DNA from: Candidatus Bathyarchaeota archaeon
GTDB taxonomy: Archaea > Thermoproteota > Bathyarchaeia > Bathyarchaeales > Bathyarchaeaceae
Direction of reading: 5' to 3'
Assembly: GCA_963697165.1 (NCBI GenBank)
Contig: CAVOMX010000011.1
Span: forward strand, 128,001-192,000
Length of the DNA: 64,000 bases
Every line of letters begins with the position of its first letter. The stretch's first letter is position 1. This document shows positions 1 through 64,000 of this stretch, piece by piece. The notes under the pieces are model-generated. The model was given only the letters and a program-made list of their open reading frames with translations. It did no database searches and was not told the origin of the DNA. A program made the position numbers and the translations under genes.

Positions 1-143
1 TTATTGTTTTTTTCTCGATATTCTGCAAGTTTTTTGAGGGTTTGATTTTTTTCCCAAAATGCACGAACTTCACTTTCAAGCTCGAGCGGATTATATTTTT
101 GGGTCAACAAAAGTTTAGAATCAGCCTTGAATTTCGCGGTCAC
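1..143 (-). CDS. ileS: N-terminus of a class I aminoacyl-tRNA synthetase, probably isoleucyl-tRNA synthetase (runs off the window)
   Basis: Manual translation from GTG at 143: MTAKFKADSKLLLTQKYNPLELESEVRAFWEKNQTLKKLAEYREKN. The Y-x-P-x-E-x-E...FW pattern is typical of IleRS/ValRS N-termini. Confidence 0.55.
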   Translation of the reverse strand, partial: MTAKFKADSKLLLTQKYNPLELESEVRAFWEKNQTLKKLAEYREKNN

Positions 144-215
144 CGCTCATCCACGACACCAAATTAAACCCTTGAATTCTCAAGCACAAATATAAAGCTT
201 TAAGCGTTCTTGTTT

Positions 216-1271
216 CTACTTGTACCAGTCTAGACTTTTTTCTATGTATAGAATGAAGCTGTTGAAGAATTCTTTAACGTCCTTGGTTAATCTTGTTTTG
301 GTTATGAGCTTTCTTGCCTGTTTTGAATGTTTTGTTGATGTCTGTTTTGCGGCGTCTAATCCTCCGCTCTCCCTGAGCAAATTTCTTGCTAGGTCTATTT
401 CTCCGAAGCTGAGAAATTGCTTCCCGAGAAGACATTTCAATGCTTCAGACTTTTTTGGGTCTTCTGAGTTTAGTGCATAAATTATGTGGAGGGGCTTCTT
501 GTTTTTTGAGATATCCAAACAGGATGATCTGCCATACTCTTCTTTCGGAGCAAAACTGTCTATGATGTCATCTTGGATGTCAAAGGAGTAGCCCATGTTC
601 TCTGCTGCTTCACCCAACAGTAACAGGTCAGATTCTGGGGCATCGCCTAAGATGGCACCTGTAAGCAAGGTAACTTTGAAGAGCGAAGCAGCTCTTTTGC
701 GTGCCATAACATTCCATTCGTTTACAGATACGTTCTTTTGTTCAAAAAGCAGGTCAAGAATTTGGCTCTCGTTAACTGCACGGTACCCCTCCGAAGTGAG
801 AAGCAATACTCTACAGATATCCTCTTCTGAAAAACCAGAATTAATTATGGCACGAACAGCCAAGGCATATGCGATGTTTCCAGCGAAGACTGCGGCTCCG
901 TCTCCAAATCTGTTGTCATATGGACGGTAGCTATTAATGAATTTCTTGTGCAAGGTGCTTCCCCCTCTTCTTTGAGCATCCATGTCAACCATGTCATCGT
1001 GAACCAGTATGGCGTGACGATAAAGTTCGACTCCGACACAGACCTTCAAGATTTTTTCGTCAACATCCCCAGTGTAGCCTTTGTATGTGAGCAGAGTGCT
1101 GCATGCAGCCAACCGTTTGCCTTTCCTTAGCACAAACTCTTCAATATCACCGTAAACCCTCTCAATGAAAGGATGATAATCTCCTGCCTCCTTCACACTT
1201 TCATCCAAAAACTTTCTGAGGCGTTCTTCGATTACCGCGCCATATTTATCTAATGTTTTTTCCCAACTCAT
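216..1271 (-). CDS. Trans-isoprenyl diphosphate synthase family protein (divergent)
   Basis: FARM (VHDDMVD...RRG) and SARM (QDDIID) aspartate-rich motifs are present; several IPP-binding motifs are altered. Confidence 0.85.
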   Translation of the reverse strand: MSWEKTLDKYGAVIEERLRKFLDESVKEAGDYHPFIERVYGDIEEFVLRKGKRLAACSTLLTYKGYTGDVDEKILKVCVGVELYRHAILVHDDMVDMDAQRRGGSTLHKKFINSYRPYDNRFGDGAAVFAGNIAYALAVRAIINSGFSEEDICRVLLLTSEGYRAVNESQILDLLFEQKNVSVNEWNVMARKRAASLFKVTLLTGAILGDAPESDLLLLGEAAENMGYSFDIQDDIIDSFAPKEEYGRSSCLDISKNKKPLHIIYALNSEDPKKSEALKCLLGKQFLSFGEIDLARNLLRESGGLDAAKQTSTKHSKQARKLITKTRLTKDVKEFFNSFILYIEKSLDWYK

Positions 1272-1789
1272 TGTTGTCCAGCCAAAGTTTGGTTACTAAA
1301 GAGGCTAGGAAGGCTTTTCTAAAAGCTTTTTCCCAAGACGTAGTCCTTAGTCAATTTGAAGGATTTAACACACGTATCCGGAAACAACGCTAAAACTGTT
1401 GAGCCTAGACAACCTTTGTCATGCGTAATCCCCATCCGACGAATTTTGACATAACAAGAATCCGACAAGGACTTTACAGAACCCCCGAACGTTATGTATT
1501 TAATTTTGATAGGCGCGCTTTTGCCGAACACGCCCACGACTTGCTAAAACCAAAAGATGAGGCTCTGCCCCTACGGGCTCATAGTCAGGGATATTTTCCA
1601 GTGTAACGGGAAAGAAAGTGAAGAATACAGAATCGCTTTTCACTCCAACCGGCGCTGAAATAATGATTGAAGCAATGGAAGAAAACGAGGCCTAAATTTT
1701 CATAATAATTACAAACAACGCAGCGTTCTTAACTAACCGTAGAACAGTGACTTCAGTTCTACCGCATAGTCAGCTCTTTACTTTTAGTT

Positions 1790-2470
1790 TTACGGAATAC
1801 ATGTTTTCTTTTTGTGTCGTCGGTCCAGTTCTTCGAATATGCTGTTGAGGTTGTAGCCTTTTTGGGCGAAGGATACTAGCATGTGGAAGATTATGTCAGA
1901 GGCTTCAAATGTAGCTTCTTTGGGATTATCCGATTTCACTGCAAGAATAAACTCCACTGCCTCTTCGCCTACTTTTTGAAGAACAGCATCCTCTCCTTTA
2001 GAGGTTAAACGAGAAACATAAGATTCTTCGCTAGGATTACGAATCCGCTCTTTTATGACTTCAAACAGTCTCTCAAGCATCTTCGCATCAACCCCCTGCA
2101 ATTCTTCTGCTTTTAGGGGCTTGTGGAAGCACGTTTCTTCGCCCGTGTGACACACTTGACCTACCTGCTGAACTTTAAATAAAACAGCATCGTTGTCACA
2201 GTCCAAAAACGCATTCTGCAGAAGCGAATAATGTTTGGATTCTTCCCCTTTCATCCAGATTCTGCCCTTGGTTCTGCTCCAAAAATGCATCCTGCCACTC
2301 GATAAAGTCAAACGCAGAGCCCCCTCGTTCATGTAGGCCTGCATCAGCACTCTATTGTTTGACGCGTCCTGAACAATGGCGGGAACTAGACCATTTCCCT
2401 TCCCAAAATTCACTTGTTCTATGAAGGCTTTAATCTCATTTTCATCAAGTTTCAGCACCAAACTTTTCAT
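1790..2470 (-). CDS. hisIE: Bifunctional phosphoribosyl-AMP cyclohydrolase / phosphoribosyl-ATP pyrophosphatase
   Basis: HisI motifs FWSR..W.KGEES, DCDND and CHTG..TCF, followed by HisE motifs KVGEEAVE and EASD..FH. Confidence 0.95.
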   Translation of the reverse strand: MKSLVLKLDENEIKAFIEQVNFGKGNGLVPAIVQDASNNRVLMQAYMNEGALRLTLSSGRMHFWSRTKGRIWMKGEESKHYSLLQNAFLDCDNDAVLFKVQQVGQVCHTGEETCFHKPLKAEELQGVDAKMLERLFEVIKERIRNPSEESYVSRLTSKGEDAVLQKVGEEAVEFILAVKSDNPKEATFEASDIIFHMLVSFAQKGYNLNSIFEELDRRHKKKTCIP

Positions 2471-2476
2471 CCTCCA

Positions 2477-3286
2477 TTAGACTAGACGCATGGGCACTCC
2501 TTTCTCTGCAAGGTACCTCTTAACTTCTCCCACAGAATACTGAGCTCGATGAAAGATGGAAGCTGCTAGGGCAGCGTCAGCTTCTCCAGTCGTCAAAACA
2601 TCGTAGATGTGTTCAAGATTTCCAGCGCCTCCACTGGCAATTATTGGTAGATTTGTTGCTTTGCTCATGGCTCTTGTTAATGCTGTGTCGTAACCGTCCT
2701 GTGTTCCATCACAATCCATACTGGTTGGCAGCAGCTCCCCTGCACCCAACTCTTTAACTGTCTTAGCCCAACTTATGGCATCTATTCCTGTGGGAACTCT
2801 TCCGCCTTCAACGTAAACTTCCCACCAACACTTTCCCTTAGACGTATTTACAACATTCTTGCCCGGAAAGTCACTATACACGTAAACTCGTTTAGCGTCT
2901 ATAGCAACAACAATACATTGGCTACCAAAAACCGAGGCAGACTCGTCCACAAGTTTGTGATTCCTCACAGCCGCAGTGTTAACGGAAACCTTGTCCGCTC
3001 CCGAAGAAAGGGCGTTCTGTATGTCTGTGATGTTTCTGATGCCCCCACCCACAGTGAAGGGAATTGAGATCATGTCCGCGGTTCGTTTCACAACCTCTAA
3101 TGTTGTGTCTCTTTTTTCGTGGGATGCGGTTATGTCTAGGAAAACCACCTCGTCGGCGCCCTGTTCTTCGTATTCTGCCGCAAGCTCCGCTGGGTCACCT
3201 TCTACTTTCAGGTTAACAAATTGTACGCCCTTAACAACCTGTCCGTCCTTGACATCCAGGCAGGGCACTATCCGTTTAGCTAACAT
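2477..3286 (-). CDS. hisF: Imidazole glycerol phosphate synthase cyclase subunit
   Basis: [35 protein letters not shown]. Confidence 0.97.
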
Positions 3287-3998
3287 TCTTTACAGTCTCC
3301 AAAGCTTCTTTAAGAGTAAACTTTTTTTTGTAAATAGCGGTGCCAACCACCACACCCTCTACGCCAGTCTTGGCTAACCCAACCAAATCCTCAAGCTTGG
3401 CTACGCCACCAGACGCTATAACCGGAACCTTCACCTTTTCTACAAGTTTCACAGTTTTTTCTATTTGTGGTCCCTTCAATGTTCCATCAACGTTAATGGG
3501 AGTAAAGATTAAGGCACCAACCTCCATGCTCTCAAAAGATTGGGCAAGGTTCAGATAGTCTACTCCAGACTTGTTTTTCCAGCCGTGAACCGCCACTTTG
3601 CCATCTTTTTCATCTATTGCTACGGCAACACTCTCTGACCCGTAACGATTAACAGCCTCCTTGACCAAGCCGGGATTCTTGACTGCTGCTGTTCCGAAAA
3701 TTACTCGGTATGCACCAAGTTTTAGAAATGCATCGGCTTTCTGTAAGGTTCTGATTCCTCCGCCAATCTGCACATTCACACTGATGTTCTCTAAGATTCT
3801 TTTGATTGCTTCCATGTTTTGTCCGGAGCCTAATGCCGCGTCCAAGTCAATTATGTGGATAAGTTGCGCCCCTTGCGTTTCTAGCAGTTGAGCTGCTTCT
3901 AGCGGGTCGTCATAGTAGACCTTGTTTTTGTTTGGGTCTCCACGAAAAAGCCGAACACATTTTCCGCCCAAAATGTCAACAGCGGGAATAACTATCAT
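3276..3998 (-). CDS. hisA: ProFAR isomerase
   Basis: IPAVDI.GGKCVRL, QIGGGIR, ASGGV; operon context. Confidence 0.96.
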
Positions 3999-4003
3999 TT
4001 TGG

Positions 4004-4612
4004 TTACCTCTTTATTATCCTCACAAAGTTCTTCAGCATTGTTAATCCTGTTTTGCTGCTTTTTTCAGGGTGAAACTGTGTTGCAAAGATGTTCTTTTTT
4101 GCCACCATCGAAGGAAACCTTACCTCATACTCCGTGGTTGCCACGATAACCTCCGGGTCTGAAGGTCGCGGGTAGTATGAGTGAACGAAATAAACGTATG
4201 AGTGATCTTCGATTCCCTCTAGTAGCGGATGAGACTGTGCAAAGTCGATGGTGTTCCAGCCCATCTGAGGCGTCTTTACGCTTTCAGGCAACTTGACAAC
4301 ATCTCCAGAGATGAAGCCCAATCCCCTGATTGATCCGCCTTCGTTACTTCGCGTGAAGAGAAGCTGAAGCCCCAAGCAGACTCCAAGGATGTACTTTCCG
4401 TTCTCCATTGCCTCAGCTACAACATCAGTTATTGATGCCATGTTTTTGACTGCTGGAGCAAACGCGCCAACGCCCGGAAGAACTATAGCATCAGCGCTAC
4501 GTAGATCCTTTGGGTTGTGGGTGATCTCGACTTGGGCTCCCGATTTTTCGAGTCCTTTGCGGATGCTTCTCAGATTTCCCACGCCATAATTCACAACTGC
4601 TACTTGAGGTAT
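4004..4612 (-). CDS. hisH: Imidazole glycerol phosphate synthase glutaminase subunit (probable ATA start at 4612)
   Basis: YGVGNL, LPGVGAF, GVCLG, FVHSY, QFHPEKS. The frame extends upstream to ATA-CCT-CAA-GTA-GCA-GTT. Confidence 0.95.
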   Translation of the reverse strand: MPQVAVVNYGVGNLRSIRKGLEKSGAQVEITHNPKDLRSADAIVLPGVGAFAPAVKNMASITDVVAEAMENGKYILGVCLGLQLLFTRSNEGGSIRGLGFISGDVVKLPESVKTPQMGWNTIDFAQSHPLLEGIEDHSYVYFVHSYYPRPSDPEVIVATTEYEVRFPSMVAKKNIFATQFHPEKSSKTGLTMLKNFVRIIKR

Positions 4613-4614
4613 TG

Positions 4615-5202
4615 CTACAGAACCCCCTTTGCGCTTGGAACCTGATCTCCGATTCTTGCCTCAACGGTTAATGCCTGCCTTAACGCCAGCGCTAGCGCCT
4701 TTATCGTAGCCTCTATTTTGTGGTGCTCGTTGCTGCCGTAGAGGACAGTTATGTGGATGTTAGCTTTCGAGGCTTGGGCTAGGGATTCGAAGAAGTGTTC
4801 TATGTCCTCGGTTTTCAGGTCTTCGATTTGGTCTTGCATGCTTCTGAGGTTTTGGATGCAGTAAGCTCTTCCGCCTAGGTCTACTGTGGCTCTTGCTAGG
4901 GCTTCGTCCATAGGAACATAGGCTGACCCGAACCTTTTGATGCCCTTGCCCTTGTTCACTGCCTTGTGTAGTGCCTCGCCTAGAACCAGTGCTACGTCCT
5001 CGCTTATGTGATGCTTCAGGTCTCCTGTGGCTTTGACTTTAAGGTCAAAGAGACCATGCTTAGCTAGAGTGACTAAAATGTGGTCCAGAAACCTGATGCC
5101 CGTTTCGACATCTGTGGTTCCTTTTCCGTCAACATCTAGCTGCAATGTTATGTCTACTTCTTTGGTTTTTCTTTCAACCTCTACTTTTCTCAGTCTAAAC
5201 AC
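4615..5202 (-). CDS. hisB: Imidazoleglycerol-phosphate dehydratase (monofunctional)
   Basis: FLDH, HH..ED, PMDEAL, NEHHKIEA; no phosphatase domain. Confidence 0.96.
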   Translation of the reverse strand: MFRLRKVEVERKTKEVDITLQLDVDGKGTTDVETGIRFLDHILVTLAKHGLFDLKVKATGDLKHHISEDVALVLGEALHKAVNKGKGIKRFGSAYVPMDEALARATVDLGGRAYCIQNLRSMQDQIEDLKTEDIEHFFESLAQASKANIHITVLYGSNEHHKIEATIKALALALRQALTVEARIGDQVPSAKGVL

Positions 5203-6391
5203 ATCCTCTCAGACTTGTAAACAGGTATGGAATATCATTCACGTCCGTTACTACGGCGTCAGCTCCATGTTTACTGTATTCCGAAAAAAGCTTATTTGAA
5301 TCCTCTGACGAGGACACGACACCCAGAAAGAACAGGTTCTCAAGTCCCTTCGCTTTTGCTTTTTCAACCAGTATGCCGTCTGCAATGCCGTCCCCCACAT
5401 AAGCTACTTTCATTCCCTGTTTCACTGTTTTTTCTACTAATTCGATGAAAAGAGTGGGGTCTGGCTTTCCAAGTTTTTCCATATCATCCTCGGATGTGAG
5501 CAGGTCTCCAAGGAAAACGGATTCTGTTTCGTCAAAGTATCCCGTGTAACCGTATTTCTCTAGGATGTACATACCTTGTGGCCTGGGTCTTCCAGAGTAA
5601 ATTCCGAACTTGCCAAACTGTCTGCGTAGCATGTTCATGGTCTCATTGGTGGGAATAAACTCCTCCACATCCAAAAGGCTTGTATCAAACTTGAAAAATG
5701 AGGATGTGCCATAGTTTTTGTTGAATAGATCTTTGCCTAGATACGTTTCTTCAAATAGTCGCTTTAGCAGATCAGGTTTCTTAAGGTCATACGGCACCAG
5801 CCGTTTAACAAGTTGCTCTTTATCCGCTACAACCTCTGGGTCAACGCCCATGAGAGATGTTTCGATCGGTTTTGGCTTCTCAAGGCTGGCTTGCGCCAAA
5901 AACAGGTCCAAGCCAACAATATTATCGTTTTTTAGATTGGCAAGGTCTGTTCCGTTGATTCCGTAGCGTCTAAGAAAGTCGCCGACCTTTTTCAGTTTTT
6001 GAATGAAATTTTGAACATCCGAGAACTGAATGCCTCCGAACTGCTTCGTGAATTTCTGGAGGACACTTTTTTGTTCAAGTTTCCGTAGTATGAGATTTAT
6101 ATAGTAACTGATTAGGGCGTAGGACAGCTTCCAATCGTTGTTGTAACGTCCCGTGTCCTTGAATTTCTGGATGTCCAGTAAGGTGGCTAATTTTCCTTTT
6201 TCTCCTTCAAGTTCCAGTATCTCTAGGACGTAATAGTCAACCACGTTTCTTATGGTCTGGCGGTACGACTGGCTAGTTTGAGCAAGAACGCCATCAAAAT
6301 CAAAGATTATCTGTTCTATCCCACGAAGAGACTCCTCAGAATCTTCTTTAACATATATCCCCTTTTCACAGTTCAGCAACCGGTAAGACAT
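5195..6391 (-). CDS. HAD-superfamily phosphatase with large cap insertion; candidate histidinol-phosphate phosphatase
   Basis: HAD motif I (IFDFDGVL), II (YSGR), III (GKPDP) and IV (YVGDGIAD). Lies between hisC and hisB and overlaps hisB. Confidence 0.8.
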   Translation of the reverse strand: MSYRLLNCEKGIYVKEDSEESLRGIEQIIFDFDGVLAQTSQSYRQTIRNVVDYYVLEILELEGEKGKLATLLDIQKFKDTGRYNNDWKLSYALISYYINLILRKLEQKSVLQKFTKQFGGIQFSDVQNFIQKLKKVGDFLRRYGINGTDLANLKNDNIVGLDLFLAQASLEKPKPIETSLMGVDPEVVADKEQLVKRLVPYDLKKPDLLKRLFEETYLGKDLFNKNYGTSSFFKFDTSLLDVEEFIPTNETMNMLRRQFGKFGIYSGRPRPQGMYILEKYGYTGYFDETESVFLGDLLTSEDDMEKLGKPDPTLFIELVEKTVKQGMKVAYVGDGIADGILVEKAKAKGLENLFFLGVVSSSEDSNKLFSEYSKHGADAVVTDVNDIPYLFTSLRGCV

Positions 6392-6396
6392 GCTGC

Positions 6397-7488
6397 TTAC
6401 TCCTCCAATGACTCCTTTAGGGCTGAAACGAAAGTCTCGTTCATGTTTCTGGTTCCCACAGTGACCCGTATGCAATTATCTAGGAGAAACAGGTGTCCCC
6501 TGTCTTTTACCAAAACATTTCTGTTTTCAATTCTCTCTGTTAAGGCTGCAGAGCTGAGCTTGTCTTTTGTTACTTTGAAGAGGATGAAGTTTGAGTCTGA
6601 AGGGTATGGTTTCACTCCATCAATCTGCTGTAGGTTCTTCATTAGCCATTCCCGTTCATTGACTACAAGATCAATTTTTTCTTTGAAGTAGCTCCAATTC
6701 TGCAGAGCCAAAACTATGGCTTGTTGAGTTACTGAATTCACATTGAATGGCCCTACTACTCGTTGAACATATTTTACAACGGGTTTGCTTGAAGCAAGAT
6801 AACCGAGGCGAAGCCCAGCTAAACCGAACGCCTTCGAAAAGCTTCGCAATACGGCAAGGTTGTCATAGTCTCTTATCCAGTTGATTACCGAACCTGAAGC
6901 GAAGTCCACGTAGGCTTCATCTACAACCACGATGCCCTTGAATTCCTCCAAGAGCCGCTTGATGTCCGATTCTCGAAACTGGTTGCCTGTGGGATTGTTT
7001 GGAGAGCAAACGAAAAGCAGGCGCGTTTCCTTATCTGTCTTCTTCAATAGGGCGTCAACATTCAAGCTGAAGTCTTTTTTAAGCATAACCGTGACTTTGC
7101 TGCCTCCATACAACTCCGCAAAGAAAGTGTACATTGGAAACGTTGGCTCAACAACCATGACCTTCGATCCTCTTCGGACAAACACTTTCATTAGCAAATC
7201 CATGATTTCATCTGCACCATTCGCAACAGAGACTTCAGATTCGCTCAAGCCCAGAAAGTCTGAGATGGCTTTGACGGCTAGGCTGCCTCGGGGTGGAGGA
7301 TATGCACGAACATCTATGCATCGGCAAGCATCAAGCAACAGTTTTTCAACAGCTTCGCTTGGCATGGCGAAGTTCTCGTTCAGGTTCATCTTCACGATCT
7401 TTTCGTCAGGTTTTCGCTCAAGGATAGTTTTGACTTCGTAGCATGAAAGGTCTCTGACTTCCTTCTGAACCAAGTTTTTGATTTTCAT
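6397..7488 (-). CDS. hisC: Histidinol-phosphate aminotransferase
   Basis: NLNEN, NGADE, SPNNPTG, DEAYVDF, RSFSKAFGLAGLRLGY. Confidence 0.96.
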   Translation of the reverse strand: MKIKNLVQKEVRDLSCYEVKTILERKPDEKIVKMNLNENFAMPSEAVEKLLLDACRCIDVRAYPPPRGSLAVKAISDFLGLSESEVSVANGADEIMDLLMKVFVRRGSKVMVVEPTFPMYTFFAELYGGSKVTVMLKKDFSLNVDALLKKTDKETRLLFVCSPNNPTGNQFRESDIKRLLEEFKGIVVVDEAYVDFASGSVINWIRDYDNLAVLRSFSKAFGLAGLRLGYLASSKPVVKYVQRVVGPFNVNSVTQQAIVLALQNWSYFKEKIDLVVNEREWLMKNLQQIDGVKPYPSDSNFILFKVTKDKLSSAALTERIENRNVLVKDRGHLFLLDNCIRVTVGTRNMNETFVSALKESLEE

Positions 7489-8787
7489 TTTTCTTTCTCC
7501 TCTCTTATTGTTATAGCCTTTGCGTGTGCGCCAAAGCCCTCCATTTCGGCGATGGTGATCGCCGTTTCTTTCAGGTTCCTATAGCCTTCTTTGCTGCACT
7601 GAAGGAAATTCATTGTTTTAACAAAATCTAGGCTCGAGAGCCCAGAGTAAAATCTTGCGTAGCCTGCCGTAGGAAGGACATGATTCAATCCGGACGAATA
7701 ATCGCCAAACGATACTGGCGAGTACCCTCCCAAGAATACTGCTCCGGCGTTTCGAATCTTGCTGAACACTTTATTGGGCGCTTTTGTTTGAATTTGCAGG
7801 TGCTCGGGAGCTATCATGTTTGCTATTTCTATTGCCTCTTCGATGTTTCGGACTGTTACTATTAGTCCTCCTTTTTCTAGGGAAGATTTGATGATGTCTA
7901 TTCTGGAGAGCGTTTTCATCTGGCGGTATACTTCTTCTTTAACTGCTAATGCTAACTTTTCGGAGGGGGTTAAAAGAATCGCCCATGCTTGTGGGTCATG
8001 TTCTGCTTGGGCAAGAAGGTCAGCGGCAATGTAGGCGGCGTTGGCTGTATCGTCTGCGATTACTAAGACTTCGCTTGGTCCAGCTGGAACGTCTATGGCG
8101 ACGTCTCTGTTTACTTCCAGTTTTGCGGCTGTTACGTAAACGTTTCCTGGGCCCACAATCTTATCCACAGATTGTAAAGTACCTTGTACCGTAAGCCATG
8201 GCGGCTATAGCCTGTACCCCTCCAACTCTATAAAATTCACTCACTCCTGCAATGTCAGCAGCAACCAGAAGTGCCGGGTTAACGTCTCCGTTCTTTCCGG
8301 GTGGTGAACACACAACTATCTTTTCAACTCCAGCCACCTTGGCTGGGATAGTACACATGAGCACCGAAGAGGGATATGCTGCTTTTCCTCCAGGAGCATA
8401 AACGCCAACAGACGCTAATGGTCGAACTACTTGCCCCAGAGTTACTCCTTCCGCTATTTGCATTGTCCATTTGGCTCTTAGCTGCTTCTTGTGGAAGCTT
8501 GCGATGTTATCCGCGGCTTTGCTCAAAGCGGTGATCTGTTCTTTTTCCAGCTTCGTGTATGCTTCCTTGATTTCTTTGTCTGTGACTTTGAGTTTTTCCG
8601 TGGCTAGGAGTACCTTGTCGAATTTTTCGGTGTACTTCAGAATTGCTGTGTCTCCATGTTCTTTTACATCAGTTATTATTGTTTTAACCGTTGATGCGAT
8701 TGATGATAAGTCAGCTTTTCCTCGGTTCAGGACTTTGTCACGTTCGTTTTTGAATTCTTTGGATGATATGATTCTCATTTTGTTCAT
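7485..8787 (-). CDS. hisD: Histidinol dehydrogenase, split by an apparent 1-nt frameshift near 8185
   Basis: N-terminal half (VGVYAPGG, GGVQAIAAMAYGT) and C-terminal half (DKIVGPGN, AGPSE, QAEHD, APEHL, GDY..G.NHVLPT) lie in different frames. Confidence 0.93.
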
Positions 8788-9434
8788 GCCCCTCCTCGCA
8801 GTTTGGACTGCAGTTCGCTGATTTCCTTCTCGAAGGTTCTATATGCAATTTTGTTGCAGGCTAGTCTGCTGGTCGAGTCAAGGATTGTGCCGATTATTCT
8901 AAGCTTATTTTTTCGCAATGTTTCTCCGGTTGACGTTATGTCCACTATCATCTGAGCCAAACCCAGTTTTGGTGCAAGTTCTGTTGTTCCGCTGACCTCA
9001 AGAACTTCCACCTGTTTTCCTTGTTCTTCAAAGTATCTTCTGGTTATGTTTGGGAATTCGGTTGCGACCCTTGTTAATGCAGAGACATCGTTTATTGTTT
9101 TGATTGGTGATTTTTCTGGCACTGCAACGACGAGAGTTGCTTTTCCATATTCTAGGTCCACTAATTCGAGAACGTTTGCTTCTCTTTCAAGGATTAGGTC
9201 GTGTCCGGTGATGCCTAGGTCTACGGCGCCGTAGTGCACATAGACGGGTATGTCGTTGGCTCTGGCGAATATCGCCTCGTATCGGGGGTCAGAGGTCTTG
9301 GAAACGTAGGTTCTTTCCTCTTCCAGTACTGTTATGCCTGCTCGAGCTAATGCATCAATTGTCGGTTGTTTGATGCGTCCCTTGTTCGGTATTGCTATTC
9401 GGATCCTCTTTTTCAGTTTAGGGTTGACCTCCAA
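8784..9434 (-). CDS. hisG: ATP phosphoribosyltransferase, short form
   Basis: IAIPNKGR, DLGITGHD, VATEFP, GTTELAP, DITSTGETL. At 216 aa it lacks the C-terminal regulatory domain. Confidence 0.95.
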   Translation of the reverse strand: MEVNPKLKKRIRIAIPNKGRIKQPTIDALARAGITVLEEERTYVSKTSDPRYEAIFARANDIPVYVHYGAVDLGITGHDLILEREANVLELVDLEYGKATLVVAVPEKSPIKTINDVSALTRVATEFPNITRRYFEEQGKQVEVLEVSGTTELAPKLGLAQMIVDITSTGETLRKNKLRIIGTILDSTSRLACNKIAYRTFEKEISELQSKLRGGA

Positions 9435-10695
9435 GGCTTCTCAGGAACGTTTCGAACATTACCTTTCTTGAGGTAGCTGATTTTATGTCGTAAACGGTTA
9501 CAAGATTCTCCAGCGACGATTCGACGGAAACAACGTAATCTGTCTCCGTGATCTTTCCATATTCTACTGTTTTTTCGAGACTTCTTCTTGTTACTTCCAA
9601 TGAGGCTATGACTCCTGCTTTGCGAAGAGTCTTAACTGCCTCTACTGCGGCGTTTCTAAATTTGGATGATACAATAACTCTTGTTTTTGTGTTACTTGGA
9701 ATTTCGAAGCCCTGTGCTGTGAGGGCTTGAAGCAGTTTCCCGATTTCCAATGCGAAGCCTATTGCGGGTAACCTAAGTTTTCCGAATTTTTCGATGAAGT
9801 TATCGTATCTTCCTCCACTGCCGAGGGGAAGACCCAAGTTTGGAACTGATGCCTCGAACACCATTCCCGTGTAGTATTCAATCTTTTTTGTTAAGGAAAA
9901 ATCGAAGAAAACCACATCTTCTACTTTATAGTCTTTTAGTGTTTCTTGAAGTTCGGTTAAGCTCTCTAACTGCTTGTTTACTTTATCATATTTTGAGCCG
10001 GTGAGAGATACTGCCGAGACTTCATTTAATCTTCTACAGCTGGAAAGCTTAAGGAACGCTTCTCTCAGATTTGAGGGGAAACTGTTCTGTTCCATGAACT
10101 TCTTTAGCCCCACGGAGTCTCGGCACGCTAGTAGACCCTGAACAGAGACTTTTTGCGGATCATCTAATCCTGCCGAATCTAGTAGGTCTTTGAGGAGGCT
10201 GGCGTGACCCAAATCGATTCTTACTTCATTCAAGCCAACCTGTTTGAGGGAAGATATGAGTATTGCCAGTATTTCGGCGTCAGCTTCAGATGTGTTGCAG
10301 CCGACAAGTTCAACTCCTGCTTGGCAGAACTCTCTTTCTCTATTGAGGTAGGATTGACTGTACCTGAAAACGTTGTTGATGTAAAATAGCCGAATTGGCT
10401 CGGGTGCAGATTGCATTCTGGTTGTCACGATTCTTGCGACTGGCGCAGTCATTTCGGCTCTTAGTGCCAAAAGTTTTCCGTCGAAGTCTTGGAACTTGAA
10501 CATGGCGTCGACCAGTTCTGAACCTACGCCTGTGGATAGTGTTTCGACGAATTCGATTGTGGGGGTGCGGACTTCGCTGTAGTTCCATAGTTCAAAAGTT
10601 TCTTTTAGTAGGTCTTCGATGTAGCGGTATTGTTTTGCTTCGTTAGGCAGTATGTCTTTTGTTCCTTTTGGGGCGTGTAGGCGTGTGAAGGTTAT
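9418..10695 (-). CDS. hisZ: ATP phosphoribosyltransferase regulatory subunit (HisRS paralogue); probable ATA start at 10695
   Basis: The frame continues upstream of the ATG at 10503 through the conserved N-terminus (APKGTKDILP...FELWNYSEVRTPTIEF). Also LRAEMT, REF.QAGVE, YYTG, GGRYD. Adjacent to short hisG. Confidence 0.88.
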   Translation of the reverse strand: MTFTRLHAPKGTKDILPNEAKQYRYIEDLLKETFELWNYSEVRTPTIEFVETLSTGVGSELVDAMFKFQDFDGKLLALRAEMTAPVARIVTTRMQSAPEPIRLFYINNVFRYSQSYLNREREFCQAGVELVGCNTSEADAEILAILISSLKQVGLNEVRIDLGHASLLKDLLDSAGLDDPQKVSVQGLLACRDSVGLKKFMEQNSFPSNLREAFLKLSSCRRLNEVSAVSLTGSKYDKVNKQLESLTELQETLKDYKVEDVVFFDFSLTKKIEYYTGMVFEASVPNLGLPLGSGGRYDNFIEKFGKLRLPAIGFALEIGKLLQALTAQGFEIPSNTKTRVIVSSKFRNAAVEAVKTLRKAGVIASLEVTRRSLEKTVEYGKITETDYVVSVESSLENLVTVYDIKSATSRKVMFETFLRSLGGQP

Positions 10696-10720
10696 TCCTC
10701 CTTTGCATTATTTATCCTCC

Positions 10721-10796
10721 GTGGGTAATTTGTGGGTTGAAACCCATATTCCACACATCTTATATAAAGGTTTTCGGAAGGATTAGTGGAGACCAC
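10721..10796. promoter_or_regulatory. Divergent his / regulator promoter with palindromic TATA and candidate operators
   Basis: TTATATAA at 10760-10767; inverted repeat TGGGTT-GA-AACCCA at 10733-10746; GTGG-AGA-CCAC at 10786-10796. Confidence 0.55.
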
Positions 10797-10801
10797 AAAA
10801 C

Positions 10802-11209
10802 ATGCGAATGACCGAAATAGTCAGAGTAGACTCCAGAGGAAGAATTACCATGCCCTCATCCATTCGCGAAGCAGTAAGACTCTCAGAAGGAATGTACGTC
10901 ATGCTGATAGCCGATTTAGACGAAAAAGAAATACGAATCACCCCCTTCGCCGACCCAGAAGCAATACTCGTTGAATTAAGAATCACATTCTCAGACATCC
11001 CCGGCGCCCTAGCAAAAGCCGCAAGCATCCTAGCAAAACAGGGCGTCGACCTGCTATCCAGCGAATCTAGGACTCTTCGGAGAGGAAAATCGGCTGAATG
11101 GGTTATAGTCGCCGACGTTTCAAGATGCAAATGCAAACTGGAAGAACTGGAGCAGAAAATAGTTGCAGAAGGCACTGCAGAGCAAGTCAAGTTCCGCAAC
11201 TATTCCTAG
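10802..11209 (+). CDS. AbrB/MazE-type DNA-binding domain fused to an ACT domain (putative amino-acid-responsive regulator)
   Basis: N-terminal VRVDSRGRITMPSSIRE (AbrB) and C-terminal FSDIPGALAKAASIL (ACT). Confidence 0.85.
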   Translation: MRMTEIVRVDSRGRITMPSSIREAVRLSEGMYVMLIADLDEKEIRITPFADPEAILVELRITFSDIPGALAKAASILAKQGVDLLSSESRTLRRGKSAEWVIVADVSRCKCKLEELEQKIVAEGTAEQVKFRNYS

Positions 11210-11259
11210 AGTTCTGTTATAAGCGCCCAGAAAGTTACTTTTCATCGGAGTGACTGAAC

Positions 11260-11817
11260 ATGGAAGAGAGGGCCTATTTGCTGTTCGGCATTTTTGGACC
11301 TGCACTAGTTTACCTATCCATAATTGTGTCGCTTGTTCTTTCGCCGTGGTTCAGCTGGGAAAGCAACGCCTTAAGTGACCTTGGACACGCAGTTACCAGC
11401 AGTGCCGCCTCCATATTTAATCTAGGTTTGTTGATGGCAGGCTTTTTTCTGATGATTTATGCGGCGACGGTTTTCAAAAAGCACGCCAAGTATAGTAGCT
11501 TCTGTTTGTTGATTTCAACTTTTTTGGTTCAGTTATTAGCCACATTTAACGAGGCGTATGGTTCGCTTCATTATGCGGTGGCTGTGCCTCACTTTGTAAT
11601 GTTGAGCATCACTTCCATCGCGTATACCTTAGAAAAAAGGTCAACTTTTGCTCTTGTCACCTTTCTAATTGTCATGTTCTCGTGGTTACTTTATGCATTA
11701 AACATATTCAACATTGGAATTGCTGTTCCAGAAATGGTGTCAAAACTTGTTGTCTTATGGATAATGTACTCTGCCATCAGAATCTACTTTGGCAAAGAAT
11801 CTGTTAGTACATTGTGA
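11260..11817 (+). CDS. DUF998-like membrane protein
   Basis: SPWFSW..NALSDLG motif and several hydrophobic helices. Confidence 0.75.
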   Translation: MEERAYLLFGIFGPALVYLSIIVSLVLSPWFSWESNALSDLGHAVTSSAASIFNLGLLMAGFFLMIYAATVFKKHAKYSSFCLLISTFLVQLLATFNEAYGSLHYAVAVPHFVMLSITSIAYTLEKRSTFALVTFLIVMFSWLLYALNIFNIGIAVPEMVSKLVVLWIMYSAIRIYFGKESVSTL

Positions 11818-12307
11818 TACTTCTGGTTCCAGGAAGTCTTCTTATCTTTCCGATCAGCTCTGACGGAATATCTCCTTCAAGGATTAGTGTTAATTTGGGG
11901 TGCTCACTTATGCTCGGGTCCTCTGCCAGCGCCTGCCTTATGCTAAGTCCATTCTCTGACACAATCTTTGTAACATCGGCTATTATGCCTGTCTGGCTGG
12001 CATTTTCAGGAACAAAAACAATAACGCTCAGGTTAAATTCACGAGCGACCTCCTGCAGCGAACACACTTGTCTAAGATTCATGTAGATTCTTTTCAGTTC
12101 GTTCTTTGAGAGTATTGTTTGAACGGTGCTGTCGACGGCTCGGCGTTCAACACCCACTTCCTTTCCGATTTGGGTGTGCGGTATCTCTATTCCTCCGCTG
12201 ACGACTTTACCGTCTTCTCTGACTTGGAATCCTCTATCGAACAAGAGCTGTGCAACACGTTGTTGGGCTGGAAAATCCTTGAAGAAATCCTTGATTCGAC
12301 TCCACAT
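11804..12307 (-). CDS. Archaeal regulator of amino acid metabolism with HTH and ACT domains (COG2150-like)
   Basis: MW..I...F..FPAQ..VA, IEIPHT.I...GVERRAV, C-terminal ACT (GIIADV...GLSIRQA). Divergent from trpB2. Confidence 0.8.
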   Translation of the reverse strand: MWSRIKDFFKDFPAQQRVAQLLFDRGFQVREDGKVVSGGIEIPHTQIGKEVGVERRAVDSTVQTILSKNELKRIYMNLRQVCSLQEVAREFNLSVIVFVPENASQTGIIADVTKIVSENGLSIRQALAEDPSISEHPKLTLILEGDIPSELIGKIRRLPGTRSITMY

Positions 12308-12409
12308 ATGAAACCATCTCAAGGTACACTGTTGTTCGGCAAAGCTTATATAAATGCTTCAGGGTAAAAAAAGTTTATTCTCAAATCCGATAAAAGAAAG
12401 TGATTATTA

Positions 12410-13801
12410 ATGGCATCTAAAAAGATATTGTTAGACGAAGAGGAAATACCAAAACAGTGGTACAACATTTTACCCGATCTTCCCAAAGAATTGCCGCCCA
12501 TGATTCATCCAGGAACAAGGGAACCCGTGAAGCTTCCGCCTCCGTTGTTTGCACTTGAGTGCCTCAAACAGGAGTACAGCATGGAACGTTGGATAGACAT
12601 ACCTGAACCAGTTCGTGAGGCGTATCGAATCTGGAGACCTAGCCCACTATTCAGGGCAACTGGTCTAGAGAAGGCGTTGAAGACTCCAGCCAAAATTTAC
12701 TATAAGTACGAGGGAGTTAGCCCTGCAGGAAGCCACAAGACAAACACTGCTGTAGCCCAAGCATATTACGCTGCAAAAGAGGGACTAGAACGAGTGACAA
12801 CCGAAACTGGTGCAGGACAGTGGGGTTCCGCTTTGTCCTTTAGCAGCCAGTTGTTTGGAATTGACGCTACGGTTTACATGGTAAGTGCAAGCTATCACCA
12901 GAAACCATACAGAAAAGTTATGATGGAAACTTGGGGCGCCGAAGTCTTTCCAAGCCCAACGAACAGAACGAAAAGCGGCAGAGCAGTTTTGGAGACTGAC
13001 CCAAACAGCACAGGAAGTCTTGGAATAGCCATCAGCGAAGCAGTTGAAGAAGCCCTCACTACTGATAACGTAAAATATACTATAGGAAGCGTCGTTAACC
13101 ACGTTCTGCTGCATCAAACTGTTATCGGTCTTGAAACTCAGAAGCAGTTGGCGATGGTGGATGAGTATCCTGACCAGATTATCGGCTGTATAGGTGGAGG
13201 GAGCAGTTTCTCAGGACTTTTCTGGCCATACTACCACGACAAAGTCAAAGGTAAAGCCCAGAAGGAAACAGAGTTTATCGCAGTTGAGTCTTCGGCATGT
13301 CCGAAGGTTACGAAAGGATACTACACCTATGATCACGGAGACACAGCAAAAATAATACCGTTAGTCAAAATGCATACAGTAGGTCACACTTTCATACCTG
13401 CACCAATCCACGCGGGAGGATTACGGTATCATGGAATGGCTCCAACTGTCAGTCTGCTAAAAGATGAAGGCGTCATTCAATCTAGAGCATACAACCAGCT
13501 TGTAACCTTTGAAGCGGCAAAACTGTTCACCCAAACTGAGGGAATAATTCCAGCTCCTGAACCATCACACGCGATAAAAGCGGCGATTGACGAAGCAGTC
13601 AAGTGCAAAGAAACTGGCGAAGAAAAAACAATAGTGTTCCTGTTGTGCGGTCACGGACACTTCGACATGCAAGCATACGACGATTACAACCATGGCAGAA
13701 TACTTCCATATGAGTACCCCAAAGCAAAAGTCGACGAAGCTATGAAGAAACTCAAGGCTCTCTACCCGTGGCTCAACAACGAACTATGTAACATCGACTA
13801 A
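12410..13801 (+). CDS. trpB2: Tryptophan synthase beta chain, type 2 (TrpB2)
   Basis: [46 protein letters not shown]. Confidence 0.95.
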
Positions 13802-13995
13802 AACAAAAACAAATCCCCCTCTCCTTTTCTTCTTTTTTGTTACTTAAACTTTAAACTTGCAGCGGGTAGCCTGGCAATTTTTTGCTGATATTTCAGCGGT
13901 TTAGCGGTAGCAGAAAACCTGTTTCAGGTTTTGGTTTCTTGTTTTTTCATTACCTTAAAGTAACGGCTAGCCTCAGTAAATATGGGGAGCTAAAG

Positions 13996-16113
13996 TTGGT
14001 TAAAGTTTCTAAGATCACCAAAAGGGATGGGCGGATAGTAGGTTTTGATGAAACCAAGATAGCTGATGCCATATTTAAGGCGTTAAATGCTGTGGAGAAG
14101 GGAGATGAAAACTTAGCGAAAGAGCTTACGGTTGAGGTTGTGGGGCTCCTAAACGAAGGTTTTAAAGAGCAGATTCCCAGCGTCGAAAACATTCAGGACA
14201 TAGTTGAGGAGGTTCTCATCAGAAACGGTTACGCTGAGGTAGCAAAAGCATACATCTTGTATCGTCAAAAACGTGCAGAAATCCGAGAGTGTAAACAGTT
14301 CTTTGGAGTTGTTGATGATTTAAAGCTGGGAGTCAACGCAATACATGTGCTGAAAAACAGGTACCTCATGAAAGACAAAGATGGCAAAGTCACTGAGACT
14401 CCCCGCCAAATGTTTCGCAGAGTCGCCAAAGCAGTAGCCAAAGCAGACATTCTCTATGACAAAAACGCTGAGGTTGAACAGACTGAAGAAACATTTTACC
14501 AAGTTATGGTTGACAGACTTTTTCTACCTAACTCTCCGACCCTCATGAATGCAGGCACCAGACTGGGGCAGCTTTCCGCCTGTTTCGTCTTGCCTGTCGA
14601 GGATTCGATTGAGGGTATATTCACTACCCTGAAGTACATGGCGATAATTCATCAGTCAGGTGGAGGAACAGGCTTCTCTTTCTCTAAGCTACGACCTGCA
14701 GGAGATATAGTGGGCTCAACCAAGGGCGTAGCCTCTGGTCCAGTCTCGTTTATGACAATCTATGACGCTGCAACAAACGTCATTAAGCAGGGAGGACGAA
14801 GAAGAGGAGCTAACATGGCAATTTTGGATGTGACCCATCCCGACATTTTACGGTTTATTGAAGCAAAGTCCCAAGAAGGAATCTTGACGAACTTTAACAT
14901 TTCAGTCGCAGTTACGGACAAGTTTATGGATGCAGTGGAGAACAATGCAGAATATGATCTGATAAATCCTCGAAGCGGAAAGGCTGAAAAGAAACTACGG
15001 GCTCGTCACGTTTTTGATTTGTTGGTCGCCAATGCTTGGAGAACAGGAGACCCCGGTCTTGTATTCATTGATGAGATAAATAGGCATAATCCAACTCCGC
15101 AGGTGGGAAAGATATTGAGCACAAACCCGTGTGGAGAACAACCCCTTCTGCCCTTCGAATCATGCAATCTGGGTTCTATCAACTTGGCCATGATGGTGAA
15201 GGACAGTGATGTGGACTGGGAGAAGCTGAAGCGTGTCGTTGGAATTGCGGTTCATTTTTTGGATAACGTTATTGACGTTAACAGGTATCCTGTGCCGGAA
15301 ATCGGGGCGCTCACTAGGGCTAACAGAAAAATTGGTTTGGGCGTAATGGGCTTTGCGGACATGCTCATTATGCTGGGTATTCCTTACGATTCGGAGGAAG
15401 CGTTAGCCCTAGCAGAAAAGGTAATGAAATTCATCAGTGACGAGGCTACGAAGAAATCTGTTGAGACTGGCGAGAAACGTGGAGCTTTCCTCAATTTTAG
15501 AGGTAGCCTCTGGGAAAAGAAAGACTACAAGACAATCCGCAACTCTACGGTCACAACAGTTGCACCCACTGGAACCATAAGCATAATTGCTGGTTGCTCC
15601 GGAGGAATAGAGCCAATCTTCGCCGTGGCTTTTGTTCGAAACGTTATGGATGGCTCAAGGCTGCTGGAGATTCAGCCAACATTTGAAAAGCTGACAAAGC
15701 AGAGAGACTTTAGCCGCAGGGACTTGATTTTGGATGTCGCAAAAACTGGTTCCATACAGAAAATGGAAGATGTTCCAGAGGATACGCGAAGAATCTTTGT
15801 TACATCTTTGGATATTGACCCCAAGTGGCATGTGCGGATGCAGGCGGCGTTCCAGAAGTATGTTGATAATGCGGTGTCCAAGACGGTTAACCTTCCGTCC
15901 TACGCTACCATGGAGGATGTTAGGCGGGTGTATCTGCTGGCTTACAAGCTGAAGTGTAAAGGCATAACAGTTTATCGTTACGGAAGCAAGACAGAGCAGG
16001 TTCTAAATGTTGGTCCAATGTTAACCAAAGAATTGGCTACCGAGAAGCATATGAACTCAGACTCCGAGTATGCAGGCGACTGCCCTCGATGTACACCCTC
16101 TCTAGCGTTTTAG
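13996..16113 (+). CDS. nrdJ: Class II (adenosylcobalamin-dependent) ribonucleotide reductase with N-terminal ATP-cone
   Basis: ATP-cone (ITKRDGR..FDETKI, VE.IQDIVE), PNSPTLMNAG, SACF, TNPCGEQ, APTGTIS. No beta subunit nearby. TTG start at 13996 follows a GGGGAG SD. Confidence 0.9.
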   Translation: MVKVSKITKRDGRIVGFDETKIADAIFKALNAVEKGDENLAKELTVEVVGLLNEGFKEQIPSVENIQDIVEEVLIRNGYAEVAKAYILYRQKRAEIRECKQFFGVVDDLKLGVNAIHVLKNRYLMKDKDGKVTETPRQMFRRVAKAVAKADILYDKNAEVEQTEETFYQVMVDRLFLPNSPTLMNAGTRLGQLSACFVLPVEDSIEGIFTTLKYMAIIHQSGGGTGFSFSKLRPAGDIVGSTKGVASGPVSFMTIYDAATNVIKQGGRRRGANMAILDVTHPDILRFIEAKSQEGILTNFNISVAVTDKFMDAVENNAEYDLINPRSGKAEKKLRARHVFDLLVANAWRTGDPGLVFIDEINRHNPTPQVGKILSTNPCGEQPLLPFESCNLGSINLAMMVKDSDVDWEKLKRVVGIAVHFLDNVIDVNRYPVPEIGALTRANRKIGLGVMGFADMLIMLGIPYDSEEALALAEKVMKFISDEATKKSVETGEKRGAFLNFRGSLWEKKDYKTIRNSTVTTVAPTGTISIIAGCSGGIEPIFAVAFVRNVMDGSRLLEIQPTFEKLTKQRDFSRRDLILDVAKTGSIQKMEDVPEDTRRIFVTSLDIDPKWHVRMQAAFQKYVDNAVSKTVNLPSYATMEDVRRVYLLAYKLKCKGITVYRYGSKTEQVLNVGPMLTKELATEKHMNSDSEYAGDCPRCTPSLAF

Positions 16114-16207
16114 ATGACAGTTTGTTCCTAACAGTAATGACAGAAGTATTTTTAGATAATCACTGCAAATGATTAATAAACCCAAAACGTGCCCTTAGTC
16201 TAAACGG

Positions 16208-16753
16208 TTGGTGTTCAAGATTTACTGCACGAAATGCGGCGAAAAACTGCCTGAAGACTCAAAGTTTTGCACCAAATGTGGAACCCCAGTAACGACTGAA
16301 GCAAAATCAGAGAGCACAGTTGTTGAAAGGTTTGAAAAAGATACACAACTGCAGGAACACTGGATAAAAAGATTAATTGCATATGTCATCGATTACATAA
16401 TTGTGAGCATCGCAACTGGAATTTTGCTTGCCATTGCACAATTGCCGTTCTTTATACTAAATCCTTTAGGGTGGGTTAACCAATTTAGTTTCCAATTTGC
16501 CATAGGCGTACTCGCTGTTATTTATTTCATTATCGCAGAGACCGTTTATGGTACCACAATTGGTAAGAATTTAATGGGTCTCAAAGTTGTTACAACATCC
16601 GATGAAAAGATAAGCATTGAAAAAGCGTTTATACGAAACATAAGCAAAATCCATCCAGTCCTACCTATTTTGGACGTAGTCGGCGGCGTAATAACTTCAA
16701 CAGACCTTCACCAAAAGTACAGCGATCGAATAGCAAACACCACAGTTATTTAG
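16208..16753 (+). CDS. Zinc-ribbon + RDD family membrane protein
   Basis: CTKCG...CTKCG, then RLIAYVID, TIGK.LMGLKVV, SDRIANT.V. Confidence 0.85.
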   Translation: MVFKIYCTKCGEKLPEDSKFCTKCGTPVTTEAKSESTVVERFEKDTQLQEHWIKRLIAYVIDYIIVSIATGILLAIAQLPFFILNPLGWVNQFSFQFAIGVLAVIYFIIAETVYGTTIGKNLMGLKVVTTSDEKISIEKAFIRNISKIHPVLPILDVVGGVITSTDLHQKYSDRIANTTVI

Positions 16754-16809
16754 ATCACAGATTCTGTCAAAACATAGGTTGTCTGGAAACCTAACATTTA
16801 AGCAAATAG

Positions 16810-17289
16810 TTAGATTTTTGAAACCGCTATAACTGCTGCTCTTGCAATCAGGGAAACGCCGACAATTATTATTAGCGTGGACCAAAAGACGAACCATTGC
16901 GTGTTTTCGATAAGGAATAACTGGATTAGAAAGGCTGCTCCTGTCCAGTAAACAAAGTTACCCACGGTTTCTGATCTTTTTTCCCATGACGAAGGAATAA
17001 CGAATCGTAATGCCAAGATGAAGATTTGGAATACAGCCAATGCTATGCTGAATTGTCCAACAGCCTGATAGACTGTCAAGTGTTGAAACGGAAACTCTGG
17101 TCCAATGAATGCCACGTCCGTGTGGGGGACATTAATCAGACCAAAACTTTTTAAGAAGTCCAGAATCTTGTCAAAAAGGTTAGGTGTGATTACAAAAATT
17201 GTTCCCACAAGAAGCAGGAAAAATCCGACAGAAATGGCGGTAAAGACTCCCTCTGGATATTTGCGGTGTGTCTCATTGTTTTCGTTCAA
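16810..17289 (-). CDS. Hypothetical membrane protein (about 4 TM)
   Basis: ORF with hydrophobic helices; TTG start after GAGGTGG. Confidence 0.65.
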   Translation of the reverse strand: MNENNETHRKYPEGVFTAISVGFFLLLVGTIFVITPNLFDKILDFLKSFGLINVPHTDVAFIGPEFPFQHLTVYQAVGQFSIALAVFQIFILALRFVIPSSWEKRSETVGNFVYWTGAAFLIQLFLIENTQWFVFWSTLIIIVGVSLIARAAVIAVSKI

Positions 17290-17421
17290 ACAATTCCACC
17301 TCACTTATTGTTTTCTTACTGTAAGCGCTTATAATATTTCTCTATGAATAATTATAGGGTATATGTTTTAAATACTCATCATTGAAATAATAAATGGTTA
17401 GATTTGTGAAAGGTGAAAGTT

Positions 17422-17829
17422 ATGACTTACTGTCATAAGTGTGGCTCAGAAGTCAAGGAAGAAAATTCATTTTGCTCCCAGTGCGGCGCCGCTCTGAAGG
17501 CTGGAGAACCTAGACCATCTATTGCGCCTGAACGTTACAGAAGCGAAAAGGCAGAAAAACAGGAAAAAAATGAGAAACATGAAAAAGACGAAAAGATGGA
17601 GAAAGGCGGACAACAAGAAAAATATGAGAAGAAAGAGTTCGGCGTTTTAGGTCCACTAATCGGCGGAGTTATCCTGATACTAGTTGGCTTTATGCTGTAT
17701 CTTTCAGTGTCTGGAATTCTTAACATGAGTTCCATCTTTCCCATATTCTTAATCATAATTGGCGCAATCGTTATACTAGGCGTTGCAATAGGCGCAGTTA
17801 TGGCTAAGAGAAAGAATCCGAGACCCTAA
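17422..17829 (+). CDS. Zinc-ribbon protein with EK-repeat linker and two C-terminal TM helices
   Basis: CHKCG...CSQCG, (EKx)n repeats, two hydrophobic segments. Confidence 0.75.
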   Translation: MTYCHKCGSEVKEENSFCSQCGAALKAGEPRPSIAPERYRSEKAEKQEKNEKHEKDEKMEKGGQQEKYEKKEFGVLGPLIGGVILILVGFMLYLSVSGILNMSSIFPIFLIIIGAIVILGVAIGAVMAKRKNPRP

Positions 17830-17895
17830 AAGTTCATGCAGCATTTTCCTTTGAACTAAACGTGCCATATGCTCTTGTTTGTCGATGGGACAGCA

Positions 17896-19020
17896 ATGAT
17901 TGGCGTAGACATCCTAAAACACATTGTTAATCCTTGGCTTGAAGCCTTAAAGAATCCTGCAGAGGCACAGCAGCAAGTCCTAGAGAAACTGCTTGAAGGC
18001 TACGCCAAAACAGGTTACGGAAAAACCCATTATGCTAACGAAACCAAAGACGGTTCTATGTTTTGCGCAAACTTTCCAACAATCAACTATGCTGGTCTAA
18101 GTCCATATCTTGAAGAAGTTAAAGCAGGAAACTACTCTGCCATACTGTCTGAGCCGCCATTATGCTGGGTTATGACCAGAGGCTCCACAGGCAATTCCAA
18201 GGTTCTTCCAGTTACCAAGACCCATATTGAACAGATTTTTTATTGTGGAGCACGAGCAATAACAAACTATGCCCTCAGAATGAACAGCATGGATGTTCTG
18301 TCGGGAAAGATACTGAACCTTAATTTTCCGTCTACAGTAACCACCACAGATGCTGGTGGACAAACGATCACTTATGGATACAGCTCAGGAACCTACGCGA
18401 AACTAAATCCAATGCTTAATCAGGTTAGCCTTCTACCCAGACAGGAGGAAATAGATGCGTTGGGCTCAGGCATCAGCAGACTTGATTGGGAGAAACGGTT
18501 CGAGCTGGTTTATCAGTCTGCCCTGAATCAGCCTGTGGTGGCCGTTATTGGCGTAACGCCTGTGATTCTTTCTTTTGCCCGATACATTAAGCGAAGACAT
18601 GGAAAACAGCCTAAAGACCTGTGGAACTTTAAGGGGCTCATCTGCACCAGCGTGAGAAAGATCCAGTTCAAGTATGGACCTGTTCTCAGGAAACATTTCG
18701 GTGAAGTTCCGATAGTTGAGATGTACAGCGCCACCGAGGGAGCGTTTGCACAGCAGCTTGACGATTTGCCGTATGTTTCTCCAAATTATGATACTTACTA
18801 TTTTGAGGTTGAGACCAGCAAAGACACCAAGATGCTCCACGAACTAAAACGGGGCGAATGGGGGCGGCTCATAATATCGTCTTGCCTGTTTCCCAGATAT
18901 GATATAGGCGATATGATTGAAGCTATGGGAAAAAACTATTTCCGCATATTCGGAAGAGCCAAACCACTAACAATCCTTGAGCACAAGCTATATAGGCTAT
19001 TTTTTAGCGGATTCCTCTAA
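17896..19020 (+). CDS. GH3-like adenylate-forming (acyl-amido synthetase family) protein
   Basis: P..AQ..VL..LL....T.YG, TRGSTG.SK.LP (P-loop), YSATEG, RYDIGD, FRIFGR. Confidence 0.8.
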   Translation: MIGVDILKHIVNPWLEALKNPAEAQQQVLEKLLEGYAKTGYGKTHYANETKDGSMFCANFPTINYAGLSPYLEEVKAGNYSAILSEPPLCWVMTRGSTGNSKVLPVTKTHIEQIFYCGARAITNYALRMNSMDVLSGKILNLNFPSTVTTTDAGGQTITYGYSSGTYAKLNPMLNQVSLLPRQEEIDALGSGISRLDWEKRFELVYQSALNQPVVAVIGVTPVILSFARYIKRRHGKQPKDLWNFKGLICTSVRKIQFKYGPVLRKHFGEVPIVEMYSATEGAFAQQLDDLPYVSPNYDTYYFEVETSKDTKMLHELKRGEWGRLIISSCLFPRYDIGDMIEAMGKNYFRIFGRAKPLTILEHKLYRLFFSGFL

Positions 19021-19589
19021 ACATTAGGTTGTAATGAATAATGGTCTACGAAGGATGAGTCAAGTGGATACAATATTGCAAGAAATAAGCTTGTTTTCAA
19101 CAATCAACTGTTCTTAGTCTCCAAATCCATTTTTTTCCTACTATTAGTAAATAGCTATTTTTGACATAACCACTGATTTTGGGTTTGGAGCTAAAATCTA
19201 AGGGGTACGTATTATTTGCAGAATCGATAGTAAACATTTTTATTCAACAATGGAACCTGAATATTTATTATATCAGGGGAATCAATTGCCCAAATCATCG
19301 GAATCGTAATACTTTCCGTGTTGATGCTAATATTCAGCTTTGTCTTTTACGAACGCGGTGAAGGAAATATATCACTCATTCTGTTGTTCGCAAGCATAGC
19401 TCTGGCATTTATTTTAGTATTCTACCACTTTGGTTCAAAAAAACCATCAAACTAAGAATACATTTTTAGCAATCAGCTAAAAATGCGCTAAGTATTAGCC
19501 ATTCGATTTTTACTTCTAATTGTTTTTTTTGGTAATTTATATAACAGTCTAACGTGAAGAAGTATCTGGAGTTTGTGGAGAGGTCGCTT

Positions 19590-20498
19590 GTGCATTTGCT
19601 TACTCTTAGAAATTGGTCTTCAAAAGAGATTGAAGATATTGTTGATTGTTCGTTGAAGGTCAAGAAGAGTCCTGTGGATTACGAGTTTGTTTTGGAGGAC
19701 AATTCTTTGGCGATGATCTTTCAGAAGACGTCAACTCGGACTAGGCTCTCGTTTGAGGTGGCTATGACCCAGCTTGGTGGGCACTCCATCTACATGGATT
19801 GGATGACAACGAATCTAGTTTTGGCTGATCTTGGGGATGAAATGCGGTCTATTTCGGGTTATGTTGACGCGATTATGGCACGTGTTTTGCGGAATTCTGA
19901 GTTGCGGGCTATGGCTGAGGCTTCCAGTGTTCCTGTAATAAATGGATGCGACGAAAAGTATCATCCTTGCCAGATTATCGCCGACTTGGTGACCATCAAA
20001 GAGAAGAAGGGAAAGCTGAAGGGGCTTAAGCTTGCATACATTGGAGTGCACAATAACATTTGCAACTCATTGATTGAGGGTTGCACCAGAACAGGAATGA
20101 AGATAGTAACTGTTACGCCCGTTGTGAATGAGGCTTCTGTTGATGAGGAGCTACTGGAGGCAGCGAAAGCCACGGGCTTGTATGAAAATTCTATTGATGT
20201 TAAAGCAGCTGTTGAGGACTCTGACGTGGTTTACACGGATACGTGGGTGGATATGGAGTTTTTCTTGGACGAGAAGTTCAAGAAGGAGAAGGAGAAACGA
20301 GTTAAGCTGATGCTTCCTTATCAGGTAAACAGGAAACTTTTGGGAAAGACTGATGCTCTGATAATGCATGATATGCCAATCCACAGAGGCTACGAAATAG
20401 CCGACGACATCATTAATGACCCCAACTCGGTAATCTACATCCAAAGCGAAAACAGGCTACACTCAGCAAAAGCGATACTCCTAAAACTTTTAGGGTAA
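19590..20498 (+). CDS. argF: Ornithine carbamoyltransferase (variant HDMP / DME motifs)
   Basis: FQKTSTRTR, HPCQ, YTDTW, MHDMP, ENR. Confidence 0.85.
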   Translation: MHLLTLRNWSSKEIEDIVDCSLKVKKSPVDYEFVLEDNSLAMIFQKTSTRTRLSFEVAMTQLGGHSIYMDWMTTNLVLADLGDEMRSISGYVDAIMARVLRNSELRAMAEASSVPVINGCDEKYHPCQIIADLVTIKEKKGKLKGLKLAYIGVHNNICNSLIEGCTRTGMKIVTVTPVVNEASVDEELLEAAKATGLYENSIDVKAAVEDSDVVYTDTWVDMEFFLDEKFKKEKEKRVKLMLPYQVNRKLLGKTDALIMHDMPIHRGYEIADDIINDPNSVIYIQSENRLHSAKAILLKLLG

Positions 20499-20666
20499 AC
20501 TCTGCTTGTTTAGTCAGATTAGAGCCTTTGGGTGGAATGTTCTATGCCAATCATCCCAGAGTTTCCATCATAGATAAGACTGCCACTACTCTTGACAGCA
20601 ACCCTAGTAACCATATCTACAGAAAGAAACTGACAGAAAAAAGGGCATTTGAATATTTAACGAAGA

Positions 20667-22340
20667 TTAGCCTTTGTATTTGTTGATCATCGGCATTTTC
20701 CATCCTATGCCGAAAGCTTTGGGCGTGATTTTGATGCATGGTGTCGCCTGCCGCCTCTTATACTCCGAGTTTCTGATTCGCATGTACGTGTCTTCAACAG
20801 CATCTCGCGGATAACCCAACTCAATCAAGTCATGCTTGCTTCTGCGGTTTTCTATTATTTCGTCAACCAGCGGACTTACAACATCAAAATCGAATGGGTC
20901 AAACTGGAACGCTTTAAGTTCAGGCGACGGTTTCTTCTCCAATACATTCTTTGGTATCACCTGTTTGCCTGCCTTCTTGTTCACGTATTCTGCGAGCTTG
21001 TAGACCTCCAGCTTGCTCACGTCGCCAAGAGCCCCGATTCCACCAGCCATATCCCCATATAATGTGCAGTAGCCGAGTGCAACCTCAGTCTTGTTTCCAG
21101 TATTTAGTACCAAAATTTTCAGGTCTTTGAGTCGGTTGGATATGTCCATTAGAAGGTTTCCTCTGGCTCTGGGCTGAATGTTCTCGTCGGCAACAGAATC
21201 GTCAGCTTCCTTGGTTACACCAAAATGTTTTCGCAACTGATCCAAAGGCGCGTCCAACGCTTTGCGGTAACTGCCAACAATATCCTGTATCCCAACCTTG
21301 ACAAAACATATACCAAGATTTTCAGCCAACTGCTCAGCATCCGTTTTACTGTGGTCACTAGAGAATCTTGAAGGCATAGAAACTCCAATGACATTCTCTT
21401 TGCCTAGGGCTTCAACGGCTATGCATATAGTTACTGACGAGTCGATTCCGCCGCTCATCCCAACAACAGCCTTCTCAAAGCCAGTCTTCATGAAATAATC
21501 ATGTATCCCCAAAACTAGCGCGTTGAACATTTCCTGCGTCTTATCATGCACGGGAGTTTCGATTTTCTGGGCGGCGCCTTCTTCCAAGTCAATGTTAGTA
21601 ATCACCAAATCTTCCTCAAACTGCTTGCCTAAAGCTATCAGGTTGCCCGTTTTATCCATTGCAATGCTGTGACCATCAAAAACAAGCTCATCCTGTCCCC
21701 CAACAAGATTCACGTAGAACATGGGCACCCCATTTTTTGTTACCTTCTCTTTTAGCAACCTGTTTCGTTCAAGATGCTTTCCGACAAGAAAAGGCGAAGC
21801 AGAAATGTTAACAATCAACTCCGCACCCTTTTCAGCCAGCAAATCCGTGACTTTCACGTCATAATTCTGGTCCCACAGGTCCTCACAAATTTCTATGCCC
21901 AACTTGACCGGCTTTCCATTTAATGCAATTGATAATGGCGTGATTTCCTCCTCTCTTGCGGGCTTGAAGTATCGGTCTTCATCAAACACGTCATACGTTG
22001 GCAAAAGCGTCTTGTAAACTATGCCAACTATTTGGTTTTTGTTAAATACGGCTGCAGCATTATACAACTCCTTTCCCATGTAGTCAACAAAACCGACCAC
22101 CCCAACAACATCAACACCGTTACACCTAATCATTTCCTCGAGTACCTTTTTGTTTTTTTCAACAAACCCGTTCTCAAGCAGCAAATCCTGAGGCGGATAA
22201 CCAGTAACTGCTAATTCAGGAAAAACAACCAAATCGGCTCCGCAGCGTTTTGCCTCAACAAGAAACCTCTTTATCTTCGAGACGTTTCCTTCCAAGTCTC
22301 CCACGGTCGAATTAATCTGAGCCATTGCAACCCTCAACAT
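20667..22340 (-). CDS. nadE: Glutamine-dependent NAD+ synthetase
   Basis: Nitrilase domain (FPEL..TGYPP.D, K..LP.YDVFDE.RYF, ICEDLW) and synthetase domain (SGGIDS, ENIQ.R.RG, TGNK.E..LGY.TLYGD). Confidence 0.95.
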   Translation of the reverse strand: MLRVAMAQINSTVGDLEGNVSKIKRFLVEAKRCGADLVVFPELAVTGYPPQDLLLENGFVEKNKKVLEEMIRCNGVDVVGVVGFVDYMGKELYNAAAVFNKNQIVGIVYKTLLPTYDVFDEDRYFKPAREEEITPLSIALNGKPVKLGIEICEDLWDQNYDVKVTDLLAEKGAELIVNISASPFLVGKHLERNRLLKEKVTKNGVPMFYVNLVGGQDELVFDGHSIAMDKTGNLIALGKQFEEDLVITNIDLEEGAAQKIETPVHDKTQEMFNALVLGIHDYFMKTGFEKAVVGMSGGIDSSVTICIAVEALGKENVIGVSMPSRFSSDHSKTDAEQLAENLGICFVKVGIQDIVGSYRKALDAPLDQLRKHFGVTKEADDSVADENIQPRARGNLLMDISNRLKDLKILVLNTGNKTEVALGYCTLYGDMAGGIGALGDVSKLEVYKLAEYVNKKAGKQVIPKNVLEKKPSPELKAFQFDPFDFDVVSPLVDEIIENRRSKHDLIELGYPRDAVEDTYMRIRNSEYKRRQATPCIKITPKAFGIGWKMPMINKYKG

Positions 22341-22431
22341 TTTTCCTCCCGCTTCTAACATAACCCCGAAAACGCAGAAATTACGTTACCAAACTTAAAT
22401 GAAACGTTTATCCCTAAAAAAGATGATTCTT

Positions 22432-23337
22432 TTACTTGAGTATCATCTGCGTGAACATTTCAGGCTCAAAAGCCTTCAAGTCCTCATAGGTCTGTCCCAC
22501 TCCAATGAAGATAATGGGTTTTCCAGTTACGTGAGCCACACTCAGGGATGCCCCGCCCTTAACATCAGCATCAACCTTCGTCAGTATGGTTCCGTCAACG
22601 TTTACGCTCTTATGAAACTCCTCCGCCTGCAGCACCGCATCGTTTCCTATGAGCGCATCAATAACCAAAATCGTCAAGTCTGGATTTACAACCCGCTTTA
22701 TCTTAGCAAGCTCGCTCATTAGATTCCTGTCAGTCTGAATACGCCCCGCAGTGTCAATCAAAACCACATTTATTCCCCGAGACTGAGCATGACTAATAGT
22801 GTCATACGCCACAGCCGCAGGATCAGCACCATACTTATGCTTAATCATACGCACGCCTAATCTCTTAGAGTGCTCCTCAAGCTGCTCTATAGAACCGGGA
22901 CGGTAAGTATCACTGCCAGAAAGCACAACAGAGTAGCCATTATTCATCAGAAACTTTGTAACCTTAGCTATGCTGGTGGTTTTGCCGGTTCCGTTGATTC
23001 CCACAAAAAGAATTGTATAGGGCTCCTTTGTCTTCCTCTTCTGCTCAATTCTATCAAGCAGATTGATTTCTTCTTTTGTCGTCAAAATCTCAATTAAGAC
23101 ATCATGAAGGGTCTCCTTCACAAGATCTTTACGGTCGCCAAGCCGCTTCACCTGAGCTCCGTCGAGCCGCTTCTCCAGCTCATCGGTTATGTAATAGGCT
23201 ACGGGTACCGCAACATCGTTTTCGATAAGATTAAGCCTGAATTCGTCTAAAATGGGACGCAGCTTTTCTGCTTTCAGCTCAGTTACTACAATCTTGCTGA
23301 CGGCGTTGCTAAGCCCCTTTCTTAGCCTGTCGAACAC
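22432..23337 (-). CDS. ftsY: Signal recognition particle receptor FtsY
   Basis: GINGTGKTT, DTYR, DTAGR, TKVDAD.KGG, GVGQ.Y.DL. Confidence 0.96.
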   Translation of the reverse strand: MFDRLRKGLSNAVSKIVVTELKAEKLRPILDEFRLNLIENDVAVPVAYYITDELEKRLDGAQVKRLGDRKDLVKETLHDVLIEILTTKEEINLLDRIEQKRKTKEPYTILFVGINGTGKTTSIAKVTKFLMNNGYSVVLSGSDTYRPGSIEQLEEHSKRLGVRMIKHKYGADPAAVAYDTISHAQSRGINVVLIDTAGRIQTDRNLMSELAKIKRVVNPDLTILVIDALIGNDAVLQAEEFHKSVNVDGTILTKVDADVKGGASLSVAHVTGKPIIFIGVGQTYEDLKAFEPEMFTQMILK

Positions 23338-23770
23338 CTGTCTGCTCTCCTTCTCTCAGCTTCGCCGAAACATCTTCCATTCTGGCTCGATTTTCCTGAA
23401 TTCTACCAACAACCTGATTAAACTGCTGCCCCAAAGCCTCCCTCGTCTTCTCAAGCTCAGCTATACGTGCTTCTAGTTCCACTTTGGCTTCCTTAAATGT
23501 CCGTTCAACAGCAACATCCGCGCCTATACCCACAACAACATTTTCTGGGGTCTCCAGCTTAGCTTTAATATAAGAGCCTCCGCCAACAGGAACAAAAAGC
23601 TGTGCACCTTTCTTCTCCTTCTCCAAACCTTCAAGGGTCATGCTTGAAACTTTCAGTTCGTTTACCGCAGAGTTTGTCATGCTGAGTCTGGACTGCAACT
23701 CGTTAATTGTTTCTTCTAGGAAACGCGACTCCATAACTAATCTACGAAAGACCTCTTCGTCACTGGACAG
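23309..23770 (-). CDS. pfdA: Prefoldin alpha subunit (probable CTG start at 23770; first ATG at 23734)
   Basis: LFVPVGGGSY, VVVGIGA.V.VE, coiled coils; conserved position between L18a and ftsY. Confidence 0.92.
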   Translation of the reverse strand: MSSDEEVFRRLVMESRFLEETINELQSRLSMTNSAVNELKVSSMTLEGLEKEKKGAQLFVPVGGGSYIKAKLETPENVVVGIGADVAVERTFKEAKVELEARIAELEKTREALGQQFNQVVGRIQENRARMEDVSAKLREGEQTGVRQAKKGA

Positions 23771-24011
23771 ACTCTTCCGCTCCTTGAGTCAACTTCTTCA
23801 TTATGTTGTCTTCAATATCCTCAAGAGCTATCTCCTCTACCTTGGAGATTTTCATCTGGAAGCGTTTGACTCTATGTTTGCTTCCTAACAGCATGTAGAC
23901 CTTCTCTACTGCATCCTCCGGCTTCAAGGCTCTAACCTCTTTCCGGAAGTCTGTTTGAAAATTGGGTTTCCTGATTTTTCCTATAACTCGAAAAACTTTT
24001 ACTTCATTCAT
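23760..24011 (-). CDS. rpl18a: 50S ribosomal protein L18Ae / LX
   Basis: KVFRV.G, F.KEVRA.K.EDA.EKVY..LGS.H.VKR. Confidence 0.93.
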   Translation of the reverse strand: MNEVKVFRVIGKIRKPNFQTDFRKEVRALKPEDAVEKVYMLLGSKHRVKRFQMKISKVEEIALEDIEDNIMKKLTQGAEESVQ

Positions 24012-24013
24012 CA

Positions 24014-24685
24014 TTACTTCACCACATCAAGTGCTTGTCCAATTATGAACATTTCGGGTCCAGTAGTTAACAGACCCACCAGAGCCCCAGTACTATTACC
24101 TATAAGACCTGTGGAAACATAAGGTATTCCACAATTAATGGTTCCAACATCAACAGGAACCTTCAACACATCATTTAACACTTTTCGTTCCTCCTCTTTA
24201 AGCAAAGGATGAGCCAACACACCCTTATTTGTAGCAGTTGCAAGCGACCCAACATACGGTAGCCCAGCTATCTCAGTGGGAACCACTTCAACTCCCAAGG
24301 TCTCCTCGATCTTATTCATGTCTTCTCTTTCCATCCTAGGATGAACCACGGCGCCTTTGTCGTTAGCCAAGACCATGTTTCCGTAGGCTGTTCTCTTCGT
24401 GTCCATAACAGTCACGTTAATGTCAGCGACTGATTTAATGGCTTTGACCTCCTCTTCCGTGGCAAACGAGGAAAGGACAACGCCGTTAGAATTGGAACAG
24501 GCTAGTGCGCCCACGACTAATGATTTACCCACTGTAGTGGCAACGACTTTTACTTTCAACCATTCCTCAACCTTTTGTCGCTTAGTTTCTGGAACCTGTG
24601 GGGGAATAATTGCGATTTTATCGTTGACAAGTGAGTAAACTCCTATGCTTGCGTTACCAAACAAATCAAAGAGAAAAAGCGGCAA
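24014..24685 (-). CDS. eif6: Translation initiation factor aIF6
   Basis: IGVY, NSNG, GN.VLANDKGA, VGS...ATNKG.L.HP, GTIN.G. Confidence 0.95.
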   Translation of the reverse strand: MPLFLFDLFGNASIGVYSLVNDKIAIIPPQVPETKRQKVEEWLKVKVVATTVGKSLVVGALACSNSNGVVLSSFATEEEVKAIKSVADINVTVMDTKRTAYGNMVLANDKGAVVHPRMEREDMNKIEETLGVEVVPTEIAGLPYVGSLATATNKGVLAHPLLKEEERKVLNDVLKVPVDVGTINCGIPYVSTGLIGNSTGALVGLLTTGPEMFIIGQALDVVK

Positions 24686-24688
24686 ATG

Positions 24689-25187
24689 CTAGTCTCCTTC
24701 AGCAAGAAGAACAGTCACTACCCCTTCCTTGTCTTTAACAACACGGACTCTGATTCTTCTAGGCGGCTTCTCGATTCCTCTGCTCCAAAGTTTTTCGTTA
24801 ACTTCATTAGATATGACTAGCCTCTCTGCCTCTTCCTCTTCGTCGTCGTAAGTTTCAGTGCGGACCTTCATGTGCTTTATCACAAAACTTTTTACAACTC
24901 TTGCAGCTTTCGGAGCACGTTTCTTTCGTGGGGACAATCCAAACCTTTCTTAGAGGAATCGTGTAGAACCTTTCCTCAACAATGTCCTCTTCCTCTAACT
25001 CTTTTTCTTTCTTTTTGCTCCGCTCTTTTGCTTCTACGAAGTCTTCTTCGTCCTCAACTTCTTCGTCTTCGAGTTCCTCATCCTCTTCCGCGGGAACCTC
25101 AGAATCTGACTCTTCTTCTGTCTCCTCAGTTTCCACTTCTACTTCTTCTTCCTCTTCTTCAGTAATCTCATCAACAGGTTTTTCCAT
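24689..25187 (-). CDS. rpl31e: 50S ribosomal protein L31e with long acidic N-terminal extension; frameshift near 24930
   Basis: ERFYTIPLR in one frame; PRKKRAPKA, VNEKLWSRGIEKPPRRIRV in the next. Confidence 0.9.
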
Positions 25188-25198
25188 CTGATTTTCCC

Positions 25199-25354
25199 TC
25201 AAGCCTTTATCTTTCTCTGTCGCCAGCGTCTCCGCTTCGGATTAGATCTAACTTGTCCACCTGTTTTGGCTATAACCCATGTTGGAACAGGTTTCTTCTG
25301 TTTTCCAGCCTTAGCAAGCCTTAATTTTTTGGCGGTTGGTTTGTTTCTTGCCGT
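25199..25354 (-). CDS. rpl39e: 50S ribosomal protein L39e (51 aa, ACG start; not in the ORF track)
   Basis: Manual translation: (M)[50 protein letters not shown]. Confidence 0.95.
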
Positions 25355-25357
25355 CTT

Positions 25358-25687
25358 TTATACTCTCCTAATTGTGTAATCTCTTTTGCCTGACTGAAGC
25401 TTCACAAGAAGCTCTTTCAGCTGCTCGTCAGTTATTGGAAGGTTTATTCTCCCCTGCTGAGCCAACTGAATCAACTGCAGTTCAAGCTGTTGAGTGAATT
25501 CTGGTTTAACCATGTTCAAGTTTGTGAGGCGTCTCCTAGCTTCAGGAGTGAGCATTCTGCGAAGCAAAGCTTGTTTTTGTCCCTCAAGTTGCTGCTGCGC
25601 TTGATTTTGTCTCTGCTCTTCAACCATCCTCTGCTGCAACTCAAGCATCCTCCTTTTTCTGAGGCCTTCAAGTTCTTCTTCGCTCAC
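25358..25687 (-). CDS. PDCD5-like DNA-binding protein
   Basis: LR..LTPEAR.RL.NL.MVKPE, LIQLAQ.G, ITDEQLK; conserved position. Confidence 0.93.
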   Translation of the reverse strand: MSEEELEGLRKRRMLELQQRMVEEQRQNQAQQQLEGQKQALLRRMLTPEARRRLTNLNMVKPEFTQQLELQLIQLAQQGRINLPITDEQLKELLVKLQSGKRDYTIRRV

Positions 25688-25698
25688 TCTTCACACCC

Positions 25699-26154
25699 TT
25701 AATATTTTGCGAGTTCGGGTTGAGTTTTTTCCAGTTCCCTTTTCAGTTCCGTGGATAGCCGGTCTAGCAGCTGTCGCCCCTCACTTGTTACTATTCTTCC
25801 TTCGGTTCTTTGAGGTCTAACAAGACCTGCTTTTTGAAGTTGCTGAATAGCATTTCTAACTATGGCGCCGCTTCCTTTGCTGGCATGTTCGGGTTTTGCT
25901 CCTCCGTCTAACCTGCCGCCGTATTCTTGGCGGAGCTTCTCGATGCCAATAGGCCCTTTAACATAGATTTTACGTATAATAGAGGCGCATCGAACGAACC
26001 ACCAGTCAGGGTTAGTGGGTGGTCTCTGAGCGTGAACGCCAGTTTTGGCGAATTTGGACCATACGGGTGGAGTTATTTCATCCACTTCATCTTTCAGATG
26101 CTTAGCTAATCTATCGATAAGAACTGATGCAGGAATATCGTAAGGTGTCGGCAA
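25699..26154 (-). CDS. rps19e: 30S ribosomal protein S19e
   Basis: P.W..FAKTG, DWW..R.ASI.RK.Y, GSGAI.R...QQL. Confidence 0.96.
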   Translation of the reverse strand: MPTPYDIPASVLIDRLAKHLKDEVDEITPPVWSKFAKTGVHAQRPPTNPDWWFVRCASIIRKIYVKGPIGIEKLRQEYGGRLDGGAKPEHASKGSGAIVRNAIQQLQKAGLVRPQRTEGRIVTSEGRQLLDRLSTELKRELEKTQPELAKY

Positions 26155-26254
26155 GGCTTTCTTCTTCCTAATTTTCCTTCACTAAGGGAAAAGGAATGTC
26201 TTATATTAGTTTCGTGGTTAGCGAAAACCAACTTCATGTAACTTGATATAGAGT

Positions 26255-26533
26255 TTACTGTTTTTTCTTGCGTTTGAAGAGCAAAAATGTGTGCCCGCGC
26301 ACATCAACTAACTCCGACTCTGTCTGTTCCGCAACCTGTGCTGCAATAATTTTTGCTTCTTCTTCCTGTAACGCGGTTTTCAGTATTTTTACTTTGATTA
26401 TCTCTCTTGCGTCAAGCTGCTTTGCAATTTCGCCTATACTCTGGGCTGTTACGCCCTCTTTTCCAATCCACACTGTTGGCTTCTCGGCGCCTAGTGCAGC
26501 TTTTATTCGGCGCTTCATTTTTTGCGTTAACAC
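26255..26533 (-). CDS. YhbY / CRM-domain RNA-binding protein
   Basis: PTVWIGKEG, E.IKVKIL, VDVRGHT. Confidence 0.9.
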   Translation of the reverse strand: MLTQKMKRRIKAALGAEKPTVWIGKEGVTAQSIGEIAKQLDAREIIKVKILKTALQEEEAKIIAAQVAEQTESELVDVRGHTFLLFKRKKKQ

Positions 26534-26841
26534 TGCTTTTCCCCGCCTTTTAGTGGAATACGGGAGTGTCCGCCGCAATTTAAGCATGTTATCACCATGT
26601 GAGGTTCCCTTCTCTGCTGTATTCTGATACGACAATTTACGCCCGGCAAGATAAAGCTTTTACATTTGCTGCAAACGAGGCTTCTATATTCTTTGGGGAG
26701 CCTCAGTCTGGTTCTCATGGCTATTTTTCGTGCAATCTGGACATAACGTTGTGCCCGTTCTGGGTCTTCATGAATTACTTCTTTGGCTAACTGAAAGAGC
26801 GTGTGAACACGTTTTAGGGCAATCTGTTTCGGGGAACTCAT
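26527..26841 (-). CDS. rnp4: Ribonuclease P protein component 4 (Rpp21)
   Basis: IA..R...LF, A.RYV..AR.IA, CSKC...PG, TCLNCG. Confidence 0.93.
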   Translation of the reverse strand: MSSPKQIALKRVHTLFQLAKEVIHEDPERAQRYVQIARKIAMRTRLRLPKEYRSLVCSKCKSFILPGVNCRIRIQQRREPHMVITCLNCGGHSRIPLKGGEKQC

Positions 26842-26885
26842 CGCAGATAACAATCCTATGTGGTGTGCATTAAGTTTTGTGAGGT

Positions 26886-28095
26886 TTATAATATGAGGTA
26901 AGTTATGAGTGCCGCAATTATTGAAATGGTTGTTGCGGGTATCAAATATTTGTAGCTCTTGTTTATTGGCGACTTGAAGTATTGGGCAGTGAAAACTAAG
27001 CACAAGTGTGTTGGGGCAATCAGGTAGCCAAGATAGGCTGAAATGTAGAGTAGGCTCGCGGTTTTAGGAATGAACGCAATGGTTTCGGCTAGGATTGGAA
27101 CACTTAATGCAACTGCCCCGGAGGGGGAGCCAAGAAGAAGTCCTAGAACTGCGGGTACAGGCTGAAATTATTATGATTGCGGGCATGTTAGTGTTTGCTA
27201 ATGTGTTGCCGATGATTTCTGAGGCGCCAGACGCTAAGGTAACGTTTTTGAGAAGTAACGCGCCAAAAGCAGCCAAAGTTACTTCCCATACTGCTTTGTT
27301 TTTCAGAGTTTTTGGGAATACTGCTGCCTTTTTTGTGATAAGTAGAATTGTGGCTACTCCCACAAGTGTTGCGATTGTTATGTTCACATTTAATGCCGCT
27401 GTCAAAACAACTGTGATGATTATCGGCAAAAAAGAAGTTAGTAACCGTTTGAGGTTGGATTTCTGATTTGCTTCTGTTTTTGTGTTATCTGTTTTGGGGT
27501 CTCGAGTTTTTCTTAGTCCTATGAAATAGCCGACTGCAATCATAACAATCACTACAAAGACTTGTCTGCCGATGAGCATGTCTATGCTGGTTTGGGTCAA
27601 TGCAGCTGTTAAGATAATGAACTGGCTCACAGGATAAACGGGTATAATGGCGTGCCTAAACCAGATGTTTATGAAAGTTTTCTTTGATTCATCAAGTCCC
27701 AACTTGTCTGCTTCCGCATCCACCATGGGCGCCGACATTAAGGCTCCTCCAGCAACAGGTAAAAGTCCGATAACCGCTGGAAGCAAACTAACTATTACTT
27801 TCGAATTTTTGATTAATCCGCCCAAGCTTCTGGTTAAATCATCAACCAGTCCTGTTTCTTTGTAGAGGATACTCAGGAGCATAATGAAGAAGCTGGCGAA
27901 AACCAACGTCAAAGTTACGGGATCTAGGCAAGTTTCCAGCAATACTGTTCCTGTTTCAGAGATTCCAAGGGATAGAAAGCTCATCAGAAACGCTGAGGCA
28001 ATCAGTGAGATGCCTAAGCCAACTTTTCGATACAGTAATACAACCAAGAGGATGATCGAAATAACGAAAACAAGCAGAGGATTAAAGAAACTCAC
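26886..28095 (-). CDS. DUF401-family multi-pass membrane protein; frameshift near 27160
   Basis: LPA.IGLLP..GGA.MSAPM and NIWFRH. C-terminal APTHLCL lies in the shifted frame, which stops at 26886. Confidence 0.8.
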
Positions 28096-28190
28096 ATGAA
28101 ATACTTCCACATGTCCGAAACAGAATACCTGTTTCTCAACTAAAAAGTTAATCCCCCACAAACATTTAAGGCAGCGGTTTTGCTGTTTTG

Positions 28191-28598
28191 TTATGTGCTT
28201 AGTTCTGTTGCCATTCTTTTTATTTGCTGTTCATTCTCCAATAGCCGCTTGTAATCTGTGAAGTTGTTTATTGCCCGTAAGAAGAGCATGGTCTCCATTT
28301 TCTTTTTGTTTACACAATAAACGAAGTGGATTTTCTCCTGTTTTGCTCTAAAAACCAAGGTTCCATCAAAGCTTTTTTCGAATTTGTGGAGTTCATGAAA
28401 CTCAAGATTTTGGCAATCAAGAATCATTTTGACTACAGAATCTACTCGTTTCTTGTCTCTTCCTAGGTCTATGAAGAACTTTTTGTGGACAACCGCATTT
28501 TTTATGAAGGGTCTAACCGTCATGAAGAGGCTGCTACAGTTTCGGCAGAATTCCCTCTTTCTGCCGCAGGGGTTATCTAGTTCCAAGTACGGTTCCAT
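28191..28598 (-). CDS. Hypothetical protein with Cys-rich N-terminus and possible RelE/ParE-like fold
   Basis: MEPYLELDNPCGRKREFCRNC..., KKFFIDL, FRAK....HFVY. Confidence 0.5.
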   Translation of the reverse strand: MEPYLELDNPCGRKREFCRNCSSLFMTVRPFIKNAVVHKKFFIDLGRDKKRVDSVVKMILDCQNLEFHELHKFEKSFDGTLVFRAKQEKIHFVYCVNKKKMETMLFLRAINNFTDYKRLLENEQQIKRMATELST

Positions 28599-28695
28599 AT
28601 CGTAACATAGGGTCGTTAACAGAAATAAGTTCTTTGATGCAAAAAATAGAAACTCATAAGTTTTAGCGACTGGAACATTATAGTTAGTGTAGAAT

Positions 28696-29574
28696 GTGAA
28701 AAAGCTCGCATTAGCCTTCATTCTGTTGCTGAATATATGTTCAATTTTGTTTCTTGCTTCTTTCCAGACCGAAGCACAAACCGAGTACTCCATAGAGGTT
28801 AGAAGCTACACATGGGACAAGACAAACATAAGCGTCAGCATACTTCCACAAGAGAACAAATCTTGGTGGAAACCATTCTACCTCAATGCAGTGCTTAACG
28901 GCATAACCCAATGGAACGACGCAATAAACGAGTTCGCATCCAACCACACAACTTTTTCGTATGTCTCACAGGTCCGTCTGGTTCCAACAATAAGTTATGA
29001 AAACGTTTCAGGCTTCGACGTCTACATCGGATGGATAGCAGAGTGCGGAAGCGAAGCAACAATAGGGCAATCTAAGATTACAGCGAAGTCACCATGCATC
29101 GCAACTGACGGAACAGTATGTCTTGCCGCAAAATCCCCAAGCGGTCATGTAATGACAGAAGTTGACATGCAAAACATTATTGTCCACGAATTGGGGCACA
29201 CCCTTGGGCTGTCGCATTGCAATTACTCTAGCGACGTCATGTACCCCACCGTCTATTACCGAGACACTGTTAAACCGCTTTCCTCGCTTAACCTCTATGC
29301 GGTCTCCCAAATTTTTGAATGGATACCAAATTCATCGCAGTCCAGTTCTTCAATCACGTGCTCTGAGGAGTCTGTGGTGACTATGCCATCAAGCATCAGT
29401 TACAATTACTTTCAGATAGCCGCAGAAAATCTTCCAGTTTCTCAGCCTCAGAACCTCACCGAATATGTTATCGGACTGTTTAAGCGCCCAGAAACATTAA
29501 CAGCCCTCTTAGTTGGTGTGACCCTGATTGCCGCTACGACGATATTCCTTAAACGAAAAAAGAAGCCACAATAA
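28696..29574 (+). CDS. Matrixin (M10-like) zinc metalloprotease, secreted, with C-terminal membrane anchor
   Basis: Signal peptide, HELGHTLGLSH, Met-turn VMYP, C-terminal TM followed by KRKKK. Confidence 0.88.
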   Translation: MKKLALAFILLLNICSILFLASFQTEAQTEYSIEVRSYTWDKTNISVSILPQENKSWWKPFYLNAVLNGITQWNDAINEFASNHTTFSYVSQVRLVPTISYENVSGFDVYIGWIAECGSEATIGQSKITAKSPCIATDGTVCLAAKSPSGHVMTEVDMQNIIVHELGHTLGLSHCNYSSDVMYPTVYYRDTVKPLSSLNLYAVSQIFEWIPNSSQSSSSITCSEESVVTMPSSISYNYFQIAAENLPVSQPQNLTEYVIGLFKRPETLTALLVGVTLIAATTIFLKRKKKPQ

Positions 29575-29580
29575 TTTGAG

Positions 29581-29938
29581 TTAACCTAGAATGTATCTCC
29601 AAAATATTGGAGCAACAAAGTTTGTTAAGAACACAAGACTCCACATTCTTCCTTTGATTATGTTATAGTGGGCGATTAGGCGGCTCCATGGATGTTCTAT
29701 GATGTAGTGACCGAAACCAAACTTGAAAAATAGAGTTATCGTCAACCAGAAGGTAACAATCTACAGCAAATCGATTTCTGTCACCATTGATTCTACTCCA
29801 TCAACGAACAGGTAAGGTTATTGCCAGAGTGTAAGCAACCGCAATAAATGAGCTGCTAACGTGCCCGCTGTATTCACCAAGTTTCGGCGCTAGAACAAGA
29901 AACACAAGCCACACTTCAGTAGCATACACAAGCATCAT
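29581..29938 (-). pseudogene. Decayed small membrane-protein gene
   Basis: Fragments MMLVYATEVWLVFLVLAPKLGEYSGH... and FWLTITLFFKFGFGHYIIEHPWSRLIAHYNIIKGRMWSLV...*, separated by stop codons. Confidence 0.55.
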
Positions 29939-30112
29939 AAAATCCAATTTTGGAGCCTTCCCTGATTCTCGTTAATAACACTTGAGTTTGACAACCAAAC
30001 ATAACAGTATACCTTACTATACACACAGTTTTTTTCAGTTCTGCAAGAAAAAGAGAAAATAGTATCTTAAGCTTTTTATCACAACATAATGAACCTAATC
30101 TAAGGGTCAAGT

Positions 30113-30811
30113 TTGCTCACGTTCATATTGTCTGAGGCTGCACTCGAAATGGTTCCAGAAGAGTTATGGAGCCACCCCGCTGTCAGGCGACACTCGAAAA
30201 GACAACACAAGCCTCCGCAGCAAATTCTTCTGGACAGATCGCTTCATCACTTAGCCATGATGCGCCTAGACAACAACGAGAAGAGAGGACGCCCAGACAT
30301 AACCCATTTTGCCCTGCTTGAAGCCCTAGGTTCACCCCTCAACAAAGAAGGACTACTCCAAGTATACGTTCACACCAACAAGGACTATGTCATCAAAATT
30401 AATCCTGCGGCTAGGCTGCCCAGAAACTACAGCCGCTTCATCGGACTCATAGAACAGCTATTCCAGCAAGGAAAGGTCCCAATTGAAGAAGAAACCCTTC
30501 TCACGTTGGAGCAAAAAACTTTGAAGCAGCTCCTCGCCGAAACAAAACCCGACTACGTTATGGCATTCAGCAGAGAAGGCAAACCGAAAACAATTCAAGA
30601 CGCAGTTTCCACCCTACAAGTAAAGCAGAGCCCGGCAGTGATTGTCGGCGGGTTTGCCCATGGTCACTTGTCAGAAACTACGGTTCAGTTGGCGGACGAG
30701 GTTGTCTGTATGGATTCGGAGATGCTTGAAGCGTGGACTATAACTTCGAGGCTAATCTACGAGTATGAACGGTCTTTGTCGTTGCCTACGAAGAGGCTTA
30801 ACAAGCGTTGA
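30113..30811 (+). CDS. nep1: 16S rRNA pseudouridine N1-methyltransferase Nep1/Emg1
   Basis: LDRSLH, KRGRPDITH..LL, SPLN, RLPRNY.RF.GL, VGGFAHG. Confidence 0.95.
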   Translation: MLTFILSEAALEMVPEELWSHPAVRRHSKRQHKPPQQILLDRSLHHLAMMRLDNNEKRGRPDITHFALLEALGSPLNKEGLLQVYVHTNKDYVIKINPAARLPRNYSRFIGLIEQLFQQGKVPIEEETLLTLEQKTLKQLLAETKPDYVMAFSREGKPKTIQDAVSTLQVKQSPAVIVGGFAHGHLSETTVQLADEVVCMDSEMLEAWTITSRLIYEYERSLSLPTKRLNKR

Positions 30812-31049
30812 CTATAGTTTTGTTAGCAATTGTTTTCTGAAAATCAGTCTGTTCACAATAATAAGCATGATTTTGGTTGTGAAGTTCACACTTCTGAGTT
30901 TAATCATGTTCGAACCTCATCGTAGCGCTGCAGTTGTCAAATAAGTGAATGTCTCTAAACAGCGCCTCAATTAATTTCCTTGTAGCTCACTCTACTTAAG
31001 AGTTATTTACCATCCTGCAAGAAGGCTAAAGCAAATTCTCACAACAAAG

Positions 31050-31943
31050 TTATATAGTTACTAACCAAGTTCCTGCAAACATTAAGACTATTGCAAAAAT
31101 TTTTAATGTAACCACATTTCTGCTTATCTCTTCTTTGAGAAGGGTAGGCACAAACAAACTCAGTAAAAGCATGTAAACGAAAACAAAAAAGTGTTGCAAG
31201 CCCGACAATGCAGAAACTAAAGATACGTAACCCAAAGATGTGGCTATCAACGAAAATATTGTGCCCAGAACGTATGTTCCTTCTCCTAAAAGAGCAACAC
31301 AAAATGTTCGTTTTCCAAGAAGCGGAACCGTTTCAACAAATTCTTTGCGTGGCTTACTAAAACATAGCATAAACAGGACGCCAAAACAGGAGCCAATCAT
31401 CATCCAAAAGAACACTGACCAGTAGTCCAAGTAGCCAAGGAGATACTTGTTCAAAACAGTGTATACAGCAAGAATTATGCTAAAAGGAATCATCAACTTA
31501 AACGCAGAAGACAAAGACTTTCCACTCTCAGACTTCCTATATGAAATCAGTATCGAAGTCAGCACTATCAAAGCAACCCCCAAATATTTAGGGACACCAA
31601 GAATTTCATCCAGAAACATGACTGACAAGAAAACAACGAATAGGGGTATAAACTGGAACAGCGGAGTAATCCGGGATATCTCCTCAACCATAAGGGCTTT
31701 AGTGTAAAACCAAAAGGCAAACAACGGCAATACACCAATAGCCATAGCAAAAAGAACATACGGGAACTCGAAACTAACAGAACTAGTCGCACAAACGATG
31801 CTGGCAAAAATCAAATCTACAAAATTCAGGTAAACTGCGATAGAAAAATAGCTATGAAACTTTTTGGTCATCAGAAACTTGTTAACAACATTATTCAATC
31901 CCCAGAATGCGGGAGACAACAAAGCAAACACTAGCCAATCCAT
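31050..31943 (-). CDS. EamA/DMT family transporter
   Basis: About 10 TM helices in two repeats; FY.KAL...EIS...PL, FL.E. Confidence 0.88.
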   Translation of the reverse strand: MDWLVFALLSPAFWGLNNVVNKFLMTKKFHSYFSIAVYLNFVDLIFASIVCATSSVSFEFPYVLFAMAIGVLPLFAFWFYTKALMVEEISRITPLFQFIPLFVVFLSVMFLDEILGVPKYLGVALIVLTSILISYRKSESGKSLSSAFKLMIPFSIILAVYTVLNKYLLGYLDYWSVFFWMMIGSCFGVLFMLCFSKPRKEFVETVPLLGKRTFCVALLGEGTYVLGTIFSLIATSLGYVSLVSALSGLQHFFVFVYMLLLSLFVPTLLKEEISRNVVTLKIFAIVLMFAGTWLVTI

Positions 31944-32166
31944 TGTTACACCAAACAAAAACAGTTAACCTACAAAGTTGCAAATAACCTTTCAGAAACC
32001 AATAACGCCTTCAAAGATTAGGAAACAAATTAAGGTGAAAACAAATATTTATAAAAATTGCTAAGGTTTAAAAATTAACTTCCAAACCCAAAAGTTGGTG
32101 ACGATTAATTAAATACCTGTTTAAGCATAATATTTGCGAGTGATTTAGTGTAGGTGTGATTTTGAC

Positions 32167-32376
32167 TTGACGAAATGGGAGTATATTGTGCTTGCTTTAA
32201 AGACCAAAATTCATATTAGTCGATTTGAGAGAGAAAAAAATCCCAGTATACAAAATGTTCAAAAAGAATTGAACGATTTGGGGGAAGAAGGCTGGGAAAT
32301 GGTGGGTGTTCAAAATATTCGCCTAGAGACCGGCATGTTGTTTACCGTTGCATACCTTAAGCGAGAAAAAATATAA
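32167..32376 (+). CDS. DUF4177-like small protein
   Basis: KWEY...LN.LG.EGWE.V...YLKR. Confidence 0.85.
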   Translation: MTKWEYIVLALKTKIHISRFEREKNPSIQNVQKELNDLGEEGWEMVGVQNIRLETGMLFTVAYLKREKI

Positions 32377-32676
32377 TTCACAATATTTGCCGTCATCAGC
32401 ATAATTTTATAGACAGTATCGATGGTCTTTGGTTTTTTATTTTACCAAGAAAACTTGCAGCAAAATAGTCTAACCAGCATTGTTGCTCTAAATTGCGTCA
32501 AGATTCCACATATGGTTCCCTGTCCAAAAGAGGGATATTATGCATCTGGAAAAACACCAGATTTAGAGACTATTAATTGTTGACTTCAATAGTTTTCGGC
32601 ATCACAACCAAGCAAGGTTCCAAAAAAAATTCAGGAATGCCCGCCTCACAAGCAGGCAACTAATTGTTCACAAACT

Positions 32677-33567
32677 CTACTGGATTAGAGTCCCCTCTTT
32701 CGGGTCCTTTGTTGCCTTTTCGAACTCCTGCATAATCCGTTTCGTCACTGGACCAGGCTTACCTGAACCGATCACACGCTTGTTTACTTCTCGTATTGGC
32801 GCAACTTCTGCAGCAGTTCCAGTGAAAAAGACCTCATCAGCAGTGAACAATTCGTTGGGAGTGATGTTTCTCTCTGTAACTTCGATTCCCAGCTTCTTTG
32901 CCAACCGGATAATCAGTGCCCTAGTTATTCCATCTAACGCACCTGAAGATAATGGAGGCGTGTAGAGTTTGCAGTCATGCACTATGAAGATGTTTTCGCC
33001 GACGCCCTCGCAAACGTAACCTGTTTTGTCTAGGCAGATGGCTTCGTCCGCGCCGATGTTGTTTGCTTCGATTTTACCTAATATACTGTTTAGGTAGTTT
33101 AGGGACTTCATTTCGTGAGTTGCACTATCCACTGGGTTGCGTTTCACCCAAGTTATGATAGTGTGTATTCCATTTTCGACCTTCTCAGCGGAGTGCAATT
33201 GAAGTAGCGGCTCAGTGATTATGATTATTGTGGCTTTGGGGCATTTTCTGGGGTCAAGTCCCAAGTCTCCGACACCTCTTGTTACTACTAGGCGGATGTA
33301 AGCGTTTGTTAGATTGTTCTTTTTTAGGGCCTCAAGCACGGCTTCTGTAAGCTGCTCTTTGGTTAGGGGTATCTTCAGAAATATTGGATGAGCAGACGTG
33401 TAGAGCCTGTCTATGTGCTCTTTTAGGTGAAATACTATGCCGTTGTAGGCTCGTATTCCTTCAAAGACTCCGTCTCCGTAAAGGAGTCCATGGTCATACA
33501 CAGAGATTTTAGCCTCAGATTTAGGATAAAACTTGCCATCGATGTAAACTAGAAGTTCTTTTGTCAT
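32677..33567 (-). CDS. ilvE: Branched-chain amino acid aminotransferase
   Basis: DHGLLYGDGVFEGIR, KSLNYLN, EG.GENIF, L.GITR, TGTAAE. Confidence 0.95.
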   Translation of the reverse strand: MTKELLVYIDGKFYPKSEAKISVYDHGLLYGDGVFEGIRAYNGIVFHLKEHIDRLYTSAHPIFLKIPLTKEQLTEAVLEALKKNNLTNAYIRLVVTRGVGDLGLDPRKCPKATIIIITEPLLQLHSAEKVENGIHTIITWVKRNPVDSATHEMKSLNYLNSILGKIEANNIGADEAICLDKTGYVCEGVGENIFIVHDCKLYTPPLSSGALDGITRALIIRLAKKLGIEVTERNITPNELFTADEVFFTGTAAEVAPIREVNKRVIGSGKPGPVTKRIMQEFEKATKDPKEGTLIQ

Positions 33568-33735
33568 ACCAAACTCTCCTTCGAAAGGAAAACTTCATCC
33601 ATAAACTATCTACTGCATATTTAAATTTTGACTTTTACGGTATCCCTAACACTTTATTACAATTTACCCATCGTCATGTAAGGGGTAACTGGAATATTCT
33701 ACGAACCAGTCGCCCATTGATTACAAAAACATGTG

Positions 33736-35608
33736 TTAGAATGCAAATTGTGGTCGTTTTGGAAAGCAATTTTGGCAAAGTTAGTGGCTTGAAGGGTTTA
33801 TCTGCTGTTTTTTCGGCTATTTCGGCTATTAGTTCTTGGAGTTTCATGTTTCTCATCTGTTTTCCAGCGTTCCTGTCTCTGACGGGCAAAACGTCTCGAG
33901 TTTACTTCGTTCTCGCCAATAACCAAAACGTAGTTTACCCACTCTTTCTCGGCTGCTCTAACCTTCTTTCCTAAGCTCAGGGAGCGATCATCTACGTCAA
34001 CACGTATATTGTTGCTTTCGATCTGTTTCACCAGTTTTTCAGCGTCACCCAAGAACTTCTCAGACACAGGAACAATTCTCACCTGAGTAGGGGCCAACCA
34101 CAGGGGAAGTATCGGAACTTTACCTTTCAATGATTCTCTGTGAGCCTTCTCTAGCAGGGCATACACGTCTCGTTCGATGGCGCCGCTTGGAGAACAATGA
34201 AGAACCAGAGGATACTGTTTTTCGCCGTTTTCGTCAACGTATGTCATGTCGTAGTGTTTGGCGTTCTCTATGTCAATCTGGTCGGTAGAGAGTGCAGAAG
34301 CTTTGTTTAGGTTATCAACAAAATTGAATTCCCACTTCAAAACAAAATAGAAGAACCGTTCCTCCCACATCTCCACCAGAACAGGCTTGTTAAACAACTT
34401 CACCATCGAGAGAACAAAATCTTTGTTCTCCGAGTAGAAGTCCTTCGTTAAACGTATAGCCAACTCGTAATCGTTATCTTTGCTTAGCTCTAAACCGTTC
34501 TCCAAAATTCCCATAGAAAGCTTGAACCTGACCAAAAACTCTTCTTTAGCCTGATCCAAATCTGCAACCAGAGCGTGACAGTCAGGCATTGTGAAGCATC
34601 TGAGTCTTCGTAATCCAGTTAATTCGCCGCTCTTCTCCCTTCTAAAAGAGTACTTAGTCAACTCGTAGATACGCAAAGGAAGCTGCCGATAAGAAAACTG
34701 TGCATCATGAACCATCAAAAACTGACCAAAACAGGCACTGAACCTCAAAAAGAAGTCCCGTTTATCAGAACACAGTATATACTGTCGGGCAGGAAACCGT
34801 TGCAGATAATGTGCTATGGCTGGATGTTGAATGTCATACATGATTGGAGTTTCAACTTCCATTCCGCCATAATCTATCACCTTTTCTGTCACGTATTGCT
34901 CAATCAACGATTTAATCAAACGTCCCTTAGGATACCATCGGAGGTTGCCGGGGTCGCTTCCAGGCTCATAATCGGCAATCTCTAAACGTTTCATCAGTGG
35001 GACATGAGGCGGAACCTGCTGGACAGCCCTAACCTTCTTGATTTCGTAATTGGCTAGCTTCTCCAAGTTTTTGTGGTCTTTAAAATGGAATTTGTCTACT
35101 GGAATCAGTTCTCCGTCGAGGCTGCAGAATATACCAGAAAGACCTGAGTTTCTCCTCTGCCTTCAAAGCTTCGCATACATCCTCTTTCTCAGCCGAATCA
35201 GAAGTAACGATTCTGAGGTGCTCAGCTAGAGGATGCCCCTTAATGGAGATGGAGAATTTTTTGCACCAACCAAAAGGAGTACAATAGGTTTCTAGTCCCA
35301 GCTCATTTGGCAATACTCTTCATTTCGTTTAGAACGTTCAGGGCATCAGATGGCTTCGCCAAGTTGTTGCTTAGATGAGCGTAAGGGTAAATCAGAACCC
35401 TGTTAACTTTCAGTTGGTCTAAGGAGGCTTTGGTGTTTTCCATCGCTTTTCTTGCAACGTTTGCGTCGTCTCCCTCTTCGACTGCAATGAATAGTACGGC
35501 GAGTTCTTCGAGGCGATCCTTCTTTTTTTCTGGTTCCTCAGCTAATGCTATCTCCTTTTCGATAACCTCGTATTCTATGAAGTTTGAATGTAACTGGAGA
35601 ATTCTCAA
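33736..35608 (-). CDS. thrS: Threonyl-tRNA synthetase, archaeal type with N-terminal editing domain; several frameshifts
   Basis: MRILQLH, YPYAHLS, PFGW.K.F....[45 protein letters not shown], spread over 4-5 frame segments. Confidence 0.93.
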
Positions 35609-35687
35609 TCTGTCCAGCCAGCTTTAGAGTTAATTATTGCAGAAATCAGTGAATAGGCAGAACAGGAATTGAGGTTTAGTTTTTGCA

Positions 35688-35894
35688 TCAGCCTTTGTGC
35701 CTCCATTGCTCAAGCAACTTGTCCTTTTTGCTGCCCTTCTTGTATTCTTTGTAGTGGTCTCTACATAGGTAGGAGCGTCTAGCCCCATCAACTTTCAATC
35801 CCGCTGCGCTCACCTTATCTCTGGGGAGAGAACGAATTGAATCTTTATCGCAGCCTGCTACGCTGCATTTTACGCCCTTTGCTACCCGACCCAA
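35688..35894 (-). CDS. Small putative zinc-finger protein (C-x4-C ... C-x2-H)
   Basis: MGRVAKGVKCSVAGCD...YLCRDHYKEYKK; directly upstream of thrS. Confidence 0.75.
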   Translation of the reverse strand: MGRVAKGVKCSVAGCDKDSIRSLPRDKVSAAGLKVDGARRSYLCRDHYKEYKKGSKKDKLLEQWRHKG

Positions 35895-36255
35895 AGCAAA
35901 CCACCAATCCTTCACGTTAACAGTCAATTAAGTGTAGAAACCATACTAAAATGTCTTACCAAAAAGTCCAATACTTAAAGCAGTTTTTGCCATAACCGTG
36001 AACCATAATAGGCAAGCAATTTTTAGTACAAGTGTTCAAAACTCTAGTAATTACCTGAAATCGGCATGTGTTAGCGTACGAAGCCTTTAGATGTTTTATG
36101 TTTCTTACATTGTTGCACAAAAAAATCTTACATCTAAAAAAAGCGGTGGGTTCAGTTAAGTGTGTCTGGATAAGGAGGTAACCTAAAGTCTGCGGTGCAC
36201 GTGTGCAACAACAAACTAAATTGTGGGAGTACTCATCTAACTGGTGTAGCTCAGT

Positions 36256-36342
36256 CTATTTCGGGCGGTTTTCTTTTCGCTTTTTTTTCTTTTCCTCTCG
36301 TTCTTTCTTGGTCAGTGGCTTCTTCTTAGAGCTTTTTCCCAT
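36256..36342 (-). CDS. Putative 28-aa highly basic small protein
   Basis: MGKSSKKKPLTKKEREEKKKKRKENRPK. GGTGA SD at 36355-36359; alternative TTG start at 36348. Confidence 0.5.
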   Translation of the reverse strand: MGKSSKKKPLTKKEREEKKKKRKENRPK

Positions 36343-36799
36343 ACCCAATTCAATCACCATATATTGAAGTGTTCGGAGTGGAAAATAAAATTTTGGATCG
36401 TGTTCACGCATTCTATCGTTTGAATGTTTAATAAATTAATAACTGACAAATAGTAACCATTGGAAGCAAGTTGAGGAAGTAGTTTTATGGGCTGTTGAGA
36501 GAGTTTGTAGAAACTGTCTTCACTTAAAGAGTCAGAGAGGTAAAACCATATTGCTCTATTGTTAAGCAGATGACCTCCGAGAACAATATTTGCAGAAAGT
36601 TTAAGTCCAAACAGGATTAGAGCATAGTTGAGGCGCGTAATTATCCCAAAATCCATCAATACATCATGACAAAGCACGCGCGTGCAAGACGTTTGTCATA
36701 GAGATAGGGTCTCGTCTTGATCCTTTGTTCTGACTTAACAAGAGGCTTTAAAAGTGCAACCATTCATCACTAACAGCACAAGCAACGGAGAATCTAAAA

Positions 36800-37096
36800 A
36801 TGAGCAATAAATCTAACGACTCGAAAATAATATTTGTAGGAAGAAAACTACCCATGGATTATGTGTTAGCTATCGTAACTGCTTTCAGCGGATCCGACGT
36901 AAAAGAGGCTACCGTGAAGGCAAGAGGACGATCAATAACAACAGCTGTCGACGCCGTCGAAATAGCTCGACGTAAATTCGTCAAAGAAATGATAGTAGAC
37001 AAAGTAGTCATCGGAACCGAAGAGATGCCGCCAAGGGAAGGAGAAAGCAACTCGAGAAATATTTCAACAATCGAAATCACCTTAAAACGAAGTTAG
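36800..37096 (+). CDS. albA: DNA/RNA-binding protein Alba
   Basis: IFVG.K..MDYVLA, KARGRSI..AVD.VE, ISTIEI.L. Confidence 0.95.
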   Translation: MSNKSNDSKIIFVGRKLPMDYVLAIVTAFSGSDVKEATVKARGRSITTAVDAVEIARRKFVKEMIVDKVVIGTEEMPPREGESNSRNISTIEITLKRS

Positions 37097-37298
37097 CCCA
37101 CAACATCATCAGCAAAGTTTCTACAACATGATGATCCTTCGCCCTCTTTCTAAAGGGTAGAATCTGAGGCTAATCTACGATTTTAATATTCAAGATGTCG
37201 CGCGCGCCACTAATGTGTGCAAAAAAACGTAAGGTATATGAACCGAGTCTGGTGATACTTAATAACCCCCGTTTAATTTACAATAATGAGGAAAAAAC

Positions 37299-37592
37299 AT
37301 GCCAGTCAAACGAAAATCCAGAGGCAGAGCAAAAGGAAGCAAAGGAAAAGGCTCATTGGTTCAGTGCCAAGGTTGCGGTCAGCAAGTGCCCCGCGACAAA
37401 GCCAAACGAGTATCACGAAGAATCTCACTAGTCGACTCGCTCCTCTACAAGGAACTCCGCCAACAAGGCACATATATTTCCAGCAGCACCGAAACAAAAC
37501 ACTACTGTGTTTCATGTGCAATACATCGTGGCGTAGTAAAGGTACGCTCTAAAAACGATCGAAGACAAGGTCCTCCTCCAAGAAGAAGGTAA
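37299..37592 (+). CDS. rps26e: 30S ribosomal protein S26e
   Basis: MP.KRKSRGR.KG, VQC..CG..VPRDKAK, YCVSCAIHRG.V.VR. Confidence 0.96.
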   Translation: MPVKRKSRGRAKGSKGKGSLVQCQGCGQQVPRDKAKRVSRRISLVDSLLYKELRQQGTYISSSTETKHYCVSCAIHRGVVKVRSKNDRRQGPPPRRR

Positions 37593-37631
37593 ACTTTAAA
37601 CAAAAACAATCTTTTCCTTTTCTGGTCATCG

Positions 37632-38217
37632 CTACGCCTTTTGGAAATAGATTGCCCGCTGAACTACCGTCAAGTTTGTTAGGATAGCAAGAAATAGGAT
37701 GCTCCAGTTTAAAGCATCAATCCAGAAGTAACTAAGAAAACTTGCGAACACCACTAACACTATCCGTTCTGCCCGTTCAGCTATACCCACTGATTCCATT
37801 TTTACTCCCGCCGCTTCTGCTCTTGCCCGAACGTAACTGACAAGCAGGGAACCCATGAGCGCGGCTAGTCCCCATGTAAGATTGGTTAATCCGCCAAGTA
37901 TGATTCCGCAGAGAACAATAGCGTCAGCATACCTGTCAAGAAGAGAATCAAAGAATCCGCCAAATTTTGTGGCTTCTCCGTAAATTCTAGCTATAACTCC
38001 ATCTAAAGCATCAAATAATCCAGAGATGAGCAACAAAACAGGCGCTAACATCAGGAGAAGAGTGATTAAAATGCCATTGTGAATAAGCGACAGCAGCGAG
38101 TGCAGCAAAAATTATTCCCAAGATGCTTACATGATTTGGAGTTAAACCTAAGTTATGAAACAGCGTAGCTGTAGATGTCAACCATGTTTGGACTCGTTGT
38201 TTAAGTTTCGTCAGCAA
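37632..38217 (-). CDS. pgsA: CDP-alcohol phosphatidyltransferase (archaetidylinositol-phosphate synthase-like); frameshift near 38070
   Basis: GLTPN.VS in one frame; D.LDG..AR, G.F.DS.LDRY.D, SY.RARAE, ERAER in the next. Confidence 0.88.
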
Positions 38218-38330
38218 TGTTTAGTCTCCCATGACTTAGGTTCTACACATTAACAGATACTGGAATAACATTAACGACTCTTGTTTTCTTAGCAATTGTG
38301 GTTACAACAGATTAAACAGCTTTGTTAAGG

Positions 38331-39772
38331 CTAGTAAGCCAAAGCAACTCTTACAAGATTTATTGCTTGTTCTCCGCAGACAACACATTTCCCATCTACT
38401 TTTTCTGTGGTGTCTTCGGGAAATCCTAGCAGCCGTGCCTCAACAGTTTCCTCTAGGCGGTGACCGCACTCGTCTTTGCCGCACCATTGAACCTCAACGA
38501 TACCCGCCTTACGTTTCAGCAAACTTTTTGCCTCAGATAAACGGTTAACCCTGTAAACTCGTTCTCTCATCCAAGATTCAGCGTTTGCCTTCAGGTCATG
38601 GGTAATCTCTTCCGCTAACGCTTGCACAGCCGCTGTTGCATCTTCCATTTTGCATGCTTGCTTTTGTAGAGTGTCCCGCCTAACAATAGTTACCACCCCA
38701 TTTGATAAGTCTCGGGGACCAATATCGACACGGATAGGCACACCCCGAAGCTCCCAATAATAGAACTTGTTTCCGGGAGTCAACTCGCTCCGCAAATCCA
38801 ACTCAACCCGATACCCCGCGTTCTTCAAGGTAGCGGCAACATCCGCGCAGGCTTGGTTCACCTCTTGTTCTTTTCCCTTGTATGGAACTGGAACAACAGC
38901 TACCTGTATGGGCGCTATTTCTGGAGGCAAAACAATACCGTTGTCGTCTCCGTGGGCAATCAGAACAGCTGCAATTCCTCTTCCAGAAATCCCGTAACTG
39001 GTCGTCCAGATGTGTTCTTGACCGCCATCCTTAGTCTCGTAAGTTATGTCAAAAGCTTTGGCGAAGTTTTGTCCAAGATTATGCACAGTTCCTATCTGAA
39101 GAGCTCTGCCGTCTGGACACAACAAATCAAAAGCTATCGTGTAAAGTGCTCCAGCAAACTTGTCCCATTCTGGTCTTCGGGAAACAACGTAGGGAACGCC
39201 AACCGAATCAAAGAACTGCTTGTAGAGTCCAACAGCCTCTTGTACCTGCTGTTTCGGCTTCTTCACCGGATGCGTGGCAGGTGTGGGCTTCCTTGAAAGT
39301 GGAAACTTCACGCATTCTTATGATTGGACGGGTCGCCTTGGTTTCGTGACGAAAAACGTTTACAACCTGATACATTTTCATGGGCAAGTCTGCATGGGAA
39401 CGAATCCAAAGCTTTAGCATAGGAGCTATAACAGTCTCGCTTGTGGGACGCAGAGCATACCTAACTTTTAGGGGCTCGTAGCCGCCATGGGTTACCCAGA
39501 AACATTCACCCTCGAAGCTCTTAACGTGGGCAGCCTCTTGTGCTAAAGAAGTTTCTGGAATCAATAGTGGAAACAGGGTCTCATCATGTCCGGTGTTATC
39601 CAATAAATCACGTATTATCTGGAGAACATTTCTTCGTATCTTAAAGCCGTAGGGCATCCAAACTCCAGAGCCCTTGATGGGATATCGGTAATCCATTATT
39701 CCCGCAGTTTATTAGCACATCGCGGAACCATTCACCGAAGTCTTCGCTCCATTTCTGTCTCTTAACAGGCAA
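38331..39772 (-). CDS. proS: Prolyl-tRNA synthetase, archaeal/eukaryal type; two frameshifts
   Basis: [50 protein letters not shown]-terminal Zn domain ending in Y. Confidence 0.93.
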
Positions 39773-39849
39773 ACTTGTGCACCTTCAAACGTATTGCTGT
39801 ATGGATGACTCTCTAATTAAAAACTGTAGGATATTAGTTTATCACTCGT

Positions 39850-41722
39850 CTACCATGCAGAGATTTTGGTTGCAGCCCACGAGATATCCAGCTCCGCCAG
39901 CTTGCTCTGTTTCGGAACACCCTGCTCAGTCCAACCCATCATATCATAGTAAAGAATCTTTGCCTTCTGCAAATCTTCAGGATTCACCGACGTTTCACTT
40001 AAGGCGCCCGATGTTTTGGGTTTAAAGAATCTGGGTGGAAGCCAATCGTCCTTTTCTGTGAAGCCTTCTCTGATGTTGAAGATTCTTGCAAGCGTGTTTC
40101 CTCTTTCCACAACTTTCATCAACTCAAAAGCTGTTGTGTTCCAGCCAGTAACGGAACGCACAATCTCAACCTTCTGTACGACACTCCAAGGAGTAAACAG
40201 GCACGTAACCAGAAAGTTGTTGAGGGTACGCCAATCGCCAACAATCTTGTATAGCCTTACTTTTTTGGGTCCAAAATCCTCGACGGGCACCGCCTCCAAG
40301 ACTCCAAGACTATTGTAGCTTTTGGGAAGCTGAGGATACAAGAAAGTATCATGGATGTTGTGAACGTGATCTGCTCCTGTAGGAGACACTGCGTACCCTA
40401 ATGCCTCACCTCTTTTCAGTCGGGGGTCATGCATTGGAACTTCCTGGCCCTTAACGTGAACCGCAAACTCTTCGGCGCCATTTCCGATACTTTCAGCAGC
40501 ACGTTTTGTGCCCTCAGCCAACAATGCGCCGATGCCACGTTTTTCGCCGATCATCTCAACCATTTTAAGCATGGATTCTGCATTTCCGAAACTCAGGTCA
40601 AGGCCGCCTGTATCAGCTTTTGTGAGTAAGCCATGCTCGAAGCATTCCATGGCGAAACTGATTGTAACGCCTGTGCTTATGGTGTCTATTGAGTATCTTT
40701 GGCACAGTTCGTTTGCCTTGCAGACTGCCTTGAGGTCAGATACTCCACAGTTGGAACCCAAAGAGGCTAAGGTCTCATATTCGGGTCCGCCATACTCTGG
40801 GTCTACAATCCAAGGCTCAGTTACTTTGACCTCTTTTTTGCAGGCAACAACACAAGCAAAACAGGTTCCCATGCCAACGCCAATAGTATTCTTCACTGCT
40901 TCAGCCGAAATATTGTCCACTTCTGGAAAGTCGCCGTCTCTGAAGTTACGAATCGGAAGATTACCCACCTCTGCACCAACATCCATTTCAACGCCTGTTC
41001 CGTAAGTGTGCAAAACGCGGGCAATACTGTCAACGTTCTGTGCCATCCACGTGGCAAGTTTTCTGAGCCGTTTTGGTTTACGAACTGGAACGTTTGTTGC
41101 TTCCTTTAACTGCAACTAGCTTTAAGGTTTTTTGAGCCCATAACTGCTCCCATGCCACCTCGACCAGCCGCATGATTCAAGGTCATTAATAACACACGCA
41201 TACCGTACCTGTTTTTCTCCGCCTGGACCAATCTGAGCCACTTTAACTGTTTTATCGTCTAATTCGTTTCGAATTGTTTCTTGAGATTTCTTGATTTCAA
41301 GCCCCCACAGATGGGAAGCGTCTCTAAGCTCCACTTTTTGGTCGCTGAATCCACAGATACACGGGACTTGATGCTTTACCTTCAACAATTATTGCATCGA
41401 ATCCTGCTCGTTTTAGTTCTGCTCCCCAGAATCCTCCTGCTTCGGCTTCCCCGTATGCACCTGTGAGGGGAGATTTGGCACCTACACTGTTACGTCCACT
41501 GCCACTGAAGGGCGCACCAGTTACGGGACCACAGGCGAAAATTAACTTGTTTTCTGGACTAAGCGGATTTGTTTTTGGCTCCAGTTCATTGAGTAGATAA
41601 TAAGAGATTAGTCCTCTGCCTCCGAAATAGCGACGATATAATGTTTCTTCTAGAGTCTCAAACGAGATTTTTTCTGTTGTCAGGTTGATTCGTAAGATTT
41701 TGCCTGTAAAACTGTTTTGCAT
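39850..41722 (-). CDS. aor: Aldehyde:ferredoxin oxidoreductase (tungstopterin family); frameshifted
   Basis: GKILRINLT, GGRG, KSPLTG...EA.AGG, IGPGGE, C..C...C, GPEYET, DTISTG, VKGQE.PMHDPR, GADH. Confidence 0.9.
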
Positions 41723-42131
41723 TGTGCATCCATATTTGATTTTCTCGGTAAGCCTATTAAATTCTTACATTAAATTCTTACATTTCCAGAAAAAATTGTT
41801 GCTGCCGTTGCACATGCAGTTGTCATTCTTTAGAGAGAATATATCATCTCCTTGAAATTGCTATGGGAAATACGGTGGAATCTTAATGGAAACTTTAGTA
41901 TTAAGCCTCGTATCAATGGAAGTTTGCTATGAACAAGTTAGGTCATAACGTTTCAAGAATGTGGGGATTCATGATGCCAGCACAGTCTGTTTAGCCTTCA
42001 ACTTCCAGACATCATATACTTATGTTAAGTAAAAAGGCGCAAACAGGTTTTTAGCAGCCAAAAGTCATTTCTTTTTTGTGGCTTTTCCGAAAAAAGTTAA
42101 AGCCACAACAGGTAACGTGAAATACACGCCG

Positions 42132-42751
42132 ATGTTGGAGATGAAGACTTGGTTGTTTCAGTGGATGGAGGATTTAGCTACTTCAGTTTGGTTATCTTGG
42201 CATTTTTATCATAAGCTTCATCGGTTCCGTGTCCGTGGTCTTTCCTATACCATACACCATCGTAATTTTCTTTTTAGGGGCGGTTTTGGATCCGTTTTTT
42301 GTTGCAGTTAGCGGTGGATTAGGTGCAGCACTCGGAGAATTTTCAGGATACACGCTTGGCTACTATGGAAGAAAAATAGTAAACGAACAAAGACACAAGA
42401 AAAATGAAGTACATGGTGAAACTCTTTGACAAGTACGGACCTGCGACAATCTTTCTTTTTGCCCTAACACCTTTGCCAGATGATTTGCTTTTCATTCCAT
42501 TGGGTGTTATGCGTTACCCGTTTTGGAAAGCATTCATACCGGCCCTTTTCGGTAAGATGCTTGATGACATTCATTTTGGCTGTACAGCGGTCAACAGTCA
42601 ATCGAATTAATTGAAATCAGTATTTGGTGGGTCAGGGTGGATAGGAACAGTAATCACGGTTGCTCTGTTGATTCTTATAATTGTGGCGATGATCAAGATT
42701 GATTGGGAGACGCTTTTTGAGAAGCATGTTGGCAACAAGAAAGTTGACTAA
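42132..42751 (+). CDS. VTT/DedA (SNARE-associated) family membrane protein; frameshifted
   Basis: GLGAALGE..GY.LG and FLFALTPLPDD..FIPLG in different frames. Confidence 0.8.
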
Positions 42752-42929
42752 ATGCCAAAGTCCTCCATGAAAAGATTGCAAACAACAGGTAACTTAACAC
42801 AAAGTTTAACATTTTATGTGTAACAGAAACTTACCCTTAGGTCAAAATAGCGTCACCATAAGCCAAAAGCAACATAAAAAAGTTAAATATTCGCGTAGCT
42901 TCAAGCATTATCCCTGGCTGGTGACAAAC

Positions 42930-43121
42930 ATGGTTAACGAAGTAAAGGGACGACTCTTCAAGAGAAAAGACGGAAAATACCTAATCTATGTACCTGTAGA
43001 CTTGACTGAAGACAGCATGTTCCCATTCAAAGCCAACTCTGCTGTTCCAGTAAAAATCAGTTTCACCGTAGGAGACAACAAACTCAAGATAGAGAAATGG
43101 AACGAAGAAGAAACCGAGTGA
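42930..43121 (+). CDS. Small hypothetical protein, possibly AbrB-like
   Basis: MVNEVKGRLFKRKDGKYLIYVP.DL..DSMFPF; GGTGA SD upstream. Confidence 0.7.
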   Translation: MVNEVKGRLFKRKDGKYLIYVPVDLTEDSMFPFKANSAVPVKISFTVGDNKLKIEKWNEEETE

Positions 43122-43356
43122 GCTACAGGCAAGCAATAAACAAACCAGTCTTTTTAAAAAAAGTATATGTTTCAAATATTCTTCAAAAGAACAACGGAAT
43201 GCATGACAGCATGGCCAGAAGACAGTCTCTACTGCATCCGGTATTGAATCCACAAAAAGGTTTCTAAGATTTTAGGATGAATTTTTTTAGCCCCGACAAA
43301 AACGAGGCGAGGGAAAATTATAGTTACATTCTGTAAACTGTCAATCTGAGAGCAGA

Positions 43357-43682
43357 CTAGAAGGGAATTTGCGGGTTTTCTCGGGGTAATTCAAGTCTTG
43401 ACACGTTTAGTTCATCGAATACGTGGAGAGCATTGTTTATTTCTTTGACGTTTCGGAGGGCAGTTAGACCCAAGTCGGTGATTGCGTAGACTTTTCTTGT
43501 TTGTGTCCTTTGCTGATTGATTGTTCCTTGATCAGATTGCGTTCCAGCAGAAAATCTATGCATTCTTTCAAAGCGCTACAGTTTATGTTTGCCTTGTATG
43601 TGATATGGGTCGGCTTTAATTTTCCATGGTAAGCCAGAGCCCGAAGAATAGCTATATGAATTTCCAATTTTGAGCGTCTCAT
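43357..43682 (-). CDS. Winged-helix transcriptional regulator; frameshifted
   Basis: MRRSKLEI..AIL, KPTHI.YKAN.N, then Y.IT..G in the shifted frame. Confidence 0.82.
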
Positions 43683-44084
43683 GTTTTGTAAACCAAGTTC
43701 TAATACACACGAATAGTTTATATCCTTTGAGAAGTGAAAATAAGAATCAGCATATGATTTTACAAATTAGCATTAACTCATAATACAGTTTCTATTGAGT
43801 AAAGATAAGTAGTATTCATATTAATCCATGACGTCTAAAGAGCCTAAGTTAAAAGAACATGATGTATTAGATTTGAATTGTTTTAGTCGCCGAGAACGAT
43901 TATACTATTCAATCCAATAACAGCTCATCAGTTACTAACAATAAATTTGGCAAAAATCAACAGAAATAAAATTACAAGCCATAGAAAAGTAATGTCAAAC
44001 ATAAAGATTAAGAAAAACGGACAACAAAAAGTTCCAGAAAACCTTAATTCACTGTTATCCTTCAAGATAGCAAAGAAAAGCAAA

Positions 44085-44193
44085 GCCGGGGTAGCCTAGC
44101 CTGGTTATGGCGCCAGACTCATGATCTGGAGAGCAATCTCCTAAAAAAATAGGTGCCCAGAAGTCGCGGGCTCGACTCCCGCCCCCGGCACCA
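44085..44193 (+). tRNA. tRNA-Met(CAT), elongator type, with a 31-nt non-canonical intron (44132-44162) in the variable loop; CCA encoded
   Basis: Acceptor GCCGGGG/CCCCGGC, anticodon arm CCAGA-CTCATGA-TCTGG, T arm GCGGG-CTCGACT-CCCGC. The insert forms a BHB-like motif. Confidence 0.88.
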
Positions 44194-44226
44194 AGCTTTT
44201 TCAAGTGACATTTTTAGTTAAAGTTT

Positions 44227-44826
44227 TCAAACTTTATGAGCAATGCATAGGTAGCATCCGGGTTCATCTTTAATGCTGATTTGAGTGAATCCGGTCTGCT
44301 CCAGTAAATGTATCAGCTCAGCCTTTTGTGGCAGCACATCATGCACTACAGCTAACGAAGCATCTTGGTGATGAATTCTTATTTCTTCACTGCTGAGTGA
44401 GTGTGCAATAACCAGTTTGCCGCAGGGTTTTAGTGCATAATTCATGTTTTGCAACGCTTTCTGTTTATTCTCTAGATGAGGAAATACCCCAAAACAGACC
44501 ACAGCATCAAATGATTGCGCGTGATAAGTGTCTTCTTCGATGTTCCCAACGTTTATGTTGACATTCTTGATGTGTGCTTGTTTTGTCTTGCATACCTGAA
44601 CCATTTTTTCTGAGTAGTCAACAGCAGTAACCGATCCTTCGGGTCCAACCGCTCGAATTAAATAAGGAATTAATACTCCAGTACCGGTGCCCACATCCAA
44701 AACGTTCTGTCCAAACGTTAAACCAAACAGTGGAACAAAATTTTCCAAAAAAGAGGAAAGTTTGGGAGAAAAAAATCGTTCATCCCAACTGTTTGCATGT
44801 TCATCGAAGTATGCTTTTTTGTTCAT
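44227..44826 (-). CDS. Class I SAM-dependent methyltransferase, last gene of the metal ABC operon
   Basis: VLDVGTGTG, VDYSEKM, FDAVVCF..FPH, LKP.G.L; His-rich C-terminal segment. Confidence 0.88.
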   Translation of the reverse strand: MNKKAYFDEHANSWDERFFSPKLSSFLENFVPLFGLTFGQNVLDVGTGTGVLIPYLIRAVGPEGSVTAVDYSEKMVQVCKTKQAHIKNVNINVGNIEEDTYHAQSFDAVVCFGVFPHLENKQKALQNMNYALKPCGKLVIAHSLSSEEIRIHHQDASLAVVHDVLPQKAELIHLLEQTGFTQISIKDEPGCYLCIAHKV

Positions 44827-44839
44827 TTTTTGGGGCGCC

Positions 44840-45811
44840 TCATTTTCGTTTTCTCTTGGCGTAGAGCAAGACTGCTTCCACTAAAGCGACGATAACTGCT
44901 AATGATGTGGTTATCTGGAATATGGTCACTTGGTTGTGTAGGTCAGCTTTTTCTGCTTTGAGAGTGAACGTAGACTGCCATGTGAAGGTGCCGTTGAAAA
45001 GTTGTTCTGCGTTGTAACGTAGCATTTTAGGCAAGTTTTCGGTTCCTGGAATGGCGCCTGGAAAGTTTGTTAGCACCAAATGTTCAGCACCAACTTGTGA
45101 AGCTATTCCGCCCCCAAACTCGACATCGATTTGAAGGTTGTCCACTACCAAAGCCACACCTTCAGTCTGCGCAGTTTCTAATAGAGCGGTTATGTCGCCA
45201 GCGGATAGTGTTTCTGGTGGATTGTATGTTGCTACAACTGTGAAGCCCGCCGATTCTATGAATGTTTTAAGCCAACTCATGCAGATGACATTCACATTTG
45301 ATGCCTGCAAGGTTTCAGCTTGACTTGCCATCCAACTGGAAACTTCGTCTACATCATTTAGTAGTTCTGAAATTTTTGAATCCAAGTTTATATCCAAGAT
45401 TTGGCTCAGGTTTCCTCCTACTCCACGTATGTAATTTTTTGCTCCTGCAGGAGTGTTGTATGCTCCGGGAATAGCAACCACTGTTAGGTTCGAGTTTCCT
45501 GCAGCTTCAAGTAATCCGTCCAGCCAAGATTCGCCTGGAATGTTTTGTTTAAACAGAATCGTTGCTTTGCTCACAGCAGCAACGAATCCAGGTTTAATTT
45601 CATAGTCGGCAGGGCAAAGACCGGGTTGAACCAGCACCAAGACATTTGCTGTGTCGCCTAAGCATTCTTCAACTATGTTGCCAACTGCGCTTGTTGTGCA
45701 GACTATTATGGGTTTGTCGGAAGTTTGGGCTTCGGTTACTGAAAAGAACAATAAAGGAAGCATCATCAAAGCCATGCCACAAATTAACAGCTTTTTATTT
45801 TTCATTTTCAT
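44840..45811 (-). CDS. ZnuA/TroA-like metal ABC substrate-binding protein with atypical ligands and C-terminal TM anchor
   Basis: Signal peptide, IVCTTS, LVQPGLCPADYEIKP, C-terminal TM followed by KRKRK. Confidence 0.8.
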   Translation of the reverse strand: MKMKNKKLLICGMALMMLPLLFFSVTEAQTSDKPIIVCTTSAVGNIVEECLGDTANVLVLVQPGLCPADYEIKPGFVAAVSKATILFKQNIPGESWLDGLLEAAGNSNLTVVAIPGAYNTPAGAKNYIRGVGGNLSQILDINLDSKISELLNDVDEVSSWMASQAETLQASNVNVICMSWLKTFIESAGFTVVATYNPPETLSAGDITALLETAQTEGVALVVDNLQIDVEFGGGIASQVGAEHLVLTNFPGAIPGTENLPKMLRYNAEQLFNGTFTWQSTFTLKAEKADLHNQVTIFQITTSLAVIVALVEAVLLYAKRKRK

Positions 45812-46628
45812 TTTCCTCTTTTCTCCTTCTTTTGGGTGATAAAAGAAGTGCGACTGCAAAAACAATGGTTGACACAATAACTATGCAGGAGCCAACTGGT
45901 AAATCAAAAAACAAAGAAACAAAAAGTCCAGAAATAGTTGTTGCCATGCCGATTAGTGGGGAAGCTATCACTACTTTTCTCATGTTTTCAGAAAACTGTA
46001 GTACAGTAGAAGCGGGGTTAAAAAGAAGAGCGTAGATGAGTAGCCCTCCCACAAGTTTTAGGGAAAAAGTGATGACAACCCCCGCCAAAAAGATGATCAG
46101 GTAAATGAAGGGTTTAGTGTTGATTCCATCTGCTTCAGCCAGTTTCCTGTTAAACATTATGGCGAAGAGTTCCTTCCAGATGAAATACACTATGGCTAAC
46201 GTAGCCGCAAACAAAGTAGTCAGGTAAAACAAATCAGAGTTAGTCATTGAGATTATGCTGCCCCAAAGAACATTAGCCACTTGACTGCTGAGCCCAACCT
46301 CCGGCGCCAAAGTCAGAAACACGAAAGCCAAAGCCATGTTTAAAGGAAAAACTATGCTGGTAACAGTATCCGCATGCAACCTCGCCTTATCCGCGATTGG
46401 ACCTATCATAAAGGCGGTGCCTGACGCAAAAAGCAGACCAGTTACAAGCGGATTTGTTGCAGTTGCTACGCCTAGGGCTGCTCCTGCAAAGGCGCCGTGG
46501 GACATGGAGTAGCCTATGGCTGAGAGTCGCATCCTAACAACGAAAACGCCTATCAAGCCCATCAAGAAACCTGCTAGGATACAGGCAATCAGTGCTCGTT
46601 GCATGATGGCGAATTCGAGCCAAATCAA
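45795..46628 (-). CDS. Metal ABC transporter permease (ZnuB/MntB-like)
   Basis: MQRALIA, G.FVV, SH.AF.GAALG, LWGSI, AEADGIN, LVG.LLI.ALL..PA. Confidence 0.92.
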   Translation of the reverse strand: MIWLEFAIMQRALIACILAGFLMGLIGVFVVRMRLSAIGYSMSHGAFAGAALGVATATNPLVTGLLFASGTAFMIGPIADKARLHADTVTSIVFPLNMALAFVFLTLAPEVGLSSQVANVLWGSIISMTNSDLFYLTTLFAATLAIVYFIWKELFAIMFNRKLAEADGINTKPFIYLIIFLAGVVITFSLKLVGGLLIYALLFNPASTVLQFSENMRKVVIASPLIGMATTISGLFVSLFFDLPVGSCIVIVSTIVFAVALLLSPKRRRKEENENEK

Positions 46629-47380
46629 TGGTGGTTTTTCTCCAATGAGGTTGTGTGTGGATGGTTTTCTACGAGGGGTAGGGCGTTTTTTGGTGTCCCG
46701 TCGAAGGTGATTTTGCCGTTAGTTACTACTATGACTCTGTTGCAGTTGTCTATCATGTGGTGGATGTCGTGTGTCACAATGAGGGTAGTTAATTCTTTTT
46801 CTTTGTGAAGTCGTCTGATTAGGGAGGGAATTTGTCCGCGTGAATCTGGGTCCAAGTTGCTGAAGGGCTCGTCTAAAAGAAGGATTTTGGGGGTTTTTGC
46901 TAGGGCTCGGGCAAGCATCACTTTTTGTTGTTGACCGCCAGAGAGTTTGCCCATTGGTCTGTCTGCAAGCTCTTCAATACCTAGTAGTTTGAGGGCTTCT
47001 AGAGCTTTTTGTTTGTCTTCAGCTTCAGGGTTGTGAAGAAATCCTATCTGTCCGTAACGTCCCATCAAAACGACATCTATGGTTTTGTAGGGTTCTCCGG
47101 GTTTCACCATGAAGTCTTGAGGGACGTATCCTATTTGGCATCTTATTTTTCGTCCGTTAGATTGGACGTCTAATCCGAAAACAGATACTTTTCCTTTGAA
47201 TGGTGGGAGCAGCCCGTTTATGGTTTCGAGCAAAGTTGTTTTTCCGGAGGCGTTTGGTCCCACAACATAAACTAGCTCGTTTTGTTTGAGAGTGAGGTTT
47301 ATGCCTTTGATGGCGGGTCTGCTTTCGCCCTCGTAGACAGTTGAAACGTTCTCAAGCTTGATGATTGCATTCTCAGGCAT
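46625..47380 (-). CDS. Metal ABC transporter ATPase (ZnuC-like)
   Basis: GPNASGKTT, GYVPQ, LSGGQQQK, LLLDEP, VTHD. Confidence 0.94.
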   Translation of the reverse strand: MPENAIIKLENVSTVYEGESRPAIKGINLTLKQNELVYVVGPNASGKTTLLETINGLLPPFKGKVSVFGLDVQSNGRKIRCQIGYVPQDFMVKPGEPYKTIDVVLMGRYGQIGFLHNPEAEDKQKALEALKLLGIEELADRPMGKLSGGQQQKVMLARALAKTPKILLLDEPFSNLDPDSRGQIPSLIRRLHKEKELTTLIVTHDIHHMIDNCNRVIVVTNGKITFDGTPKNALPLVENHPHTTSLEKNHH

Positions 47381-47427
47381 TATTTTGTTGCAGCTCCAAG
47401 CACGGTTACTGGTTCAACCCGAACTAA

Positions 47428-47455
47428 GTATTACCTTTTAATAATTTCGTAATAC
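47428..47455. promoter_or_regulatory. NikR-type operator GTATTA-N16-TAATAC overlapping the TATA box of the ABC operon
   Basis: Perfect 7-bp inverted repeat GTATTAC...GTAATAC; minus-strand TTATTAAA lies in the spacer. Confidence 0.72.
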
Positions 47456-47624
47456 CAAAAGGCATTATTAAATCTTTATCCATCTACAACCGCGAGTAAC
47501 ACCATACAGGTAACAAAACATATTGTTTCGACGCCACACAAAAACAGAGAAACAGCATACCGTTTTGGAGCTAAACATTTAAACCATCCCGCATTAACCA
47601 ATTTTTTATTAAACCAGAAGGAAG

Positions 47625-48437
47625 ATGAAGCAAACGGCGAAGTGTCAATACTGCGGCGACGATGTTGTTCTCCCCTTTCGATGCACTTACTGTGGGGGAC
47701 AATTCTGCGGAGACCATCGTCTACCAGAGAGGCATGAATGCCCTGAAGCGTGGAGGGCAAAGGCTCCAAGAGACGCGTCGCCAGTGAACACCCATGAATG
47801 GAATAAGGCACCTTCATACAAGTACACCATCTCATATGCGCCCCAGTCATCATCCAAGATATTCTGGTTCAGCAAAACAGAACTCAAACACCTGCTCATC
47901 GGAACTCTCCTAGTCATGGCTGTTGGCCTAACCTACTTTCTTTCAGCAGTCTCAAGGTCATCACTGCTGAATCTAGCAATCCTGTCAATCGCATTCACGT
48001 TGTCATTTCTTCTTCACGAACTTGCCCACAAATTCTCAGCACAACACTTCAGATTGTGGGCAGAATTTAGGCTAACCCTGCAAGGAGCACTCATAACGTT
48101 GGTTTCAATTTTTCTTCCCTTCAAGATTATTTCTCCTGGAGCAGTGATGATTACGGGGTCGGGGACAAGGGAAACTGTTGGAAAAACAGCTCTTTCTGGA
48201 CCAGTAACCAACATGCTTCTTTCAGCGGGATGCATCCTGATTGCAACAGCTACGCAGGACCTTTTCTGGTTTGTTGCATTCATAAATGCATTTCTTGCAG
48301 TTTTTAATCTCATTCCTTTTGGCGTAATGGATGGCTTGAAGGTTTTCAGATGGAACAAGACATTCTGGGCAATAGCATTTGCCGTAGCAATCGCTTTAAC
48401 AGCTTACACATATAGCCCTGCACTGGGCGATTTTTAG
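47625..48437 (+). CDS. AN1-type zinc finger fused to an M50 (site-2) intramembrane metalloprotease
   Basis: CQYC...LPF.C.YCG..FC.DHRLPE.H.C; HELAH; GP.TN; FNLIP...MDG.KV. Confidence 0.9.
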   Translation: MKQTAKCQYCGDDVVLPFRCTYCGGQFCGDHRLPERHECPEAWRAKAPRDASPVNTHEWNKAPSYKYTISYAPQSSSKIFWFSKTELKHLLIGTLLVMAVGLTYFLSAVSRSSLLNLAILSIAFTLSFLLHELAHKFSAQHFRLWAEFRLTLQGALITLVSIFLPFKIISPGAVMITGSGTRETVGKTALSGPVTNMLLSAGCILIATATQDLFWFVAFINAFLAVFNLIPFGVMDGLKVFRWNKTFWAIAFAVAIALTAYTYSPALGDF

Positions 48438-48476
48438 AAACAGAATAAGCTACAAGAAAAAGAAGACCAGATGTGT

Positions 48477-48785
48477 TTACAGCAGTTCTATGCTGACGAA
48501 AACTTCCTCGGGTACACGAACTCTCATGATTCTTCGCATAACACGTTCTTCAGCGTCAACTATGATGAGGCGTTTGTGTATTCGCAGCTCCCATCGGTCC
48601 CATGTTGCAGTTCCTTGACCGCACGGTGTTTTGCGTACTGGAACCTTAAGTTTTTTTGTTGGCAGAGGATGTGGTCCCGTAATCTTCACGCCGGTCTTCT
48701 CAGCAATGATTTTTAGTTCTCCGCATACATTCTCAAGCTTTTTGTAATCTGTGCTTGTCAGCTTGATTCTTGCTTTTCTTACCAT
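48477..48785 (-). CDS. rpsJ: 30S ribosomal protein S10
   Basis: KARIKL.S, GP.PLPTK.L.VP.RK.PCG.G..TWDRWELRIHKR. Confidence 0.97.
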   Translation of the reverse strand: MVRKARIKLTSTDYKKLENVCGELKIIAEKTGVKITGPHPLPTKKLKVPVRKTPCGQGTATWDRWELRIHKRLIIVDAEERVMRRIMRVRVPEEVFVSIELL

Positions 48786-48930
48786 CGCTAAGATACTCCC
48801 TTAGATGTTGCCTTATCGTCTTTCCGCGTTTTAAATACTTTTTCCCTTAACTACCAGATTTAATGTCATCTCTTCAGAAATACCTTTGGGTTTTTGGAAC
48901 ATCAAGGTTACAGAAAACGCGAGTTTGACC

Positions 48931-49857
48931 CTAAAACGGAAGGATTAGACCAACTAACTCGCCGAACAGTAGGTAGCTTGATACCACATAGCCCAGGATG
49001 GCACCGCTGCACAAGTAAGGCAACCCAGCTTGTGGCTTTCCTTTAATTACAACAGACATGAGAACTGCGAATCCAATAAGGGTGCCGAGCATCACAGATA
49101 AGGCAACGATGAGCCCGTTGTCGGCAATGTTTTGGAGAGCTGAGACAACCAATATTCCGGGCATAACTATGTCTCCCAAGCCCAAGAAGAAGGCTTCTCG
49201 CTCTTCGTTATCTTCTAGTTTTTCTTTTATCCCCTTCGTTTCTTTGAGAAGAGAATAAGTTCGTACTTTTGGTACAACCAGCATGACTGGCAGTCTAAGG
49301 TCCATAACTGCGTCAGCAAGATCGATCATGTGTTTGGTCTTGTAGACTGAAATGGCGTCGTATATTGACAGACCGATGAGTAGAATGATTACTAGAAAGA
49401 TGCTAAGGGATATTCCGAAGATTCCGATAGCGCCTACGCCAACGATTATTCCGGTCAAGTCGATTATGTACCATTCTGGATATTTAATGAGTGCCACAAC
49501 CAATATTGCTGCGGCGATTACCGAGATGAATAGTGCCAAAGTGGCGGAGACCACAAAGGACATCAGCGGATAGAAGACAAAAAAAGACGTGTAGCTTATT
49601 GACCCCAGAATGATGACTTGTATGAACTGTTTCTTCCAGAATTTGGCAATCAGTAGTATTGTAACTGTGACTGCTAACATGGTCACGAAGAAGACAAGCA
49701 GGTTAATTGGATCGTTTGGGTTTTCGAAAACATCCAATCCTACTGCTTCAAAGGGCTGAGTTATCAGCATAGACAGACTGTGGATTACAACAAATAGGCC
49801 ACCCATCAGCAACATGGGAAAAACAGCTGTGCCCTTTTCCTTTTTTTCGTCAGTCAT
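48931..49857 (-). CDS. Presenilin / signal-peptide-peptidase family GxGD intramembrane aspartyl protease
   Basis: YDAISVYKTKHM, LGLGD..MP, PQAGLP.L. Confidence 0.92.
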   Translation of the reverse strand: MTDEKKEKGTAVFPMLLMGGLFVVIHSLSMLITQPFEAVGLDVFENPNDPINLLVFFVTMLAVTVTILLIAKFWKKQFIQVIILGSISYTSFFVFYPLMSFVVSATLALFISVIAAAILVVALIKYPEWYIIDLTGIIVGVGAIGIFGISLSIFLVIILLIGLSIYDAISVYKTKHMIDLADAVMDLRLPVMLVVPKVRTYSLLKETKGIKEKLEDNEEREAFFLGLGDIVMPGILVVSALQNIADNGLIVALSVMLGTLIGFAVLMSVVIKGKPQAGLPYLCSGAILGYVVSSYLLFGELVGLILPF

Positions 49858-50082
49858 TTTATTCATAAGAACATGGTTACTCACTTATAGAGTTTTATTT
49901 GATGTAATTAGCAGTCGGGTTCTCCGAATACGTTATTTTGATTTATCTGAGTTTAGCATGAGTTTTTTATAATGTCAAATTGAGCTTTTTTTCACAAAAT
50001 ACAGCTAAAAAACCTACTAATTAGAGTAAACATCTGAGGTGTTAAATTTTATCCCCAAACCCAAATTAGTCATAATGCTTAA

Positions 50083-50107
50083 TAGTCTGATATTAGACTA
50101 GGTCTAA
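50083..50107. promoter_or_regulatory. Overlapping inverted repeats upstream of an HTH gene (candidate autoregulatory operator)
   Basis: TAGTCTGA-TA-TTAGACTA and TTAGAC-TAG-GTCTAA, just after the TATA-like CTTAATA. Confidence 0.5.
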
Positions 50108-50125
50108 GTTGGGATAAATCTAAAA

Positions 50126-50488
50126 ATGAGATTGATTCATTTTTCAAAATATGATATTGCCCTATTTATTGAGGACAAAGGAAAAACGCGATGGACTCAT
50201 CTTCTAAAAGAATTTGTTGAGAATGGATCGGAGAAACACATCTCAAGACAAAGATTAACTGACTATCTGAAAGAGTTAGTTGATGAAGGACTTGTCACAA
50301 AATCCGTTGATCCAACTGCATTAATGCTTAGACAGTTGTGGCGAGTTTATCCGGTCTATACAGTAGCAAAAAGTAGAAAAAAAAGACTGTTAGAAATTAG
50401 AAACAAAAAAAAGATGTTAGAGTTCATTGATTCTGCAAACCCAGAAGAAATCAAAAAATTACAGGAACACTTTAAAGATAAATTTTAA
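50126..50488 (+). CDS. Winged-helix DNA-binding protein (HxlR/MarR-like)
   Basis: RW..L, ISRQRL..YLKELV.EGLV.K. Confidence 0.7.
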   Translation: MRLIHFSKYDIALFIEDKGKTRWTHLLKEFVENGSEKHISRQRLTDYLKELVDEGLVTKSVDPTALMLRQLWRVYPVYTVAKSRKKRLLEIRNKKKMLEFIDSANPEEIKKLQEHFKDKF

Positions 50489-50578
50489 CCCCAACTCATC
50501 ACCACTATACAAAAAATTATATACATAAAACAAGTACCGTTTACTATTGTTTTTGTAGCCTTTCGGAAGGGGAAATTT

Positions 50579-51151
50579 ATGATAGATGAAATTGAGACAG
50601 AAAATTACTCTGGTGCTTGGAAAAAATTCTTGAAAAAGCATTGGACTATGTTTGCTTTATTTGTAGTAGCAGCTATTGTGGCATCAGTAGGTGCAATTTA
50701 TGTCTTTTTGTGGTTCGTCGGGGATGCCCAATCAACAGGTATGATGCCATCGACTTTGGGTCTATGGACAATGGATAATATGGTGACCTTTATGTTACAT
50801 TTGATTTTCTGGGAACTTGTCATAATCGGAATCCCAGTAATAATTGCAGCAGCAGCAGGTTATCTGTGGTGGAGACGATTGCCTAATGATGAAAAGAAGG
50901 AATACAATTTCTTTGGCAAGCGTTCACACACGACAAGCGGAGGAGGCGGAATATCGTTTTTGTTCTTTATTGCGTTCTGCATCAAGGTTTTCATCGATGA
51001 TAAGTGGAATGTTGCTATTGCAAATTGGACATTTGACTATGTAGTAGATTCTATGATTTCAATACTAATCTGGAGTCTAATTATCTTTGGAATCCCTATA
51101 GCTATAGGCGTTCTCTTGTGGATACGCCATGAGATGAAAAAGAAGCCTTAG
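50579..51151 (+). CDS. Hypothetical membrane protein (4 TM)
   Basis: 190-aa ORF with hydrophobic helices. Confidence 0.7.
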   Translation: MIDEIETENYSGAWKKFLKKHWTMFALFVVAAIVASVGAIYVFLWFVGDAQSTGMMPSTLGLWTMDNMVTFMLHLIFWELVIIGIPVIIAAAAGYLWWRRLPNDEKKEYNFFGKRSHTTSGGGGISFLFFIAFCIKVFIDDKWNVAIANWTFDYVVDSMISILIWSLIIFGIPIAIGVLLWIRHEMKKKP

Positions 51152-51313
51152 AATCTTTTTTACTTGCTTTTTCCCTTCGCCGAGATTAGGGAAGTCGTCC
51201 ATAGTTAACGAGCACTTGGATTTAGATTTAATCTTTGTATGCGCGCCCATTTAGTGTTTAAAATTTAACGCCAAACCCAAACAAGAGTTAGAGAATACAA
51301 CGGTGCATGTGAA

Positions 51314-51637
51314 TTATTTTGACAAATCACTGAATACTTGTTCTAGATTTTGCTGATATTCTTTGAAGGCACTACGTCCTTTTTTTGTTAATTTCAGTGC
51401 TGTATGGGGTTTTCGTTCAATGAACTCTTTCACGATTTCAACATAACCTGCTTTTTCAAGCTTGCTTAAATGGGCAGATAGATTACCGGGAGTCATCTGA
51501 AGTTGATGTTGAAGGAATAGGAAGTCTGCACTTTCAACAACATAGAGTTGAGTCATAATCATCAATCTAGTAGGTTCATGTATAACTCGGTCAATGTTCT
51601 TCAGGTTAGAAGGATTCTTGGGCAATGATTTTGTCAC
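51314..51637 (-). CDS. Winged-helix transcriptional regulator (HTH_34 type)
   Basis: IHEPTRL.IM..L, DF..L, T.GNLS.HL.KLE.AGYV, K.F...KP.T. Confidence 0.9.
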   Translation of the reverse strand: MTKSLPKNPSNLKNIDRVIHEPTRLMIMTQLYVVESADFLFLQHQLQMTPGNLSAHLSKLEKAGYVEIVKEFIERKPHTALKLTKKGRSAFKEYQQNLEQVFSDLSK

Positions 51638-52247
51638 CTTGCGGTAGTGGATATTTTCGTATGAATCGCATCAAAAGAACAAAGCCACTGATAACGATTA
51701 CAAACCCTATGGTTACTAAGAAATATTCAAATGGAATAGCTACGAAATAACCTGTGATAAACAGCACAAATGTTAACAGTCCATATCCATAAAGCCGCTT
51801 GAGACCCATAGTATATGCGAAGAGACTGGAAATAATTGCCGCTCCGACACCGATTATTATCATACTATTTGAAACGATTAGATCCATCAGCGTCAATGCC
51901 CAATCTTCACTTGCCGAGAAAGTAAAAATCGCGAAAGTTCCCAAACCTGCCACCATTAGTCCAATGAAGATTGCCGTTAACCTATTTGCTCCTCCACTTC
52001 TAAACTTTACATAACCAATCCTTGGCATTGTTATCCGCTTCTTTGCCGAAATCCAAATGGGTATCATAATTGCAGGAAAAATTGCTGGAATTACAAACCA
52101 TGTGCTAAAATCGGTCATAGTCAGTAGTAAAATTCCTATGCCAAATAATAGAATATAAACGCCAACAAATATGTCGAGTAAGCCGTCTTGATTATATGAC
52201 ATGTAAGTCTTTTTCTCGATTTCCCTCAAACTAGTTTTTTTAGTCAT
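51606..52247 (-). CDS. Membrane protein co-transcribed with the wHTH regulator
   Basis: DGL.DI..G, K.RIT.PR.GYV, RF..KYP; about 6 TM; overlaps the regulator. Confidence 0.75.
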   Translation of the reverse strand: MTKKTSLREIEKKTYMSYNQDGLLDIFVGVYILLFGIGILLLTMTDFSTWFVIPAIFPAIMIPIWISAKKRITMPRIGYVKFRSGGANRLTAIFIGLMVAGLGTFAIFTFSASEDWALTLMDLIVSNSMIIIGVGAAIISSLFAYTMGLKRLYGYGLLTFVLFITGYFVAIPFEYFLVTIGFVIVISGFVLLMRFIRKYPLPQGDKIIAQESF

Positions 52248-52620
52248 TTAATCACCAAGAGTATAAACTACATCTTAATATAAAAGGCTTTGTATTGTAA
52301 AGTAATTTGTCACAATAATATTTGCGCATGCATTAAAGATTTTAATCTTGAGCTAACTAAAGATTTAAGGAATTTTTAGATGTTAAAATTGAGTTCAATA
52401 TCAGAACTAAAACCTAAATCATCTTCTGTTGAATCAAAGGTATTCGTATTTTACTAGAAAAAACAGTTAAAGAACCAACAGATTAGAGCGAACAGTTCAA
52501 CAGTTAATTTTTAATCCAACTTATACTCACTAAGATAACGCACATTTCGTGCAAAGGGGGAGAAGAGCAGAAGCTATATTTTTTGCATTTCTTTCCTTTA
52601 AGAAAAAACAATAGGGGGAG

Positions 52621-53058
52621 GTGATTGATTTAAGTAGAGTTTTGAATATCGCATCCGCTTTGATAGCCATCGTGGACATAATAGGTGTGGTATACGCCTT
52701 ACAAAATTTATTCTTGATTCCCATAGACGAAGGATTGCTTGGAGTAACCGTTTCGCAGATTCGTGCTTTCAACCCAAATGTCATGGATCAAATAACGCTT
52801 CTATACCAATTCATGGGACTATATATGTTTGGCACCACTTCGAGTGCCGCTATCATAGCTTTACTACCATATAGGAAGGGAGAAAAATGGGCTTGGTACA
52901 CACAGCTGGTTATAGGCGGTATCGCTCTGTTCGGGCAACTTGTCCTTGTGTACATTGCCGGTAATCTTCTGCCTGCATACATGCTTCCATTTAACATAAT
53001 ACTAATCATACTCTGGTTAATTGGAATAATTCTTCCAATCAAAGAATTCTTCAGCTAA
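52621..53058 (+). CDS. Hypothetical membrane protein
   Basis: 4 TM helices; PYRKGEKWAW motif; GGGGAG SD. Confidence 0.7.
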   Translation: MIDLSRVLNIASALIAIVDIIGVVYALQNLFLIPIDEGLLGVTVSQIRAFNPNVMDQITLLYQFMGLYMFGTTSSAAIIALLPYRKGEKWAWYTQLVIGGIALFGQLVLVYIAGNLLPAYMLPFNIILIILWLIGIILPIKEFFS

Positions 53059-53280
53059 ACAAGAACAATAAAAATTGTTAGCTAAGTTCTCCAACAAGTA
53101 CGTTAATTCTTTACAGTTACCTAGCTAGTGCTCTACTTTTCTTAACAGCAACATTAATTGGGATTCTAGTTAGAAAAAGAGTGATGAGAGCGCGAACTTC
53201 CGTATCTTAGAGATTTTTTTCGACATGCGCGCGTTAATTTGATATAATGGGTATGATGTTCTAGTTGTGGGGAATTTGCT

Positions 53281-54324
53281 TTGAAGTTGGTTGAGGTTCT
53301 GGAGAAACTTTCGAACACTAATGGAGTAACAGGAAGAGAAGACGACGTTCGAAAGTTAATGGAAAAGTATCTGAAGCCCTACGTTGACGAAGTCAGGGAA
53401 GACAAACTTGGAAACCTGATTGCATTCAAGAAGGGCAAGAAGGATGCGCCAACCGTCATGATTGCAGCCCACATGGACGAGGTTGGACTCATGATAAAAA
53501 ACATAAAGAAAAAAGGTTTCCTCCAGTTTACTAAGATTGGGGGAATCGACGACCGTATCCTCTTGGCACAGAATGTCATTGTCCACACGGACAAAGGTCC
53601 CTTAACTGGAGTTATTGGCTCAAAACCAGTCCACATACAGACTGAGGCAGAGAAAAAGAAGGTCATTGAGGCGGATAAACTCTTCATCGACATCGGAGCC
53701 AAAGACAAAGAAGAAGCAGAAAAGATGGGAGTCCAAGTCGGCGATGTTGTAAGTTTTGACACAAAATTTACCCAAATAGGCGACAATGTTGTTTTGGGAA
53801 AGGCTTTCGACGACCGTGTTGGATGCGTCATAATGATTGAAATCATGAAGAGACTGCAAAATGTTGACTGTAACGTTTACGCTGTAGGTACAATACAGGA
53901 GGAGGTTGGTCTAAGGGGAGCAACAATAGCCGCCTTCCAGATAGAACCTGACTTGGGCATCGCCTTTGACGCAAGCGTGGCAGGTGACACTCCGGGAGTT
54001 GGAGAGGGAGAGGCTCCAGCAAAGATGGGAGAGGGACCTGTCTTAACGGTGGCAGACGCAGGCTTAATCGCGCATCCGAAAGTGTTAAGGTTGCTTATTG
54101 ATTCGGCGAAGCAAAACAACATTCCGTATCAGCTGGAGACTGGAATCCGAGGCGCCACGGATGCCGCTAGAATCGCCTTAAGCAGGGACGGCGTGCCAAG
54201 TGGAGTAGTTTCGATTGCAGCCCGTTATATTCACAGTCCAGCAGGTATCCTGAACCTCGATGATGTAGAGAAAGCCATAGAGCTTGCGGTCGCAGTTATA
54301 GAGAATGTTCCAAAATATTTTTGA
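53281..54324 (+). CDS. M42 (TET) family aminopeptidase
   Basis: AAHMDEVG, IGGID, FIDIGA, KAFDDR.G, QEEVGLRGA, TDA, RYIHS. Confidence 0.95.
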   Translation: MKLVEVLEKLSNTNGVTGREDDVRKLMEKYLKPYVDEVREDKLGNLIAFKKGKKDAPTVMIAAHMDEVGLMIKNIKKKGFLQFTKIGGIDDRILLAQNVIVHTDKGPLTGVIGSKPVHIQTEAEKKKVIEADKLFIDIGAKDKEEAEKMGVQVGDVVSFDTKFTQIGDNVVLGKAFDDRVGCVIMIEIMKRLQNVDCNVYAVGTIQEEVGLRGATIAAFQIEPDLGIAFDASVAGDTPGVGEGEAPAKMGEGPVLTVADAGLIAHPKVLRLLIDSAKQNNIPYQLETGIRGATDAARIALSRDGVPSGVVSIAARYIHSPAGILNLDDVEKAIELAVAVIENVPKYF

Positions 54325-54349
54325 CCATAGCCGCAAACTGGAGTTTGAG

Positions 54350-54781
54350 ATGAAAAAACGTTTCAAGTTCCTAGAGCACACAGCCGACGCGTATATCGAA
54401 GCGTACGGAGAAACCTTAGAAGAGGCATTCGAAAACGCGGCAGCTGCAATGACGGATGTTATGACCGAACTTGAAAAGGTTGAAGCACAAACTGAAGAAA
54501 GCTTCATGGTTGAGGGGCAAGATGAGCCTGCTCTTCTTTACAGTTGGCTTGAGGAACTGCTGCTCGAGTTCGAGTTGAAGGGTAACCTGTATTCCCGTTT
54601 TGAGGTTTTGGGCATTGAAGAAACTTCTGAAGGGGTTAGGCTGCGTGCGAAAGCGTGGGGAGAAAAATATGACCCAGAAAGGCATCCGACGAAGGTGGGA
54701 ATAAAAGCGGCAACGTATCATCGGATGGAAATTCTGAAAGAACCAGATCTAGTAACAGTCAGGTTCATACTAGATATTTAA
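54350..54781 (+). CDS. Archease (RtcB tRNA-ligase cofactor)
   Basis: FLEHTAD, LEEAF.NAA, LLY.WLEELL, IKAATYH, C-terminal LDI. Confidence 0.95.
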   Translation: MKKRFKFLEHTADAYIEAYGETLEEAFENAAAAMTDVMTELEKVEAQTEESFMVEGQDEPALLYSWLEELLLEFELKGNLYSRFEVLGIEETSEGVRLRAKAWGEKYDPERHPTKVGIKAATYHRMEILKEPDLVTVRFILDI

Positions 54782-54906
54782 CTACTGTTTACAGAGCGTC
54801 AACATTAATCACAGTGATCTTCAGGAATATCAACAGGATTACCTGTACTGAACAACGGGGTCTTGCGTAAAAGCTTATAGACCGCCAATAATGAATCAGT
54901 CTGGTT

Positions 54907-54993
54907 GGAGGGATGGCAGAGCGGATAACGCGCAGGCCTTGAAAGCCTGTGACCCCCTGGGTCGCGTGGGTTCGAATCCCACTCCCTCCGCCA
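54907..54993 (+). tRNA. tRNA-Ser(TGA), intronless, long variable arm, CCA encoded
   Basis: Acceptor GGAGGGA/TCCCTCC; CAGGC-CTTGAAA-GCCTG; GTGGG-TTCGAAT-CCCAC; G discriminator. Confidence 0.96.
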
Positions 54994-55284
54994 CAAAAAC
55001 AACCACGGTCTGCAGTGCAATTTTCATTTGAGCTTCTTGAAGATTTTAACACCTTTATCTTGGAATTCGGTAACATTTTATTTATTAAACTAATTTGAAA
55101 ATTTTTGCCTCACAAATAAACCCCATTAGGACACGAGCCCAGGTAAATCAGGACTCTAGTTTCAGGTTTCGGTTGCATGTAAAATATATCGAATTATCTA
55201 TGTAATTTATCGGACATATATCATATTTTGAATTGCAGTCACTTACGCAATAACCAACATATTAAATCAAAAGATACAATAAAC

Positions 55285-55668
55285 ATGAATGTGGACTCTT
55301 ACATGAATGCACTAAAAAATCTGAAAAAAATAAACCAACGCAAACTAACAGTCTTGACCGCAAGCCTACTCATAATAATAGGATTCAGCATCTGGATGTA
55401 CGCAACATCCATAATCCAGAACCATACACAATTACTTACAACCTCAAACCTAACGCAGAAAGAAATATGGAGTTACGAAGGAGCACTCCAATGGTGGAAA
55501 ATAACCTACGCCACAACAATCACTCCTCTGACAACAATCATGATAACTTTTGGAGCCATTACATTACTAGGTCCAATACTATGGACAAAAAAACATCAAA
55601 AACAAGTTCTCAAGACCTTTACGGACAGCCTTGAACTTGCATCAACAGAAAAATTTGAGATCAAATAA
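55285..55668 (+). CDS. Hypothetical membrane protein (2 TM)
   Basis: Two hydrophobic helices flanking W.YEGALQWW. Confidence 0.6.
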   Translation: MNVDSYMNALKNLKKINQRKLTVLTASLLIIIGFSIWMYATSIIQNHTQLLTTSNLTQKEIWSYEGALQWWKITYATTITPLTTIMITFGAITLLGPILWTKKHQKQVLKTFTDSLELASTEKFEIK

Positions 55669-55898
55669 GTCAGCGGGCATTAAAGAAAACGCCCAAAGAA
55701 CATATTTTCCTACCGCGGCATCACTACTTTAGAAATCGCCTTTTTGGTGCCGATTTGGTAGATATTCCAGAACTGAAGAGCATACTAAGGACATATATGC
55801 TAGTTTTTGCATAAAAATGACCGAAAGCTTCAGAAAGTCTTTCCTCAAACTTATATACAACAATAAAAAAAAGGAACTGGGTTGGAGAAGGAACCTTC

Positions 55899-56558
55899 GT
55901 GAATTCTGATGTCTTGACGTATGCAATTGCACTCGGGGCAGTTATAGTATCTTTGATAACAATCTATATGATGAGGAGAGGAAGGAAAAACATCGACCAA
56001 GAGCCGCCCGAAATTCTCGAAACCACCACGATATTGCCTCTCAAGGGGGACCGAACAGTTACGCCTTTCGACGCTCAGAAATCCAAAAAGCAACTCAGAA
56101 TATTAGATGTTGAAAGAGAAATCCTCAGTTTTGGCATCCGCCGCATCTACGAAGCTCAAGCAGAAGGCAAGATTGATGAGAAGGAGAGAGACAGCTTAGC
56201 ACAGAACTACAAGTCGAGGATGCGAGAGATCAAAGACTCAATCACCGAAAAAGAGTCGATTGTAGCCCTCCATCAACTGGAATCAATGCAAGATGATCTC
56301 ATAAAACTATTCAATGATCGCTTCGACGAAATAAACAAGAAGATAGGCGGCTTGAGGGTAAACCTAGACATAAAGCCAAAACCCGAGACCTCCAAACCTG
56401 CACCATCTGCAGCGTCTTCTCAAACTGAGAAAGTCAAGAAGAAGCCAAAGCAGCCCTCGAAACCGAAGAAAACTGATGCTGAAGAGAGAATTGACCAGAT
56501 CAGGTCCGAGGTGGAAAAGGTTTTGGAGCGGCTTGGGCAAATCGAAACTGAGGCTTGA
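55899..56558 (+). CDS. Membrane-anchored coiled-coil protein
   Basis: N-terminal TM, helical core (IYEAQAEGKIDEKERD), K/P-rich linker, C-terminal amphipathic helix. Confidence 0.7.
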   Translation: MNSDVLTYAIALGAVIVSLITIYMMRRGRKNIDQEPPEILETTTILPLKGDRTVTPFDAQKSKKQLRILDVEREILSFGIRRIYEAQAEGKIDEKERDSLAQNYKSRMREIKDSITEKESIVALHQLESMQDDLIKLFNDRFDEINKKIGGLRVNLDIKPKPETSKPAPSAASSQTEKVKKKPKQPSKPKKTDAEERIDQIRSEVEKVLERLGQIETEA

Positions 56559-56562
56559 TTAG

Positions 56563-57252
56563 GTGGATTGGCGAGAAGAAGCAAAAAAACGGGTAGCACT
56601 TGAAGCGGTTAAGCATGTAGAAGACGGCTTCGTTGTGGGGCTGGGTAGTGGAAGCACAGCTGCATACGTGATTCAGGAGATAGGACGGCTGATGCAGCAG
56701 GATGGTTTACGGGTTCTCGGAGTGCCAAGTTCTAGTCAAGCAATGATTTTGGCTGTACGGTCAGGAGTTCCCCTAACGACATTAGACGAGTACCCCATCC
56801 TTGACTTAGCCATAGATGGAGCCGACGAGGTCGACCATAAACTAGACATGATTAAGGGAGGAGGTGGAGCATTAACACGAGAAAAAATAGTTGCCTCAGC
56901 AGCCAAGCAGGTTGTCATAGTTGCGGATGAAACGAAACTGGTAGAGAAACTGGGAATAACCTTCCGTGTTCCAGTGGAGGTTTTACCCTTTGCATTGGCA
57001 ACGGCTACGGCAGGAATAAACGAGCTGGACGGAAAAACTCTGTTGCGTGAGGGAAAAGGAAAGGTCGGCGCAGTTGTGACGGATAATGGCAACTATATCG
57101 TGGACGTCGATTTTGGAGCAATAGCGGACATCAAAGAACTGAATCAGCGACTTAAGCTGATCCCCGGCGTAATTGAAACGGGTCTCTTTATAGGAATCGC
57201 GAACATAGTTTACCTAGGAAAACCTGATGGAATAACCAAACTAAAAAAGTAA
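56563..57252 (+). CDS. rpiA: Ribose-5-phosphate isomerase A
   Basis: GLGSGST, DGADEVD, IKGGGGALTREK, TDNGN, GVIETGLF. Confidence 0.97.
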   Translation: MDWREEAKKRVALEAVKHVEDGFVVGLGSGSTAAYVIQEIGRLMQQDGLRVLGVPSSSQAMILAVRSGVPLTTLDEYPILDLAIDGADEVDHKLDMIKGGGGALTREKIVASAAKQVVIVADETKLVEKLGITFRVPVEVLPFALATATAGINELDGKTLLREGKGKVGAVVTDNGNYIVDVDFGAIADIKELNQRLKLIPGVIETGLFIGIANIVYLGKPDGITKLKK

Positions 57253-57600
57253 AAAATGTTTCTGAACAGCGTTTACAGGCTCACATTTCTTTGTAAATTA
57301 TTGAGTTATGGATACAAAAGCATCAACAAACTCCAGAAAAAACCGCAAAAACATCCAGCTTCACTCGAATATTAGTATACTAATAATACTTCATTGGTGA
57401 AAACACCCTTTTCCACGATTAACTTTAGAAAAATAGAATTTCTACTGAAACACAATTTAACGCTAGAAAATTTTTTTGTGGCAATTAATCTTCTAAAACA
57501 GTCTTTTTTCCTAAAAACAAGCAAAACAAGAAATGCTAATCCAAAAAGTTAATTTCTTCCGAAAACAACCATGAACTAAAGATGGAATGGCGAATTTAAT

Positions 57601-57855
57601 TTGCATGCATATGTTCTAATCACAGTTAAGTCGGGTTCAGAAAGGGATTTTCTGAAAGGAATCTGCGAATTCAAAGAAGTTACTGAAGCAAATCTTGTTA
57701 TTGGAGAAAACGACATCGTAATAAAAATAGACGTTAAAGACATTGTTCACTTGGACAAATTTTTGACAGAGAAACTCAGAGTATTGCCCGACGTTTTCCT
57801 TACAACAACCATGATAATCACCGAGCAATTCAAACCAAAAGAAGGCATAATGTAA
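57601..57855 (+). CDS. Stand-alone Lrp/AsnC ligand-binding (RAM) domain protein
   Basis: AYVLI.V..G.E, V.EA..V.GE.DI..KI, LR....V..T.T.I; no HTH. Confidence 0.85.
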   Translation: MHAYVLITVKSGSERDFLKGICEFKEVTEANLVIGENDIVIKIDVKDIVHLDKFLTEKLRVLPDVFLTTTMIITEQFKPKEGIM

Positions 57856-57885
57856 TCGGTTAGCCATCAGCAGTAATCACCTGTC

Positions 57886-58424
57886 TTAGACTAGTGCCCT
57901 CAACAGATATACGTAAGCAGACCTCTATAATCGCAGCCACAAAGAAAATCAAGTAAATCGCAGCAAGAGACTTAGTTGTCATCTTTCTGTTTCAATGTCT
58001 TTTCTATGGTCTTGAAAATTCCATACCCTTCAATAATCGCGTTTGGAGTGCTTAACAGAACAACAAAAATCAGCGTGTCAACCACAACCTGACCATAAAC
58101 CAGCATGCTCGCCCTGAGAATGCTGATAAAAATAATCATCACCGTGAAAACAAACGCAAAAATGCGCGGATTATGAAGAAGCACATACTCTGACTTCCTT
58201 TGAGGCATAAAATTCAAGACAAGCCCAACATAGAACGTCATCCCGAGCAGAATAAGAGAAACAACCAAAACATTATGCACAAAAACAAACAAAACAGCCA
58301 ACGGTGGATTCAAAAAAACATCCCCAACACTCCCAAAAAAAGAACCGTTCTCCACATAAGCAAAAACAAGCAACAAAACAAAAACTAAACCAAGAATAAC
58401 CGTCCTTTTCTTCTGATCCACCAC
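57886..58424 (-). CDS. SpoIIM/DUF95-like membrane protein; frameshifted C-terminus
   Basis: FVHNVLV, PNAIIEGY, and AAIIE in the shifted frame. Confidence 0.55.
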
Positions 58425-58429
58425 AGCAT

Positions 58430-58882
58430 CTCCTCAATTCTTGAAACAGCACTAGCCAACCACGAACACAGGTAACCAACTGAAAAGCAGCGAATACCCC
58501 AATAGGATACTCAAAATCGCTAGAATAACAACCGCGACTAATCACAGAAGTTACTCCCACGGCGATAGAGCCCGCCAAACCCGTTTCATAGTAGTATCTA
58601 ACTAAAAGCAACCACGCAATCAAAGACAGAACCGCTGCGACCTCTAGGCTAAAAACAGAGAGGCATACAATGAAAACGAGGGTTCCGAGAACAGAAATCG
58701 ACAAGCGCATCCTTTAAGCTGACTCTGTTTCGTCCAACAACAATATTTCCTGCTAAATAGAAGACACCAGACAGAACAGCAAAGATTATGGTAAAAGAAA
58801 TTATGGAAAAAAGAATCTCAGCAAGTTCAGATGATAAAAGCAACGTATCCGCAATGAGGGCGGCAACAGAAGCAGCCAGCAT
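58430..58882 (-). CDS. Hypothetical membrane protein; frameshifted
   Basis: Hydrophobic segments continue across two frames (FYLAG.IVVG...; LVRYYYETG). End coordinate is approximate. Confidence 0.55.
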
Positions 58883-59099
58883 AAGACGTCACCAAGATAT
58901 CCTACGAATACAACTGGCTTCCAAATAAAGGATTTGTTAACCTCTCCTCTTGCTAATTCACACTAAAAACAGCCCCAAAAACAGCCAATTAACAGTAAAA
59001 ATTGAACATAAAAGACGTTTTTCTTTTCGGGGATAAGGATAACTCTTTAAAGGAAGGTGATTCCAGAAATAAACTCCCAGTTAAGAGGACGTTGAATTT

Positions 59100-60300
59100 A
59101 TGAAATCACAAAACCCTGCCATAATCGGAGTCGGCAGGACAAAATTTGGAGAACATTATGAAAGAGAGCCTGAATCTCTAATAGAGGAAGCTGGACTTCA
59201 AGCACTAGATTCTGCGTGCATAACACGAAAAGACTTGAACGCCTGCTACCTTTCAGACTACTTCCTCCAAGTCACAAACAAAATCGGACTTGAAGAAGGC
59301 TTCTTTTCTGAACTCCTAGAACTTCATGTTCCAATGGAAAAAACCAGATCATTCAGCTCCGCACTTCTCAACGCCTGCCATGCAGTCAAATCAGGAACAT
59401 ATGACATTGTCCTAGTTGGCGGAATGGAGAAAATGACTGACCGCTGGGACAAAATCAGAGACGCCCTGATGCTCCTAGAGGACCCATGGAGCTACTATGC
59501 GGGATGTACACCCGAAGCAAATCATGAACTTCTTCTCAACGGATACATCAAAAAATACGGAATCTCCGGAGAGCAACTCGAAAAACTTTACAGGGCTCTT
59601 GCTCAGATATCCGTCAAAAACCACAACAACGCCACACAGAACCCCCACGCCCAATATCAGAGCGCCATAACAGTAGACACTGTATTGAATGCGCGGACTA
59701 CAGCCAGATCCTTGGGGCTCTTCGACTTTGCTCCCATCTCTGACGGAGCCTCAGCATTGATTCTGGCAAGCCCAGAGGTTGCCAAGAAATGTTCAAGCAT
59801 TCCGGTTCAGATTTTAGGATCATCTTCAGCCACAGACTACATCACCTTTCCCGCACGAAAGGACAGAACAGGATTTGTAGCAAACACGTTAGCCATGCAG
59901 ACCGCCCTCAAACAGGCTAAAGTTGAAGTGGCTGACATTCAGATAGCAGAGCTCTACGATCAATCAACGCTCCTGGAAATGCTGTCTCTAGAAGACATGG
60001 GTTTCTCCAAGAGAGGAAAAGCATGGCTTGACATATACAAAAGCTGCGAATCCTATCAGTGGCTTCTACCAAATCGAGGGCAGAAAGCTTTTCGTAAACT
60101 TGAATGGAGGTCTCAAGGCTGACGGGAATCCCCTTGGAGCCACTGGAGGAGCCCAAATATTTGAGGTTGTTAAACAGTTAAGGGGAGAAGCAGGTAGCCG
60201 ACAGGTTCACGTGAACGGAGAAGCTCCTAGGCTGGGTTGTGTTTCAGAGCTGGAAGGTTTTGGCACAAAAGCGTACATAAACATTTTGGGGAGGAGCTAA
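59100..60300 (+). CDS. Thiolase-fold protein lacking catalytic Cys and His residues; frameshift near 60055
   Basis: [33 protein letters not shown] and GGLKA.G.PLGATG are retained; the EAACAS, HD and GH motifs are lost. Confidence 0.88.
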
Positions 60301-60301
60301 A

Positions 60302-61808
60302 ATGAGCAGCGAACCAATCGAAAGAAGAGTCTCCTACATAGGGGATAGACTACGAGCTAGCCAGTGCACTCTCTGCGGAAAAGAGTACTTCCGAGGCAAA
60401 AACTATTGTGGCAACTGCGGACGAAAGAGCATTCGGAAAGATGAAGGACTTCGATTTCTTCTATGAACAGGGTAATATTGAAGTCTCCACTATCGTTAAA
60501 CAACCCACTAACAGGTTCGTCAAGATGGGTTCATATATTTACGGAATTGTCTCATTCCACAATGGAAACACTCGAGTTCCAGGAAGACTAACAGATATCC
60601 TGCTTAAAGACGGAGATGATAGCTCCTGTTTTGATGGAAAAAACGTTGTCCCACGGTTCCGAAGAAGACACACCGTAGGAGAAAGTGACATCATCCCCAC
60701 AATCTCTCTTGCTTTTACTCTTGCTGACGGCTACTATCCACACCAAAAATGCGAAATTCATAAACCCAAAAAAGAGTATGAAACATCTGGAATCGTCGGA
60801 TATGGAGTCTACACCTCAAAATTCCGAATCAAAGAAGGAAACATGGAAAGGTCTGTGCCATTCATCGACGAAGACGCTGTCACTGCATCAGTAGAAGCAG
60901 GAAAATTGGCTCTAATCCATTCAGGAGTAGACAAAACATCCATCGGCAAAGTTTACGTCGGCTCAGAATCTAACCCATACGCTGTTAACCCAATAGCCTC
61001 CAAAGTAGCCCAAGTTCTAAAGCTAGGCAAAGAAGAAAAAAATGGAGTCCAAAGCGTGGACGCCATCGACACCGAGTTTGCGTGCAAAGCAGCCACGAGC
61101 ATGTTCAAGGATGCCGCGTCCCTTGTTTATTATCCAAAAACCAAAACAGACTACGCCATGGTAATAGGAGCAGATAACTCTCAAGCTGCCCCCAGAAATG
61201 AGCTGGGAGGCGAACTGGACCATTTCGTGGGTTTTGGCGGTTCAGCATTCATCTTCGGCATGCATGATGTTATAGCCGAGGTTGAAGGATGGTACTCCTG
61301 CACATCAGACATGCCAGACTTTTGGAGAAGAGACATGCAAGCTTATCCCAGACATGGCGGACGATTCACAGGTGAACCTGCCTACTTCAAGCACGTCATA
61401 AAAGCTTGCAGAACAATCATGGAGCAACTGAACCTCAAAGTTGAGGATATAGACTATTTTGTTCCTCATCAGCCAAACCTTGGTTTTCCAGTTAAAGTTG
61501 CAAAACAACTGGGATTCAAAGAGGAGCAATATTTGCCAAGCCTAAAAGTTGCCAATTTCGGAAACGCATATTCTGGTTCTTCGCCTATCGGCTTGGCGGC
61601 GGTTCTAGATGTTGCTAAACCAGATGAACGGGTAGTCCTTGTCAGCTACGGCTCTGGGGCTGGAAGCGATGCATACTCTTTCATGACAACCAGTCAAATA
61701 TTAGAGAAAAGACCACGGCAGAAGTTTACGGTCCGTCATCAGATCGAAAACGAGAACTTGGAATATGTGGATTACCACACTTACAGACGACTCAAAAACG
61801 GAATCTAA
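60302..61808 (+). CDS. Fusion of DUF35 (Zn-ribbon + OB-fold) and archaeal HMG-CoA synthase; frameshift near 60430
   Basis: CTLCG...CGNCG Zn ribbon and OB-fold (V.PRFRR). The OB-fold is continuous with GIVGYG, DED..T, GSES.PYAV.P, EFACKA, WRR....YP.HGGRFTGEPAYFKH, HQPN, GN.YSG, SYGSGAGSD. Confidence 0.9.
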
Positions 61809-62055
61809 ATGTTTTGACTGGCCCACTTTAGTGAATGACTAGTTGCAGAACGCTTAGTTCGCATTTCTATCCATCGGCTACGTGACAATCCTGAAGTGTA
61901 TGATTTATCGAAACAGATCACACTGACCCAAAAGCGACTTTGAATTAGCATCTGGATTTCTAATACAAATTCTGCGTTCATAACACTTTCAAAGCTGGTT
62001 CCGAAACAACTATACAGACATGTCTTTCATTATATTTACATAGGAATAAAATGAG

Positions 62056-63130
62056 GTGCATCTGGTTGGTCGCAAAACGAGAAATAATTGTATGGATTAT
62101 GCATATTCGCAACTTTTCATGTCAATCATGGGTTCCTTTGCCATGGTTAACTTGCTGGTAAACAATGAACCAGGCTATGTTGTAACTCCTTACCTCATAG
62201 GCAGGATAGCCGGTTCCCTCAGCGTAGAGACATATTTGTGGATTTTCATAACTTCAACATTCATCTTTCTGGGAATCACCTGCATAATCATATACCGTAA
62301 ACAGCCCCCTAACCCTGAAATTGTTAAACTGTTCCTGAAAGTAGGCGGAAACTTGGCTGCCCTTAGGAAAACCCAGGAAGCCTCAACAGCTGAGATGGCT
62401 GAACAGATGGAATACGGTAGAAAGGTGAACCAGAAATTCTTCAGCACAGTCAGCTCAGATCTCGAAGAAAACAACAAAGAAACTTTAGCTCTTTTGACCG
62501 CCCAAGGAAAAGCAGTCAAAAAGGTTGGTTCAGACCTGATTTCCACGATAGAGAAAAAGGCAGACGAAACTGGAGAAAAGATGGTTGCTGATCTGAAAAA
62601 ACAAGAAGCAGCAATGATTGGAGTCAAGCGCTTAAGCGAAGAAGGCGCAGCGGCGACTAAGAAGCAGCAGGCGGAGCTTGCAGAAATTAAACTTAGACTC
62701 GAAAGAATCGAGGGAAACATGGCACCGAATCAAGCTAAGCTGAAGAGCCTTGACAATCCTGAGGACATAAAAGGAATCGGTCCAGCTTTGGGAAAAGAAC
62801 TAAGAAGCCTTGGAATAACGTTCTGTTGGCGATCTCCTCACAACCGACCCCGCGGTCATCGGAGAAAAGACGCGAGTTTCCCAAGAGATGGCGGAGAATC
62901 TGCAGGCAACGGCTCAGCTTATGATGATTCCGGGAGTGGACTCAAGTGACGCTGAATTACTTATAGATGCAGGAATAAAATCGCGAAAGGAACTGGCAGA
63001 CAATGAGCTGATTCAGCTTAGCAGAAAAGTAGGAGCACTAGCCAAAATCTATGTTGCTCAAGGCAAAATTTCCAAGGACGAATACCCAACAATCGAAGAG
63101 ATATCATCTTGGATAAGAATGGCAAAATAA
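62056..63130 (+). CDS. Membrane-anchored coiled-coil protein with C-terminal DUF4332 / helix-hairpin-helix region; frameshift near 62822
   Basis: 2 TM, coiled coil, IKGIGP...L...GI, then IPGV....AELL..AGI and P..EEI..WI..AK. Confidence 0.78.
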
Positions 63131-63265
63131 TTGCTGTTCATTACTCCAATGAAGACACCGTCCACAGTTCTCCCACAACTCCACCTTTTTTGGAGTTAAT
63201 TTCTAGTTTTGTTTCTTAGATTAAAGCACAGAAAAGACGAACACACTTTACTGCTAAGTTTCTGG

Positions 63266-63838
63266 TTATGAATATTTTTTTATGGGCAAAAAAGGGTGAA
63301 CTTGTTCTTTGTATCTAACGAAGTGTTCACCTAAGTTTTTTGTTAAGTAATCTGTTTCTTTTGACGCAGTGATAGAAAGAAAACAAATCATGAACAATCC
63401 CATTATTATTGCAATCAAAGTAAGATACCAAGGTGCATGAAGCGTCAACGTTACTAATTCGCCTACTGAGAACAGGTGTATTCCTGTGTATAGAGGATGA
63501 CGTATGTATGCGTATATTCCGCTAACGTCAAGTTCTGAAGATTTCTTGCAGTATCCTGCCCAAGTGTGACAAATACCCAAATCGAGTTTAGATTTTACAA
63601 CTACAATTGTGCCCAAAACAGTAAGAGACAAAGCCAAAAAATCAAAGTAAGTAAGATAATCCATAATTGCAAAGGTGTAACCACAAATTATCAATGGACC
63701 AAAATAACTGAACTTGAGAAGTTTTGTAATTTTTTCATTAACGAGCGGAACCATTCCCGTCTTCTTTCTAAAGTCAGAAATGAAAACCACAAAGACGCCA
63801 GTATTATGAACTGAACTAGTTTGAAGAGTATGACCCAC
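63266..63838 (-). CDS. Isoprenylcysteine-carboxyl / phospholipid methyltransferase (ICMT/PEMT) family membrane protein
   Basis: L...GIYAYIRHPLY.G, E...L....GE....Y...V..F.P. Start uncertain. Confidence 0.8.
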   Translation of the reverse strand: MGHTLQTSSVHNTGVFVVFISDFRKKTGMVPLVNEKITKLLKFSYFGPLIICGYTFAIMDYLTYFDFLALSLTVLGTIVVVKSKLDLGICHTWAGYCKKSSELDVSGIYAYIRHPLYTGIHLFSVGELVTLTLHAPWYLTLIAIIMGLFMICFLSITASKETDYLTKNLGEHFVRYKEQVHPFLPIKKYS

Positions 63839-63907
63839 AATATTGTAGCTACCTAAGGGTTGATTTTACTACGACATTCACGATCGTATATGTATAACCA
63901 ATCGAAA

Positions 63908-64000
63908 TTATTCTACTGTTTCTTCATTGAAGAAGCTAACCAAAACTGTTGTTGCTGTTGTTAAAGGAATGGTTAATATACACGCTAAGACAATAAGCTC
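63908..64000 (-). CDS. C-terminus of a membrane protein entering from beyond the window
   Basis: Open frame ELIVLACILTIPLTTATTVLVSFFNEETVE*. Confidence 0.45.
   Translation of the reverse strand, partial: ELIVLACILTIPLTTATTVLVSFFNEETVE

Follow-up and report, generated by a model that had tools for sequence, protein, structure and literature searches.

Two adjacent genes of the window (the whole stretch of 64,000 nucleotides that was analysed) appear to encode a real variant form of the archaeal thiolase/HMGCS/DUF35 complex, order-wide and under selection, in which the thiolase subunit is predicted to be catalytically dead. The archaeal complex serves as the standard example of how channelling gets past the unfavourable thiolase step. 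It seems that one of the most widespread archaeal orders of sediments keeps this complex and drops its thiolase chemistry, and that another lineage of the class has done likewise, independently. Natural intact and dead versions of one two-gene operon would offer a clean test between channelling and assembly of the short HMGCS. The databases name the family thiolases acetyl-CoA C-acetyltransferase, an annotation that would misassign the first mevalonate step in reconstructions of Bathyarchaeia.

We think it probable that the thiolase-like protein is a non-catalytic subunit of the housekeeping mevalonate-entry complex, and that acetoacetyl-CoA comes from another thiolase. The two genes would represent a pared-down version of the mevalonate pathway's housekeeping HMG-CoA synthase complex, with a DUF35 scaffold joined to the N-terminus of an HMGCS that is predicted to be active from its intact E-C-H-N residues. 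The thiolase subunit would have given up acetyl-CoA condensation and would be retained because assembly of the short archaeal HMGCS and DUF35 depends on it; we infer that it binds them and, by analogy to the Methanothermococcus complex, that it may complete the shared CoA site. Acetoacetyl-CoA would be supplied without channelling, presumably by a separate intact thiolase/DUF35 pair or by an imported bacterial-type thiolase.

Residue loss, fusion and order of events

The first gene (59100..60300, forward strand) belongs to the SCP2-type archaeal acetoacetyl-CoA thiolase family, encodes about 400 aa in its orthologues and matches Pfam Thiolase_N and Thiolase_C_1; the best NCBIfam model, PRK06064, stays below its cut-off. 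Its catalytic residues are missing. Where intact thiolases read EAACAS in the alignments, the window thiolase reads RSFSS (59346..59360, forward strand), the site of a 4-residue in-frame deletion relative to intact sisters that removes the nucleophile Cys loop. On the same strand, YDQS replaces HDCF at 59955..59966, GNP replaces GHP within GNPLG at 60124..60138, and ELEGF replaces the C-terminal HNxGG motif at 60247..60261 in the alignment to intact sisters.

The second gene, also on the forward strand, begins with a DUF35 domain (60302..60770, end approximate) made up of a Zn ribbon, with Cys pairs at 60365-60376 and 60407-60418, and an OB fold, assigned through a profile match to 6ESQ chain E. 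The OB part runs in frame into an archaeal HMG-CoA synthase domain (60783..61808, start approximate), which scores 365.7 bits on NCBIfam PRK04262 (cut-off 244) and keeps E-C-H-N in the motifs GSES (60960), FACK (61077), HQPN (61467) and GNAY (61560). The motifs named in the initial annotation (RSFSS, YDQS, GNPLG, GSES, FACK and HQPN) were all read at their places; ELEGF at the HNxGG site and the two one-base insertions described at the end were omitted from it.

Scanning GTDB genomes gave 171 relatives, and 80 loci were retained from these (L-numbers denote individual loci and G-numbers genomes of the survey; G000 carries the window). The closest named relatives, Candidatus Bathyarchaeum, are 84-89% identical. 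At the deleted Cys loop R, S, F and S are each present in 80/80 loci. At the YDQS motif the Tyr is found in 79/80 (His in one) and D, Q and S in 80/80, and the Asn of GNP occurs in all 79 loci that reach the site. The HNxGG site reads ExEGFG in 76/80 rows, and at least three of the remaining four end at a contig edge. Over the 80 orthologous loci, then, the family thiolase has neither the Cys loop nor the second Cys, and both histidines are missing as well. A frameshift as the cause of the missing Cys is rejected, in agreement with the initial annotation, since the deletion is in frame in 80/80 loci.

It had also been reasoned that orthologues with intact Cys and His and separate DUF35 and HMGCS genes would speak against such a system. 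Instead, the loss and the fusion are kept in the orthologues, five single-contig genomes included, and the survey for conserved loss found the residues replaced in 79-80 of 80 loci. Median dN/dS, from 55 pairs in 15 genomes, is 0.10 for the thiolase, 0.12 for DUF35 and 0.076 for HMGCS. The distance from thiolase stop to fusion start is −11 to +4 bases in 49/49 loci measured.

By sequence, the best solved relative of the thiolase is 6ESQ chain A, and its model (mean pLDDT 86.9) has a fold closest to 6ET9/6ESQ, the Methanothermococcus thiolase (TM 0.86). In PfACAT, the substitution H294Y at the HDxF-type motif nearly abolished thiolysis, and in the archaeal complex H284A stopped HMG-CoA formation (PMC12960953). 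Because the Cys is missing and the His of this motif is replaced, the family thiolase is predicted to be incapable of the thiolase reaction.

Of the 76 loci reaching the second gene, 75 encode the Zn ribbon and the HMGCS query as a single frame of about 503 aa, and the HMGCS tetrad (Glu, Cys, His, Asn) shows no variation in 47/47 aligned fusions. A profile of 31 N-terminal domains has its best PDB match in 6ESQ chain E, the DUF35 protein (E 9.8e-18). Pfam zf-ChsH2 falls below cut-off in the window fusion and above it in sister fusions; Pfam OB_ChsH2_C gives no detection of the fused OB domain, which the custom profile against PDB did detect. For each of the three parts, the Methanothermococcus complex is the best solved relative. 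A search of 401 phylum genomes located the fused N-terminal domain in 51/54 further genomes from the order and in 26 from outside the class. The fusion HMGCS is the only HMGCS of G000, where a search for a second, canonical HMGCS found none and HMG-CoA reductase is also encoded. Because of these two features and the wide distribution of the fusion, the operon is best read as the housekeeping entry into the mevalonate pathway and not as a side pathway; a different product of the complex, one of the earlier suggestions, is unlikely.

In thiolase trees, which are quick trees with SH-aLRT support only, the dead family forms one clade (SH-aLRT 100) on a long stem branch (0.74-0.83), nested among operons in which an intact thiolase accompanies this fusion. 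Since these sister operons carry the same fusion, it predates the catalytic loss. Three separate genes are kept in other families of the class. Among these three-gene operons, a second dead lineage (20 loci) carries Ser, Gln or Asp in place of the thiolase Cys and, in 17 loci, Asn in place of the GHP His. Joining both dead groups as one clade was rejected (log-likelihood 122 lower, p-AU 6.5e-57; the groups were defined after the first tree had been seen), and this second Bathyarchaeia lineage would have lost thiolase catalysis independently. L144 (G009), on a long branch, looks like a third loss. The counts leave out the fusion-linked thiolases of G409, whose sequence was not extracted, and of G030, which is partly degenerate.

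The rebuilt pocket and the retention of the subunit

Why a dead subunit should be kept is suggested by the partner. According to the available text of PMC12960953, archaeal HMGS is inactive by itself, and that of PMC11522927 describes archaeal HMGCS as 50-100 residues shorter than other HMGCSs, with a CoA site common with the thiolase; in longer homologues the tail of the protein itself occupies the DUF35 site (PMC12960953, PMC11522927). An enzyme that is short, inactive alone and shares its CoA site would give a reason to keep the thiolase subunit. A complex model of the L001 pair reached an ipSAE of 0.77, compared with 0.00 for the best of three controls, where the ipSAE mark is reached by 116/157 solved pairs and 2/215 mismatched pairs. 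Between runs, at least 92% of contacts coincide, and partner pLDDT is at least 92. The modelled contacts set thiolase residues 117-148, 202-205 and 250-257 against the DUF35 domain, while residues 113-128 are of low confidence in the monomer model, and no confident contact from thiolase to HMGCS domain was obtained in the complex model. A like complex has already been solved; therefore the model shows likeness, not binding. Together with the distribution of second thiolases given below, it lends good support to the suggestion that the thiolase is a pseudo-enzyme scaffold receiving acetoacetyl-CoA from elsewhere.

Against a plain scaffold stands the conservation of the old active site. Conservation is 99% or more at the 11 positions that the four canonical motifs define, compared with 109/353 other positions at 97% or more (a set of 18 "old site" positions was dropped, since it had been picked partly for conservation), and comparison with six intact sisters shows 54 newly fixed residues. 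At the corresponding old-active-site positions the second dead lineage is far more variable; the pantetheine-loop pattern matched 0/20 of its loci and has no part in this comparison. A pure scaffold does not obviously need a frozen old active site, and such a site fits a plug, a ligand pocket and new chemistry alike.

The subunit might accordingly be a scaffold with a new job, its rebuilt pocket (Tyr287, His142, Glu139, Glu384, Glu386, Arg83, Lys391 and Asn344 in L001 numbering) either binding a metabolite that regulates HMGCS or catalysing a Cys-independent reaction such as retro-aldol cleavage or acyl-CoA hydrolysis. We regard this as unlikely, if worth keeping in view. These residues are near-invariant over the 80 loci and in several families outside the class, fixation followed the long stem branch, and the Tyr stands at the position of the catalytic base of Ltp2 and Sal in the accessible part of PMC12329534. 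Yet both known general-acid positions hold amides (Gln at Sal Cys304 / Ltp2 His296, and Asn at GHP), the loop bearing Sal Gly89, as far as that part of PMC12329534 describes it, is deleted in the family thiolase, and neither a hydratase nor a substrate-pathway gene was observed in linkage with the pair. Some residues of the fixed set (120, 130-133, 139 and 144) would moreover lie within the modelled DUF35 interface, and the salt bridges and bulky residues could merely plug the cavity. That the Tyr/His/Glu/Arg pocket, nearly invariant as it is, serves in catalysis without Cys or in sensing, possibly up to thiolase-free HMG-CoA synthesis in the genus of G074 and G173 (see below), is doubtful.

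The initial annotation had raised Ltp2-like Tyr chemistry in particular. The retro-aldolases Ltp2-ChsH2(DUF35) and Sal-Shy(DUF35), with TbSLP, resemble the family thiolase in a Cys-less SCP2-type fold, a Tyr at the HDxF His and a DUF35 partner, as the accessible part of PMC12329534 presents them. On the same basis they differ in that the group reads YDHF, YDCY or YDCF where the family reads YDQS, with no second Tyr or Cys acid in the latter; the Cys loop of the retro-aldolases is substituted and not deleted, and their partner is a hydratase and not HMGCS. Membership in this group was rejected: the Tyr base is there (79/80), but Gln (80/80) and Asn (79/79) leave no general acid at either known position, and DUF35 is fused to HMGCS, not attached to an acyl-CoA hydratase. 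Ltp2-like Tyr chemistry as such keeps a small chance. Ltp2 Tyr344 probably corresponds to the GHP position. The fold search ranks Ltp2 and Sal 21 and 29, below the mevalonate thiolase.

Source of acetoacetyl-CoA

The preferred reading, a non-catalytic subunit fed by another thiolase, calls for a supplier, and the suggested second, active-type thiolase was found: G000 has two thiolases with intact motifs, each with a DUF35 gene. Across the order, 235/251 genomes give a Thiolase_N match better than 1e-15, the threshold having been chosen after the dead copies were seen to score 1e-14 or weaker; 14 score weaker and two give no match. Two of the 14 weak-scoring genomes (G213, G202) carry contig-end pieces of a stronger thiolase, and this truncation alone accounts for their low scores. 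Outside the class, at least two thiolases were found in 12 of the 13 genomes whose dead copy was read and a single one in 6/6 genomes with an intact fusion-linked thiolase; a repeat check covered four of these genomes. Inside the class, the linked thiolase is the sole match at E 1e-60 in 8/8 intact three-gene operons and 3/8 intact fusion operons. Inside and outside the class taken together, 17/22 genomes with an intact HMGCS-linked thiolase have a single match. Of ten genomes from the second dead lineage, nine carry a further thiolase that has the Cys loop and GHP, and the tenth has a contig-end piece. The genomes compared are related, and these counts are not independent. A second thiolase that is near-universal beside dead copies and often absent beside intact ones suggests that the function was handed over.

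Stand-alone, haloarchaeal-like HMGCS genes of 457-466 codons occur in G019, G046, G051, G202 and G219, each with one thiolase match that is not of the dead type (motifs were read in G019 and G046). In these genomes, therefore, the dead gene has been lost together with the short HMGCS while the second thiolase was retained. A second natural swap that fits is seen in G025 and G098, where a bacterial-type thiolase takes the place of the second SCP2-type one.

Thiolases are dimers, and the second SCP2-type thiolase is nearly always present. The dead subunit might then pair with the intact thiolase and anchor it to the fusion, so that channelling would be kept; several newly fixed residues (65-83), ahead of the deleted loop, lie in what we take to be the dimer-forming region and were counted in favour. 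We hold such a mixed dimer to be improbable, because the second thiolase comes with a separate DUF35 gene in 23/24 loci (the 24th, in G000, has DUF35 frameshifted), is unlinked to the operon and only about 36% identical, and in G025 and G098 is replaced by a bacterial-type thiolase about 20% identical to it.

The pair might also be self-sufficient, making HMG-CoA from acetyl-CoA alone if the Claisen step runs at the HMGCS site or within the rebuilt pocket. G074 and G173, which are 95% and 93% complete and make up their genus (2/2), carry the operon pair and HMG-CoA reductase; the searches run there found no other thiolase, DUF35 pair, 3-hydroxyacyl-CoA dehydrogenase, enoyl-CoA hydratase, CoA transferase or second FabH-like protein. 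The slot beside the HAD gene, which holds a thiolase/DUF35 pair in several relatives, is empty there on long contigs, and 12 further genomes of the order are without a second thiolase in the same searches. G074 and G173 also count against the preferred reading. Even so, this reading has a slender chance. The traceless genomes, 14/251 (5.6%), are about what is expected at 90-100% completeness and are scattered, so the absence in G074 and G173 may be a gap of this kind; the near-universal second thiolase beside dead copies, frequently absent beside intact ones, also counts against it. G031 is a weak case of a thiolase-free genome, since its congener G227 scores as intact, and G125 keeps the second thiolase; no enoyl-CoA hydratase was found there.

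Related systems and the assembled copy

The preferred reading places the operon closest to the Methanothermococcus thiolase/HMGCS/DUF35 complex. As far as the available text on that complex goes, the two share adjacent genes, an HMGCS with intact tetrad and a matching pathway position. The family differs in having two genes, not three, with DUF35 N-terminal to HMGCS, and a thiolase without the Cys, both His and HNxGG, hence predictably no channelled Claisen step. Of the features that mark the archaeal complex, homologues encoded together and HMGCS E-C-H-N were found, whereas the thiolase CxS, HDxF and GHx motifs were not.

The Pseudomonas fluorescens ACAT/HMGS-DUF35 system, MucABC and PhlABC likewise combine the same three folds and keep one enzyme subunit without its catalytic residues (PMC12960953). 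They are the mirror image: there the HMGS is dead, the thiolase keeps its Cys, and mevalonate is not the product (PMC12960953). The P. fluorescens system itself has a fusion, in the order HMGS-DUF35, as against DUF35-HMGCS in the Bathyarchaeia family (PMC12960953). An HMGS without E-C-H-N beside a thiolase with Cys, as in PhlABC, MucABC and PfACAT, is the reverse of the pattern observed here.

The initial annotation had called the system undescribed. Literature searches, which some supplements fell outside, found no description of the Bathyarchaeia dead-thiolase family or of the N-terminal DUF35::HMGCS fusion; "Bathy" has no match in the text and four supplement files of PMC12960953, and the family is not described in the available parts of 10.1101/2024.07.05.601840, PMC11052028, PMC6393860 and PMC12979851. 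The general phenomenon, on the other hand, has been in print since 2018 for other lineages: Hoshino and Gaucher (2018; PMC6107057, supplement section 3) list, for Thermoplasmata, Crenarchaeota and Chloroflexi, HMGS-syntenic AACT homologues that are devoid of the Cys-His motif, propose compensation by an unlinked paralogue or thiolase II, and ask for biochemistry. A motif-less thiolase adjoining HMGS, with a motif-bearing paralogue or thiolase II elsewhere, is a combination that the present family also has. Bathyarchaeia are not among the exceptions in that supplement, and it mentions no DUF35, fusion or reason for retention; the Bathyarchaeota HMGS-length entries of PMC6107057 are 348 and 453 aa. 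Motif-less AACT is a descriptive class, and the Bathyarchaeia family would have originated separately from the second Bathyarchaeia lineage at least.

In the window copy, a one-base insertion breaks each gene, at about 60058 (thiolase) and at 60432-60434 (Zn ribbon), and the resulting frame shifts put GNPLGATG and the Zn ribbon into other frames. The extra base at 60058 is absent from X1 and X5, and that at 60432/60434 from X1, X3 and X5, which are near-identical short-read contigs from independent runs. In addition, 7/27 test genes are split in the G000 assembly, the thiolase and fusion genes among them. Since the orthologues are whole as well, both insertions are assembly errors, and a true pseudogene in G000 is rejected. 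That the pair is an artefact or a decaying pseudogene, as two frameshifted genes might suggest, has next to no probability and is refuted for the family, whose orthologous genes are whole, conserved and under purifying selection. RNA run X15 contributes short contigs on the locus; contigs cannot show transcription. The thiolase stop codon occupies 60298-60300 and the fusion ATG begins at 60302, which agrees with the one-nucleotide spacer noted at the outset, but this spacer may be specific to the assembly, as X3 and X5 carry one more base behind 60302.

Dead thiolases within and beyond the fusion-linked family

Dead thiolases of a second lineage were found in three-gene HMGCS operons (loci L119, L120, L123, L126-L128 and L130-L143), and this lineage is independent of the dead family linked to the DUF35::HMGCS fusion. 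Its loss of motifs is graded: the first Cys is still present in L129, and GHP is retained in L123 and L127. Within the fusion-linked family, drift of the rebuilt pocket was seen in only one case, a further diverged thiolase of genome G035 (L156:2308-3510) in which the YDQS and GNP residues are gone too. The genus of genomes G074 and G173 has both HMG-CoA reductase and the dead thiolase/fusion pair (L235, G074:C2:100000-116000; L236, G173:C11:26000-41000); no intact thiolase was detectable in this genus, and the thiolase/DUF35 slot was empty when long contigs were inspected. Some genomes of the order carry divergent thiolase-like genes in tandem pairs, without canonical motifs, near DUF35-like genes (L103, L106 and L207).

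Other arrangements of HMGCS

HMGCS with a C-terminal Zn-ribbon, DUF35-like tail is a third architecture within the class. The catalytic Glu, Cys, His and Asn were read in the gene at L157:3976-5502 (genome G015), and the same layout was observed at L158-L162. These tailed genes (L157-L162) are 508-548 codons long, and no thiolase lies within about 2.5-4 kb of them. The single thiolase match in G015 (100% complete) is an intact thiolase/DUF35 pair, located away from the tailed HMGCS.

In part of one family, the fusion is swapped for a stand-alone haloarchaeal-like HMGCS (L177:1495-2859 in genome G019; also L176 and L178-L180), and the dead thiolase is absent there too.

At L155 (genome G045) and L163 (genome G009), an intact thiolase is followed by an HMGCS-like gene, and a DUF35 gene is also present. 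A pattern search for the catalytic motifs in these HMGCS-like genes gave no match. The two loci possibly represent a mirror type, in which a dead HMGS stands beside a live thiolase.

Assembly breaks and neighbouring genes

In the assembly of the window's own genome (G000), further one-base breaks, beyond those within the operon, affect the gene downstream of the operon (window 62056-63130) and the DUF35 partner of the second, intact thiolase (G000:C17:70205-70728). A tRNA-Ser(TGA) gene lies on the + strand at window 54907-54993.
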